This document shows, in pieces, positions 1 to 64,000 of a DNA stretch of 64,000 bases. The number at the start of each line of letters is the position of its first letter. Position 1 is the first letter of the stretch. The notes beneath the pieces were generated by a model, which worked only from the letters and a program-made list of their open reading frames with translations, had not been told where the DNA came from and searched no databases. Source of the DNA: Oikopleura dioica. Lineage: Eukaryota; Animalia; Chordata. The translations under genes and the position numbers were made by a program. Location: contig OU015566.1 in the NCBI GenBank assembly GCA_907165135.1, positions 7,316,001-7,380,000 on the forward strand, given 5' to 3'.

Positions 1-441
1 AGTAGCTGGAAATATCGCGTTATCATTCCTGGTTAAATTCGAGACCTCAAACTTTCGGTCGGCTTTTTGAACCGCAGGCGTGGCATCTCGCCTGGAATGG
101 ATCTCCGAATTCATCACTGTCGCCATCACCTTTCCTGTCACATTTTGGCCTTGCGTCACGTGATCCCTCTTTCGATGACAAAGGGAGCCAAGTTGTGGAA
201 GCGAAATGCTTTCAATTCGGCAGCTTTGCATTTGCATTTAACATTTCGCATTTGGCTCAGAATGGTGGTGAATTTGGCAGAGAACCGAAAAGAAAGAGAG
301 TGAGACATGACACAAATATACTAATCCCACTTCACACACAAGAAAAATATAGAGTGTGTAGTCAACATATCTGAATTCTTTAGAATGCATTTTCTGACCT
401 ACTTATTGTAGTGACCCCTTATTATTCTTTCTATTTCAATT

Positions 442-547
442 AAAAATCGAGAAGCCGCTTGCGGCTTCGACTCTAATAAAATTAAAGCCGCGCTTGGCGC
501 GGCTCTTTCATTTTTCTACTCGAAGCCGCAACCGGCTTCTCGATTTT
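442..547. repeat. Short palindromic MITE-like element (family A)
   Basis: Arms AAAAATCGAGAAGCCGCTTGCGGCTTCGA / TCGAAGCCGCAACCGGCTTCTCGATTTTT; related copies at 3880-3958 and inside 13276-13484. Confidence 0.7.
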
Positions 548-1588
548 TTTTTTGATATTCAAGGAAAGAACTCATCTAACCCCATCGACGGTCAAAATTC
601 ATGTTGAATCGGCATCTTCCATACTTGACTGGGCGCCAAAGTACCGTTCAAAGCACTACAACTCGGGGTGTAACAAAATCCGGCATGTTTTCCTTTGTTC
701 TTTTGCCTGGCAGCACCAAAAGCGGGCGTTTCAAGCTCAGTAGTGACTAGTCCAGCCTAGCGTGAAATTCGACAACTACAGTTTGAGTCAAAAATTTCTA
801 GCGCTGGAAATGGCTCTTTTGAATAATCAATTTTAGGGCTCGATTAAGGAGAACAGCGGATTATAAGATTCAGCGCTTAGTTTTAGGTTTCGCGATGAAA
901 AAGCTAGAATGACTAAATCGTGATTAGCAAAATCATCAAGGAGGAAAAAACGTGATTGGAGCTTATCTTCGATTTTCAAAATGAGTTTAGGATGTCGCCC
1001 TTTTACAGAAATGTCTCTAAATTAAACCATTTCGGATAAAAACTGCTGAATCGGGGATTTTTGAAAAATTATTTTTCACGCCTTGTTTGCTAATTGATGG
1101 CTCTTCCAATTATGAAACGATGTTGCGTGACCTTGCGGATTCTGCCTGATTTGTTATCAAAATATCAACGTCAGGGGTGCTGCTCTTCGCGGCTTCTTTT
1201 CCCCTGATTTTCCAAACGATTTCGCGAACTTTCAGTCTTTGGTAAAAACGTTGTCTTAGCGCGAAACTACGGTACTGCCGGTGCAAACAAGTGACCCTGG
1301 TTCTACCGAATTCAGCAGAATAAAATCAGTATTGTTAGAAATATGGTCGTTATGTGTTTTGTTTACTTTCGGAACTTGTTGGAAAGGACCACCCAAAATC
1401 CCTTTTGGCTTTTGGGCTCAATCAACAACATATAAATCTGGCCAAATGGGGAAATCCTCGCGGGGATGATCCACGAAAATCCTTTCCGGATTTGGCTCTG
1501 GATCTGAAAACAAGCACTCGGCGCTAGATACCGTACTTTCCTCGATGATTTTTATGAAATTTAATGAGTTAATTAAACTCGACAAAAG

Positions 1589-2250
1589 GATGATTTAAAA
1601 AATTCGCGGGCCCGGAAATCGTCAAAAACTTCTTGTCTAGTTTTGTAGAGCTCGTCGAGACGAGTCGAATGATATATAAAACTCCGGACAGTTTCAAGAT
1701 TTTCCGCCAAAAAAGTGATAAGAAGGTGTCTTATCAAAAATTTTCTGACCGGCGCCGTTTTGTTCTAGAAAAGCTGAGGTGATGCTTGACCCCGGAAAAT
1801 GATCCTCATGGTCTGTTCTATTCCGGCAAAAATTTCAGCTCGTCATCATATACCCAGCCGAGTTTATCGTTAAATTTCATTTTCCAAGGAAAATGGGACT
1901 GTAAATGGGCCGGAAACTAGGAACGTGCAGCGACAACAAAATGCACTAATTTTTTGATTTTTCGCTGATAAGCACAGCAGGATATGTGAGGACGAGCTGA
2001 AATTTTTGCCGGAATAGAACAGACCATGAGGATCATTTTCCGGGGTCAAGCATCACCTCAGCTTTTCTAGAACAAAAACGGCGCCAGTCAGAAAATTTTT
2101 GATAAGACACCTTCTTATCACTTTTTTTGGCGGAAAATCTTGAAACTGTCAGGAGTTTTATATATCATTCGACTCGTCTCGACGAGCTCTACAAAACAAG
2201 ACAAGAAGTTTTTGACGAGTTCCAGGCCCGCAAAATTTTTTGAAATCATC
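1589..2250. mobile_element. Foldback/MITE with ~265 bp terminal inverted repeats
   Basis: ~1589-1855 is a near-perfect reverse complement of ~1979-2250 (e.g. GCTGAGGTGATGCTTGACCCCGGAAAATGATCC / GGATCATTTTCCGGGGTCAAGCATCACCTCAGC); GATGA...TCATC termini, AAG on both flanks. Confidence 0.85.
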
Positions 2251-3404
2251 AAGCCCCATAAAACCAAGATTAATTAAATGAATCGCGATTTTTTAATTTG
2301 CGATATTGCTCGGCTGACGGCCAAGTTCCCAGCAGAGAGAGCATCAATTTAACAGTTTTTATGTTCATAGTTCAATTTTTTGAAAGTAGCGCGCTCGTAA
2401 AACTTAACTCTTGGCGCGTAAATTGAATAAAAAAGGACTCGTTATTTATGAATCTGCTGTTTTACAATGAGCGAAGCCCGGTTGTAAAATTCAGTGAACG
2501 GACGGATTCATTATTCCGACGCGAAATGAAATTGAAACGAGATAAGGTTCTCGTCATCCCTTTTTCGTGAACCTGACGTTTTTTGTTTGTTGAATATTAG
2601 GAGGGTTTTCTCAAAGATAATGATCTTTTTTCGGATTTTAACATGAGAATAAGCGTTAAATTCGCCCTAAAATCGACTAATAAAAAGCTCGTTTTCATTT
2701 TAAATATAAAATAAAAAATATTTAACCTGGAAGAGCGGCCGTGTATTTCCCAAATTATAAAATTTCAGCGATATGGCCAGTGTACTGATAATTCTGTTTA
2801 TCACGTTCTTCTTGAGCACGTCGGGACCGTTGTGCAAATTAAACTGAAAGGAGCAGAATTTCTGTAATTCAGAAATGCCGAAGCTGTTTTATGTTCCTGC
2901 CAAATTTAATTGCCAAATGAAAATAAGCGACGGAAAACTGTTTGTTCAATCTGTTGAAGTTTTTGATGTAGGAAGGAAAGAAAGCAGTTTCGGAATCCAA
3001 TTTGGGTCGAGATTTACGATTTAAATTTATGGCTATAAATCGAAAAGGGATAATTACAATTTTTAACTCATAAAAGGAAAAATGCACAAAAAGGGACAAA
3101 TATTCCCTTTTCTTCATTTTTCCCTACATTGCGTGAGTAATTTTAACTGTATGATTTATTATTTGACTTATTGAAAAAGATCAAAGATGGACAATTCAAA
3201 TTTGTTGAAAATAACTCTGATTTTTATTGTACCCAGGGTGACTGAGCGCGATGGAAAAAATCATCGTACTGTAAATATCGAGCGCTACTTCTATCGCTTC
3301 TGAATGACTGTGCAAATTTATCTCCTCGGCCTTGGAACAAACTACAGTAAATATTCATTCATTATTATCAACCACTGTATTGTCAGTCGAAAATAACGGG
3401 AGAC

Positions 3405-3864
3405 ACTGAATTGTGCCGCCCTGCGCCGCCTTGCGCCGCCCTGCGCCGCCCAGCGTCGCCCAGTCTCGCCGGATCCGAAGATATTTTGTCTTTCAAAAGC
3501 GGGTAATTTAGATTTTCATATAAAATTAGTTATTCTGACATATTTGAATTGTCTGAAAATTAAAAAAGCCATCCTATAATTTTGGGTGCCAGTAGAGTAA
3601 TTCGCAATCAAACTCAGAATTTGGCATAAAATCACAAATAAATTGAGCACGCGACGGGCCAGAGGCCCTTACGCGCGCATTTTCTGGTAGAGAACTCATT
3701 GGGTTGGCGGGGCCCAACTCTCGCTCTTGTTCAGAACAGTTTCCTAGGTCATAGTTGGGTCGAATGAGAGCCGGATGGTTTCGGACCGGGCGACGCTGGG
3801 CGGCGCAGGGCGGCGCAGGGCGGCGCAGGGCGGCGCAAGGCGGCGCAGGGCGGCACAATTCAGT
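3405..3864. mobile_element. MITE whose TIRs are arrays of a GC-rich 10-mer
   Basis: ACTGAATTGTGCCGCC followed by CTGCGCCGCC-type repeats on the left, mirrored as GGCGGCGCAG-type repeats and GGCGGCACAATTCAGT on the right; AC on both flanks. Confidence 0.8.
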
Positions 3865-3879
3865 ACCCCCCAAAATAAC

Positions 3880-3958
3880 GAGAAGCCGCTTGCGGCTTCG
3901 AGCTCAAAAAAAGCCGCGCTAGGTGCGGCTTTAATCTTCTTTTTATCTCGAAGCCGCA
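3880..3958. repeat. Truncated copy of palindromic family A
   Basis: CGAGAAGCCGCTTGCGGCTTCGA...TCGAAGCCGCA, same architecture as 442-547. Confidence 0.65.
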
Positions 3959-4629
3959 GAATGAGTTTCTATTGAAAATTTCCTTCAATAAAAACTCTTT
4001 TTTCTGCCTGTCAATTACGAGTTATTGACAGAAAGGAATACTTTCAGCTGTCAACCCTTTTTCCTCCATTACACAAAAGCCCCCTTGAAAACAACAATAA
4101 AAGCGAATAATTGCCTTGTTGACCTGTCGGCGATGATTGATTCCCTCGTCAGCAGGAAATAATGAAATAACGATCCGTGAAAAGGAAATTTCGTTTTTGA
4201 AAGCGAAAATTTAAATCTTAAAAATTTAAAATTTCGAATTTCTGCGCTAATTCGGCAGCTGGCGACCGCGAAAAGCGACCGCGAAATATCGCTGAAAACG
4301 TAGTAAATTTTTTACAATCTGAAAAAAGTCCTCGACCGAGCGGTTTTCGAATTTGCTAGCTACTGTTTCTAAGGCTTTTTAGATTCAAAGAGATCCGTTA
4401 AATACTGTTTTTAGATACACGAATCCCAAGATCACGTGATCCAGAACACCTGAGAGGGCTGAGCTGCTTCATCCGCAGCGGGAGTTTATCGCCACCGAGG
4501 GAATCTTTATCACGGGCTTTGTAGGCCGCTGAGCGCGCGATTTTTTGGGAATACGGGTCACGCTTTTTAACATGTTCATGGAAAAGCCGGTTGATGATTT
4601 CAGTACACAATAAAGGACAATAAAAATAG

Positions 4630-4775
4630 CGCATCTTGACCAATTTATTGGCTAATCAAAAAGAAGTTCTTAGTTCCGGTTTTCCCACAGATCGAAGAAA
4701 TAGCCGCCTGCGGCATTTTTTTGTGAAATGGGCTCGTAGAAATTCGCCAATTTGGATGACCAATAAATTGGCCAA
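4630..4775. promoter_or_regulatory. Paired CCAAT/ATTGG palindromes, possible promoter
   Basis: TGACCAATTTATTGGCTA and TGACCAATAAATTGGCCA; E-box TCACGTGA near 4432 and TGACGTC near 4837. Confidence 0.25.
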
Positions 4776-7669
4776 AACGCGCTTGCGGGTTAAAATTGTT
4801 CAATCGACTTACCGTGGCTTTTCGAGGGGGTTCATTGACGTCCATTTTCTTGCAGTTTTTTTTTTCTATGATTTTTTCTTCAATATTTTTTCTTGAAAAT
4901 TGTTCTTCTGCTTGTGTCTCTTTTTTTAATATTTTCTGCGTAAAAATCTTTTGACCAATCTCGATGTTACTTTGTTATTGTTTTTTCCTTCTCGCTTTCC
5001 TTTTTGATAAAAATCAGGACTTGGCAAAAATCGCGAAATCGGCGTTTTTTTTTTCAGAAATTTTTTCGGAGCCGTGTTGATTCCGCTCAGCGCTGAGCGC
5101 GGCGGGTGCTCTGGAGCTCCACCGCCGCGCGGCTCTTTATCGCGCTCTTGAAGAGAATGGAGAGAATAGAGCTTGGGAAAGGGGGGATTTGCTCGGCGAG
5201 CTTTCTATGCTGATAACTATCGTAATGGTAAATAATAAGGGCGGATTTCGAAATGGACAGATTATGCTAAGATCGGCGTCAAGACCGGGGAAAATAATAA
5301 TGCCATAATAGGGACTTTCTATCAATTGAAATCTCAGTTTTCTTTGTTGGAATTGTTACGCTACTGTTCCAAGATGACCAATTACCAAAGCGGCTATCCA
5401 GCATTGTCTACCAGACATCGATATTGGTGGTCCAAGATAGTCAATATAAAATCCAAAACTTCAAAGAATCATCCCAAGATTGACGATTTTGGGATTGGTT
5501 TGCTTAACTTCGCCTTCAAAATCGACAATCTTGGGCCGGTTATTTCGTGTTTAGTCGACAATCTTTGGGAGAGGTTTTGAAGAAGTTTGAATTTTCTTTC
5601 TAATGAGAATTTTTCTATAATAAAAACATCTTTTTATTCCTATAAAAACTTTTATAAATAAACTTTCTTGGTTTCCAAGGCGCTAGAATTGACCTTTTAT
5701 AAATCAGTCGGCAGTGAATTCTCCAGAAATTATATTCGACCCTTGTCAAAGCGCATCAAGACGTTCACAGCGTCGAGAATTAACTTTTAAAAAGTGATGA
5801 AACTCCAGTGTGAAATCAACGATAATGGAGTTAATTTCGTCGGACAGCGAAAACGTGACTTGCGCGCTCCAGGTGCCAGAGCTCAGGGCAGATTCTGAAG
5901 CAGTTTCACACATTCCTGGCGAACCAGAAAACGGCGACTCTTGCGCATTTCTGAGGCAGCTCTTAGGATTTTATTGTATGCAACTAATACTCCAGCGAAT
6001 ACAATAAAAATCCAAGAACATGGACGATCGATAAAGGTAGTTTCATGCAACTGTATAAATTGAAGCTAAGCCGGAGGAAAATGAGTCTAAAGAGGAGGCA
6101 AGTGTTTGACGATAACAAGGGAAAGAATAAACTCTTGAAGTGCAGCCATCTAAAGTGCTCGTCTGCGCGTCGAAAATAGACTTGTAAGTGATCAATGATC
6201 ATCTGATTCATTTCCCAAAACGCTTGGCTCGGCAATCTGTGTAGAAACCTGAGTCAGGGTCCTAAAAGAACAGAGAAATGACTCTCACTCAGTGTAATTT
6301 ATAAATACCTCAAGTTAATCCGTAACTGACGGCTCACTAAAAACCCATGGCGGTACGGTCCATTCTAAGACATAACACACTGGTCAATTTTGAGAGAAAA
6401 CGCGCTTCACGAACTTCCACAAATATGCATTTTCGCCCGGGCCACGTACCGTCTTAGTTCTGCCGCGCTCTAGCAAAATATACGGAATCTGGCTTCTTAG
6501 AGGATTTTTTTTTCGGAGACGTGATTTTATTTCGATACTTTGTTCTGGCTCTATTTTAGAAAATGGAAAGGGATGAGCGCCGTTTGTCAAATGCAGGATA
6601 TGCTTGTCACTGATGCAGCTCTTGAATATGTCGATTGGAGAGTAATCGTGAGGAAAAACCTACTTTTTGCTGAAAAGACACTTGAATGTACCAAGAAATA
6701 CGAAAGATATTGAACTTTTATTTGGATTTATAGAATTGAAATAGATGGTTTAGATGAGTTCTTCTCGATAATTCATTTTCTTTGAAGAAATATATCTTTT
6801 TATTCTTTCATAATTTGATATGATTTGGTCGATAAAGAAGCCGTCCAAAATCTGCGGTACACAAAGAATTTGATCATCTTCAGAATCGTAAAGAGGCCTA
6901 CGTCCAAAGCCTTCAGACCGGGCCCTGCAAAAGGATGTTTGAAATGTTGATCCTCTCGTAAAATTTTGTCTGGCAGATGGTAGACGTTGTCGGTTGCAAA
7001 CAGATCGTCTCTGGAAATTTGGGCTTTCAAATCTCTTTGGAAAAGTCCGCGTTCTTCGAAAGACACGCCCAAAAGATTGCTTATATATTCGTTGAAAAAA
7101 TTTCCACAGTTTCATCGATGCTTTCACATTCACTCAATCGAAAACTGGAGAATTCAGGAGTTGACAGTCATAAATTTAACCACTGCAAATATTCCCTTCT
7201 CGAAGAAAAGACTTTCCGGAAGATCACAAGTAAACGTCACTGATTTTGAAGTACCATGAGATTTTTTTCTAAAGGGAGATCGGAGAATCTGAGGGTCCTA
7301 AGCCCTCTGGGACTCTCAGGTTAGCCGCGCGCGCCTAGCGCGGCTAGCCAATCAAATGACGGTATTTTTCCGCAGTGCGCCGCACTCTAAATTCTTTATT
7401 CTGAGGTACCCAACAGGAGCTGAAAGAAATTTCTAGACTTCTCCGAGAGTGAAACGGGGAAGCGAGGCCAGGGGCCTTCTCCCTCTCTAAAAAAATCTCA
7501 TGGTAGTCCAACTGCTGTAAGAAAGGGAAAACTTTGTTTGCTTCGCTAGCTGTTGATCCCTATCTGAATGAGTAACTGTATTACAGCTTTAAAAACGGGC
7601 AATCAAGTCTAACAAAGCCGCAATAAAGCCAAAAATGCAGTCTTCTTATAGCGGCTCCATTCCACATTC

Positions 7670-7878
7670 TGTGGGATCTCAGAACTGCAATCAGAGTCTG
7701 TTCGAGTTTGGCAAGGTAGTCTGTATTATAAATTACAAAATCGAGAATGCCGGCTCCTGACTCGGAGTCGTAATAGCGAAGTGGCAGGTGGAAAAGGCAG
7801 ATGTGAACATTTCCTAATAAGGATATTGTGAACCTTGAAAACAGTCTGACGAACAAGTTGAGTAGCTCGAATCCCACA
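7670..7878 (-). repeat. 3' LTR
   Basis: Base-for-base identical to 10050-10258. Confidence 0.95.
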
Positions 7879-7880
7879 TG

Positions 7881-7895
7881 TCCCCCCACTTTTTC
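7881..7895 (-). promoter_or_regulatory. Polypurine tract
   Basis: GAAAAAGTGGGGGGA on the minus strand immediately before the 3' LTR. Confidence 0.8.
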
Positions 7896-8125
7896 GTTAG
7901 GCTGTTGGACGATCGTTGTTGAGTTCGGCGCTTGCGCGTTAGACGGGCGAAACAAATGTGAGTGTTTGAAAGTAAGAATTCTACCTCGGCGATTAGGGTT
8001 TTGAGCCACATAAAACGCTGTTGCCGGCGAGACGGTTTTCCGCTGGTAGTTTGTGTTCGGAGATATAGTGTGCGTAAAATATATTGAGAAACGAAACGAT
8101 GGTGACTACCTCGACTATAAAGGAT

Positions 8126-9868
8126 TCAGGCGGAAGGCCCTGCTTGATATGGAATCACTTGGCGACGTGTGTGGGTGCCTCGTCGGAGTTGTTTTTCGGG
8201 AATTTTGATGCCACGGGGAGACGCTTTCCTCCCAAAGACGGCTTCGAATGGACTAACTGGGTACGCCGAAGCAGAATATTCGACGAGATTTTGGGTGTTT
8301 TTGGATTTTTTGTGAACGATTCTTAATCCTTCGGCATCGGGAATGCACTTGACGTCTTTTCGATCGAAAATCACATCGCGCCCGATGAGCATTGGTATTT
8401 GGTTTTCGATAATAAATATTCTTACGCCTTTCAGCCAAAATTTGCCAATCTGGACGTCGGCATCGATGTAACCTGTAAGGGTGCCAGCTCCAATTCCGGC
8501 CACTTTACCGTCGTATTTTTGGATGTCGCCGATCAATTGTGATGGAATGTTTCCACGCGATATCATCGTTAGAGAACTCCCAGTATCAACCAGTGCGTTG
8601 AGCGAGGCAAATGTGCCGGACTGTGATTGGATAAAAGTATCGACTCGAGGCTGTATTCTTCCGGCGAAAACTTGATGTGTGCTAACTTCTTTATTAATCG
8701 GGTCTGATGCGTAGCACTCCGCATCAGCTCTAACTGAGAAATCCGCCCGAGGGTTTGAGATAAAAAGCGTTTGTTCTCTGTGCTCTTCCGTTGAATCGTA
8801 ATCTTCATCGTTATCTTCCGATTTTTCATCTTCTTCTTCGTTCGGGTAGGCTTCGTTCTTGATGAACTTCTTCTTATTGTAGAATTTGTTTCCTTTTACA
8901 TTGCTCTGGCCGCCTCCAGAAGTGCCCTGCTTAAGATTTTCTCCGTGGCTTCCCCTCCTCGAGTCTTTGTTTCTGTTCTGGCCACTGTTTCTGAATCGGC
9001 CCCGTTGGCTATATGATTGATGTCCGTAGTATGTGGTCATTTCGCCTCCGCCTGTCTGTGACTGATAATACTCCGCGTGCTCCGCCAGCGTGCCAGCATC
9101 GCCTATTTTCTTCCATACTGGCGCCATCGAGTTGTACAACTCGTTGTGGTGTACCTGGATTACTGTCGCCATAATGCTTGCCCCAAGATGTTCCATGAAT
9201 TTATCGATCGTCAGCAATTCGGAAACGACCGTGATCCCACTGTTGGAACTGCTCCCGCGTTCCATTTTTATTTCTTGTTTCTTTAGGCTTTTCTCTATAG
9301 TAGCTCTTGCTGCTTCCAAGTTGAGGCTTATCTGCGTGGCAAGTTTCTTGAACCCCTTTCTTTTGTCGTATGGAGTATTCAGGGCACGCTGAAGGGATTG
9401 AATCGGAGTGATACCACCGGAGAAATTTGAAAAAATCTCTTTCTTCAGCTCGTCCCAGTTCTTCTGGTTTGTTCCCATCCTGTGCGTCACGTGAACCGAG
9501 CATCGTGATTTGACGCCGACTAAGAATTCCTTCTCTAGCTTCATATTCGGTTTCACGCATAAGTCGAAAACTTTTTGGCAGCGGGCGATGAAATTATTCG
9601 TTACCTCGAAGGAACCTCCTTCGAAAAGATGCACTTCGCCGAGCTGGGCCCTTATTGAGCTTAGATCACTCTGATCTTTTCTGGTGAATTCGTCTTCGTT
9701 GTCGCCTTCTGTTGCGGATGCGATCAACTTCATCTTCAATGAACTAATTTTCTTTTCGATGTCCGCTTTCTTCTGCGCGTCGTTTTTAACTTCCGAGTAC
9801 GTGAGCGCTTTTTCGTATATCTCTATTTCTTTTGCGATTTCTGTTGCTCGTCCCATGTTTGCGAGCAA
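8126..9868 (-). CDS. Gag-aspartic protease polyprotein with a short integrase C-terminal remnant
   Basis: 580 aa intronless ORF; coiled-coil/basic Gag; protease motif LVDTGSS...IGRD; SPFEAVFGR resembles the integrase post-core motif; no RT (YxDD) or RNase H. Confidence 0.85.
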   Translation of the reverse strand: MLANMGRATEIAKEIEIYEKALTYSEVKNDAQKKADIEKKISSLKMKLIASATEGDNEDEFTRKDQSDLSSIRAQLGEVHLFEGGSFEVTNNFIARCQKVFDLCVKPNMKLEKEFLVGVKSRCSVHVTHRMGTNQKNWDELKKEIFSNFSGGITPIQSLQRALNTPYDKRKGFKKLATQISLNLEAARATIEKSLKKQEIKMERGSSSNSGITVVSELLTIDKFMEHLGASIMATVIQVHHNELYNSMAPVWKKIGDAGTLAEHAEYYQSQTGGGEMTTYYGHQSYSQRGRFRNSGQNRNKDSRRGSHGENLKQGTSGGGQSNVKGNKFYNKKKFIKNEAYPNEEEDEKSEDNDEDYDSTEEHREQTLFISNPRADFSVRADAECYASDPINKEVSTHQVFAGRIQPRVDTFIQSQSGTFASLNALVDTGSSLTMISRGNIPSQLIGDIQKYDGKVAGIGAGTLTGYIDADVQIGKFWLKGVRIFIIENQIPMLIGRDVIFDRKDVKCIPDAEGLRIVHKKSKNTQNLVEYSASAYPVSPFEAVFGRKASPRGIKIPEKQLRRGTHTRRQVIPYQAGPSA

Positions 9869-10037
9869 GAAAGAAAATTAAGCTTTATTCGTTGACACCG
9901 GATTCTCGTACCTTGCTTTTACACCCTTGCTTTATTTAGTTCAAAGGGTGACCCTCGCGGGATTTCGTTGCGCTATTTTCAGGATGACGTAATCTCTCGG
10001 CCAATCGGAATTTGACGTGGATTCGTTTCTGGAGCGA

Positions 10038-10046
10038 CTGGTACCA
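10038..10046 (-). promoter_or_regulatory. Primer binding site
   Basis: TGGTACCAG 3 nt inside the 5' LTR; complementary to a tRNA 3' end of type ...CUGGUACCA (tRNA-Leu(UAA)-like, from memory). Confidence 0.6.
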
Positions 10047-10049
10047 ATT

Positions 10050-10258
10050 TGTGGGATCTCAGAACTGCAATCAGAGTCTGTTCGAGTTTGGCAAGGTAGT
10101 CTGTATTATAAATTACAAAATCGAGAATGCCGGCTCCTGACTCGGAGTCGTAATAGCGAAGTGGCAGGTGGAAAAGGCAGATGTGAACATTTCCTAATAA
10201 GGATATTGTGAACCTTGAAAACAGTCTGACGAACAAGTTGAGTAGCTCGAATCCCACA
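10050..10258 (-). repeat. 5' LTR
   Basis: Identical to 7670-7878. Confidence 0.95.
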
Positions 10259-12599
10259 ATTCCAGGCAATCACATTCTGACCTTCTTGTTCTGCTTGATT
10301 TAGGGAATGAATTCATCCACCGCAGATTTTCAAGAATCCCTCGCGCTCATAATCGACAACTGCGGTTTTGCTGCTTTCAGAGGCGCGTTTCCGGCCTGGT
10401 TTTATGCATTTAAGACTTTTTGGAATTAAAAGAACTTATTTTTAGTTGATGAAACTCGTTTCGAAAGAAGTGCTTAGCTGCAAATTGACATAATACTTTC
10501 TAATCCGCGCCATTATGCATTTTGCGCTTATGCGATTCTCAAATGACAGCCTGCGTAGCGGAAGTATTCCACTTGAGCCTCCTCCACCAAGTCTCTAGTA
10601 TCGTCAAGTGGCTTTTACTCCAGAACCATCGTTCCTCTCTGATATTATGTCGTGTCCGGGATGTTGATCTATCAAGCACCGGAATCCAGCTGAAATGAAC
10701 TCTGTCAACTTTTTTTTTCAAAAATTAAAGAAAAAATTTATTCACATTCATAGAAGACGACAGAAGAAGATGATGAAACTGCTGGTAAGACTGTAGCAGT
10801 AGATATTGTTGAAGCATCTCGACAAGATTCAGTAAATTCCGATTCGAAGTCCGAGGATGAGGGACTTCTTGAGCTCTCGTTGATTGAAATTGGTATTTTC
10901 AAATCAGTTATTCTCTTTCAGCCTGAGTTGGTGATGGCGGTTCAAACTCTTTTTCAAAAGTACTGATGCTAGAAACATCGTCAACTTTCATAGATTTTGT
11001 GGAGCAACAAAAAATATTTCTCCAAAAAGAACATAATTTGCTGAAAGTCATTGTCTCATAACGATTAGCGAAAATCGCAAATTATCTATCAATTTTTCCC
11101 TAATTTAGGTGTTTTTCCTTTTTCGCCGGGGTACTCTTGTTTTAATGATCATTAGTCATAATGATTGATTAGTTTATTATTTGTTGAAATTTCAACAAAG
11201 AAATGCGAAATATTGTTTTCTGGTAGTGATTTTATTTAGCTTTCGGAGAGCCAGACGTAAAAGTTCTCCACAAGAAGTGGATGTTTCAAAATTCTTCATA
11301 CAAAAATGAAGACGAGTACATTTGGCAGTACAGTTAAAGAAACAAATCTTGATCGTCGAAAAAATAGACTCACAAGTTCTGTTGTTTCGTTCAGAAGTAC
11401 AGTAAAACCAAACAAATGACAGGAAAGAAGAAGGAAAAAAGAAAGAAGAGAGTACTTCGATTTCTTTTTTGATTTCGCGATAAGCGCTTGTTTTGCCTTG
11501 CTTATCGGAAGTTTCGCGAGTCGGGTCCGCCGTAACGCGCGCGTTCAGAATTTCGCATGAAGCCTTTTCCGCAGGGTTCAAAGCATGTATATTTTACTTA
11601 GCCGAGCATTTGTGTATTTATATATATGGGAAAGCCGCGGCGCTAAAAAAACGTGCTAACACTATTATAAAAACTTCTTGTCTATTTACTAACGCAAGCA
11701 GCGAGTTTTTAGTCGAATCAGGGATTCGGAATAATTTTTAAAAATTAGTTTATGTTTTCAATCAGTGATTATCCGATTAATTACAGCGTGTTTATCAAAT
11801 CTTTTCGGAAGATGTAATGATTTTTTACCAAAATATGGACACTTCAGTATACGAGATATCTCGTTTTTCGAGATTCAAACACTATGAAAATTAGTCGATC
11901 AGAGGTGAGAATCGCTGTAAAAGAATATTTTTCTTGAACTTTGAAATGACATTTTTTGAAGAACAAGTTAATATTGCCTTCATGTATAGAACTTTGTATC
12001 TTTGGCTTGTCAAAAACGTCATGCTCTGTCCGTCTCTACTAAGCCGCGACCGCCACTCAAAATCGTAAAATTCTAGCTTTGCCATATATCTTCATTCTAC
12101 TACTTTAGCTTTGAACCCACGTGCCTGGAGTGCCGTGAAACGCTCTTCCACGAGGTCCTCCGCGTCCCTAGAAAATTGGCGTGAGAACGTGCTACCGCGG
12201 ATTTTAGCTACTATCTTTAGCGCGTTATAATTGTTTTGAACGTGACAATGTTATCATCAGTATAGCTCGTAAAAAGTGCGGATTTCGACGAAATTCCACG
12301 ATGACTTTGCTTGATTGTGAGAGCATAACTTGTTCATTCTTGAACGATTCGAAACCGGTCGCAAAAGAATTACCGCGTTAACGCTCTTCAAAAATTTTGT
12401 TGTGACAATTGACGATTTAAATTTTTAGTGGCCACAGAAAATGGCCGCGAAAATCATCGTGAAATATTCGTATCTCAAGAAAGGTTTTCAAGAAGATTCA
12501 GAAAAAAGAATAAGCATCAGGTTTAACCTAAAAGAGTCTGATGTGCTATTTTTAAATTTGTCTGCAGTTTAAACCTTAAAGACAACGGTTTAAAAACGT

Positions 12600-13761
12600 T
12601 TATGAAGGTAAATATTTAACCTAACAAAAATCGATAACTCGTGTCTGCATTAAACTTACACCACCACGATGGTGAGGGGGTCCGCCACCGCCGCCTCCTC
12701 GGCCTCCACCGGGCATCATTCCGCGGCCTCTACCAATTCCTCGGAAGGCGCCTCGACCCAAACCACGTGGCTGCTTCGATTTCTTGTCCACGTTCAGCAT
12801 CGGCGCGTTCTTCAACATGTCCGGAAGAATGGCGAAGCGCACCTAAATCAGCGTAAATTTAAAATTTAAACAAACAAAATGGCGTTTCATAATCTATTAA
12901 GAGAAAAAGAATCTAATAAGAGCGGCCCAAGATGCTTAATCTTTTTAATACACGTAAGGCTGATGATTTGTTTATAATCCGAGCCTCGGAGAGGAAGGGA
13001 TCCGACGCTCGAGCGGCGCTCTCAGACGGCCATTTCGTTAGCATTACCTGACTTCCGCGAATGAAGATGTTGCTCAAGTGTGCGCTCCGACCATCGCGAT
13101 ATGTGGCACTAACGTCGCGAAGCTTAATTTATATAAATATTGTTGTTTCATTCGGCGATAGTGGAGCGGATTTAATTAATAACTTCGTGACAATATCCAG
13201 TTATAAAGATCAAGATAACTAAACAACAACATACAGACAGATAGTGCTGTTTATAATCCCACTAATCCGAACGAAGATGAGCGAAGCGAATCTTTGTGAA
13301 AATTTATTACTGTGCCGAACTACTGCTGAAAGTCGAGAAGCCGCTTGCGCCTCCAGTTGAGAAAGAATTGAACTGACTGAATTGAATTTTTGACTGATTG
13401 TACTCGAAGCCGCAAGCGACTTCTCGATTTTCAGGAGTAGTTCGACACAGTAAAAGATTTTCGCAAAGATTCGCTTCGCTCATCTCGTTTCAGTAGCTGG
13501 TGTTATAATTTATAATTTATTTATTTTATAACTTATAAAATTGACGTCATTTAGAATTGTGATCCAAAGCGAAATTCAAAACTGGAAGTAAGTTTTCCGC
13601 AAGTTACGCTTGAGCAGGGATGGCTAACTACGTACCTGCATATTCATATTATCTTCCGCCTCGATAAGTACGCCACGGTAGAGCTCCCCGGTCGCCGATT
13701 CGACCGTCACAGTGTGGCCCTCGGCCTCGTGGAGTACCTTTACCGGAACTCCCAACGTCAT
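12600..13761 (-). CDS. SNRPD3: Small nuclear ribonucleoprotein Sm D3
   Basis: Exons 13761-13636 ([16 protein letters not shown]), 13122-13048 ([25 protein letters not shown]), 12842-12660 ([17 protein letters not shown]-rich tail); last micro-exon uncertain. Confidence 0.95.
13276..13484. mobile_element. Palindromic MITE in SNRPD3 intron 1 (contains a family A core)
   Basis: GATGAGCGAAGCGAATCTTTG...ACTGTGCCGAACTACT mirrored by AGTAGTTCGACACAGT...CAAAGATTCGCTTCGCTCATC. Confidence 0.8.
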
Positions 13762-13923
13762 CTGGGTTGACTTAGGTTTGAAACGGTTGCGATTTTGTAT
13801 CAAAAATATATATTTGGGTTGATGGTGAAAAAATACAGTATTCAAGTACAGAAAAATAAAAAAGGAGAGAGGGTAGTGGAATGATAATGAAGGTGCTTTT
13901 TTGGACAAGCTGTCGATTTTTTT

Positions 13924-16900
13924 CTAGCGTTGTTTGAGCATGTCGCAGATTTTCTTGTGTTCTGCCCAGTGTTCGATTTGACATTGGCGACGGCAGTACC
14001 AGACAGTTTTACAACTGTTGCCGGCAGTTCACAAAACGTGACAATTATCTGATCTGTTGTGGAAGGAGGTGACTCACTTCCCACCACTTGTTTTTCGCCT
14101 ATCTTTCTTTTTCATGTAGAAAAATGTAATTTCTAAATTTCTAGCGCAACGTTTTTGGAACTGTTCCTGGAGCATCGATTCTCAGATTCTGCGCCGCAAA
14201 CTTCGCACTTTGGAACCTCATTCATCAGCTAAAAACGAGCTTTGAAAAATCCAATTTTTGAAGAAAAAAATTGAACCTGTTCGAGGCGATCGATCTGCCA
14301 CATTTTGACAAGCTCCTTTGCATCGCGCTGTGTTTGCTCAAAAGAAGGCTTTGCCCAACTCGTCATGGCGGATTTGGCGAGGGAGGGGTACGCGTCTGAA
14401 TAAAGTTTAACACTTGTTACCAGAGTTGGTAAAAAAGTATACTTCACTCGCCCTTCAGAATGAAGTATACTTCATGAAGTATACTTCAGGGCGTTGCAGG
14501 GCGTTGAAGGGCGTGAAGTGTACTTCCGCCCTTCCCCTACTTCAACCGCCCTTCCGCCCTTCAACTTGGTTCTGTCGGCCATCAGAATCCATCCGCCAGA
14601 ATTTTTTCAAATTTCGCGCTCATTGGCTCTCAGGCGCCATAATTTAAATCACGCTGATTGTGGCAGATGAAGGGGCAGCTAAAGTTTTCGATAAGAACCG
14701 ATAGCTGAAGTATACTTCAGCGCGTGAAGTATACTTCAGAGCCATTTCGTACTTCACCGCCCTTCAAGAATGAAGGGCGCCCTGCAGATTTTTGAAGGGC
14801 GGGGGGAAGTATACTTTTTTCCAGCTCTGCTTGTTACTGTAATAAATGCGCATTCTACCGCCGTTTAGAGCATTTCTTGCTGATGAGGGTGAAATGAAAA
14901 AAGTCAGTATACTGACTATGAAAACTGTCTATGAAAAAATTTCAAAGTTCTGACTCAGATTTCTACACAGGTTACTGAACCGAGTCGCTAAAACACCGAC
15001 AAAACCGCAACTAACGAATCTTTGAGCTCACAAGTTGTAAGCCACGTCGTAAACCGTAGCTTGAATTTAATTAAGCTTCTTTGATATTGTATCTGTTGAA
15101 TTATTGAATTATCAACTTTGAATTGTCGCGATTTTAGACCCTCTTTGATGGCGAGAAATTTCTACAAGGCTGAGCTGATGAGCTGGCCGCTATCTAATCG
15201 CAGTGCACCAAATAGTCTCCGGACATACAAAGATAAGGGACTCGAATCTCTACTCGGGCTACTTTCTATCGTACGGGTCGGGCACAATTTGGGGAGTAAT
15301 TATAGAAAGGATCAAGCCGCACCCTTCTTTCTTTCGTAAATTTGAAAATTATCTTTTTCTAATGGAAACGGCTCCTTCTAGTAATCTGTAATCAGCGGAT
15401 CTCTTCAATTAGGGAATGTCAAAAGAGGTACAATTGGTTTAGAAATAATTACTTGCTTTAACAACAAACAGGTTATTAAAAATGTTAAAAAGAGAGATGT
15501 TTTGATGGAAACAAATGTAAACGCATCCTCGTTTGGGATCGTCTTTATTAAATTTAACCGTAAGGTGATTAAGGAGTCACCAGTGTATATCGCGAAAAAG
15601 TGGGTCGTGTCCCCTTAATTGAATCACGAATCCAATATTCGGTAAAAGAGAATTCTCACCTTTAAATTCTTGAATCATTTCATCCCTCAACTCCGGCTCG
15701 GATTCTATCAACAAGGAATAGGATTTCGCTTGATCGGGAGGAGAAACTTGCAACTGAGAAAGAACAGTATTCAAATCATTCAGCGGCGAGCAAAATTGAA
15801 GAACAGTCGGCGTCAAATATTTCTGAACTCGCATCAGGGCCGAAATATTTTGCTGGTGGAATTCGTATGAAGAAAAGTCTTTTGAAAGGGCTAAATGGTG
15901 CTTCTTGGAAGAGAAGCTGCTTTAGAAGCACTTTTGAAAACATCTCAAAAATCTCTCTCTTATCATCTTAATAGCTCCCTTCAAGTAACCACAGATAAGG
16001 GGTCAATTATTGTGGCAGAAGGGCGCGTATTATCTGAACATAGAAGATTCCTGTTCGAGGCTATTTAGCTCTGCTCCTTCGCATGTAAGTAGCTGCCGTA
16101 ATAGGAGTAAAATCCCTGTTTCATGTGGCGATAACGGATCCGTTTTCTTGTGCCACTTTTTCCAGGGTCAAAGTTATTTTCTTCAGAAACGATTGAAAGC
16201 AAAACTGCGACCCAGTCCTTTCCAGAAATATAAAACCTGTCGCTCTCGATCCAACCGCAGCCATCTTCCATCAAAGCGACCAGAAGCTGTGGAACGTTGA
16301 GTTTTCGAATAATTCTCGTGTGTGCGTCCAATGGAATTCCCTTCCCAGCTTCAGAGAGGTATCTGAGTATCGTGATGCATTTTGGACCGTATTCCAGGAA
16401 CATGGAAGTTATGAAGTTGTTGTAGATGTCGCGAGGTGTTTGATCCCTAAAAAAAGAAGTTATGAATCATAACTTATAATTTTTAAAAATTTAAAGAAGA
16501 AGTAGATAAATATTTAGGCTATGATTTTTGAACTACTTGGTATTAGCTGGAGATAGCGATCTACCGCGGTGTCTGATTGAAAAAGGTGTAAGAAAGAACG
16601 CAGATGTCCGACGAATTTGGCTTATAAGAGACGAGAGGTCTTCAATTTTCAAAGCAACTGAGAATCATAGACTATGATTTTTGAAAAAATTAAATGAACC
16701 TAGAATGAAGAAAACGTATCATTGAATTGTATTTATGCCATTTTCTGCTATGTGTCCTTCATATACGATGTCAAATCGGACCTCAGAATCAGAAGCAACC
16801 CTTGAAAACTGATCCCTTGAAAAATATTAAATGCCGAAAATCTTACCCGTCTGGTTTATCGTGTTTCACTCCATTTTGATGCTGAGCATAAAGTAATGAA

Positions 16901-17808
16901 AGCGTCCTGTAGCAATAATCAACCAAATCGACAGCTAAATCTCCAATCGTTTCAATAACTTCTGCGTTGAACGAAATCGTTTCCAGGAGATTGAGAATCA
17001 CCGCTGAAAATTTTTTAAATTTTTTGTTGATCTTTAATTATGAAAGAACAAGTCGCGCTGATTATTTTTCTCCGCCGCAAATTGCTTTTCAGAACTAATG
17101 AGAGAGAGTCAAAAATATTCGTTGAAAAACGAAGTTGCGCTTTAAAAATTTGAAAAAACGAAAACGCAAGAAATTCAATTTTTGGCGGGACGCGTTTTCG
17201 AGTTTTGAAAAATTGAATAAGAGCATAGAATAATTTTATGGGAAAAACGCTTCTATGGAATGCCCGGCGCTTGTAGAACATACCTTCGTTATACATTGAT
17301 AAATAGAACGGAATCGTGGACTTCGGGGCGAAATCCTGAATCGCGGATTCTTAGCATTCATTTTTCCAGCACAATGTCATGATTTTGAGTGAATCCTGTC
17401 CTTAGTTTTGATCATAATCGGCACCACCTTCTCGCGCCACAGTTCTGCGGCGAGCAAGTCCTTGACGAGCGTTTTGATTTCGTGCGTGACCGCAAACGCC
17501 TCGGAGATGTAATCTAAAGACATTTAATTACACCCGATTACTTATTTTCTCACTAAAATTTATGTTTACCAAATCATTCGTTGCTCACCTGAAACTTGCG
17601 CGTGAACATTGAGTTGTGCTTGCTGGTTGAGTTTGTTTAGGTATTCGTGTTGACGTTTCCATTCCTTGGAGCCGATTTTGTTCAACGGGATGTGTCTGGT
17701 AGACAATTAATCAATGTAATAACAGTCGACAAAGTGTAATTACCTTAGAGTTTTGACCATAATCTCTGCTTCTCCATGCAAAACAATATCCCCCGCTTCC
17801 TCTTCCAT
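13924..17808 (-). CDS. ZMYND10: Zinc finger MYND domain-containing protein 10 (dynein arm assembly factor)
   Basis: N-terminus MEEEAGDIVLHGEAEIMVKTLR; LEYGPKCITILRYLSE; MYND finger split over two exons: PKCEVCGAESENRCS|SCKTVWYCRRQCQIEHWAEHKKIC. Confidence 0.88.
14421..14829. mobile_element. hAT-like MITE in a ZMYND10 intron
   Basis: TIR CAGAGTTGG.AAAAAAGTATACTTC / GAAGTATACTTTTTTCCAGCTCTG; 8 bp TSD CTTGTTAC; internal GAAGTATACTTC and GGGCG repeats. Confidence 0.9.
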
Positions 17809-17893
17809 TTTCCTTTTTTCTAAAATAATTATAGGTAGTTTGATTCTTGCTTGATTCTCTTTGAAGCTGTTTTTTGAAGGCAGGAACGGTTGG

Positions 17894-18347
17894 TTATGAA
17901 AAGAAGATAGTTTCGGAATGCGGGCGGGGGCTCAAAAGACGCTCCCAGTAATTTTGCTCGGCGGCGATTTTCTCGTTGATGGCGAAATAGATCAGCCAAA
18001 TGAACAGAACGAAAAGGATGATCCAGGTTGGAAAAGCGAGAACCCAATATTTGGAGGGAAAGAAGTCGTCGAGGCCGTATTCGTCGAGGATTTTCTAAAG
18101 AAAAGTTTAGTTGACTTTAGTATTTACTGCCTTACTTATTGTCTAACGGCCTAACTTATTGTCTTGAGACCAAAGAGAGAGAGAAGTTTTCAACTGAGTA
18201 AATTTTGAATTCAATTTTAGTTACCTGTGGTACAACGGCCCAGATAACATAAGTGAGAAAATACAACCGGGCGGAGAGATACAACACAAAGCCGTAGACA
18301 CCTCTTGAAACACTCGGCCCGGGACGTCGTGGCGCTAGATTCGACAT
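17894..18347 (-). CDS. PIGP: GPI-GlcNAc transferase subunit P
   Basis: PSVSRGVYGFVLYLSARLYFLTYVIWAVVPQ|KILDEYGLDDFFPSKYWVLAFP matches the PIG-P pattern. Confidence 0.85.
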
Positions 18348-19419
18348 TTCATTACCCTCTTTCTGAAATTGAAACCGACGGTAATTCAAATTTGTATGAA
18401 AATAAATGAATTTATGACTGATATAAAAATAAAGTAAGATTTGATTGAACGATATAAGACTTAATTGAAAGAATAAAGTATTGTAACGAAGCTACAGGTT
18501 TCTTTCGCCCCAGTGATCATCAGACATGATCCTGTGACACTTGTACTGTTCATACGATGTCATGATGCTCTTCAACTCTCTCATCGCCTTCGTCCTAAAT
18601 TTCTTAGTCACAAGGAGCTCGAGACGCTCGGCCCCCAACAAAAATTAATGTGGTAAACCCATCATTTGAGACTGTGGTGGAACTAGTCAATCAAACTTTG
18701 GATAATGCCATACCCACGAGTAAAATAAGTATATTTACATGACCAATGTACCTCTCCAAGTCAGCAAAAATATCATTTATGTGATAAGGAGAGCGAATAC
18801 ATTTGATTGATAGTCACCACTATCGCTAGCCCAAAGAGGTAACGGAAAATCTGGTTATGAAAATAAATTGAATCATTTATGGCTTGTAGCCGGGGCTCTA
18901 GAAAAAGAGTGTACCGGTAGTTGTGTTCCTTGACAGGGTCGATGAGCAAAGCTTCCAGTCGCAAAGCAGCTCGCGCAGAAGTCTTTCCATACGTGCTCAA
19001 GAGATGAAAGCTGACGATTTACATAAGCGCCTCCGCCCCTAGTACCCTACTGAGTAGGGCCTACTCCACACTTATGCAATCCTCGTAGCGACATGTTAAC
19101 CCTATAGAGATATACAGTTAGAATACTTGTTGTACCAGATAAATACTTCTCGAAGTTGGGAATTCTAAAATCAATTCATTTCTTTAGAAATACACAACTG
19201 TTTCGTTGAAATCTTGTAATTAAAACATGCAACGCGTCAAAAAATACTGATATCTACTGACAGATGCTGACACTCGTCTTCTTTCCAAAGATAAAATTAC
19301 TGTCAGAAGCCTTCATATAATTTCAAGAAAGAAAAAGAATCTTTCGTCCATTTTGCGGAATAATCTGAAGAAATATCTCATTACCTCAGTAACAGTTATT
19401 CATTACGGTTCGGTAAAGA

Positions 19420-20010
19420 AAAGATAAGCGAGAAAATTTGAAGTGTGCTCCTTCCCCTTATCTTTGAAAGCAGAGAAGCACGTTGCCTGATTTTCGATCG
19501 ACTCGATCAACCCCTCCGAAATAGCCGTGTTCACCTAAAAAAGTAGTTCAAACAATGATAGATTTATTATTGAGGGTCTCAATTTGAGACTTTTACACGA
19601 ACAAGCGATGGTCCTTTATCTTGTTCTCGTGTGAGTTTGATTGATTTGAGGAGGATATCTTAGAGAGTTAACTTTCTCGTCTTAGATTCAAATATTCTAG
19701 TGACGAAAAATACGTTTATTTTACCGGCGAGCTTAAAAAACTTCTTTTTCTATAATTCAAAATTCAGACTTTATTTTCAACTCTAGTTTTCTAAGAAAAC
19801 TTTTCTTAGTCCCGTTCTTACCTTATTTCTGAGTTCAACAGTTCTATTCTGCGATTGCGCCGCCTTCAGCTGCCCGATCAATTTCTTATCATCAGTATCA
19901 GCTTTATTCTGCTGCTGGAGGAGGATTTCGCGTTGTTTCTTTTCGCGCAACTTTCGCTGCCTGACACGTTGGGCGGCTAATTCTGATCCAGTTTTTTCCT
20001 TGTCCGCCAT
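19420..20010 (-). CDS. Hypothetical basic coiled-coil protein, weakly LKAAEAR1-like
   Basis: LIGQLKAAQSQNRTVELR recalls the LKAAEAR motif; downstream exons not resolved. Confidence 0.3.
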
Positions 20011-20304
20011 CTGCGAATTTCAGTTCTGATAGAATTACAGAATTTATTATTCAACGCTTATTTTCATTTTACAAAATAGAAAAGGTCAAGATACACCAGT
20101 GTCTTTTTGTTTGTCGATTTTATTGTTTCTCGATTAAATTAATATTTTTATATCTTTTTTGTTGAAGAAAGTACAGATAGAAAGAGCAATATGGGCGGCA
20201 AGATAGTGGGTTTGAAAATATATCTACATGCGCCAGTAAACTACATTTGTGGCACTAGAAAGTGTGAACGTATCATGGAATAGTGGTAAAGCGGATAGAA
20301 GATT

Positions 20305-23300
20305 CTAGTAATCTTTTGGCAATGGAGCGGGCTTCATTTCGGAGAGCTCGTTCGGTGAGGAAGATGAGTCTTGATCGTAGTCTTTAGGAGGCGCCGGCGG
20401 AGCTGGTGGCGGTCGTTTTTGTTTTGGAATAGCTGAAGGCTCAGAAACTGGGTCACCCCAGTTGACTGCGAAGGGGTCGCATTGAGGCTGCGAAATTGGA
20501 GCTGGATTTGGCGGCTTCGATTCTTTCGTTGTTTTCTTCGTTGTTTTCAGCTCTTTTAAATAAACAGGTTTCACTTTTTCGGCTGTTTTAGGCGCCTTGG
20601 AAAAAGCAGTATTTTGATTGTCGTTTGGATTATCGCCCCATTGATTGAAAATATCGTGCGTTCCGGACGAAGATGCGGCGGTTTTATTCCGGTTTAGGTT
20701 TTGAGAAGCTTCCTGCTTTTGTCTCGCTGCTCTTGCACGTGCGGCAGCAGATTTTCCAGGGCACGGTCTTGAATTAATGATAAGAAAGGGTACTAGAGGA
20801 TGAAAAATTAATTGAAGAGAATGAGATGAAATGCGAATGAATGGAATAACTTACTGATAATAGCATATTTCCGAAATGTTGCGCCCAAAGTGGAATTTGT
20901 AAACAACAAGGCCAATAATTGCCAGTAGAAATAGCAGGCCGAATACCACGCTGTAAGAGACCATGTTCTCGTCCAACACTAAAGCAGGTATCAATCAAAC
21001 CGAATTCCGAAGAAAATATGAGTCGCTTACCGTGTCGTATCATGGGCCCAGAATCGACGGAGCCCCCATAGCCTCTCTGCGAGCAAGTTCTGCCGCCGTA
21101 GCCGACGTTGCAGTGGCAGTTCCCACGAGAATTGCAAATACCCTTGCCGTTGCAGTTCTCTGGGCACGGCTTGAAGTCCTCGTTCGTTTCTCGCATGTCT
21201 GCCCTGGAAGAGAATTAGGATAGGGCCCGATTCTTTCGACTTACAAAGGAACGCATTCAGAAAAAGACTCGTAGGTATGCCAAATATTCTCCTGCTGAGA
21301 AGAACAGATGCTCTCTTCTCCACATGGTGTTCCTTGAGGAATTCTATCGCTGTACCAGAGCATTTCGCTCCCCGCCAGGTCTCTTGACCCTCTCCAGTCG
21401 ACATATTTACAGTTAGCGCCTTCTACAGATCGTGAACGAACATCAACGTCGCGGAATTCTTCCTGCTGCAAAGTCGCTAGAATTAAAAATGTGAAAATGT
21501 AGATGTTGGAAGATTTTGGTTTGTTTAGGGTGGCATCGTGGAAGTATACCTCAAAATATACCACAAAAATGAGCATTAGTTTAACATGCCACAAAAGTAC
21601 GTTTTTTGTTTACATTCAATTCGGTACCTGAACCGTGTTCACATTGGATCTTTCCACAGAGATAATCGCTCGGCGCTTTGCAGTCGTAGTAGTTTTCAGA
21701 CCGACTAAATTCAAATATGAAAAGACTTATCTAAACTATTGACCATTTCAATAGAGCTTTGCAGTAAACATATGCTCTACAAAATTTTTTTCCACAAAAA
21801 ATAATCTTAATTAGGCATCAAAGTTTGATGACCAAAGACGGCTGATTTCTTTCATTTATTATCTAAAGAGATCAAAAACGCCGGACATCTATCGCGGAAA
21901 TTAACTGCAGCTGTTCAAAACGACATCTATCATATTTTACCAGTATATAACTCGGATGAAGATTTCAAATCGAAAAATAGTTTTTTTTTATACAAAATAA
22001 TGATTTTAAATTTCTTTTTCTAAAATGACGCATTTATAGAAACGAAATCCCTTTAGATGGCACTTTCTGCTGTGTAGAGAGAATTTTTATCTATCTATTA
22101 ATTAGAGAAAAAAACAGTGCGGGAGACAACCCTGATTTTTGCACCAAACTATCAACAAAAGACTTTACATTCCGAATTTTTTAATTTTAATTTCTTTATG
22201 TTCTAATAAATACAAAAAAAAATAAAAATTCAAAACTTACAATATGCCCGGTTTGTACATCTCTCCACAGTTTCCACTATAATCGCCTCTTGTTCGATTA
22301 TTCGCCTTTTCCATGCAAACTTCATTGACTTCAGCTTTTTCGCCAAAGAATTTCTTGCACTGATCTGATCGTTTTCTACATTGTCCGGAGAAGCAGCGTC
22401 CTTCTTCCTCACACTTCTCTCCGTTTCTCGTCCAGACATTTTGAGGGCAGTATGGGTAGATTCCGTCGCAGTATTCTGGCAAATCGCAGCTATTTTGCTC
22501 TGCTCGGCAGATTGATCCAGCTTTTCGTAATTTGCAATCTTTGCAGCAAGGGCCATTCGTATCTTGAAAAATGCATTGCATTTTGACTTTCGTTGCAAAT
22601 TTCAGCTCCCTTACCAGAACATTCCTTTCCTTCGTGGTACATGCATGTTCTGTGGTTGCAGCATTTTTTGCATTCGTCAGATGGGCTTTCCCCGCAGTCG
22701 CACTCTTCCTCCCGCTCAACCAAACCGTTTCCGCAGTTTTTCGCGCCGTAAAGAAGCTTCTTTTCAGGAATATCTTGAAGGCATAGCTCGTCCTTTTTGT
22801 CATTCAAAGCGGTTATCGACGCTGGCGACCAGATGGAGATTTTCGTCGAGAGGGAGTAGCTAAAATTTTCGTAGAAAAGAAAAAAGAGGAAGAAAATGCA
22901 CCTAGGAGCCATGATACACTTTTGACCGATCGGACACTCTTTGTCTTTGATGTGGTTGAGTCCCAAATTGTGTCCCATTTCGTGCGCCATCGTCGTCGCC
23001 AATCCTACAACTTCGCTCGCATGATCTTCATTGACCCCAATAGAGCTCCCTCCGCGGCAAATCGTCCCTACCCAGGCTTTTCCGATGGTCCCGGTGTCCT
23101 CAAAAGTTCCTTTGGCGACGATCAATTGGGAGTTGTCGACTCGTTTCCATCGCTCTTTCAATCCCTGGCTTGGATTTGAACTGAAAGAATTGGTCTTGCA
23201 AGAAGAAATTGCCGATTTCTCACCGATATTTCTGAAAGCTGCTTAGAATTGTGCCGGATTGCTTGTTGACAAGAGCAATTTCATCTTTTTCTTTCCACAG

Positions 23301-24001
23301 AATAATATCGAGCAATGCCACTCGGAAGCCAGCTTCTTTGTAGAAATTGTCAATGATGTTGTGCGCGGATTCGTATCGCTTGAGAACTGGGCGGTATCGA
23401 GCATCCGAATCCGTTGCGTTGTCTTTCTCATGCTCCTAAAATCACGTGTGAATAAGTGCTCTTGAACGTCTTGCCGATTCTCACCAGGACGAGTGATTGG
23501 GCGACCACCATGATGAGTTCAATAAATTTTATCGTATCATCTTCTTCTGCTGCTCGTCTTTTTCGAAGATTCGCATGATTGTTGCTAGAGTCGAATTTCA
23601 GCTTTTTCCCGTCGTTTTTGAGGAATTGTAGTGTTTTGGAACATTCGTGGTGGAACTCGTAAGGGAATTTTCGATAGTTAGACAGGTGGGCAGTGGAGTT
23701 GATCGTAAAAGAAGAGTCGTGGAAAGAGTAGTAGCCATCTATCGAGCCGTCGATGTCAAGTGAGAGAGCTCCGGTGATGTTCGTCGCTGAAAGGGATGAA
23801 TTGAACAGAAATAATGTCTATTTTACCTGTGTCGATGAAATAATGGCACAGGCCGATAGACGATCCAGCCAATTTGTTCAATTTCAGCCTCAGCTCTGGT
23901 ATCCGTTCGCTTTTGTTCTCCGGTATCTTGAATTTTTCTCGACATTCTTCATACGCTAAAACAGTTCCCAAAAGCAAGAATCTTCCCCAAGTCGCTTTCA
24001 T
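20305..24001 (-). CDS. ADAM family metalloprotease-disintegrin
   Basis: Signal peptide MKATWGRFLLLGTVLA; HEMGHNLGLNH and Met-turn CIMAP; disintegrin CGNGLVEREEECDCG; Cys-rich and EGF (CNGKGICNSRGNCHC) domains; hydrophobic segment; Pro-rich tail. Confidence 0.93.
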
Positions 24002-24932
24002 CCTCGATTCCTCGTTTTTTCTACGCGATTCTATCTCTTTCTCCTCTCGATTTCATGAGTCTGAAAAACGGTATAATTTGAAAGGTGAAAAGTATCAAAA
24101 AATAAGCCGCGGGAAAACTCTGTCAATTTGCGGGTTTCCGCAATTTTCTGAACAATAATAAAATGAAAGAGACCCTTGAGGCTTTCGGCCGAATCCGGGA
24201 TTGGAGAAAACAGAATCCAGACGGATGCGATATTGCTCTTTTTGATTAATAAATGATTAACAGACACGAGTCTTGAGGGGAGGTGATTTATTGCAAAACG
24301 GGCTGAATTATCGAAAAGAAGATAAGATTCTTCAAAAGCTGATTTATACTAGTCAAGGGTTATTCTCTCTGACGCCCAAATTGAAATCTTTTCTCTTTGA
24401 AAAAAGGAAGGAAAATGGCTAATTGGTAATTAATAAATTGGGTTAACCAGATGATCATAAAAAGGATTATTTGAAGCGGCGAATGATTCAATCGATTTTT
24501 GTTTTCTCTTTGTTATTTTCTGCTTGAAAAATGCTCATTTTTCCCTATTTGAAGCCCTAATGAAAAGTTTTCTCTAGATTCTTCAGTCAGAAAGGAAATC
24601 CCTCGCGGGCGCCAATCAGCGCGCGCCGAAAAACTCATTCTCACAGAAACTGAAGAAACTGCTTCGTTGTTTTTTCAATTTATTTTGTTCTCAGAGAAAA
24701 ATACTGTCAGCCTACGTGTGATTCAGTAAGGTTTTGGCTTCGTGCTGCTGCTTCGACGCATTTTCGACTTCGTTTGTGACTTTTTTCTGTTTCTGGAGTT
24801 TTTGATATTTGAAAATGGAAAATTCTAGATGCTTTTATGAATTTTCATTTTACTGAAGCTACTGTTATTTTAGTTTGAAACGAGAGTTTCCAAAACTGAA
24901 AAAAGAAGAGAAAAAACTTTTTTGTTTCAGAG

Positions 24933-25961
24933 ATGTCTTCGAAAAAGCAAGTTTTCGACGAGGCAGTAAAACTGTACCAAGAACTGTCGCAAGAATTCAA
25001 AGGCAAAAGCGGCCAGCCAAATCTCGAGCAATGCGGAAATATTCTTTCAAAGCTGAAAATTCTCCTCACTAAACTCACCTTTCTCCCGGCAGAAGAAACT
25101 TCAAACGCTCAAAAGGTAAGTTTCCTCCCTCTTTTGAATCCTCCAATATTTTTTTTAGGAATTAACCCTGGCCCGCGATGTGATCGAACTGGGAGCGCTG
25201 TACTCCGTCGCAACTCGTGATATTCCCGCTTTCAAGAAATACATGCAGCAATTGAAGGCCTACTACTTCGACTACAAAGACATGCCCAAGTCCTACTTTC
25301 GCAGCCAGCTCTTGGGACTCAACCTTCTCTGGTAACCACTCACTATCTTCTTCTTCCTCCAGCTTATTCTCGTTTCTAGCCTTTTGGCTCAAAACAACGT
25401 AGCTGAGTTCCATACTGAAATCGAGCGTCTGACATATGATGAAATGCAAAATGATCTGTACATCAAGCACCCGATCAAGATTGAACAGTATTTGATGGAA
25501 GGCAACTACAATAAGGTACAGTAACAGCCACTTTCAACCTCATTTGGGTCCTCAACTCAAGAAACCCCGATTATCGAACCAAAAAGCCCGATTTATGGTC
25601 ATATTATAGCTTTTCCTTGCTAAATCGAACATCCCGTCTGAGTCGTACAGCTACTTCATCGAAATCCTGTTGATCACAGTCCGAGAAGAAATCGCCTCTT
25701 GTCTCGAAAAGGCCTACAAAGACATGTCTACAAACGAAACTCAGAGACTCCTTCATTTGGCCTCTGAAAAGCAGCTTCAGGTACCCCCTTCCCTTTACCG
25801 ATTTAATATCAAAAATTCAGGAATTCGCGGGAGAGCGAAACTGGGATATGGACGCAAAACTCGTGACGTTCCCACGTGAAGAAGTAAAGGACAGCATCCC
25901 GGCCAAGGACATGACGAAAATGATGCTCGACTACGCCTGCGAGTTGGAAATGATCATCTAA
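24933..25961 (+). CDS. PSMD8: 26S proteasome regulatory subunit Rpn12
   Basis: [46 protein letters not shown]-terminal YACELEMII. Confidence 0.93.
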
Positions 25962-26011
25962 TAGTTATTTTTACATTTTCGTTCACTGCACCAGTTATTA
26001 ATACATGTATC

Positions 26012-26495
26012 TCACGGCAAATAAAAATGATAGTTGAAAAATTTTAACCCAAAAGCGTTACAAAGCCATTTCCTTGGATTTTTGACTCGCATCGCTGAAG
26101 CGCTCGTAGCTTTTTTGAGTATTGGAGTCAGCATTGGTCGTCAAAGTCCAGGAATCTGAGGATCCGTACATTGTTCCAAGGTCAGATGTTTGAGGTGGGA
26201 GCTCTACTTCTTCGTCTTTTACTAGCGACAGTTAGTCACGTGATTCTCACTTCTCGCTTACCTGGTTCTACCATCGATTCGATCTTAGCCTTGAGCTCTT
26301 TATTTTCCTTGACAAGAGCGTCTCGTTGTCTCTCCATGATTTTCCGGGATTGTTTCAGATACTCGACTTTATTCGATTCATAATTATAAAATTCACAAAT
26401 AGACTCCTACCTCGCTGCTTGAGATATTGACGATCAAGCCTTTTCTTCTCCTTTTCAAGCTGAGTTGATTCAGCTGAAATATATTCTTTGCTCAT
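26012..26495 (-). CDS. Small coiled-coil protein of unknown function
   Basis: Three GT-AG exons join in frame: MSKEYISAESTQLEKEKKRLDRQYLKQR|VEYLKQSRKIMERQRDALVKENKELKAKIESMVEP|VKDEEVELPP. Confidence 0.5.
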
Positions 26496-27210
26496 TTTTG
26501 CTTGTTCGAAAACTACTCTCTCGAAAAAATGAACTCAGAAGTGGAAAACGGACCGCTTTTATATTCTCTCCTGCTCGAAAAAATTCTTTTTCGACTCGTT
26601 TTTTCTTAGTTTAGTTATTTTCAACCAAGCTGGATCAATCAGACTAGTGTATAAAATTTTCTTCGTTGATTTTTGCAGCAAATTTAAAAAGCCTAGCATA
26701 AGTAAAAAATCATTCCTCCTCCCTTTCTACTACACGGTAGTATGTGATGATGAGAAGGATCATAAGCTCAAGGACGAGATCATGCAAAAACACAGAGCAT
26801 TTGATATCGAGCACGTGGAGATCAGAAAACATTTTTGCCAGAATTTCAAGCTCATTTTCAAGCTGGTTCAACGTGCTATTCTTTTCAAGGTGCGAAAAAC
26901 TAATAAATGGTAAATTTTGGACTCATGTACCAGCTTCTCGTTTAAGCGATTTTTATGCTGGTCGAGACAAGTTGCTTTTTGTATTTGGAAATTAATACGC
27001 GAGAAGACCTCTTGTCGATCAAAAATCCTGACTGTTTTACTTTTCATTTAAAAATCTCTTTCAAATCGATGATTCGACCTTGATGAGTTGCCCGGAACTA
27101 AATAAAACTAGAGAAAACGACGGTGGACTATTTGTTTTTTTTTTATATTTATTGGAAACAGTTTCAATGAAATGCTGAAAAAAATAAAGCATATGCAGTA
27201 TTCAGGGTTC

Positions 27211-28800
27211 TCAAAGAGCAAAGAACAGAAGGCAGGCAATAGCAAGTCCGATGGCAAATGCATCGTTTCCAGACTTCGCACCGTTGCCGGCTTCATTTCC
27301 GCGTACGAAGAAAGCCCCCTCTTGGTGAATTGTTTTAATAAGAACATTGTTGTCATTAGCGAGAGACGTTCTACGACGTCGTCTGGAGAAGAGATTGTCG
27401 TATCGGTTGGGGCATTGGTCGGACAAGTGGCAAGGTGAGCCGACAACAGAATCTTCGAAAACATCAAGAGGGCACAGGACCATCTCGCATGAGTATTTGA
27501 TCTTTGAAAATGAATTTTTTTCTTGGAATTAAAATAAACCTACCATTGCGCCGTTAGCACCGCTAGCTGCATTGACTCTCAGGTTGAATTGATCCTTCAC
27601 GGTTGTTTTGATATTTGATGTCCATTCAGTCCGGGTAGATTTTTGCGAGTACGTGACGAAATTGTTGTCGATACAGCCGTCATTTACAAAAGCGAAAGTT
27701 GTCGACGAGTTGCTGTAGATAGGATTGCCATCAGTATCCTCACCAACTTTAGGGTAGTTGTGGCTTGTGCATTCTCTAAAAGTTGATAGTAAAAAAGGAA
27801 AAGAGAAGAATTTTACCTGAGATGCATGATATGAGACTGGAACTCACCGGTAGCCTCGTGCTCAGCCTCGATGTAGAGACCATTGTACTCAAACTCATCA
27901 TCGAGTTCGATTATACTTCCGTCGTACTCGTCCGAAAATTGTCGATCGTTGTAAGCGGTGAAAGTGAATGGGATCTGGGCTTCAGACTCAGTGTAATTGT
28001 AGGCTCTGTTAGATTGTGGATTGGGATCGACCCAGCCGTAGTCAGAAGCTTTCAATCGGCACTGGAATTGGTTGGAGACCCCACCTCGGAGAATGCGTTC
28101 ATCGCCGAATTCGTTAATGTACCAATAGTCATCGAATCCTAAAATATCGAATGACATTTTTCGAAAGAATATGATTTAATTTACCGATGTAGAAGTCGAC
28201 GATGTAGGTCAGGCCATTTATGGGACTGATGATGTGACTGAAGTCAAACTCATCCGTGCAATTTGGGTCGTTGACATTTATATTGAAACGGACCTTACTC
28301 CCATTTTCAATCGTTTCGCCGACACATGTGCTGTTGTTGAATTGTTTGAAGGCGGTTTCCGGCACTTGCTGATCGTGTTTGGTTTTGGAGATGAGAGTAA
28401 CCTTTCGTTTTTCATCGTCGTCGTCAGGTCCATTAACCCAGGGTCGTTTGTTATTGATGATAGCGTCAATGTAGAAGTTGCCCTCATCGTCGAAAGTGCA
28501 GATTAGTCCATCACCATTCGGGTCGCAGAAATACCCATCAAGGCCGTTAGTCTCGTGGCCAGAGTCGTTTTCATCACTTCCTTGTTGGTTGAAGACAGTA
28601 TAGTTCGTGTCAGCTGGACAATCGGTAGCAGCCACACACCCGTAAGCATCACATGAATCCGAGACAACGCATGCGTACTCCTCTGAGCATTTCATCTCGT
28701 CGGTACATACGGCTGCATCTGGGTACAAGTAGCTGCGAACTTTGTTGCAGTCAGTTTCTGCCAAAGAAAGGGCTGCTAGTAAAAGTGCAAAAAAATTCAT
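27211..28800 (-). CDS. Secreted/anchored zona pellucida (ZP) domain protein, copy 1
   Basis: Signal peptide, Cys-rich N-terminus, ZP-like Cys spacing (NQFQCRL; ECTSH; DGCID; YSCEMVLCP), furin site RRRRR, hydrophobic C-terminus. Confidence 0.75.
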
Positions 28801-29786
28801 TTTTTTGCTTTTTTGAAGATTCCGAAGAATGAAAAATGTGAAATAGGCTGCTCTTTAAATACAATTCGTATTCAAGATATGAGTGTTTATTTATTGCTCT
28901 GTTTCCGGCGGGGTGAAATATGCTGCAATAAATTTTCATCATAGGATCGTAGGACCTCCTAAACTGAATAGGGACACTAGAAATATATTTTTTGAGAAAA
29001 CTGAAAAGTTCTTGTCTCAAGGAACGAGTATGCTCAGCTGAAAGAGCATCCTCGATTACGTATGCTGACTCTATCCGGTGGGGGGCTGAAAACGGAAATT
29101 TTCGAAAAAATGGGGTCGAAATCTCGAAAATGGTGGTTCTTATGACGCCAGTTTTGGGTACTTTTACTTTTCCGTTTTAAAAGGTCAATAGCTCATTTTG
29201 TAGCTCAGAGCCTGCGCTTCGCTGCAAGGTATAGATGAGCCGGTCAGTATCAGCCAAAAATTTTTTTCAGGACCTGAGAAGGTGGGTTACTTTTTCGCGA
29301 TAAGCATGTCCCTTTCTTCTTTGATTTTGGCTAATTTCGTTCTATATCATGGTTGACTGAATAATAATTGTTATATTTGCCACTTATTGCCACCCTCTTC
29401 CTGGAAGACTAACTGCTGGAAGACCAATATAAAAAAAAAATAAATAAATAGCCTTGCTTGGCCACCTATTGCCACATTAGGTCAATTTCGGTCGCTTTCT
29501 GCCGGAGAATCTCACGGAGGACTCCTTTACTGGAAGACCAACTGCTGGAAGACCAATATAAAAAAAATGAATAAATAACCTAGCTTGGCCACAAATTGCC
29601 ACATTTGGAAAATTTCGGCCGCTTTATGCCGGAGGACCTCCCGAAGGACCCCCTTACTGGAAGACCAACTGCTGGAAAACTTGTGGGGAATGAATCTGTC
29701 TCAAGACACTCAAGCACATTAAACTCAGTCAGGGAGGGGGCCAAGCCGAACCGTAGGGGAGGCCATTCAAGCTTATTCGATTCAGT

Positions 29787-30062
29787 AAGGCAGGGGCGAA
29801 GCCGACCCGAAAGGGAGGCCACGCCCGTTCATATTATTCAATCAGAGTCAGGGCGAAGCCGACCCGAAGGGAGGCCACGCCCGTTCATATTATTCAATCA
29901 GAGTCAGGGCGAAGCCGACCCGAAGGAGGCCACGCCCGTTGATTTCAGTCAGAGTCAGGGCGAAGCCGACCCGAAGGAGGCCACGCCCGTTCATATTATT
30001 TAATCAGAGTCAGGGCGAAGCCGACCCGTTTATTTGATAAAGTCGAAGTTAGGGAAAGGTTT
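29787..30062 (+). repeat. 57 bp tandem repeat array, left arm of an inverted duplication
   Basis: Unit TCAGAGTCAGGGCGAAGCCGACCCGAAGGG(G)AGGCCACGCCCGTTCATATTATTCAA, about 4-5 copies. Confidence 0.9.
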
Positions 30063-30317
30063 GGAGGATCTCCCGGAGGACCCCTTTACTGGAAGACCAA
30101 CTGCTGGAAGACCAATATAAAAAAAATGAATAAAACGATATGAATGAATAAATAAAGGATTTAACAAGTCTTTTCTGGTTGGCTTTCGTCTTCTTTAATT
30201 TTTGTTCCTTTTGGAATCCCGAACGTTGAATCTGTTGTAAACCTCCCGGATTATTCGGGAAACTGTAAGATTTGAAAAATCTCGAAATATTCGGGATCTT
30301 GAAATTTTAAAAGAGAC

Positions 30318-30676
30318 AAACCTTTCCCTAACTTCGACTTTATCAAATAAACGGGTCGGCTTCGCCCTGACTCTGATTAAATAATATGAACGGGCGTGGC
30401 CTCCTTCGGGTCGGCTTCGCCCTGACTCTGACTGAAAAAAATCAACGGGCGTGGCCTCCCCTTCGGGTCGGCTTCGCCCTGACTCTGATTGAATAATATG
30501 AACGGGCGTGGCCTCCCCTTCGGGTCGGCTTCGCCCTGACTCTGATTGAATAATATGAACGGGCGTGGCCTCCCCTTCGGGTCGGCTTCGCCCTGACTCT
30601 GATTGAATAATATGAACGGGCGTGGCCTCCCCTTCGGGTCGGCTTCGCCCTGACTCTGATTGAATAATATGAACGG
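30318..30676 (-). repeat. 57 bp tandem repeat array, inverted right arm
   Basis: Period 57 (GACTCTGATT at 30481, 30538, 30595); reverse complement of the left arm including the unique cap CAAACCTTTCCCTAACTTCGAC. Confidence 0.9.
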
Positions 30677-30730
30677 CTTTCCTTTCTTTGCTGTGAAATT
30701 ATTAAACCGGCGGCTTCCAATGAATAAACA

Positions 30731-31319
30731 TGATAGATGAAAATGACTTCTGCGGAGCAAAATCCTGACCTCAATATTTTTAGTGCTTAGTTTGTAGCGC
30801 AGAATCTAAGGAGTCGAATGGTACAATTTTTATGTGTCCAAGCCACGAAGAATGTCAAATTCTAGCGCCTAAAGTACCTGAAAATGACAGGTCATGAAGC
30901 CCTGTATCTCCACAAATTTTCGAAAAAAGTATGGATATATGGGTATCAGTCGAAAGCCCAGCTGAAACTGTGTATGGGCACCTGGTGCGCAAGAAAGAAT
31001 TCTGAAAAAAAAATTTGAGTGGAAATTTTTCGTCTCAAAAAATATTTTTTCGCTTGGAATTTTCTCTGGCGCAGTGGGTGCCCATACACAGTTTGAGCTG
31101 AGCTTTTCAACGATATCAAAATCTCCATATAATTCTGAAAATTTTCGGAGATACAGGGCTTCATGACCATTTTTCAAAGAGGGGCCTTTATGACGTCATA
31201 TGTGATGACTCAGACCCTAAAAATTATACCATTCGAATCTTTAGGTGTTGTTCTTTCGAACGAGCATAAGAAATATAGGGGCTACAATTTTCCCCCGCAA
31301 AAGTCATTTTCAAGTATCA
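30731..31319. mobile_element. Foldback element with long imperfect TIRs
   Basis: TGATAGATGAAAATGACTTCTGCGG / CCGCAAAAGTCATTTTCAAGTATCA; inner IR GTCATGAAGCCCTGTATCTCC / GGAGATACAGGGCTTCATGAC; absent from the paralogous site near 34240. Confidence 0.8.
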
Positions 31320-31439
31320 CATACAAAATATCAATCTACTTAATGACTATAAGAATTTTTTGGAAAATATTATGTCGCTAACATTGGCCCTTCAGAAGGA
31401 GAATCTCCTTCTGTTTATTTGTTTTGGAAATCTCAGCAA

Positions 31440-32220
31440 ACAAATATGCAAACAGATATGCAATTGGATCGACGGTGAGAATAGTAAAAAATAGCAAAGC
31501 TTTTTTCGTGAAATGATTGTAAAGAAAACAACGAAGATTACTGCAAATATGAGTGTTTCGATATTTGCAATAAAAACGCTAATTGCTACACTGGTTACGG
31601 CTATAAGGATGAACGATATGGATGGACCTGCAACTGGATACCTTCACAAGGATTTACATTCGTGCATGGCAAAGAATTGCAATTCTGGTTTTTTCTTTCA
31701 ATAAATTATGTTTAGCTTCACGATCATCTGAAGTCAAAGAGAATCTTTTTGTCTTCAGAAAGATTCACATGCGAGGATATGCTGAAACGATGAATTACCA
31801 TAAGAATATATTTTGCCCGAAAAATTTTTTTGGTAATTCATCAAACACTAGAAAGGCACACGCAGGATATTCATAGCAATCAAATGTGCTCGCTTCGCTA
31901 GAATTCGCAAACACTTGAGAATATAAGCTTCCCAGTTTCGATGAGTTGCCGGGATTACGAGCACAAGTGCATATTTGGGCTCGTAGTCGAAGGGGAAAGA
32001 GTGAAAACGATCTGTCAAATTAACAACATCCTTTTCCTAGCCGATCATTTCTAGCCTAAGGATGGACGTCGTCGTCGAGGAAGATGTGAGTGTACCGACC
32101 CATTCACGAAGGAATCCAAGAAAGCACGGAAGTCATCGATCAGAACTTTTTCTTTGGAGACATGAGAATCTTTTCGGACGGAAAAATTGAAGAGCAATTT
32201 GTTTGCAACCTCTTGGCCAA
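31440..32220 (+). pseudogene. Truncated duplicate of the astacin gene 5' region
   Basis: Homologous to 34680-36650; exon 1 deleted, a donor GT changed to AA, in-frame TAG (CSLR*), 54 bp insertion; ends before the catalytic domain. Confidence 0.8.
31789..31842. mobile_element. 54 bp micro-MITE
   Basis: Perfect 12 bp TIR GATGAATTACCA/TGGTAATTCATC, 4 bp TSD AAAC; the paralog near 36285 shows the empty site. Confidence 0.8.
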
Positions 32221-32304
32221 ACGACGGTGGACTATTTGTTTTTTTATTGGAAACAGTTTCAATGAAATTCTCAAAAAATAAAACATATGCAGTGTTCAGG
32301 GTTC

Positions 32305-33918
32305 TCAAAGAGCAAAGAACAGAAGGCTAGCAATAGCAAGTCCGAAGGCAAATGCATCGTTTCCAGACTGCGCACCATTTCCGGAATCGACGCCACTTCC
32401 GGCTCCGTCTCCGTTGATGAAGAAAGCTCCCTCTTGGTGAATTGTTTTAATAAGAAAATTGCTGTTCTTAGCGGGAGAACTTCTACCAGCTCGAGTCGAG
32501 AAAAGATTGTCGTATCGGTTGGGGCATTTGTCGGACAGGTGGCAAGGTGAGCCAACAACCGACTTTCCGAACACATCAAGAGGGCACAGGACCATCTCGC
32601 ATGAGTATTTGATCTTAAAAATTGAGACTTTTTTCTTGAAATTAAAGTAGACCTACCATTGCGCCGTTAGCACCGCTAGCTGCATTGACTTTCAGGTTGA
32701 ACTGATCCTTCACGTATGTTTTGACATTTGATGTCCATTCGGTCCTGCTAGATTTTTGCGAGTACGTGAAGATTTCGTTGTCAATGCAGCCGTCATTTAT
32801 AAATGCGAAAGTTCCCGACGGGTTGTCTTCGTAGATAGGACTCCCATCATTGTTCTCGCTGATTTTTCGGTAGTTGTGACTTGTGCATTCTCTAAAAATA
32901 AAGAATAACATCAAAAAAAATCGTATAATATTACCTGAGATGCATGATATGAGACTGGAGTCCATCGCTGGCCTCGTGCTTAGCTTCGATGTAGAGACCG
33001 TTGTTTTCAAACTCGTCATCGAGTTCGATAACACTTCCATCGTACTCGTCCGAAAATTGTGGATCGTTGTAAGCGGTGAAAATGAACGGGATCTGGCCTT
33101 CATACTCCACGTAATTGTAGTTTCTGTTAGATTGTGGATTAGGATCGACCCAGCCGTGATCTGATGCTTTCAGTCGGCATTGGAATTGGTTAGAAACGCC
33201 GCCCCGTAGGATGCGCTCATCGCCGAATTCGTTAATAAACCAGTAATCATCGAATCCTATTTAATGGAATATCATTGTTTGAAAGAATATGACTGAATTT
33301 ACCGATGTAGAAGTCGACGATATAGGTCAAGCCATTTATGTCACTGATGATGTGACTGAAGTCGAACTCATCCTTGCAATTTGGGTCGTTGACATTTTTA
33401 TTGAAACGGACCTTATTGCCATTTGCGATCACTTCGCCGACGCATGTACTGTTGCTGAATTGCTTGAAGGCAGTTTCAGGCACGTGCTGATCGTGCTTGG
33501 TTTTGGAAATGAGAGTCATTTTTCGTTTTTCATCGTCGTCGTCAGGTCCATCAACCCAGGGCCGTCTGTTATCGACGATAGCATCAACGTAGAAATTGCC
33601 TTCACCATCGAACGCGCAAGTTAGTCCATGACCTAACGGGTCGCAGAAATACCCATTAAGGCCGTAAGTCTCGTGTCCAGAGCCATTTTCCTTACTTCCT
33701 TGTTGGGTAAAGACAGCATAGTTCGTTTCAGCTGGACAACCACTAGCAGTTACACAACCGTAGGCAGCACATGAGTCCGAAACAACGCAAGCGTACTCCC
33801 CTGAGCATTTCATCTCGTCGGTACATACGGCTGCATCTGGGTACAAGTAGCTGCGAACTTTGTTGCAGTCGGTTTGCGCCGAAGAAAGAGTCGCTAGTGA
33901 AAGTGCAAAAAAATTCAT
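32305..33918 (-). CDS. ZP domain protein, copy 2
   Basis: Same exon structure and Cys pattern as 27211-28800; ORFs open; C-terminal STRAGRSS then hydrophobic tail. Confidence 0.75.
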
Positions 33919-34449
33919 ATTTTCTGCTTTTTTTTTTGAAGATTCTGCGAAGCAGAATGAGAAATGTGAAGTTAGCTGCTCCTATATATGGAGATGAGTG
34001 TTTATTTTATTTATTCGTATCTGGCGGAAGAAAATGGTTGAATTTCACACGGAAATTCTCATTCCATGAAATAAAAAAAATTATACTCTATTCAGTCTTT
34101 ATCCACTCTTGTGCATAAAAAAATCTGCTGCAATTAAATTTCATCATAGGATTATAGGACCTCCTATACTGAATAGCCTATTCACTTTCCTTTCTTTGTT
34201 GCGAAATTATTAAACCGGCGGTTTCCAATGAATAAACATGCAAAATATCAATCTTCCTGATGAGTATAAGAGTTTTTTTAGAAAATATTATGTCGTTAAC
34301 ATTGGCCTTTCAGAAGGAGAATCTCCTATTATATTTAAAATGTTATTTGCTTTGAAAATCTCAGCAAACAAATACGTTTCGATGAGAATCTACTTAGTTA
34401 CTACTTAAGAAGTAAGAAAGAGAGCTTTCACTCATAAATTCAACTAAGA

Positions 34450-37400
34450 ATGCGTAAAATACCGCTGATTTTTATTCTTCATGGGACACTTGCGACCTGG
34501 GAGAGAGGATGTCCAGATTGCAACAAAGATAATGTGTATGGACGGGATTGTAGCCGCGGTCGTTTCTGTACTGATTGCTTAGAGAATTATGTCGAGTCGT
34601 TTGATCCATCTAAACCGTGAGTGAGCTTTTTGAAGTCGAGTTTTTACTGAAAATTTAGAACAACTGTTGATGTTCCTGTCGATAAATATGCGATAGGATC
34701 GATGGTGAGGATAGTAAAAGGCAGCGAAGGGTAATTTATAAAGTTGAAGATATATATTTGCCTATTTATAGAGACATTATTCGTGAGAGATATGATTGTA
34801 AAGAAGACAACGAGGACTACTGCAAATATGAATGCTTCAATATTTGCAATAAAAACGCAAATTGCAACACTGGTTACGGCTATAAGGATGGACCAGGGGT
34901 CTAAATTCGCAGTGCGAATTCGCTTTATTGCGAAGCGATGCGAAGCGAAGCGAATTCGCTTTCGCTTCGCTTCGCACTGGAGAGCAGAATTCGCTTCGCT
35001 TTCGCTTCGCAAAAATTCCCAAATTTTCGCATAGATTTTCGCACATCAAGCGACTTTGCTATTCGGAAATTTTTTATATAAGAGTTGGAGTGGGGCATTA
35101 TTGATGCCGTTATAAATTCAAGTTTTCTCAGTCTTCTGAAGACGAGTCTAATGGTGGGTCTAACTATCAATAAATCCAAGGATTGACTGGTTATCAAGCT
35201 GGTCCTACCCCGGAAAACACGTTGTCACCAGCCTTTTTTATTGTAAATATTATGCTAGAATATTTTTTGAATGATCAGAATGATCTTTATGAACAGGGAT
35301 TATCTAGAATCGAAGATGATCTCATCTCCTATCGAGCAAGGGTGACCATTTGGGCAAGAAATCGTCGATTGGCCATCCGAATGCCAGGCCGAAATCAAGG
35401 GCCAAGAGTCGCGCCGTCCAAATGCCCGGTCGACCTGGTGATGGGATTTTCAATAGATGAGGGCTAGAAAAATAAGTTTCGAGAGGCTTTTGATTCAGTT
35501 AGAGGAGCAAGAGAGCAAAAATAGTTGTAAAGAATGCGAATTTTAAGAATTTTCCTCGGCGCGGGCTAGACTGAAATGCCCGAAAGCGTTGCATTCCCAG
35601 AAAAATCCGAACATGCCAAAATGCCCGAAATGCCCGCTTTTGCCCGGCCAAATTTAAGGAGCTGAGCCGTCCGAATGCCCGGCCGAATAGATTTTGCCCG
35701 AAAATTGTCCGTTTTCCCCGACTTCCCGATGCCCGAACGGTCACCCCTGCTATCGAGTTTATTGCTAATGTTGAATTTTCAACAGTTAGACCCACCATTC
35801 GGCATATATTGACGAGCTGAAAAAGGTACAATAACAGATTTTTTTGTAATTTTCTGCCCCAAAAATAGGTTTTTGAAATCATCTTTGCTTTTGAGTGGCT
35901 GATTGCTAAAGATTCTTGCCGAGAATGCGTTTCAATTCAAGCGAAAAAATTTTCGCTTTTTTTCGCAATTTTTAATGATATTTCGCTTCGCTTTCGCTTC
36001 GCACATGGGCGAACGATTCGCTTCGCTTTCGCTTCGCAAAAAAATTGAAAAAATGGTTTGCTTTCGCTTCGCTTTCGCACTAGGATTTCGGCTGATATTT
36101 AGACCCCTGGATGGACCAGATGGATGGACCTGCAACTGGGTACCTTCACAAAGATTTACATTCGTTCATGGAAAAGGTTTGTAATTCAAGTTTTTTTTTC
36201 AAAAATGATGTTTAGCTTCACGATCATCTGAAGTCAAAGAGAATCTTTTTGTCTTCAGAAAAATCCACATGCGAGGATATGCTGAAACACTCAAAAAGCG
36301 CGCGCATGATATTCACTACAACCAAATGTGCTCGCTTCGCAAGAATTCGAAAACACTTGAGAATAAAAGCTTCCCAGTTCCGATGAGTTGCCGGGATTAC
36401 GAGCACTTGTGCAAATTTGGGCTCGTAGTTGAAAAAGATAGAGTGAAAACGGTCTGAAAATTTAAAAACTTCCTTTTCCTAGCCGATCATTTCTAGGATG
36501 GACGAAGATGCGAGTGCGCCGACCCATTCAAAGTTCACGAAGGAATCCAAAGAAGCACAGAAGTCATCGATGAAAACTTTTTCTTCGGAGACATGAAAAT
36601 CTTTTCGGACGGAAAAATTGAAGAGCAATTTGTTTGCAACCTCTGGGCCAAAAATTATGAACGATATAAAAATGAAAATATGGAAAGGAAAATAAACATG
36701 CCGGAAAGTATTGGAGGCAACAGATGCAATTTGAGAGCAAATGTAAGATTTTTACTTGTTAATAATCAACTTTGACTTTTTTCATTCAAAAGCCAATGAT
36801 GGCAAATTTATGGGACGACTACTACTGCGACGGTGGCTACCTGATTCCATACGAATTCTCTGAACAATTTCCATTCTTTGAAGAAAAAAGAACAATCACC
36901 AGAGAGATCAATAAAGTCAAAGAAATACTCAAAAACAATACTCAAATAAGACTTACTCCTGTCAACGAATTCCTCAGAAAAACCGGCCTTAAAGATGCCT
37001 TCGCCGACCGATCGATCAACGAGATGAACTGCAAAAACACAACTCACATGTGTCACAAAATTACATTTTCCAACAACGGAATGGCTTGCTCCTCGCTTGT
37101 CGGGAAAAATGGAGGAATGATGGCTCATTCGATTGACTTGGGCGCTAAATACTGTCATACTCCGATCAACATTCTTCATGAGCTTTTACATGCTTTCTCC
37201 TTCATGCACGAACATACCCGGCCAGGTTCAGACATTAAATTTATTATTAATCATAATCTGTATTTAAAAGATCGCGATGACTACATAATCATGCACCCGG
37301 AAAACTACCCCGAGAGGTTCGCTCACAACTTCGCTATTCTACCAACAGAGCAGTTCAACGCAGAAGCTAAATCTTACTTCGATTTTGATTCGATCATGCT

Positions 37401-37948
37401 TTACAGTCCTTCAGCGGGAAGTACTGGCGGCCCAACGTGGGAACCTCGAAGCGGAAACTGGGAAATGTCCTCGAATGACCATATCATGTCCCCTGGAGAT
37501 ATAGAAACATTGAATAGCTTGTACCCAAAGAAGTTCGATGATTTCTGTTACAAGCCGAATTTCGAGCCTCCTACTGTTCAACCGACTCCGCCAAGACCAG
37601 CTTATGTTCCTTGCCCTATTCCTGACTTCAGTAAAGTTTCTTACAATCTTTGTTTCGCGAATGGGCTTCAAAAAGATTAAAAAAAGGTTTTTAGAAAATA
37701 ATCATGAAGCCAGAAAAGATGAAGAAATAGCAAAAATTTGTAAAAATGACTGTCGTCGATTCTATCGCAATCAGTGCACAGGACCGTCCGGATACAGTGG
37801 ATATTCTAGCAATTACAGATGTGACCCTTGCTTACTTCAGGATTTGACAGTAAGTCATTCGTTCGTGTTATTTATTAATTATTTTTCCAAGGAAAATTCG
37901 AACTGTAAAACATCTTGCTGCGCAAAAATTCAAAATATTTTCCAATAA
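34450..37948 (+). CDS. Astacin (M12A) zinc metalloprotease with a long Cys-rich N-terminal region
   Basis: Signal MRKIPLIFILHGTLA; exons join in frame up to the catalytic exon with HELLHAFSFMHEH and Met-turn SIMLY; one exon interrupted by the 34894-36109 MITE; 3' end approximate. Confidence 0.85.
34894..36109. mobile_element. hAT-like MITE inserted in an astacin coding exon
   Basis: TIR CAGGGGTCTAAAT/ATTTAGACCCCTG, duplicated target GATGGAC, internal TTCGC/GCGAA arrays; the paralog at ~31610 has no insertion. Confidence 0.9.
35337..35749. mobile_element. Nested hAT-like MITE
   Basis: TIR CAAGGGTGACC/GGTCACCCCTG, 8 bp TSD CTATCGAG, internal TGCCCG repeats. Confidence 0.88.
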
Positions 37949-39046
37949 AAGTTCCTAAAATAAACCACGTATCAAAATTTTCTTGGCGATTTCCCACGTT
38001 ACGTCGCTTTCAAAACACACTGTTGATTTTAGTAAATCAAACTCAGATCCACTCCTCAAATTTGAAGTACAAAAGAGGGCATTGTTAAATTCTCAAGACA
38101 AAAAAGTTATAAAAGTTAATTTCTCAAATCTTCCTACAGGAGGACTCAAAACCATTTCATAATTATGAGCCTCTGTCTCTAGAACGCAGCTTGCTTACGC
38201 TTTTTTTTGGAAATCAGGAAGTCAGATAAGAACGCTCTATCAAGGTAACGGCGAGAAAGGTTTTCTAACCTGTTTTTAATTTTTAAAAATAGAATTTGTT
38301 CCCGCTAGCTTTTGATAATATTTTCATCCCTCGTAAACAGCGCTCCATCTTCCCTCGGGCGAATCCAAGCTCAATCATCCCTCAAAGGATTGGGCTCCTG
38401 ACTTATTCTAGCGAATGCAGCTCACTTAGATTTTCGGATAAGCGACAGTGAAAAAAGCAATATAATTTTAATTTGTTGGCTTTTCCTCTTTTACCCCTTT
38501 GTCAAGGCTAGCTAACGATGGGACGTGTGAGTTTATCATGACGCAGATTGATTTCGACTTGTTTCAATTGAGCCAAGTCTAAATCCTTTCGAACTTGAGA
38601 GCTTGACAAATTGCGAAGACGTTGAACGATCCTGATCCCTTTTCTCAGGTTTAGATTTTTCAACATTCGAATTTTTTTTATGAAGATCAATGATTTTTCC
38701 TTCGAAAAAAGCCGAAAAAACCGTGTAGTAAAGTTGAAATAGAGAAGAATAGAGTTGGATTCCAAAGTCATTTTTTCTAGACCTTCGTTGTTTTAGCACC
38801 GACGTTGCTATGCCCTAAGGCGTGAGCCTTCAAAACGCCCAACACAAAAGTAGTGGAAATTTCTTTTGTCCGTTCCACTTCGTCATCTGTGTCTTTTCAG
38901 GCTTTTTTGGCGGAGAGAGCTGACTGATTGCGGCACTGAAGAGCGCTGACTCGTCGCTGATAGAACCTGGGAAGCCAAGCGAAACGATAGATTATCCTCA
39001 TTCACAGAGAAAGCGGACATACACAAGAGCTTGAAAAAGAAGAAAC

Positions 39047-42000
39047 ATGGGCTGCTTTGGAGGCTGCGATAAAGACGATGGGAAGAAGGAGCACGATATC
39101 CGACAAGGTAAAATCTCATGTCTTTTACTAGCCGGTTTTCAAAGAAAAAATCGACTTTAGAATAAAAAACATAAACTGAAAGAAAAGATGAAAGATTAGA
39201 TAAATGCTCAATCTTGTAAACAAATGCAAATTGCAGTTGTAGATCGTTTTACCGAGAAATTTGACCGAAAAGTTTTAAATACAAAAAGCTCTTCGTAGGA
39301 ATATAATTGAATGAATAAGAAACAGTTAATTTATTTTCAAAAAACGTAATGCTCGCAGTATTATAAGCCCCGGAGTAAAGCCACACTGATTTTATGATGA
39401 TTACTAGGTTAATTATTCCGCTTCGAATTTCAATGCTAAAGAAGCAGTTACATGTAGATAATGTTCGAGAAGGACACTGAAAAATTCGACCTCGATCTCG
39501 AGGATGAAAAGGAAGCCACACTAGAGCAATTACAATGGATACCTCCCAGTGAGCGAGCAAATATCTAATTGCGGATGGGAAAAATAATAGGCCGACCTTT
39601 TTAATGGCAGCGCATTGACAGATCTCGCAGTTAGAGCGCGATTTATCCCGTTAGACACAGTTCGTTTGACTTACATTCATTTCAGGGCCAAACCAAAAGC
39701 GAGGATGCACGGATATCCTTTGTGCGCTCTTCTTCATGGCTTTCGTGGCATTTTGGATTGCGAGTGGTATCATGGCATTCCAGTCTGGAGACCCAATGAT
39801 GCTTATTTATCCCACTGACTCGTATGGAAACCTCTGCGGCGACCCAAACAACAACTACACTAGTGAAAAACCTTACTTGATGTATTACGACATTACTGCA
39901 TGTGGCAATGTTGGTGACACTGTTGTAAAGTAAGATTTCTATACAAACGTTATCTTACTAAAAACGAAATCATAAATTATTTTTAAGCAACGGTCAATGC
40001 GCGACGCACCAGTCCTGCAGAGCCGAATGCCCGTCGGAGTTCTGGTCATATTGGACTGATGCGTATCCTCTTATCACTGCTCAAGAGGCTGTGCTTGTAG
40101 GTGCAGGTCAAGACCCCAATGCGAATCCAATCTTAAATTGTGCCACTTCCGCGGACACTGTTGGTTGCGTTGATTTCACCAAGTTTATTTGCAAAAAACA
40201 GTACCAATCGGTAATCAACAATATCGTTTCTGGTACAACGAGTTTGGCCGAGGCGAAAACTCAGCTTGAAGAGTTGATTGAGTTTGGAGACTGTGCCGAG
40301 TACTATGTTCCATCCACTCCAGTCCAGCATAGATGCATGCCAGGAGTTCCAGGAGTTGACGAGGATGAGTTTGCGGCTAATATTTCAGGTATGTCTCTCG
40401 GGTACGAATTGATCGGTTAATTACACGGGAAACTAAAATTTATTTATGAATAGAAACAATAGTGCTCAGAAAGGGTAAGATTTCATTGATTGTTTTGTAA
40501 CATGCTGTTTCTCATGTGATGTCATTTGTAATCTTTTTAACATATGAAATTCATATTATGGATTGACAACTTTCTGATATATTATCAAAAATATTTATGC
40601 CGTATAAACGTTAACACTACCTTTAAGCAAACACCAACGCTACGGAAGAAGGCCTCATCGAAGGAATAAATGGACTTGCTAGCAATGCCGCAAGCGAAGC
40701 ATTCGACATGGCCATGGCTGACATTCAGACCACGTACCCCGTCATTCTCCTTGGCCTTTCTCTCGCCATGGTTGTTTCTTTCACCTGGATCTTTTTGATG
40801 CGCTTCTTCGCAGCTGTCATTATCTGGGTCATGATTTTTGGCTTGTTTGGTGTCCTTGCTTTTGGAACTTACTACTGCTACACTCAATACGCACTTCTAA
40901 AGGGCATGGAAGTTGTCGGAGCAAGTTTGACTGCTGATTATATTGGAGGTAAGAGCCAATATCTCTGAGAATCCATATAATCAATTCATAGGTATGGCCC
41001 AGGCATCAGGAACAGTCGAACTTTGGCTCGCCCTCTTCATCATCGCTTGCATTCTTCTCGTTGTCTTCACCGTCCTCTTGCTCTTCTTCGCCAAGCGACT
41101 CCGAATCGCTACGAGAATCATTGGAGAGGCGTCAAAGGCTATTGGAAAGATTATGAGCTCCTTATTCTTCCCTCTCTTCACCGGAGTCATGTACATGGCT
41201 GTCACTGCTTACTTTGCTCTTACCTCCGCATACATCGCTACCAGCGCTGAAGCCAAATTTCATCTTGAAAACAGAACTTCTGAAGGTAATTTCTTTAAAA
41301 ATTCGCAATCTCTACTGATTTTTAGTCAACAATTCCGTCCTTTCCATTCCCTGCGATATTCACGACTGGAACAGTGAAGACCACGAGCACTACGACAATC
41401 CCAATGTTACTTGCGTCTTTGACAAATACGTCGGAAACTACGCCTGGACAAACGAGACCGTTTACGTTCATTTGGTCAACCTCTTCGGATTTTACTGGAT
41501 GATGAACTACATCACCGCTCTTGGCCAGATGACTCTCTCCGGCGCCTTCTCTCACTGGTATTTCACCATGAAAAAGTCCGATCTGCCTGCATTCACTCTC
41601 TGGGCTTCCTTCAAGCGTACTTTCTATCACATCGGAACTATGGCTTTCGGATCTCTTATCATCGCCATCATTCAGATCATCCGAACCATCCTCAACTATA
41701 TCGGTAAGAAAGCTGTTATTTTACAAATCATAAACTATTCAATTAAAGAGCGAAAAACAAAGAAAGGAAACAACAAATTCCTCAAGGCAATCATCTGTAT
41801 GTGCAAATGCTGCATGTGGTGCCTCGAAAACGTCTTCAAATATATCAACAAAAATGCTTATATTCTGACCGCAATGTACGGTTATAATTTCTGTAAAGCT
41901 TCATGCAAGGCTGTCAAGGTACGTTCAGCTCATTTCACAGGGAAAATATTTTTCTAGCTAATTATCGCAAATGCTGCTCGCGCCGCTGCCATTCTTGGCG

Positions 42001-42551
42001 TCACAACAGTTCTCCTTTTTATTGGCAAATTCGTTGTTGCTGCTGGATGCGCTTCCTTCACCTGGGCCTTCTTTGCTGGACAGTTTGGCGATGCTGAGAC
42101 TAACAGGTAAAAAAATGAATCCAGCAAATCAGCATGAGTCTTTTTCTAGCTTCGTCCAGTTCATGAACTCCGATCCCGACAAAATCAACTACATCTGGTT
42201 CCCCACTGTCATCACCTTCATTGGTTCCTACGTCATCGCAGTTGGCTTCTTCAATGTCTATCAGATGGCCATTGAGTAAGAAATCTATAAAATTCTGTTC
42301 TTAATTTTTCTCTAGCACCATTTTCCTCTGCTTCTTGGAAGATTTGGAGCGAAATGACGGCTCTGCTGAGAAGCCGTATTTTATGAGCAAGGCATGGCAT
42401 GAAATTCTTCATAAATATGCTGTTTCATCGCGATTTTCGCTGAATTTTATGTATTTTTACAAACAAATTAATCAAGCCCTCAAAGTCCCTGATGAGTCTC
42501 CTTGGCAAGAAAAACAAAACCACTGGCGACAAAGAACTGAAGAAGATGTAA
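39047..42551 (+). CDS. Choline transporter-like protein (SLC44A family)
   Basis: [81 protein letters not shown]. Confidence 0.93.
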
Positions 42552-43949
42552 TTATTTTTTTGTACTCAGCCTTTTTTTCTATCGTATTTATTTATCCATT
42601 CCACCATTATTCGCTTCAACCTTTTTCTATCTCTATCACATCTGTGAAGACATGTGTTTTCCAACCAAAGACAGACACCCAGTTCAATTATTATCTAATA
42701 AACAGAAATGATATCAATACCGTCTGAAAATGTTCCCTGGGAACAATTTTCTGCCCTCCTTGTTGTCTTCGATAAAGAATGAAATCAACAACGACAAATA
42801 TTGTAATGCATTCTAAGTAAAGCTGATTTATTTGCACTTCTCAAATCGCTGAGTAACAGGGGAGCAAACATACTTTCTCGAGTGTTCGTAGGAGATTTTT
42901 GTTTTTGAAAAAAATGGTTGACCCGAAGAAGATCTTCGCTGAGTTTGACAGTGATAAGAGGGGGTATTTGAACAGAAAAGAGGTTCCAGATGCAATCAGA
43001 TGCTGCGGACTGAATCCATCCGAGGAAGACATTATGAAAGCTTTTCGGTAAGATACTATAACAACAAGAAAAGCAAAGAAAATTAAGGACAACAAATTGC
43101 ACGACGACAAAAGTTCAAGAAAACCAGTTTCACTCTCTTGTCAAGGAACTTCGCAAAACTAGTCTTCCCGACGAAACTCGATTACGGAATGGTTAACAGC
43201 ACTAAAAGTGTGAGCTACAACAAGTGATTGAGTATTAACCTTATAAAGGGCTGCATTCAAATCACTTGAAGATGGTTCCGACTCTGGATTGATCCCAGCA
43301 GCGGATCTTTCTCACATGTTGAAATCGAAAGGGGAGAAAGTCTCCCAAAAAGTGATCGACGATCTGCTCAGCCTCATTGACGTTGGTGTCACTACTGATA
43401 TCGATTACGAAGGTATATAAACATTTTCTGAACCAAATTGGATCAGGTTCAATTCTAGAGCTCATCGCTCTCCTCACAGCTGACCTCGAAAAAGCCGCTG
43501 GATTCTGATAACAAGAACAAAATTCACTTCAATTGAATAAACAAGCAGTTAAATAAAAATAATTTGGCATTTTAATCTCTTTCTTTCTGGAAAACCTGTT
43601 TCTGTCTATTTTAAAGATATTTTATTGCCGTTGAGATCGCTCCATTTTATTGCGCGAATCTGCCCTTTCGTACTCATAGTAAATAAGTCGATAACAGAGA
43701 AACGCAACCTTGAATATGGGGGTTGGGATAGATGCAGATAAATTTCACTTAGTGAAAGAAGAAGATTATTTACAGCCATTTCGTTTCAGCAGAGTAAGCA
43801 AAAATATAATGGTCAAAGAGGTTATTCAAATTCATTTAAAGTTGCCGCGAGATCTGAAAAAAGCTTACACAAAAAATGTTTACCAGGAATGCCCACAAAT
43901 GAACTCCTTTTCTAAGTATAAATAATTGATTTGTGAGCAATCTTAGTTC

Positions 43950-46162
43950 TATCATGAGTTCTTTCCCGGAGTCCAGGTTCATCGGAGAGGCAAAATTTAT
44001 GTCAGTGATTTGGACAAAGGTCTTGGCTTTGAATTAAAATAAACCTCTGATGATTTCGTCACTTCACACTCAGACAGAAAAATAATTCGACATCATAAAT
44101 CAGACAGCTATAGCTAGGTTAAGACTGCATCTTCACCACCTAAGTCGTAAACTAATTGTGCTGGGCGACAAAAAGTTCGAGCTTGACTCCGCCTAAATGT
44201 CATTTTTGATCTTTCTTTTCAAAAATTCAAAGCCCGTAAAGCACTAAAAGGGGCCGCTCTCACTCACTATGGCCCGGGAAGGAAGTACTATGAAAAGCTC
44301 CTAACCGAAATGCAGCGAGCTCAAGAAACGGCTGATCAGGAGCTAAGAAGCGAAGGTCAGAAATGCCCGATGATAGACTTCTACGCCGCCCGCGATTTTA
44401 TTGTCAGAATGAAGCGAATCATCGCTTGTGTGGACAACGGTTATAACGTACTGAAAACATTTAATTATGACCCTGACGACTGGGCTACCTTTTATCATAC
44501 AGCCCAACGATTTTACCAAAACTACCACGAAATGATCACAACAAATGACGGGTCAGTCGACATGGACGAAGTAAGAAAGACATATTCAGATGCAAAACGA
44601 CGATTTCCAAACAGCAAAGCATTTGAGGAGACTGCTGATGAACATGTAGAAAGTGAGTTTTCCTCAGAAATCAAAGAAAGCAAAAAGTTAATTTTCAGTC
44701 GTCAAAGCTAGATACGACCTTGACAACAGTGGCGAGCTGACTTTCGGCGAAGCTCGCGAATGGATTCTTTCTTTCGCATGGTTCTTTGATGGAGACAAGG
44801 TCAAAGAAGAAGAAGAAGCAGCCGACACGGATGCTGAAGATACTCCTTGTGGAGAAGAGCTTAGAAGCCCTACTCCTTCTTATTCTTCTGAATCGATTCC
44901 ATCATCTGTCGACGAGGAAGAATCAATCGTGGTAGAAGCAGAACTAGAATCGCCAATCAACGAAGGAATAGTAGCAGATATAACGATGGCACGCGACACA
45001 GTAATAAAAATGAAGCTTGTCAACCAGAAAATCCACCGCAGCTTGAAACTCGCGTCAACGCACGTGAGAGAAAGACGTTCAGGAATGCTGAGGTCTCTCT
45101 ACCAAAAATCTGCGTCGAAAGCCAAAACCCGATCTGGGAAGACAATAACGCACGTTGGCGCCGAGCGTGTTTATTTTACGACGCTAGGTATGAATATTGT
45201 GACCGCGCTGGACAAGGGTTACGATGAGACACTTTTTAATGCGACCAAATCGATCGAATGCTATGTCGAAGACTGCCTTCATGCTCTCAAGCAGATTATG
45301 AACGTTCTTGATCAGGAGAACTTCGCTGAAATCGTTGATGGTCAAACAATGGAAGCTACAAGCAAAATGGTCGCAAACTATTTCAAGCCACCAAAGTTCA
45401 AAAAATATGAAACAGGTTCTATTCAACTTTAAATTCTTCTCAATAAATCTGTGTTCAAGACTTCCGAAAATGGGGAGGGAAAGCAAAGAGCAATATTCTC
45501 GACAGCTTGAGTGGAATGACGCTGGAAGAGAAGGTCGACCATGATAAAGACAAGATTTACAAAGGAATTACTGCTGACTACATGGTTTTAAAAGCAAGTC
45601 TGATTTTCCGGATACTTGTCTTATTAAAATTTTAAGAATTCGAAAATGAACCCGCTTCCTCGAGCTGCAAAGGAAATATCAAAAACGCAGTGGAACTCAT
45701 ATTTTGGAGAAGTAGCAGGTTAGGACGCTGATAATACTAATGAGATTTTATAATCATTTGAACTCTAATTTAATTGCCTATTAAAATATTATAGGAAGTG
45801 CACTGACTTCTTTCCGGGAGGAAATGATGGATACTATAAATCACAGAATTACGATGCTGAACAAGTTCATAGCTAGCAAGGTTGAATTCTTGGGTAATGC
45901 CAGTCGAGCTATCAACGAGGTCGAGGTATGAGATTACTATAGTCTATAGATTAGATCATCATTATTTTTCAAGGATGGTTTATGGACATATTCTATCAAA
46001 GAATTAACCGCTCGTGTCGCCATTGAGAACCTGGCCGACGACAATATGGATCTAGTTCATGCTCTAATGAAGGAGGATTCGAAGAGTCTTTACAAGCGAG
46101 AGAAAGAAGGAAGTTCTGCAGCTTTTTCGAGCATTGCGCGAGATGTTAGACCTCGTGAATAA
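43950..46162 (+). CDS. Unknown multi-exon protein with one EF-hand-like loop
   Basis: Long open exons at 44310-44650 and 44710-45415 and downstream; YDLDNSGELTFGE fits an EF-hand loop; start not resolved. Confidence 0.5.
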
Positions 46163-46364
46163 CAAGTTTTATACCTTTTTATAATAAACACATTTTGTAA
46201 CAACCATCAAGAACAACAACAGCAACAACTTTGTGTTGATCATTGTCAGGAGCGATATTTTATTGTGATTTCTTTTTCAATTTTCGAACTGAGACAGAGA
46301 AAGATGTTTCCCACGGTGAATTCATTTTTATGAAGGGGAGGCAGATTTAATGAAGGGCTTGAGG

Positions 46365-47082
46365 CAGAGTTTGAAATGCTCGCAAATGCTCGCGAGCGCA
46401 AAGAGCGAGAGCAAAAATTTATCATTGCTCTGAGAGCAGGGGAGCGGGAGCATGAAAATGAAGTTGGCTCGAGAGCCAAAAGAGCGCGAGCCCAAATTTG
46501 AAACCGCTCGCGAGCGCGGAGAGCACGAGCACATATGTCGGCAATGCTCGGGAGCGAGACGAGCGGGAGCGGCTGCTCTCGTGCTCGCCATGAAATTGAC
46601 TCACGAGCGGCTCGCGAGCAAAATTAAAGGAACAATTTTTTGCATAATTATTCACTTTCATGGATAAATTTCTCTTGTGGATCAATTTTTCGTGTTTCCG
46701 TTTTGTGCAAGCTTCATTAGGTCCGTAATCTCAGCAGCGGAACGCGGAAAGCCGAGAGTAAACAGATAAAACATGCCCACCGCGAAGTGCTAACTCCTGT
46801 GAGAGACACTCATTTGGAATTAGTTACGGGGTCGCCGAATCATTTTAGGCTCTTGAAAGCTGCTCGCGAGTCAGATTTTTCAGCTCGCGAGCCAATCGAG
46901 CGAGAGCAAAATTTGACCAGTGCTCGGGAGCCAGGAGAGCGAGAGCGCGAAATGAAATGTGCTCGCGAGCGCAAAGAGCGCGAACGCTGAAATAAATGCG
47001 CTCGGGAGCACAAAGAGCACCATGCTCGTGCTCGCTCGCTCTCAAGTGAGCCGCTCGCGAGTCTCGAAAATTTCAAACTCTG
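46365..47082. mobile_element. hAT-like MITE
   Basis: TIR CAGAGTTTGAAAT/ATTTCAAACTCTG, 8 bp TSD GCTTGAGG, internal GCTCGCGAGC/GAGC arrays. Confidence 0.92.
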
Positions 47083-47316
47083 GCTTGAGGTACCTTTTAG
47101 TAGCATTACAGTAGAAGAAACGGTGGCAAGAGAAAAACGGTGGCTTATATGTTGTTTTAGTGAAAAAAAGGGTTTGAATATGTTTGATGGTGATGTGAGT
47201 TGATGATGAAGTGATGAAGGTAGCTCGTTAGAAGAGCGTTGCTATGATGGGTCGTGGAATGCGTTTCGGTGAATATATGAATGGCTAATATTTTTGAGTA
47301 AGTATGAGAAAGATGA

Positions 47317-49517
47317 TTAAACTTTTCTAGAACCCGGCCCTTGAAGTGTAGGACATGAGTAGTCGACGATTGGACCTTCCGAGTTCCAGATCATGAAAAC
47401 GATGATGGACAAGAGTGCGCACCAGACAGCAGAAATCATCGTAAGAACGGGGTATTTTACCAGAGAGCGTGTTGCTGGTTTCGGCTAATAACAGCTATTA
47501 AAATTTATAACGCAAATGGAAAAGATACCTGAGAGACAAAGAGAGAAGATAACTTTGGGTCACTCTCTTTTTGACCTCCTTGATGGGCGAAGTTTGAATC
47601 GCAGCATTCGTCACCGGAACCTTTTTAGCTTTTTTCTCTGGAGTCTTTCGGGTCTGAGTGATCGCTCTAAAACAGCTTGACAAGACTGAAAAAAACGATG
47701 AAGCTATACCTGACAGTTTTCAATTCTCGCTCAAGTCGCGCAACAGTTTCCAGGCCCTCTTCTCTTTCTTTCATCGCAATCTCAGCTTTGCGAGTTGCTT
47801 CGTCTAGCTTTTTCTTGAGGCTTTGCATCTCTTCATGCTGGAAACTCCTGTAGTCAGTGCTTTGCTCAAACTCATCCTGCAAATTCTGAAAAAGTTATGT
47901 TGGCAGTGAGCTTGATTTATTTGAAGATAGAATTAAAAGATATATCCAAAAGATTTGTATGGAACCTTTTGTTTCTTGATTTGCTCTTCGGGGGAGAAGT
48001 AAATGACCTCCCCAGAGTCGTGCATTTTCTCCTCGAGCTCGTGGACGCGCGATTTGTACTCTTCGACCTCGCGGCATTTAGCCTCGGATTCTTTGACCAC
48101 TTGAGAGCAGCGGAACTTCTCGTCTTCCAGGTTCTTTCGAAGCTCTTCGCAGTTCATTCTCAGCTCTTTCACTTGATTTGCCATTTCCTGGAAAACATAA
48201 GCGCCAGAAGTAAGATTCTGGGAATTACCTGGCGATCAATGGTCATCTCTTGGCGGAGCACAATATTTCTCGATCGCTCTTCTTCGAGATCCGAGATCAA
48301 TTGGTCCTTCTCTCCAGTCAATATATTCACTCTTTCCCAAGCTTTCTCACAGTCTTCATTGACCGACTTGAGCTCCAGTTCAAGCTCCTTGATTCGCGCA
48401 TCTTTCTTGCGACTGCCCTCTCTGATCTCATTCATGTGATCTAAAACGCATTTAATCAACTTGAATTTAATCTGGAAACGAACCTATGTCAGAGTTGAGA
48501 TTTTCATTCGTCAGCTTCATCATTTTATACTGTTTCTTCATCTGCTCCAGCTCGTCTTCGATCGCTTTGTAATCCCTTTCTTTCACATCCAGAGTCTGCT
48601 GCAAGCGCTCATTCTCAGAAAGACTTTTCTGGTAGTAAGTCTTGTAGTTCGCGATCTCAGCTGCCAATTTCGAATTGCAGAGCTCCATCGAGTTGGATTC
48701 TTTGAGCTTTTTCTGTGGACTCGCGCCTCCATAACCTGAAGATAAGATTAGAGTCTCTTCTATGATTTCAGTTAAAAATCAAGTCGTGTAAATGTGTGTC
48801 AAACTAAAGCGAAAAAATCGTGCGATAAATGTCAATTCGTTTTAACTGAATAAATGTTTACCGATGTTGGTGATCTCTCCCAAGGGCGCTAAAAGATTGT
48901 TAAAATAGTCTGGTCAGTTACCTGTGTAGCTCCCAACAGATATAGTCTCCTCAAACAAGGGGCGATTTAGGTGAGCTGGAATCGAAAACGAGCGAGTAAT
49001 CGACGAAAGCTGACTGACTGAATCTCGATTCTCTTCCGATACCGAAGATGCCGGGGAATGCCCTGTTTGTTGGTCAATTTAGTTTGTCTCTTTCAACTCG
49101 AAAACAATACCTTGGGAATAAATTCCAGAAATGTCAGGCCGACTGTCAGAGAGCTGTGAGGTATTGCACAAGTCTGCAAAGCTGTCGTTGTAGTACGAAC
49201 CTTCCTCTGCGTTTTGACACTCTGCAAGCCAGTTGCTGAAGATGAGGAGAAAGTCCTCTTGTCTTATTCGCAGAATTTCGCTCCCAAGTTCCTCCTCAAT
49301 TTTACTCGCTAGCATTTCGATGAATTGAGCAGGGACCCCTAAAACTCATAAAAGTCTGTTTTTATCAAGCCAAAATCTAACCGAAAAGATTGAGCTTGTT
49401 TAAAACATCTTCTTTTGGAAGCCCAATATCGGCAGGAGCGTTCTCTTTGTCCTCATTGACAAGGTCAGGGTTGCTGTAGATATTACTCACGATTTCAGCC
49501 GGATCGAAGCCTATCAT
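47317..49517 (-). CDS. KASH5/LRMP-like tail-anchored coiled-coil protein
   Basis: IRQEDFLLIFSNWLAECQ resembles the KASH5 N-terminal VDLDTFLVVMRDWIAACQ (recalled); long coiled coil; C-terminal TM VLTMISAVWCALLSIIVFMIW. Confidence 0.55.
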
Positions 49518-49723
49518 CGTCTAAAAAGAGCGAGTTATAATAGGAAAGAAGTTTGATAAATGATTTTTGGTTGGAGAATTGTTGAAAATGTGGAAAATAA
49601 TATTATCAGTTATTACAAGATAAATGGCTGTGATGAACTATCTGGGAGATTATGGGCGGGCAAGTTAGCAAGCAGCGGTATACAGCTTCAGTGAGTTATA
49701 TTTTCATTTTCAATTAGTACAGA

Positions 49724-52518
49724 CTATGAATCTCTTCGTGGGCGGGGCTTCCTGCGAGAATTCCGCACAATAACTGGTGCTGGTTGACTGTCTGAATCAA
49801 CCTCACCCGGCTGTACAACCGAATCTTCCTGCTCGTCAACGATCAGATTCTGGATTTCCATATTTTCTGAAGAGTCAGGCCTTGGAGGAATGTTATGTCT
49901 TCTTTTGATAGCAGCTTCTCTAGGACGGTTAGATTTTTCTTCCGAGTTTTCGTTTGTTTTCGCCTCATTTGGTTGGCTTTTGTAGGATTGAAAAAATCCG
50001 TTTGAAAATGAAATGCGCGGATTCGTTTTCAACTGGGCAGATTTAGCGATCATAATCAGAAAGTTTATCTACTGACGCGATCAGCCCGGTTTCAGTTGTT
50101 TTTTCTATCCTCTCCTTATAGAAACTTCATCGATTCTCTCATTCAAATCTGAATTGACTTCAGCATCGTCGTGATTTCCACCAGCAGTTATTATAGGCAG
50201 TTCGTTAGGGTCTTCTACTGGATTTTTTTCATCGACGTTGAACCAGGGGATGGCATAATTTCTATGTCGTCGCTTTCGTTTGACTTTCTTCAAGTCTCCT
50301 CTTCGTTGAATGTCACTTTCTGTAGTTTTAATTTCATCGCTTGAGCTATCGAACCTTTTGCTGTCTCTTGTCGAGACGGTTCGGGGCCTTGTGGCGGTTC
50401 TCGTTGTTCTCTTTGCAAGTGTAGCTGAGGTGTTCAACCTCAAAGCCGTTGTAGGGAGGTTGAAGGAGCGGTTACCCTGTTTATAGAGCTCTTCGCAGTC
50501 CTCTGAGTCTGAATCGTTCGAAAATGCGCCATGCTCAGCGTGGGACACCTCCTGCGGTGATGTTCTCGCTGCGATCGAAGTCCTTGATTCTTAAATTATT
50601 TATTAGTTTGATGTTTTCTCTCATGAAAATCTTACCGCGATAATCATGATCTTTGTAGCTGTCGTAGTCATATTTTGATTCGTTGCGCTGGGTTTCCGGC
50701 GAGTCGGAAATAACGATGGTACCGTTGACCATTACCGTATTTTTAAGAGCTTGTTGGTCTTCGTCCGAGCTTTGGGATGGCCTCGGTATATAAAATATTC
50801 GTCGCTTTGGCCGATTTTCCACTTTTGGCGTGTCTGGAATCACGGTGAAGCTATTGACAGTTGCGGTTTTTGTGAGGTTTTCTGATTGTTGTGGTTCATC
50901 ATCATCCGAGCTTGAGGAAAGTGCTTGTTTCGGTGTGATAGATGGCCGTATCTTTTTCAGAATCTTCGGTTTCGGTTGTGCAGGCATCCTTGTAGTAGAA
51001 GATCCTGAATCACGAGCTTCCTCCTCTTCATTTTCGTTATCTAGGAAAGAGTGAGATAATCGTATAACGATGTCTTACTTTATCAGTCTTATATTCTCAG
51101 AATATTATTCTGTTATATTCAGTGGTAATATTCTACTTACCAGAAGATAAACAATGTACCAATTCTTTTCCGCTTCTACGGGAGTGGAAATGCACATCAG
51201 GCGATGGAGGATGAGATTTCTCAGAGTCCGAGTCGGTAAAATCGACTTTACTCTTTGATTTTTGCTGCGGTGCAGATGAAACCACTGGCTGATAAGGAAC
51301 GGTATCTTGCGACGGTTCAGGTGTATTGTCCGAAAAGTCAGGGAGGCCGTTGTCAAATTTGGGCTTCTTCTTCGCCGAGTTTAGTAAGCCCTTGTCGTCA
51401 GCAGCTTTCTTTTTCGAATTTTCTGACTTTTTCGGAGGGATGACATCATTCTTTTCCTCTGGCGTAGACTCATGGAAAAGATCGAAGCTGTTAGCGCTAC
51501 TTCCAGTAGATGTCTGAGTTACTCTTGTGTTCAAAGCAGCGTTCCATCCTGGAGGCCTGGCGTCTTCTTTCGACGGATCTGGAGTATCGAAATCTGATGT
51601 TTTCGGCGATGAGCGGTTGATTGTTTCTTGAGGAAGCCGCTTGACACTCACAAAGAGTTTTTCAGCGCGTGCTCTCCCGAGACAGATCCAGAAGAATGAT
51701 GCGTTGGCATTCCCTCAGCCAGCGTAAGTGCCTGTCTTTTCTTGGAAGTTTTTGGAGTGATGATGTTAGGTTTTCTTCTCGTCTGCCGTTTCATTAACAC
51801 CAAGGGGTCATCAGCAATTCTTTTCCTCGACGCATTGTCTTTCTTTTTCTTCTCTTTTCTCTTTGGTGATTCTTTGGTTACTTCGACTGGTGGTAGTACG
51901 AATCGATCCATTTCAGTGGAAGTGATTTGATCAGAAACGCTATCTGACAGGTAGATACTGCTATCCTTCGTATCCGTTATAATTTTCTGTTTCTTTCTGA
52001 GAGCTTTTGTGGGGCGCTCTGGGATGGACGCTGTCAAGCCTTCATTTTCTGAATCACTCGAAAATGCGCCACGCTTAGAAATTTTCTGCTCAGCTTGTCT
52101 CACAGAAGTAGAAGATTTTTTCTGAGGTCTGGAAGTCTTCGAACTTGGGCACTGGCCGCTAGGGGCATTCGAAGTGGTTGGCTTCGTCTGATGTGCCTGA
52201 GAACTGCTTGTTTCTGCTGTAGATTGTGTAGATGAATCTATTCGCACGGGTGTGCTATTGATTGGTGAGGGGACTTCTTTGTAGGTCTTGATCCATTGGA
52301 TTTCGCCCTTGACATATTTCCGGACATTTTCGCGCACTTCGCGAAATTCTCCGTCTGGACCAGGACCCATGAGTTCCGCTCCATCTAAAAATACAGTTGT
52401 TCTAGAGACCTTAATTTATCATCTTACCGTTGGCGAGAAAGGCTAGCTTTTCATCCATTGTGAGGTCGTCGAAGTCCTCCCTTTCCCACCATCTCTCATT
52501 TTTCAATCTCTTGCTCAT
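49724..52518 (-). CDS. Large low-complexity S/D/K-rich, probably disordered nuclear protein
   Basis: Chain of open minus-strand exons (51648-52370, 51133-51651, 50535-50987, 50105-50548, 49724-50053) with basic clusters; no recognisable domain. Confidence 0.55.
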
Positions 52519-52723
52519 CCTTCCGAATTCTCGAAGTCTGAAAAAGATCGAGTTTTAGTCTCTCTGAGATGAATATGAGAGTGTTATTTGTCACAAATGA
52601 TTTTTCAGCGAATGAGAAGCGCTCTCGGAGAAACATTCGACTCGGACATTTTATCTTGTTTTGTAATTTATACATAGAACGGGGGAATTTCAATAGGGCC
52701 AAATAAAAGCTAAGAAGAAAAGT

Positions 52724-54773
52724 TCAGTGTCTGCCAGTGAGTTCATAGTTTATCTCGTCTTGGAGCTGCTTCATTTCCCTCAAATGCTCTTGTTCTGCTA
52801 GAACGATCTCCATATCGTCTTCGGAAAAGTATGGAAAGCAAATGTCTTGATTCGGATAAATCTCCTTCGGGTCCATGTATCCGTCTTGTTTCTTTGTCTG
52901 CCAAGCGGCCATCAGCAGGTCGATGCTGTTTGTTCCAAAGATCGCGATTGACCCAAGAAGACAAGTCGCTAAAATAAGACTAAACACGATGACTCGACGG
53001 TGTTGATACCTATGAAAACGTAGAGCAAAAGCTGATCGAGAACGAATGCTACGTATTTCCACTCTGCTCGGGATCGATTGTAGTACTCTTCTTCTTTAAA
53101 GCTTTTTGCCATGTATTCGACGCCCATGATTGCGCGACGGACATCGGAATTCAGTAGCAATGGATCGGAACTGTCATCGCCGCTGGTGAGTTTCGCGATT
53201 TGACGATATCGCTGAAGAAAATTACAACAAGCCAGCTAAAGCAGGATAGTACCTGAGTTCCTTTGAAAATTCCTGCCATGGTTGGTTCTTCCGGCCCATG
53301 AGGCGACAGCGTCTTCATCGTTGATGGAAAAAGAACTCTCGGAAGAAAGTCAATAAAGATCTTTCTCATCCAGGCTGGCATTTCGTGCGTTTCCGGGCCT
53401 CGGTGATGGACGTTTTCGACAACGACCGTGAGGACGATCGAGAAACTGTTGAGCGCCATGGTAAAGAGAATGTAGATTCCAAGCATAGGAACAGCAGATG
53501 CTGTTGGGGGAATTGTGTCGACGATGACGAGGAGAAAGACAACGAGGGAGAGCAAGACGGAAATACAGAGCGTAATCTTTTCACACTCATCGGCTAAAAT
53601 AAATGATAATGAATGGTTCCATCGGGGAAATTAGTTCGTTCCAATAAAACGATCCATGAAATTCGAACCATCACTTTTAGAAAAACAGATACTGAGTGAA
53701 TAAAATGCAAATCTAGTCGACTTGAGTTTCATAATATTTTTAAATGAAAACTTGAGTATTTTTAGTGTAAGGTATAGTCATTCCAATTCTGTAACAACTG
53801 CACTGCAAAAAAAATACCTGGAAGATAGAATACGGCACATGACAATAACGAAAAGAGAATCGTCGGAAAAACAATATTCAAGATGAGATAAAGCGGCCTT
53901 CTCTTCAAAATGACATGAAAAGTTGTATCCAAATAAATTTCTTCACAACAATCGTATTTTACATAATGTTTCCAGCATCCTGTTCGCAAGAGTTCCCACT
54001 CGCCATTTTGTTCGTAAGCGGAAAGGTCGCCTTCTTGGCAGCAGGAAAGTTCTTGAAAGCCCTCGTCAAAGCTGACGATATCAATGTGGAATTGACTGTG
54101 CGTCCAAGTTCCGATCTTCATCGTGCAATTTTGAGTATCTAAGAAGGCTCTCTTACCAGTAAATTTTTATCCCTCACCGAAGGGAAAGTCCGCAACGAGA
54201 ATCTCGCAGAATGTTTTGGCAATAATTGGCGGCTTCCAAACAACAGCTCCCGTATGCGATACTTTTGCTCTGACCATTTCCATAATAATAAAATCACCAT
54301 CGGCATTGTTGTAGATAGCCAGATCCGGTTTCCACAAATTGTCCGACGGGATGTGCAAGTACTTGATATTCCCATATTCTGCCGGATCCCAGGCTAGCCG
54401 ATCATCCTGCCACTCATGTAAGTACCAGAGCTTGATGTCGATTTTTTGGTTCACTTCTGATACGGCCAGAATCGGGCTTTTTCAAAGAATATTTCTCCCG
54501 TGATAGCGGCTATTGAATATTATACGATTAAAGCCCTTTCACTAGAATTTGATTTATGATAATTCTGAATCTAACAACAACTGGCTCTGCTGCATCATAA
54601 ACTGGCCTACGAATGGATTAATCTTCAGACAATCTCTCAAAACTGCTACCGTACCTCACGTCGGGATTGTAATCATTCGTGACAAATAGCTTCTCTAATA
54701 GTTTTTCCGTGATGCCCTGCTTGCCACTCACCACCGCCAAAAGCCAAAACACCACCTTCGAGAGGACATTCAT
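52724..54773 (-). CDS. Nicotinic acetylcholine receptor alpha subunit
   Basis: Signal peptide, [14 protein letters not shown], Cys-loop, loop C YDCCEEIY with vicinal Cys, TM2 [21 protein letters not shown]4. Confidence 0.93.
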
Positions 54774-55192
54774 AATTACTGTAAATCTCCTTGCTAATTT
54801 GCGGTCACATAAAAGGTAAATACTCTAAGTACCACTTAGTAGCTACAGCCAATCTTGGTGATCCTTGTAGCTCAAACGGGCAGCTGTTTATCAACGGCTT
54901 ACCACATTTGAACGATAAAAATAAGCCAAGAGAAGAAACTTTATACACTTATCTAATATCCAGCAATTTCCGTTGCAGAAAAGACGACTATTTCTTGCAA
55001 AATGGTATCGTTTCTTTTTTATAAAAAAAAATAATTCGACATTTTCAATTTTCTGTTGATTTGCCTAAGAAGGGTTTTATTCATGATTAAACGCTGGCAG
55101 TTGACAAAATGTACAGAGAAAAAAAATTACTATTTCTGTGAGATAAAGCTCCAAATTCTAAAAAACCAAGCATTTCCATCAGCGTTTGCATA

Positions 55193-56342
55193 TCAAAGTT
55201 TTATTTCCCGCGGTTTTGTTGGTCCGAGGACAACTGCAACTTTTTTCGCGTTTGCTTCGTAGCAGCTACAATAATTATAAAGTCAAGCGTCAAAAAGAGA
55301 ATAGAACATACCTTTTATCGTTGAGATAGTTGTACGTCGCCTCCAAATTCGAGGGCTGATCATTTTCAAGCTCCGGTTGCTTCAAGATTTCGTAAAGATT
55401 CGCGACAATTTCCAGCAAGGTAAACTGCTTTCTCCAGTTATCCAAGGCTTTCAGCGATACTTTGCCGCTTGCGAAGATATTTGGATGCGAAATTGACGGA
55501 GAAAAACGCACGGTTGGAGCAACATCGGGATATTCTTCGAGAATTTTATAAAGGAAAATTTCTAGCGCTTACGTTTTCCATATGAAATGACGACAGAGTA
55601 CATTCCATTCTCCCAAGGAGACCCTGTCGGTCCAGGAAGCCCGAGGAGGACTGTAGAATCGTTCTCTTTTCTAGCCTTTACTTTGCCATCTGTGATTTTA
55701 TAAATTGCATCAACTTCATCTGCTAAGACGTGCTTTTTTTAAGGTTAAGAAAGTTATTTCACCCACTTCCTTGTTTTTAGACCCAGAACACCAAACATAT
55801 TTGGAATCAGTGGAGAAAATCTAGAATTTTGACGGTTTTAGTTTTTCGAAATTCACTTCCGGTTACGATTCTAGAGCCGGAAATTCACGAAATTTATAAG
55901 AAAAGCATGACCTATCAAATTGAAACTTACAACAAGTCCAGTAATTTATGACCGAAATCGAGTCCAACTCCTGTCAAAAACCGCCGGTAAACGACCGGTA
56001 AAAATTGAAAATTTTCTCATTAAATCATGCTTTTTTCATAGTTTTACCGGTCAGTTTAACCGCGGTTGGGACTGTTTCGTCTTATTAATTGAAAATGAGA
56101 TGACTGGAAATCTTCTGCGCATCAATTTGATACATCGCACTTTACCCTTACTCCAAAATTTTGCCTACTTCCGGCTCTAGAATCGCGACCGGAAGTGATT
56201 TTCGAAAAACTAAAACCGTCAAGTTTCTAGATCTTTTCCACTGATTCGAAATATGTATGATGTTCTGGGTCTAAAAACGAGGAAGTGGGTGAAATAACTT
56301 CCTTAACCTTAAAAAAAGCACGTCTAAACGATCAGCGACCAT
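55193..56342 (-). CDS. Ubiquitin-conjugating enzyme E2 variant (catalytic Cys absent)
   Basis: GPTGSPWENGMY, YPDVAPTVRF, HPNIFASGKVSL; exon 1 interrupted by the 55727-56324 MITE. Confidence 0.8.
55727..56324. mobile_element. PIF/Harbinger-like (Tourist-type) MITE in E2-variant exon 1
   Basis: ~160 bp TIRs starting GACGTGCTTTTTTTAAGG; 3 bp TSD TAA (55724-55726, 56325-56327). Confidence 0.88.
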
Positions 56343-56462
56343 TCTGATTATGACAAAGGTTTATTTTAAAACTTGTTCGTGACAGTAAGTGTGGGTTTTT
56401 GAAATTCGCAAATTTGGAATGTGAATGAGCTAGGGGCAGTGAATAAATGTGTTTTGGTGAAC

Positions 56463-59400
56463 TTATGATTCAGCAGTGACATTGGCGACGTTGGTAAAAG
56501 GGGTGCGTTCCTTCTCGCCGTGCTCTTCTGCTCGTTTGGCGACCTCCTCCGGGTCGTTTTCCATGAGGACCAGTTTGGTACAGTCATGGGTCTTGTAGAT
56601 GCCGATCAAGCGGCTGCAAAGACCAAACATTTGATTTCGCAGCGAGATGATGACGAACTGCGCGTTTTTAGTTCGGTCCTAAGTGAACGAATTTATTATT
56701 CTCTTCCTTGATTTCTGAAAAACGTACCTTGATGTAATTCGCCACAATTGAGACGTTTTTAATATCAAGCGCGGCATCGATCTCGTCCATGACGTAGAGA
56801 GGCGTTGGTTTGTAATGATGGAGAGCGAATACCAACGATAGGGACGAGAGGGTTTTTTCTCCACCGGAAAGGTTCATGATCGTCTTCCAACTCTTTTTAG
56901 GAGGACGGACGGTGAAAACGACGCCTTCTTCGAATGGAGCAAGGGTGTTAACAAGCTTGAAAACGAGTAAGTTTTTCGAAATTCAAGTAAAAAGGATGTA
57001 CCTCAAGTTCAGCATCACCTCCCATGGTGATCATCTGGTACATTTGCTTGACCTTTGCCGTAATGATCTCAAAGCCCTTTGTAAACTCTTAACAATAAAA
57101 TATATAAACGGCAATATTTTTTGCGTAGTTACCATCTCGTCGCATTTTCATGAGATCGTTTCGCATCTCTCGCTTTTTATTCCTCACATCGTTGATTTCA
57201 TTGAACTCGTCTCGTCTAGCCGTGTAGACCTCATTCTTATCGCGGTACTCTTTCATAGCGCTGAGATTCGGCCGCGCTAGAATAAGATAAATAAGTGGAG
57301 CGATAAATGGAACTTACATTCGTCAAGAGCCTTTTTAGTTTTCGAAGCTTGCTCGGAAACGGCATTTGTGTCGATTTCGGCGAGTTCTTCGTCGGGAATT
57401 GTTGGAATCGTAAGGTCCTCATCCTTTTCGCCAGTCGAAGTGAGCTTTAAATGCTTCAAGTTCTCAGTGGACTCCTTTATTTTCGTCTCGTAATGAACCA
57501 GCTTTGACTGGATATCATTCCGTTGCGCTAGAAAGCAGTTACAGATGAAAAAATTAACAGTTTTCTACCTTGGATCTTTTTCAAGTCAGTGATCTTCGTC
57601 TCAATCGCCTTTTCGGAGTCAGCAACTTTGGCATCGATCTCTTTCTCAGTTTCAAGCGCGGCTCCAAGATGATCTTCTTCAATTCCAACAAGATCGTCTT
57701 TCATTTCTGCGTATCCAGCAGCAAGCTCGTCGACTTCTTTCGCGATCTCTTCCAGCCTGTTAGCTTTCTCTTCCTTTTCTTCTTTGAGTGTTTGAAGATT
57801 ATCCTCAGCCTAGGAAAGGATACAAATCAGTCAGTAAGTTCTCTGAAATACCGTTTTCTGTTTTCGACTAGCTGTTTTGAGATCGTTAGCGAGCTTCAAG
57901 AGCTTCTTTTTTCCGTCTTTGATGGCATCTTTTGTCTTTTGCATCATCTTCTTGATGCCCTCGACTTTTCCTTTGCCCATCGCCGTAATTTGTTTGTTGA
58001 TTTCTTCTACTTCTTCTTGGACAGATTCCGCGGAAGCCTTGAATACATTCAGAACGAAGTTATCAGTCAGAAAGTTACCTTTGTGGCACCCCACTCGCAC
58101 TCAGCATCCTTCACGGCATCTTGCAACTCATGAAGACGGCCAGACTCTGGTGTTGCATCCTTTACTCGCTTTTGCTGATCCTTGATGCTTTTTGTCACCA
58201 TCTCGATCTTTTTCAAAGCTGTATCGTACGCCGCACTGAGCTGCTGGAGCTCTGACTGTAAAATTAGAGTTAGAAGTGATAATCCGACAGTTTATTTACC
58301 TTATTCTTGGCGATTTCTTTCGTCGTGCGAGCGATGAAGCCGTTTGCATCGCGAATCTTTGAATCAAGATCTCGAAGTTCTTGTCGGAGATCATTCAAAG
58401 CTGTGTTCATTCCTTGAATCTCCTCTTCTGAAATCGTCTCCTTGCGAACATTAATCTGTGGCTTCTCTCCCATCGCTCCGGATTGCTTTCTGCTACCGCC
58501 ACCAGTCATCGCACCGTGTGGCTCAACAAGAACACCGTCGAGGGAAACGGCTCGCTGGCGAGGTCCACAGTGGAACGCAAATTTCTCGGCTTCTTTTGAA
58601 TCTCTTGCCACGAGAGTATTACCACACGCTTGGAAGAAGCAAGCCATCAAATCTTCTCTATCGCAGCGGATTTGATCGACGAGTCGTGGGCCGGGAAGGT
58701 TGAACTGGCTTGCTGGGACGAAAGGTTTAACCTTGTCGAGGGCGAAGAAGCTTACCGCCCCGACTCTGTCTCTCTTTATGTATTCCAAGATTTTCGTAGC
58801 ATCTGCAGCTCGCTCGACAACGATGTATTCCATATTGCAAGAAGAGGAGAGCGCAACATCATATCGCTGGTCGATACCACCAAGGTCCCCGAGTCGGCCG
58901 ACAACACCAGGAACTTTTCCGGTTTTCTTCAAGTTCATGACGTACTCCTGCACCTTTCCTCGGCTTCGTCCACCGCCTTCTTCTGCCTGAGCGTCAGCCA
59001 GCTTCGAGCTGAGTTTTTCAATCTCGGATTGAATATTTGGCCGCTGATTCTTCATCTGCTCTACTTCTACTTGTCGCTCGCGCACGGCTTGTTCCATTTC
59101 TGGGATGCTGCTCTCAAGTTGCTCTTTCTTCTCCGTGTTGTCAGCGACAGTCTTTTCGGCGGCCTTGATCGATTCATGCATTTCATGCAGTTTATTCTTC
59201 TCACGATCATATTTTGCAGTGTACTCGTCGAGTACGGCTTTTTCCTGGTCGAGGATTTGCTTCTTTTCGTTGACGGAGCTAAAAATGATTGAAAAACGTG
59301 CATTCGGGGACTTAAATACTTTTGAATTTCCAGAAGCTTCTTTTCCAAAGGAGCCTTTTGCTTTCGCAGATCCTTCGTTTTAGCTTCAACTTCCTCGATC

Positions 59401-60755
59401 GCCTTATCGTAGTCTTTCTTTTGATTCTGCTCGTCAATCTGCAGCTGTTCCAGCTTTTCGTTCAGCTCAATCGTCTCGTTCTCACACTTAGCCGGCATCT
59501 CTTGGAATTTTTCACGTTCTTCTCTTCTTTATCGAGCTCTTTTTCTAGCGCAGCTTGTCGCTTCTTTATATTTTTCTGCTCTTCTTTAAGTCCCTTTGCG
59601 TCTGCTTCGGATTTTGCGATTCCATCCTTCAGCTTTTCCATCGTTTCTCGAATTTTGACGAGCTTCTTTTTGATCTTTTTCTGCTCGACATAATGCCCTT
59701 ATTTTTCGGTAAGTAAGAAATAATCATTCAAGAGCTTTTTACCTTTATTCTCGACCTTGTACGCCTTGATGTCATCTTCGATGAGGGCAAGTTGCTGCTC
59801 AAGAGTCTGTAATTCTTCTCGATCTCGCACAGTTTTTTGGTTGCACTGGTAAATTGTCGCTTGATGGATCTTGTTGATGTCAAGAATCATTTCATTCTTT
59901 TTGGTGATCCAGGCGACGCCAGCTTCATAATCGGGCTTGAGCTTGTTCATCTCCGTCTCGGCGATTTTCAAACGGCCTTCTCGCTGACCTCGGTGGTCGT
60001 TGAGCTGTTCTACTTGGTAACCGAGCTTGTCGATGAGTGGCTTTAGACGTGAAGAACCGATGATGTCTTCCAAATACTCAAGCATGCCCTCTTCGTTTTT
60101 GTTGTCAGCTATAAAAAGAGTAACTTTGAGTGGAAGTCTTTGTTATACCTTTTGGTTTCATTTGTGAAATTTGCTCAACTTCGCCTTGTAAAATCAAGAA
60201 TCGGTTGTGATCCAAGTCAATCCCCTTTGTTCTCAAGAATTTACCGACTTCTTTGAAGTTCGTCTTTCTCCCGTCGATGTGATAGCAGGACGAGTTATCT
60301 TTGAATGCAGTCCTGCTGACTGTGAATTCAGAGTTTGGGACGACATCGTATTCGTCTCCTTCGCGGTCGACGATCATGTGGAATTTGACAGACACAGTTG
60401 CTTGGCGAATATTTGGGAACTTGGTCGAGTTGTGGATCAGAACTGAGACTTTCTTCGATCTGATCTTCTGCGCTCGGTACCCAAAGACAAACAACATCGA
60501 GTCGATGACGTTTGACTTTCCTGAGCCATTAGGTCCGATGATTGACGTGAAGGCTTTGTGAAAAGGACCAATAACTTTTGTTCCAGCGTACGATTTAAAA
60601 TTCTCGTTGACGATCTCTTTGATCATGAGTCGAGGGTCTCCCTCCGCGCCGACGCCGATTGCTGCTGGCTTTTCAGGGACAATGAGCTCGCTGCAGTCAA
60701 CAAGCTCTTCGAGAGAGTACTGACGATCGAAGTTCTCATCGGGATCTGGAGCCAT
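56463..60755 (-). CDS. SMC4: Structural maintenance of chromosomes protein 4 (condensin)
   Basis: Walker A GPNGSGKSNVIDSM, hinge GRLGDLG, signature LSGGEKTLSSL, Walker B DEIDAALD; apparent 1 bp frameshift near 59520. Confidence 0.95.
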
Positions 60756-61403
60756 TTCTAAGAAAAGAAATTTTGAAATGGTTGGGTAAAAGATTTGTAT
60801 TTTTGAAGTTACTGAATCACAATGTTCGTCAATGAAAATAATGATGAGGAAAATAGCTGATTGTCAGAGAATAGAGTTGAGTTCTTCTATCCGTAATCGA
60901 CGGAGTATTTAATTTTGGCAGTAGCAAGAAAGAAAGAGTGGTATTTTACAGAATTCTAATCATTTTTGAGCGAATCTTTTACGATATCTGGCAGAACGGA
61001 CAATTTTCTCGGTGGCTCGTCTCCAAGTGGGACGACGAAGTGTGTGAACTGCTCTGAGAGGGGGTACAAAAAGCGCATGGCATCCATGTTATTCTTAAGA
61101 ATACAAGGTAAATTCAGATTCTAGAGAGGACTTCTTTGAATATGAAAGGTTGTGCGACTGGGCCTTATTGTCCAGAATTGCCTCTCTAGCGAGTAAAAAA
61201 TCTTATTAATAAATTTTGGCTCTTGCAACGGGCAAGGCCAAAATTGAGTTTGACCAAGGCGAAAACTGAAACCGTTAGTTTCGCGCAGTGTAGGTGGGAA
61301 AATCGCGCGCCCTTTGGGCGCGCTTGTCGAGGGCTTCATCGGGGCCGATGACTAGTCACTTAGGCTAACAAATACCTGAATTAGTCGACGCACATATTCA
61401 TTT

Positions 61404-62173
61404 TCATATGCTTCGCGGGAATCTTTCACAGAATCGATTGTAGTAAGAATCTTTCCCTAAATAATTTCTGAAGATTTTTTGATAACTGATTAAATCTACC
61501 ATTTTTTCGAGCTGAAATGTCCATGATCGCATCGAATTTGCCAATTCTAGTGTCATTTCTCCAAGATCGCAGCCAGTTGGTTCCTCTTTGTCTTCGTATC
61601 CGTCGTTTTCTATGAGCGCTCGATCTTTTGGATCCATGTTTTTCACGCTTGATTCTTGTAAAAAAAATTGACGAAACACTCACATAACCAATTTTACCTA
61701 TGCATGCATTGAAATTTTTCTGCAAAAGGATGCAATTTCGTAGAAGGGTTTTTGACGTCAAAGCGTTTCGCTTTCTTATTTCATTCATTTCAGCAGACGA
61801 TCGCTGGCGTTTCAAACGATGTGGGAATTTGAGATCAAGTTTGAGCTCCGTCTCGCCATTCGTCAAAAAGTGAATTTCTTCCGCTCCATTATCCAGGACT
61901 TCATCATCTTTGATCAAAATCAAGTCCGAGGCTTTCTGCGGCCTGCCCCGTTTCTCAAGCTCTAAATGTCAAATTGACTGAAAGAGGGACAGGTAGGAAC
62001 ATACCGGCGAGAATATTTTGTTTGATGAAATCGACGTTGTCATCTCCGGCAATTTCAAACACAATCGGATCGAGATTCGAGCTAATGGTGACTTTTATTG
62101 ACCTCTGATCAACAGGGATGCTCTCTTCGTTGTTTTCATGTTTACTCATTAAAACATCGCCGTTTTCGCTCAT
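61404..62173 (-). CDS. Unknown protein, possible N-terminal ubiquitin-like fold
   Basis: IKVTISSNLDPIVFEIAGDDNVDFIKQNI...LILIKDDEVLD resembles UBL spacing; AG acceptor 1 nt before the ATG. Confidence 0.4.
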
Positions 62174-62389
62174 CCTAAACGATGCAAATTTGAGTTTGAA
62201 ATAGAAAATGGAATCTGCGGACACATGTATTGAACGTGAAGAAATAAGAAGATAATTAGCAGGAAAGTGCATCAATGAAATAAAGTTCGAGTTTAAAGTA
62301 GGTAAGGATTTTTGTTTCAATTCGTTTTTGTTGTATCGGAGTAAATTCGCAGTTTAAACTGTCTTAAACAAGAAAGATATACATGTGTT

Positions 62390-64000
62390 TCAGTTCACCA
62401 AGCGTTGCTTTAGCGAGAAGAGCAGGCCTGTCCACCAATCATTCCTGAAAGAATATTGATTGGGAAAGTGTTTTCAGAAAGATGAGAACCTGTAACATTG
62501 GTGCTTTTTTATTAAATCTTCGATCGCATATTGAGTTTCCATTCGAATTTCATCAACTGTTTTTCCAATCGTTTCTTGTAATAAAAGAATTAATGAAACC
62601 GGCAGAAAATGATAGCTTAAACAGGTTTTTTTTAAGACTGCTCCTCAACTGTGGAGCGGTTTTGAGTATCTTAGAGTCCAGATATTTTAATTATCTCTTT
62701 TGCAACAAGTAGGGGAGGGTCCATAGTGTGTTAAATAAGCTTTTGGTGTCCTCATCTGAATCGGTGGTGGAGCAATGACGTCAGCATTCCGAAATTCTGG
62801 CTCTTTTATAGACGGCAACCAAAAATCGAAAAATGGTAAAAAGCGATAGACTTTTGTTCTAATCGAGCAGATGTCTTCCGCATATGGGTAAAAAGTATTT
62901 TTGATTATTTTTGGTGTTAGCACCAATGTTGGTGGTGGAGAAATGAGGTCATCGTCAATTTTTTCCTATGATTTAAGTGTATTTTTGACTATCTGGTTAC
63001 TCCACCACCACTGATGGTGCTGACACCAAATCCTTATTTAACACACTACAGACCTTTTTGAACAAGGTCCAAAAGAGAGAATCAAAATATCTTGACTTTA
63101 AGGTACTCAAAACCGCTCCACAGTTGAGGAGCAGTCTTAAAAAAAACCTGTTTTACCGATTGGATCGCCGATGTAAGTCTTCAGCTTGACCGGAAAGCCG
63201 CCGAATAAAAGAGAAATAGGAAGTCTTGTGTACTCATAGAGCCTTCGCATTGTTGCACCTTTGAATCTGTCGGGGAAGTCGAACGCTTGGCGAACGTTTT
63301 CAGTAAACATGGGGACTATTGGTACTTGAGCTGCTGAAGCGCATTTGGCAAATCCATCACGTTTTCCCTTCAAAAGATTTTAGGAAAACTGCTTCAATTT
63401 CTGTTCATTACCCAAATTTGCTGGTAGTGTTTTGAATGGAGCGCTTCTCGAACGCCACCAGGAGACACAATGACGATTTCCCCATCGCTGAGGAGCTCTT
63501 CCAGACGGCTTCGAGGACCGTAAGTAGCTCCGAACGCGTCTAACAAGAGTCGAAAGCCTGGTAGCTTGAACATGAAGTGGTCAACGACGGGGCGAAGAGC
63601 GATGGAATGGTTGACATGCGACCAGGAGTTGAGGTAGTAAACGTCGATTGGTAATGCGCCGTGGTAGTAGACAATCAGCAGCCCCTGAGATAAAAATAAG
63701 TTGAGTAAAATAGAGTTTGACACTTAGGGGTTTTTTTACTCTCTAGGACTGCATGGAGCGAACTTCCCTAGTAAAACGATTACGGACGAAAATACCTTGT
63801 TTTGTTGCTGAAGCTTGATTATATTTTCAAAGCCGATGACTTCATAAGAATGCCAGAGGCGAGCGTGAACCGACCAGCAGTAACAAATGACATTGACGAA
63901 CTTTCGAAGCGGGGTATCATCCCTTCGGACGACGTTGAGAAGCTGGCCCCGATGCCAGCGGTAAAGATGAAGAGCAAGAACGGATAAATAAATGTAGATG
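62390..64000 (-). CDS. TMEM68: TMEM68/DIESL-like acyltransferase (5' partial)
   Basis: HSYEVIGFE, LIVYYHGALPID, VSPGGVREAL, GFAKCASAAQVPIVPMFTENVRQ, FPVKLKTYIGDPI. Confidence 0.85.
62620..63152. mobile_element. PIF/Harbinger-like MITE in a TMEM68 intron
   Basis: ~70 bp TIR AACAGGTTTTTTTTAAGACTGCTCCTCAACTGTGGAGCGG; TSD TTA (62617-62619, 63153-63155); 4 nt from the splice donor. Confidence 0.85.

Follow-up and report, generated by a model that had tools for sequence, protein, structure and literature searches.

A palindromic MITE within a conserved coding exon of Oikopleura dioica, probably a presence/absence insertion allele

The window analysed here is a stretch of 64,000 nucleotides from Oikopleura dioica OKI2018_I69 (contig OU015566.1, positions 7,316,001 to 7,380,000). 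The genome searched comprised 64.28 Mb in 19 contigs, and the contig holding the window is 14,533,022 bp long. On the minus strand of the window lies a gene for a UBC9-like E2 variant, in which codons 6 and 7 are separated by a MITE of 598 bp (Table 1). Exon 2 of this gene matched Pfam UQ_con (E 2.6e-13), its closest solved structures were those of UBC9, and the gene is single-copy in the genome. The catalytic-Cys position after HPN reads TCG (Ser), and Ser was present in all homologues from other lineages, which points to a conserved E2 variant and to neither an active E2 nor a decaying copy. The public protein CAG5105234.1 (Oidioi.mRNA.OKI2018_I69.chr1.g1947.t1.cds [Oikopleura dioica], 108 aa) was identical exon by exon, covering exon 1b from an internal Met, exon 2 and exon 3. 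This identity confirms the introns of 38 and 46 nt, and it agrees with an earlier statement, in a preliminary description of the locus, that all other exons are open. The public protein begins at Met45 (MYSVV...) and is without the 607-nt intron considered below. A Ser (TCT) occupies the catalytic-Cys position in a RAD6/UBE2A-like E2 gene too (L024:1228-2080, G000:C1:3672291 region). In that gene, the intron after ...DVSSIL holds a different palindromic element of about 370 bp, with ends ATGGCTGTTGATTTCGAG....

The ATG is preceded on the same strand, at a distance of 120 nt, by the end of an SMC4-like gene, as revealed by a match to the C-terminus of SMC4 in the PDB (E 7.6e-4). The 120 nt in between (56343-56462) contain a block, ...ATTTATTCACTGCCCCT...TCACATTCCA..., that has been kept across diverged Oikopleura lineages, and an AG located 1 nt upstream of the ATG is conserved across lineages. 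Block and AG fit what would be expected where two operon genes meet, with signals for polyadenylation and trans-splicing. The UBC9-like gene looks like the second gene of an operon-like pair, downstream of SMC4, with the AG as a candidate trans-splice acceptor; here we presume that what is generally known of Oikopleura operons holds for this pair.

Table 1 Features of the interrupted UBC9-like gene and its surroundings (positions within the window; a slash marks the proposed cut).
Feature	Position	Strand	Remarks
MITE, palindromic, termini GACGTGC...GCACGTC	55727..56324		arms, TSD, family copies
TIR arm 1	55727..55895		170-nt arms, 90% complementary
TIR arm 2	56156..56324		170-nt arms, 90% complementary
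TSD copy 1, plus strand TAA; read on the coding strand as TTA (Leu6)	56325..56327
TSD copy 2	55724..55726
Exon 1a: ATG and codons 2-6 (MVADRL)	56325..56342	-
Exon 1b: codons 7-56 and base 1 of a split Gln codon	55573..55723	-
Intron 1, 38 nt, GT-AG	55535..55572	-	confirmed by public protein
Exon 2: UQ_con core, HPN, Ser replacing catalytic Cys	55312..55534	-
Intron 2, 46 nt, GT-AG	55266..55311	-
Exon 3 and TGA stop	55193..55265	-
Proposed donor GT, context ATC/GTTTAGAC	56328..56329	-	-3.0 bits, 45th percentile of all GTs (rough self-trained model)
Proposed acceptor AG: last TSD base and host G of the Ala7 codon	55723..55724	-	-2.8 bits, 65th percentile of all AGs (rough self-trained model)
SMC4-like gene, 3' end, stop codon 56465-56463	56463..56642	-	PDB SMC4 C-terminus match

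The coding strand opens with ATG (56342-56340), followed by GTC GCT GAT CGT TTA, and the MITE sits directly behind this TTA between two perfect copies of the TSD. The element is short and bears TIRs, as class II MITEs do, and it is non-coding, with stops in all frames. Read without splicing, the message reaches a stop inside the element after 23 codons. An Rfam scan of the 64-kb window gave no match. The transcript segment was predicted to fold into a single hairpin of ~300 bp (-340.6 kcal/mol; shuffles -146 ± 8, z -25), the base of which lies 4-5 nt from the proposed GT and AG, with both sites partly paired in the fold. What the preliminary description had stated about the sequence, namely a TIR element with a 3-bp TSD within a coding exon and a premature stop inside it, checked out against the letters at the site throughout.

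Uninterrupted ORFs were recovered by a word search with exon 1b, the ORFs being called on environmental contigs. One of them, P0016 from ENA, was identical to exon 1a plus exon 1b in 56/56 residues, without interruption, and it had the same three-codon read-through into intron 1. Three others (P0013, P0017 and P0018) were also uninterrupted and matched in 53-55/56 residues (96-98%). A further 11 ORFs, from more distant lineages, were 86-90% identical, and all of them start MVADRL[A/S]DEVDAIYKITDGKVKARKENDST. Four JGI metagenome contigs from other lineages, found with an IUPAC pattern of the N-terminus, showed a clean 601-nt gap relative to the window, equal to the element plus one TSD copy. 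These uninterrupted wild alleles prove the reconstruction of the empty site, and they make the ATG at 56342 the native start. The empty site MVADRLADE, previously deduced from the interrupted copy, has thus been seen directly in other individuals and lineages. R5 and L6 were invariant in every homologue recovered, and the N-terminus of the UBC9-like protein appears to be under strong constraint.

The insertion is confined to the animal that was sequenced or to its population, with other haplotypes of the lineage lacking it, and it is therefore young. The element differs by 8% from the nearest copy and its two arms are mismatched at 10%; the insertion need not be very recent, and it may have reached fixation locally in Okinawa. 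A search by the uninterrupted N-terminus can recover uninterrupted alleles only, so an allele frequency cannot be given. Apart from the insertion, the allele is undamaged, its exons being identical or nearly so to those of wild haplotypes, which is what either continued function or a young age would lead one to expect. The sequenced animal had a heterozygosity of about 3.6% (PMC8008620).

The element belongs to a family with at least 40 full-length copies in the genome, at 70-92% identity. Its 20-nt terminus was found 171 times in the genome, compared to once for a control pattern, corresponding to roughly 90 elements. The TSD was 3 bp long and perfect in 35/35 complete copies, but it was of 17 kinds, with TAA/TTA in only 4/35. 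The symmetrised target logo was R-C / W-N-W / G-Y, the family termini were GACGYGC, and no match to the DDE_Tnp_4 transposase (PF13359) was found at E <= 0.001 in the whole assembly. The earlier assignment to PIF/Harbinger, on the strength of a TWA-type TSD, is therefore unsupported. The Tourist-like MITEs of PIF/Harbinger are similar in their 3-bp TSD, and the TAA/TTA at the present copy resembles theirs by chance; the varied WNW TSDs, the GACGYGC termini and the missing DDE_Tnp_4 match set the family apart from them.

A G followed the TSD in 60% of the sites, and for this reason AG came directly after 22 of the 70 element ends (31%), about five times the compositional expectation of ~6%. The proposal that the TSD supplies the acceptor AG survives in altered form, as an effect of the target preference of the family, and loses its other half, the targeting of TTA. 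Reconstructed empty sites of 34 other copies had open frames with a median of 81 codons, versus 108 codons at random genomic positions (Mann-Whitney p = 3e-4). Since the other copies avoid open reading frames, the family behaves neither like a TTA-targeting nor like an introner family, and the family-level rationale put forward earlier, that of a TTA-targeting family tolerated in exons, is wrong.

We read the locus as a recent presence/absence insertion allele of a non-autonomous, palindromic cut-and-paste element, and not as an established intron, with a probability of about 0.6. An almost fully palindromic, non-autonomous element would have inserted between codons 6 and 7 in the Okinawa lineage. 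In the transcript, it would fold into the ~300-bp hairpin, with 4-5 nt between the hairpin base and the proposed sites, and normal protein from the insertion allele would be lost or reduced. Should the element be removed from the RNA, the expected routes would be weak cryptic splicing or an SOS-type excision, directed by the hairpin and imprecise. Either route would produce a mixture of isoforms, in which the 56330/55722 junction would at best be one in-frame isoform among several. The MITE insertion in a conserved coding exon is genuine, but intron birth is at most a candidate reading. Since the lineage also holds uninterrupted alleles, such a birth, suggested earlier, could have gone no further than a polymorphic stage. 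As for the fate of the RNA, no useful removal, ending in NMD or in an N-truncated product from Met45, is tentatively about as probable as hairpin-triggered excision, and neither is more likely than not; the proposed GT-AG junction as the main product is much less probable, and a small share of the probability falls to other fates.

SOS-type excision is possible, although doubtful. SOS splicing is set off when the inverted repeats of a DNA transposon within an exon pair with each other; the transposon is then cut out imprecisely and independently of the spliceosome, within the repeats or close to them, and AKAP17A, CAAP1 and RTCB are required (Zhao et al., Nature 2025, PMC12779559). It has been shown in C. 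elegans and in human cells, and every exonic insertion tested in C. elegans was excised, with an efficiency of 90-100% (PMC12779559). At the present locus, arm pairing would recruit the three factors, and cuts at multiple positions in or near the element ends would leave small indels, so that an in-frame fraction of the products would partly rescue the gene. Judged by its letters, the locus has every sequence-level feature of an SOS substrate, being an exonic DNA transposon with base-pairing inverted repeats and premature stops. Homologues of all three core factors were found above the Pfam curated cut-offs: AKAP-17A RBD (PF25015, 129.8 bits, G000:C5:10771373-10772059), CAAP1 (PF15335, 41.1 bits, C1:15195633-15195818) and RtcB (PF01139, 360.8 bits, C2:4189849-4191311). 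The hairpin and these homologues make SOS-type excision at least as likely as spliceosomal splicing, and its non-GT-AG junctions would be invisible to hint-based annotation. The genome that carries the three homologues is very reduced. However, the presence of homologues does not show activity, and SOS splicing is not known from tunicates. RtcB is required for tRNA splicing anyway. The whole 598-bp element forms one predicted hairpin here, whereas Tc1 has 54-nt terminal repeats around a transposase gene; with arms so much longer, the dsRNA could be edited or diced instead. Indels would also be less likely to be tolerated at this site, in the invariant N-terminal helix. The demonstrated cases are those in C. 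elegans and human cells only, and the present locus is a candidate.

A nascent spliceosomal intron, as suggested in the preliminary description, is unlikely. It would require that U1/U2AF use C/GTTTAG (56329) and TCTTAG/C (55723) and remove 607 nt efficiently to give the main product; the protein would then be shorter by two residues, the insertion would be tolerated, and its fixation as an intron could follow. A GT-AG pair with canonical dinucleotides does bracket the MITE, and removal of 56329-55723 would give MVADPDEVDAIYK. The predicted product, MVADPDEV..., is in frame, free of stops and 6 nt shorter than the empty site, as had been claimed. So close an in-frame pair, with both sites at most 6 nt from the element, was found for 2% of simulated insertion positions, a suggestive but post hoc value that could reflect survival of a splice-compatible insertion. 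The hairpin would bring donor and acceptor together, T was present at donor +3 in about 17% of the inferred O. dioica donors, TAG acceptors are common, and the target preference of the family often supplies the AG.

The sites themselves argue against efficient splicing. They were scored with a rough donor/acceptor model, self-trained by mixture EM on about 200 kb of genome with ~74 effective short introns, which gave a G/GTAAG donor and a T-rich-YAG acceptor as consensus. On this rough model, the proposed donor (-3.0 bits, 45th percentile of all GT dinucleotides) and acceptor (-2.8 bits, 65th percentile of all AGs) were no better than random GT and AG, while the two introns of the gene itself reached the 82nd-99th and 90th-92nd percentiles. 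The donor has C at -1 and is without G at +5, the acceptor is preceded by an A-run and not by pyrimidines, and both sites are partly paired at the stem base. Among 26 in-frame, stop-free GT-AG combinations around the MITE, the proposed pair ranked 4th by summed score, and none was good. The product would lose R5 and L6, with R-L-A replaced by P at the start of the probable first helix, as placed by a weak match in the alignment to RLAQE of UBC9. The length of 607 nt is atypical compared to the O. dioica median of 49 nt (PMC8008620).

Two other ways of removing the element were considered. Exact restoration of the wild-type mRNA would need TT-GT, TT-TC, TA-CT, AG-TT, GA-TA or AC-AG ends; it was not adopted, because none of these is canonical. 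In-frame GA-AG and GC-AG options exist, but they rely on a poor internal acceptor.

For the public gene model, AUGUSTUS was given intron hints derived from RNA-seq of the same culture (PMC8008620). The model starts at Met45 and ignores the 56330/55722 junction, which speaks indirectly against that junction as an intron of the gene. The evidence is indirect, as an empty allele would yield reads with gaps of a non-canonical kind, which the hints ignore. The annotation would miss the junction too if the culture RNA came from empty alleles, or if the gene was weakly expressed.

Cryptic spliceosomal removal of transposons from mutant pre-mRNAs is known for Tc1 in C. elegans and for Ds/dSpm in maize. 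Those cases resemble the present locus in having weak GT and AG sites in or beside the element ends and partly in-frame products, although here removal is a candidate only.

It is very unlikely that the element belongs to a specialised introner family, evolved to be spliced through a TSD-made AG or through an internal GT/AG pair. The internal pair, with GT at base 4 and AG 7 nt from the end, would always leave a scar of 12 nt, and a terminal GA with the internal AG would leave one of 9 nt, both in frame anywhere. The excess of AG after the element ends agrees with such a family, and the nearest sister copy (L002, 92% identical) also interrupts an open frame, of 167 codons. However, the internal sites scored only -5.5 and -6.6 bits, below background on the rough model, neither Pfam nor homology supported the L002 frame as coding, and the empty sites of the 34 other copies were poorer in open frames than random positions. 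Introner elements are said to have been described in Micromonas and Aureococcus by Huff et al. in 2016. The introners of later surveys are similar to the present insertion in being short TIR elements with a 3-bp TSD in coding exons, with a splice dinucleotide in the TSD region (PMC9860276, PMC12130899, PMC11282704). They differ in that their families are overwhelmingly spliced introns in genes and carry a good splice site, unlike the present family, which avoids open frames and has weak sites. The main texts of the introner surveys PMC9860276 and PMC12130899 make no mention of Oikopleura.

A closer comparison is offered by another larvacean, Fritillaria borealis, with its MITE-derived non-canonical introns (Henriet et al. 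2019, as summarised in PMC11282704 and PMC13326754). According to these summaries, MITEs are located in coding sequence there as well, TIR pairing joins the intron ends, and TSD-like repeats are found at the junctions. The same summaries describe introns that are fixed and abundant, with AG-AC or AG-AT ends and a modified U2 system. In contrast, the present insertion is absent from other haplotypes of its lineage, and to restore the message exactly, ends such as AC-AG or GA-TA would be needed. Introns with such ends are not known from O. dioica.

An assembly artefact, with the element misplaced in the exon by a long-read assembly, is practically negligible: the assembly is Nanopore-based and from one heterozygous animal (PMC8008620), but this copy, like 34 others, ends exactly and has a TSD that is perfect over its 3 bp, and its flanks join precisely into the empty-site sequence seen elsewhere.

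On the letters alone, the locus is an ordinary insertion polymorphism. The ancestral introns of Oikopleura dioica have for the most part been replaced by new ones. Introns born from transposons have been documented in algae, in fungi and in the larvacean Fritillaria. The present locus provides a natural insertion allele in a conserved exon, the matching empty allele of which is known from the wild. With a carrier, empty alleles and homologues of the three SOS factors, it permits a cheap and clean test of either route in a tunicate; SOS splicing was described only in 2025 (PMC12779559). We consider it improbable, if worth the test, that exonic palindromic MITE alleles are removed from O. dioica mRNAs, by weak sites at the hairpin base or by SOS-type excision, as a first step of intron birth. 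If they are, exonic MITEs could persist as polymorphisms and serve as raw material for massive lineage-specific intron gain.

Several other copies of the family deserve mention. Of the 34 other copies, only the L002 copy (L002:1501-2103, G000:C1:3993903-3994505; TSD AAT/ATT) looks exonic. The open frame it interrupts is LamG-like by eye (...FEGCVKDLKV...); this frame had no Pfam match, and a word search with it returned only a short environmental ORF that stops short of the site. On the downstream side of this element, at a distance of 9 nt, is CTCTTCAG, which resembles a strong acceptor. At G000:C1:13821571-13823509, two inverted family termini are 1.9 kb apart, compared to the usual distance of about 0.6 kb; the pair might enclose an autonomous partner, or else be a composite or a relative of greater length. 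At each of L011, L029 and L003, two family copies were located 0.3-1.3 kb apart, which suggests local hopping or insertion hot spots.
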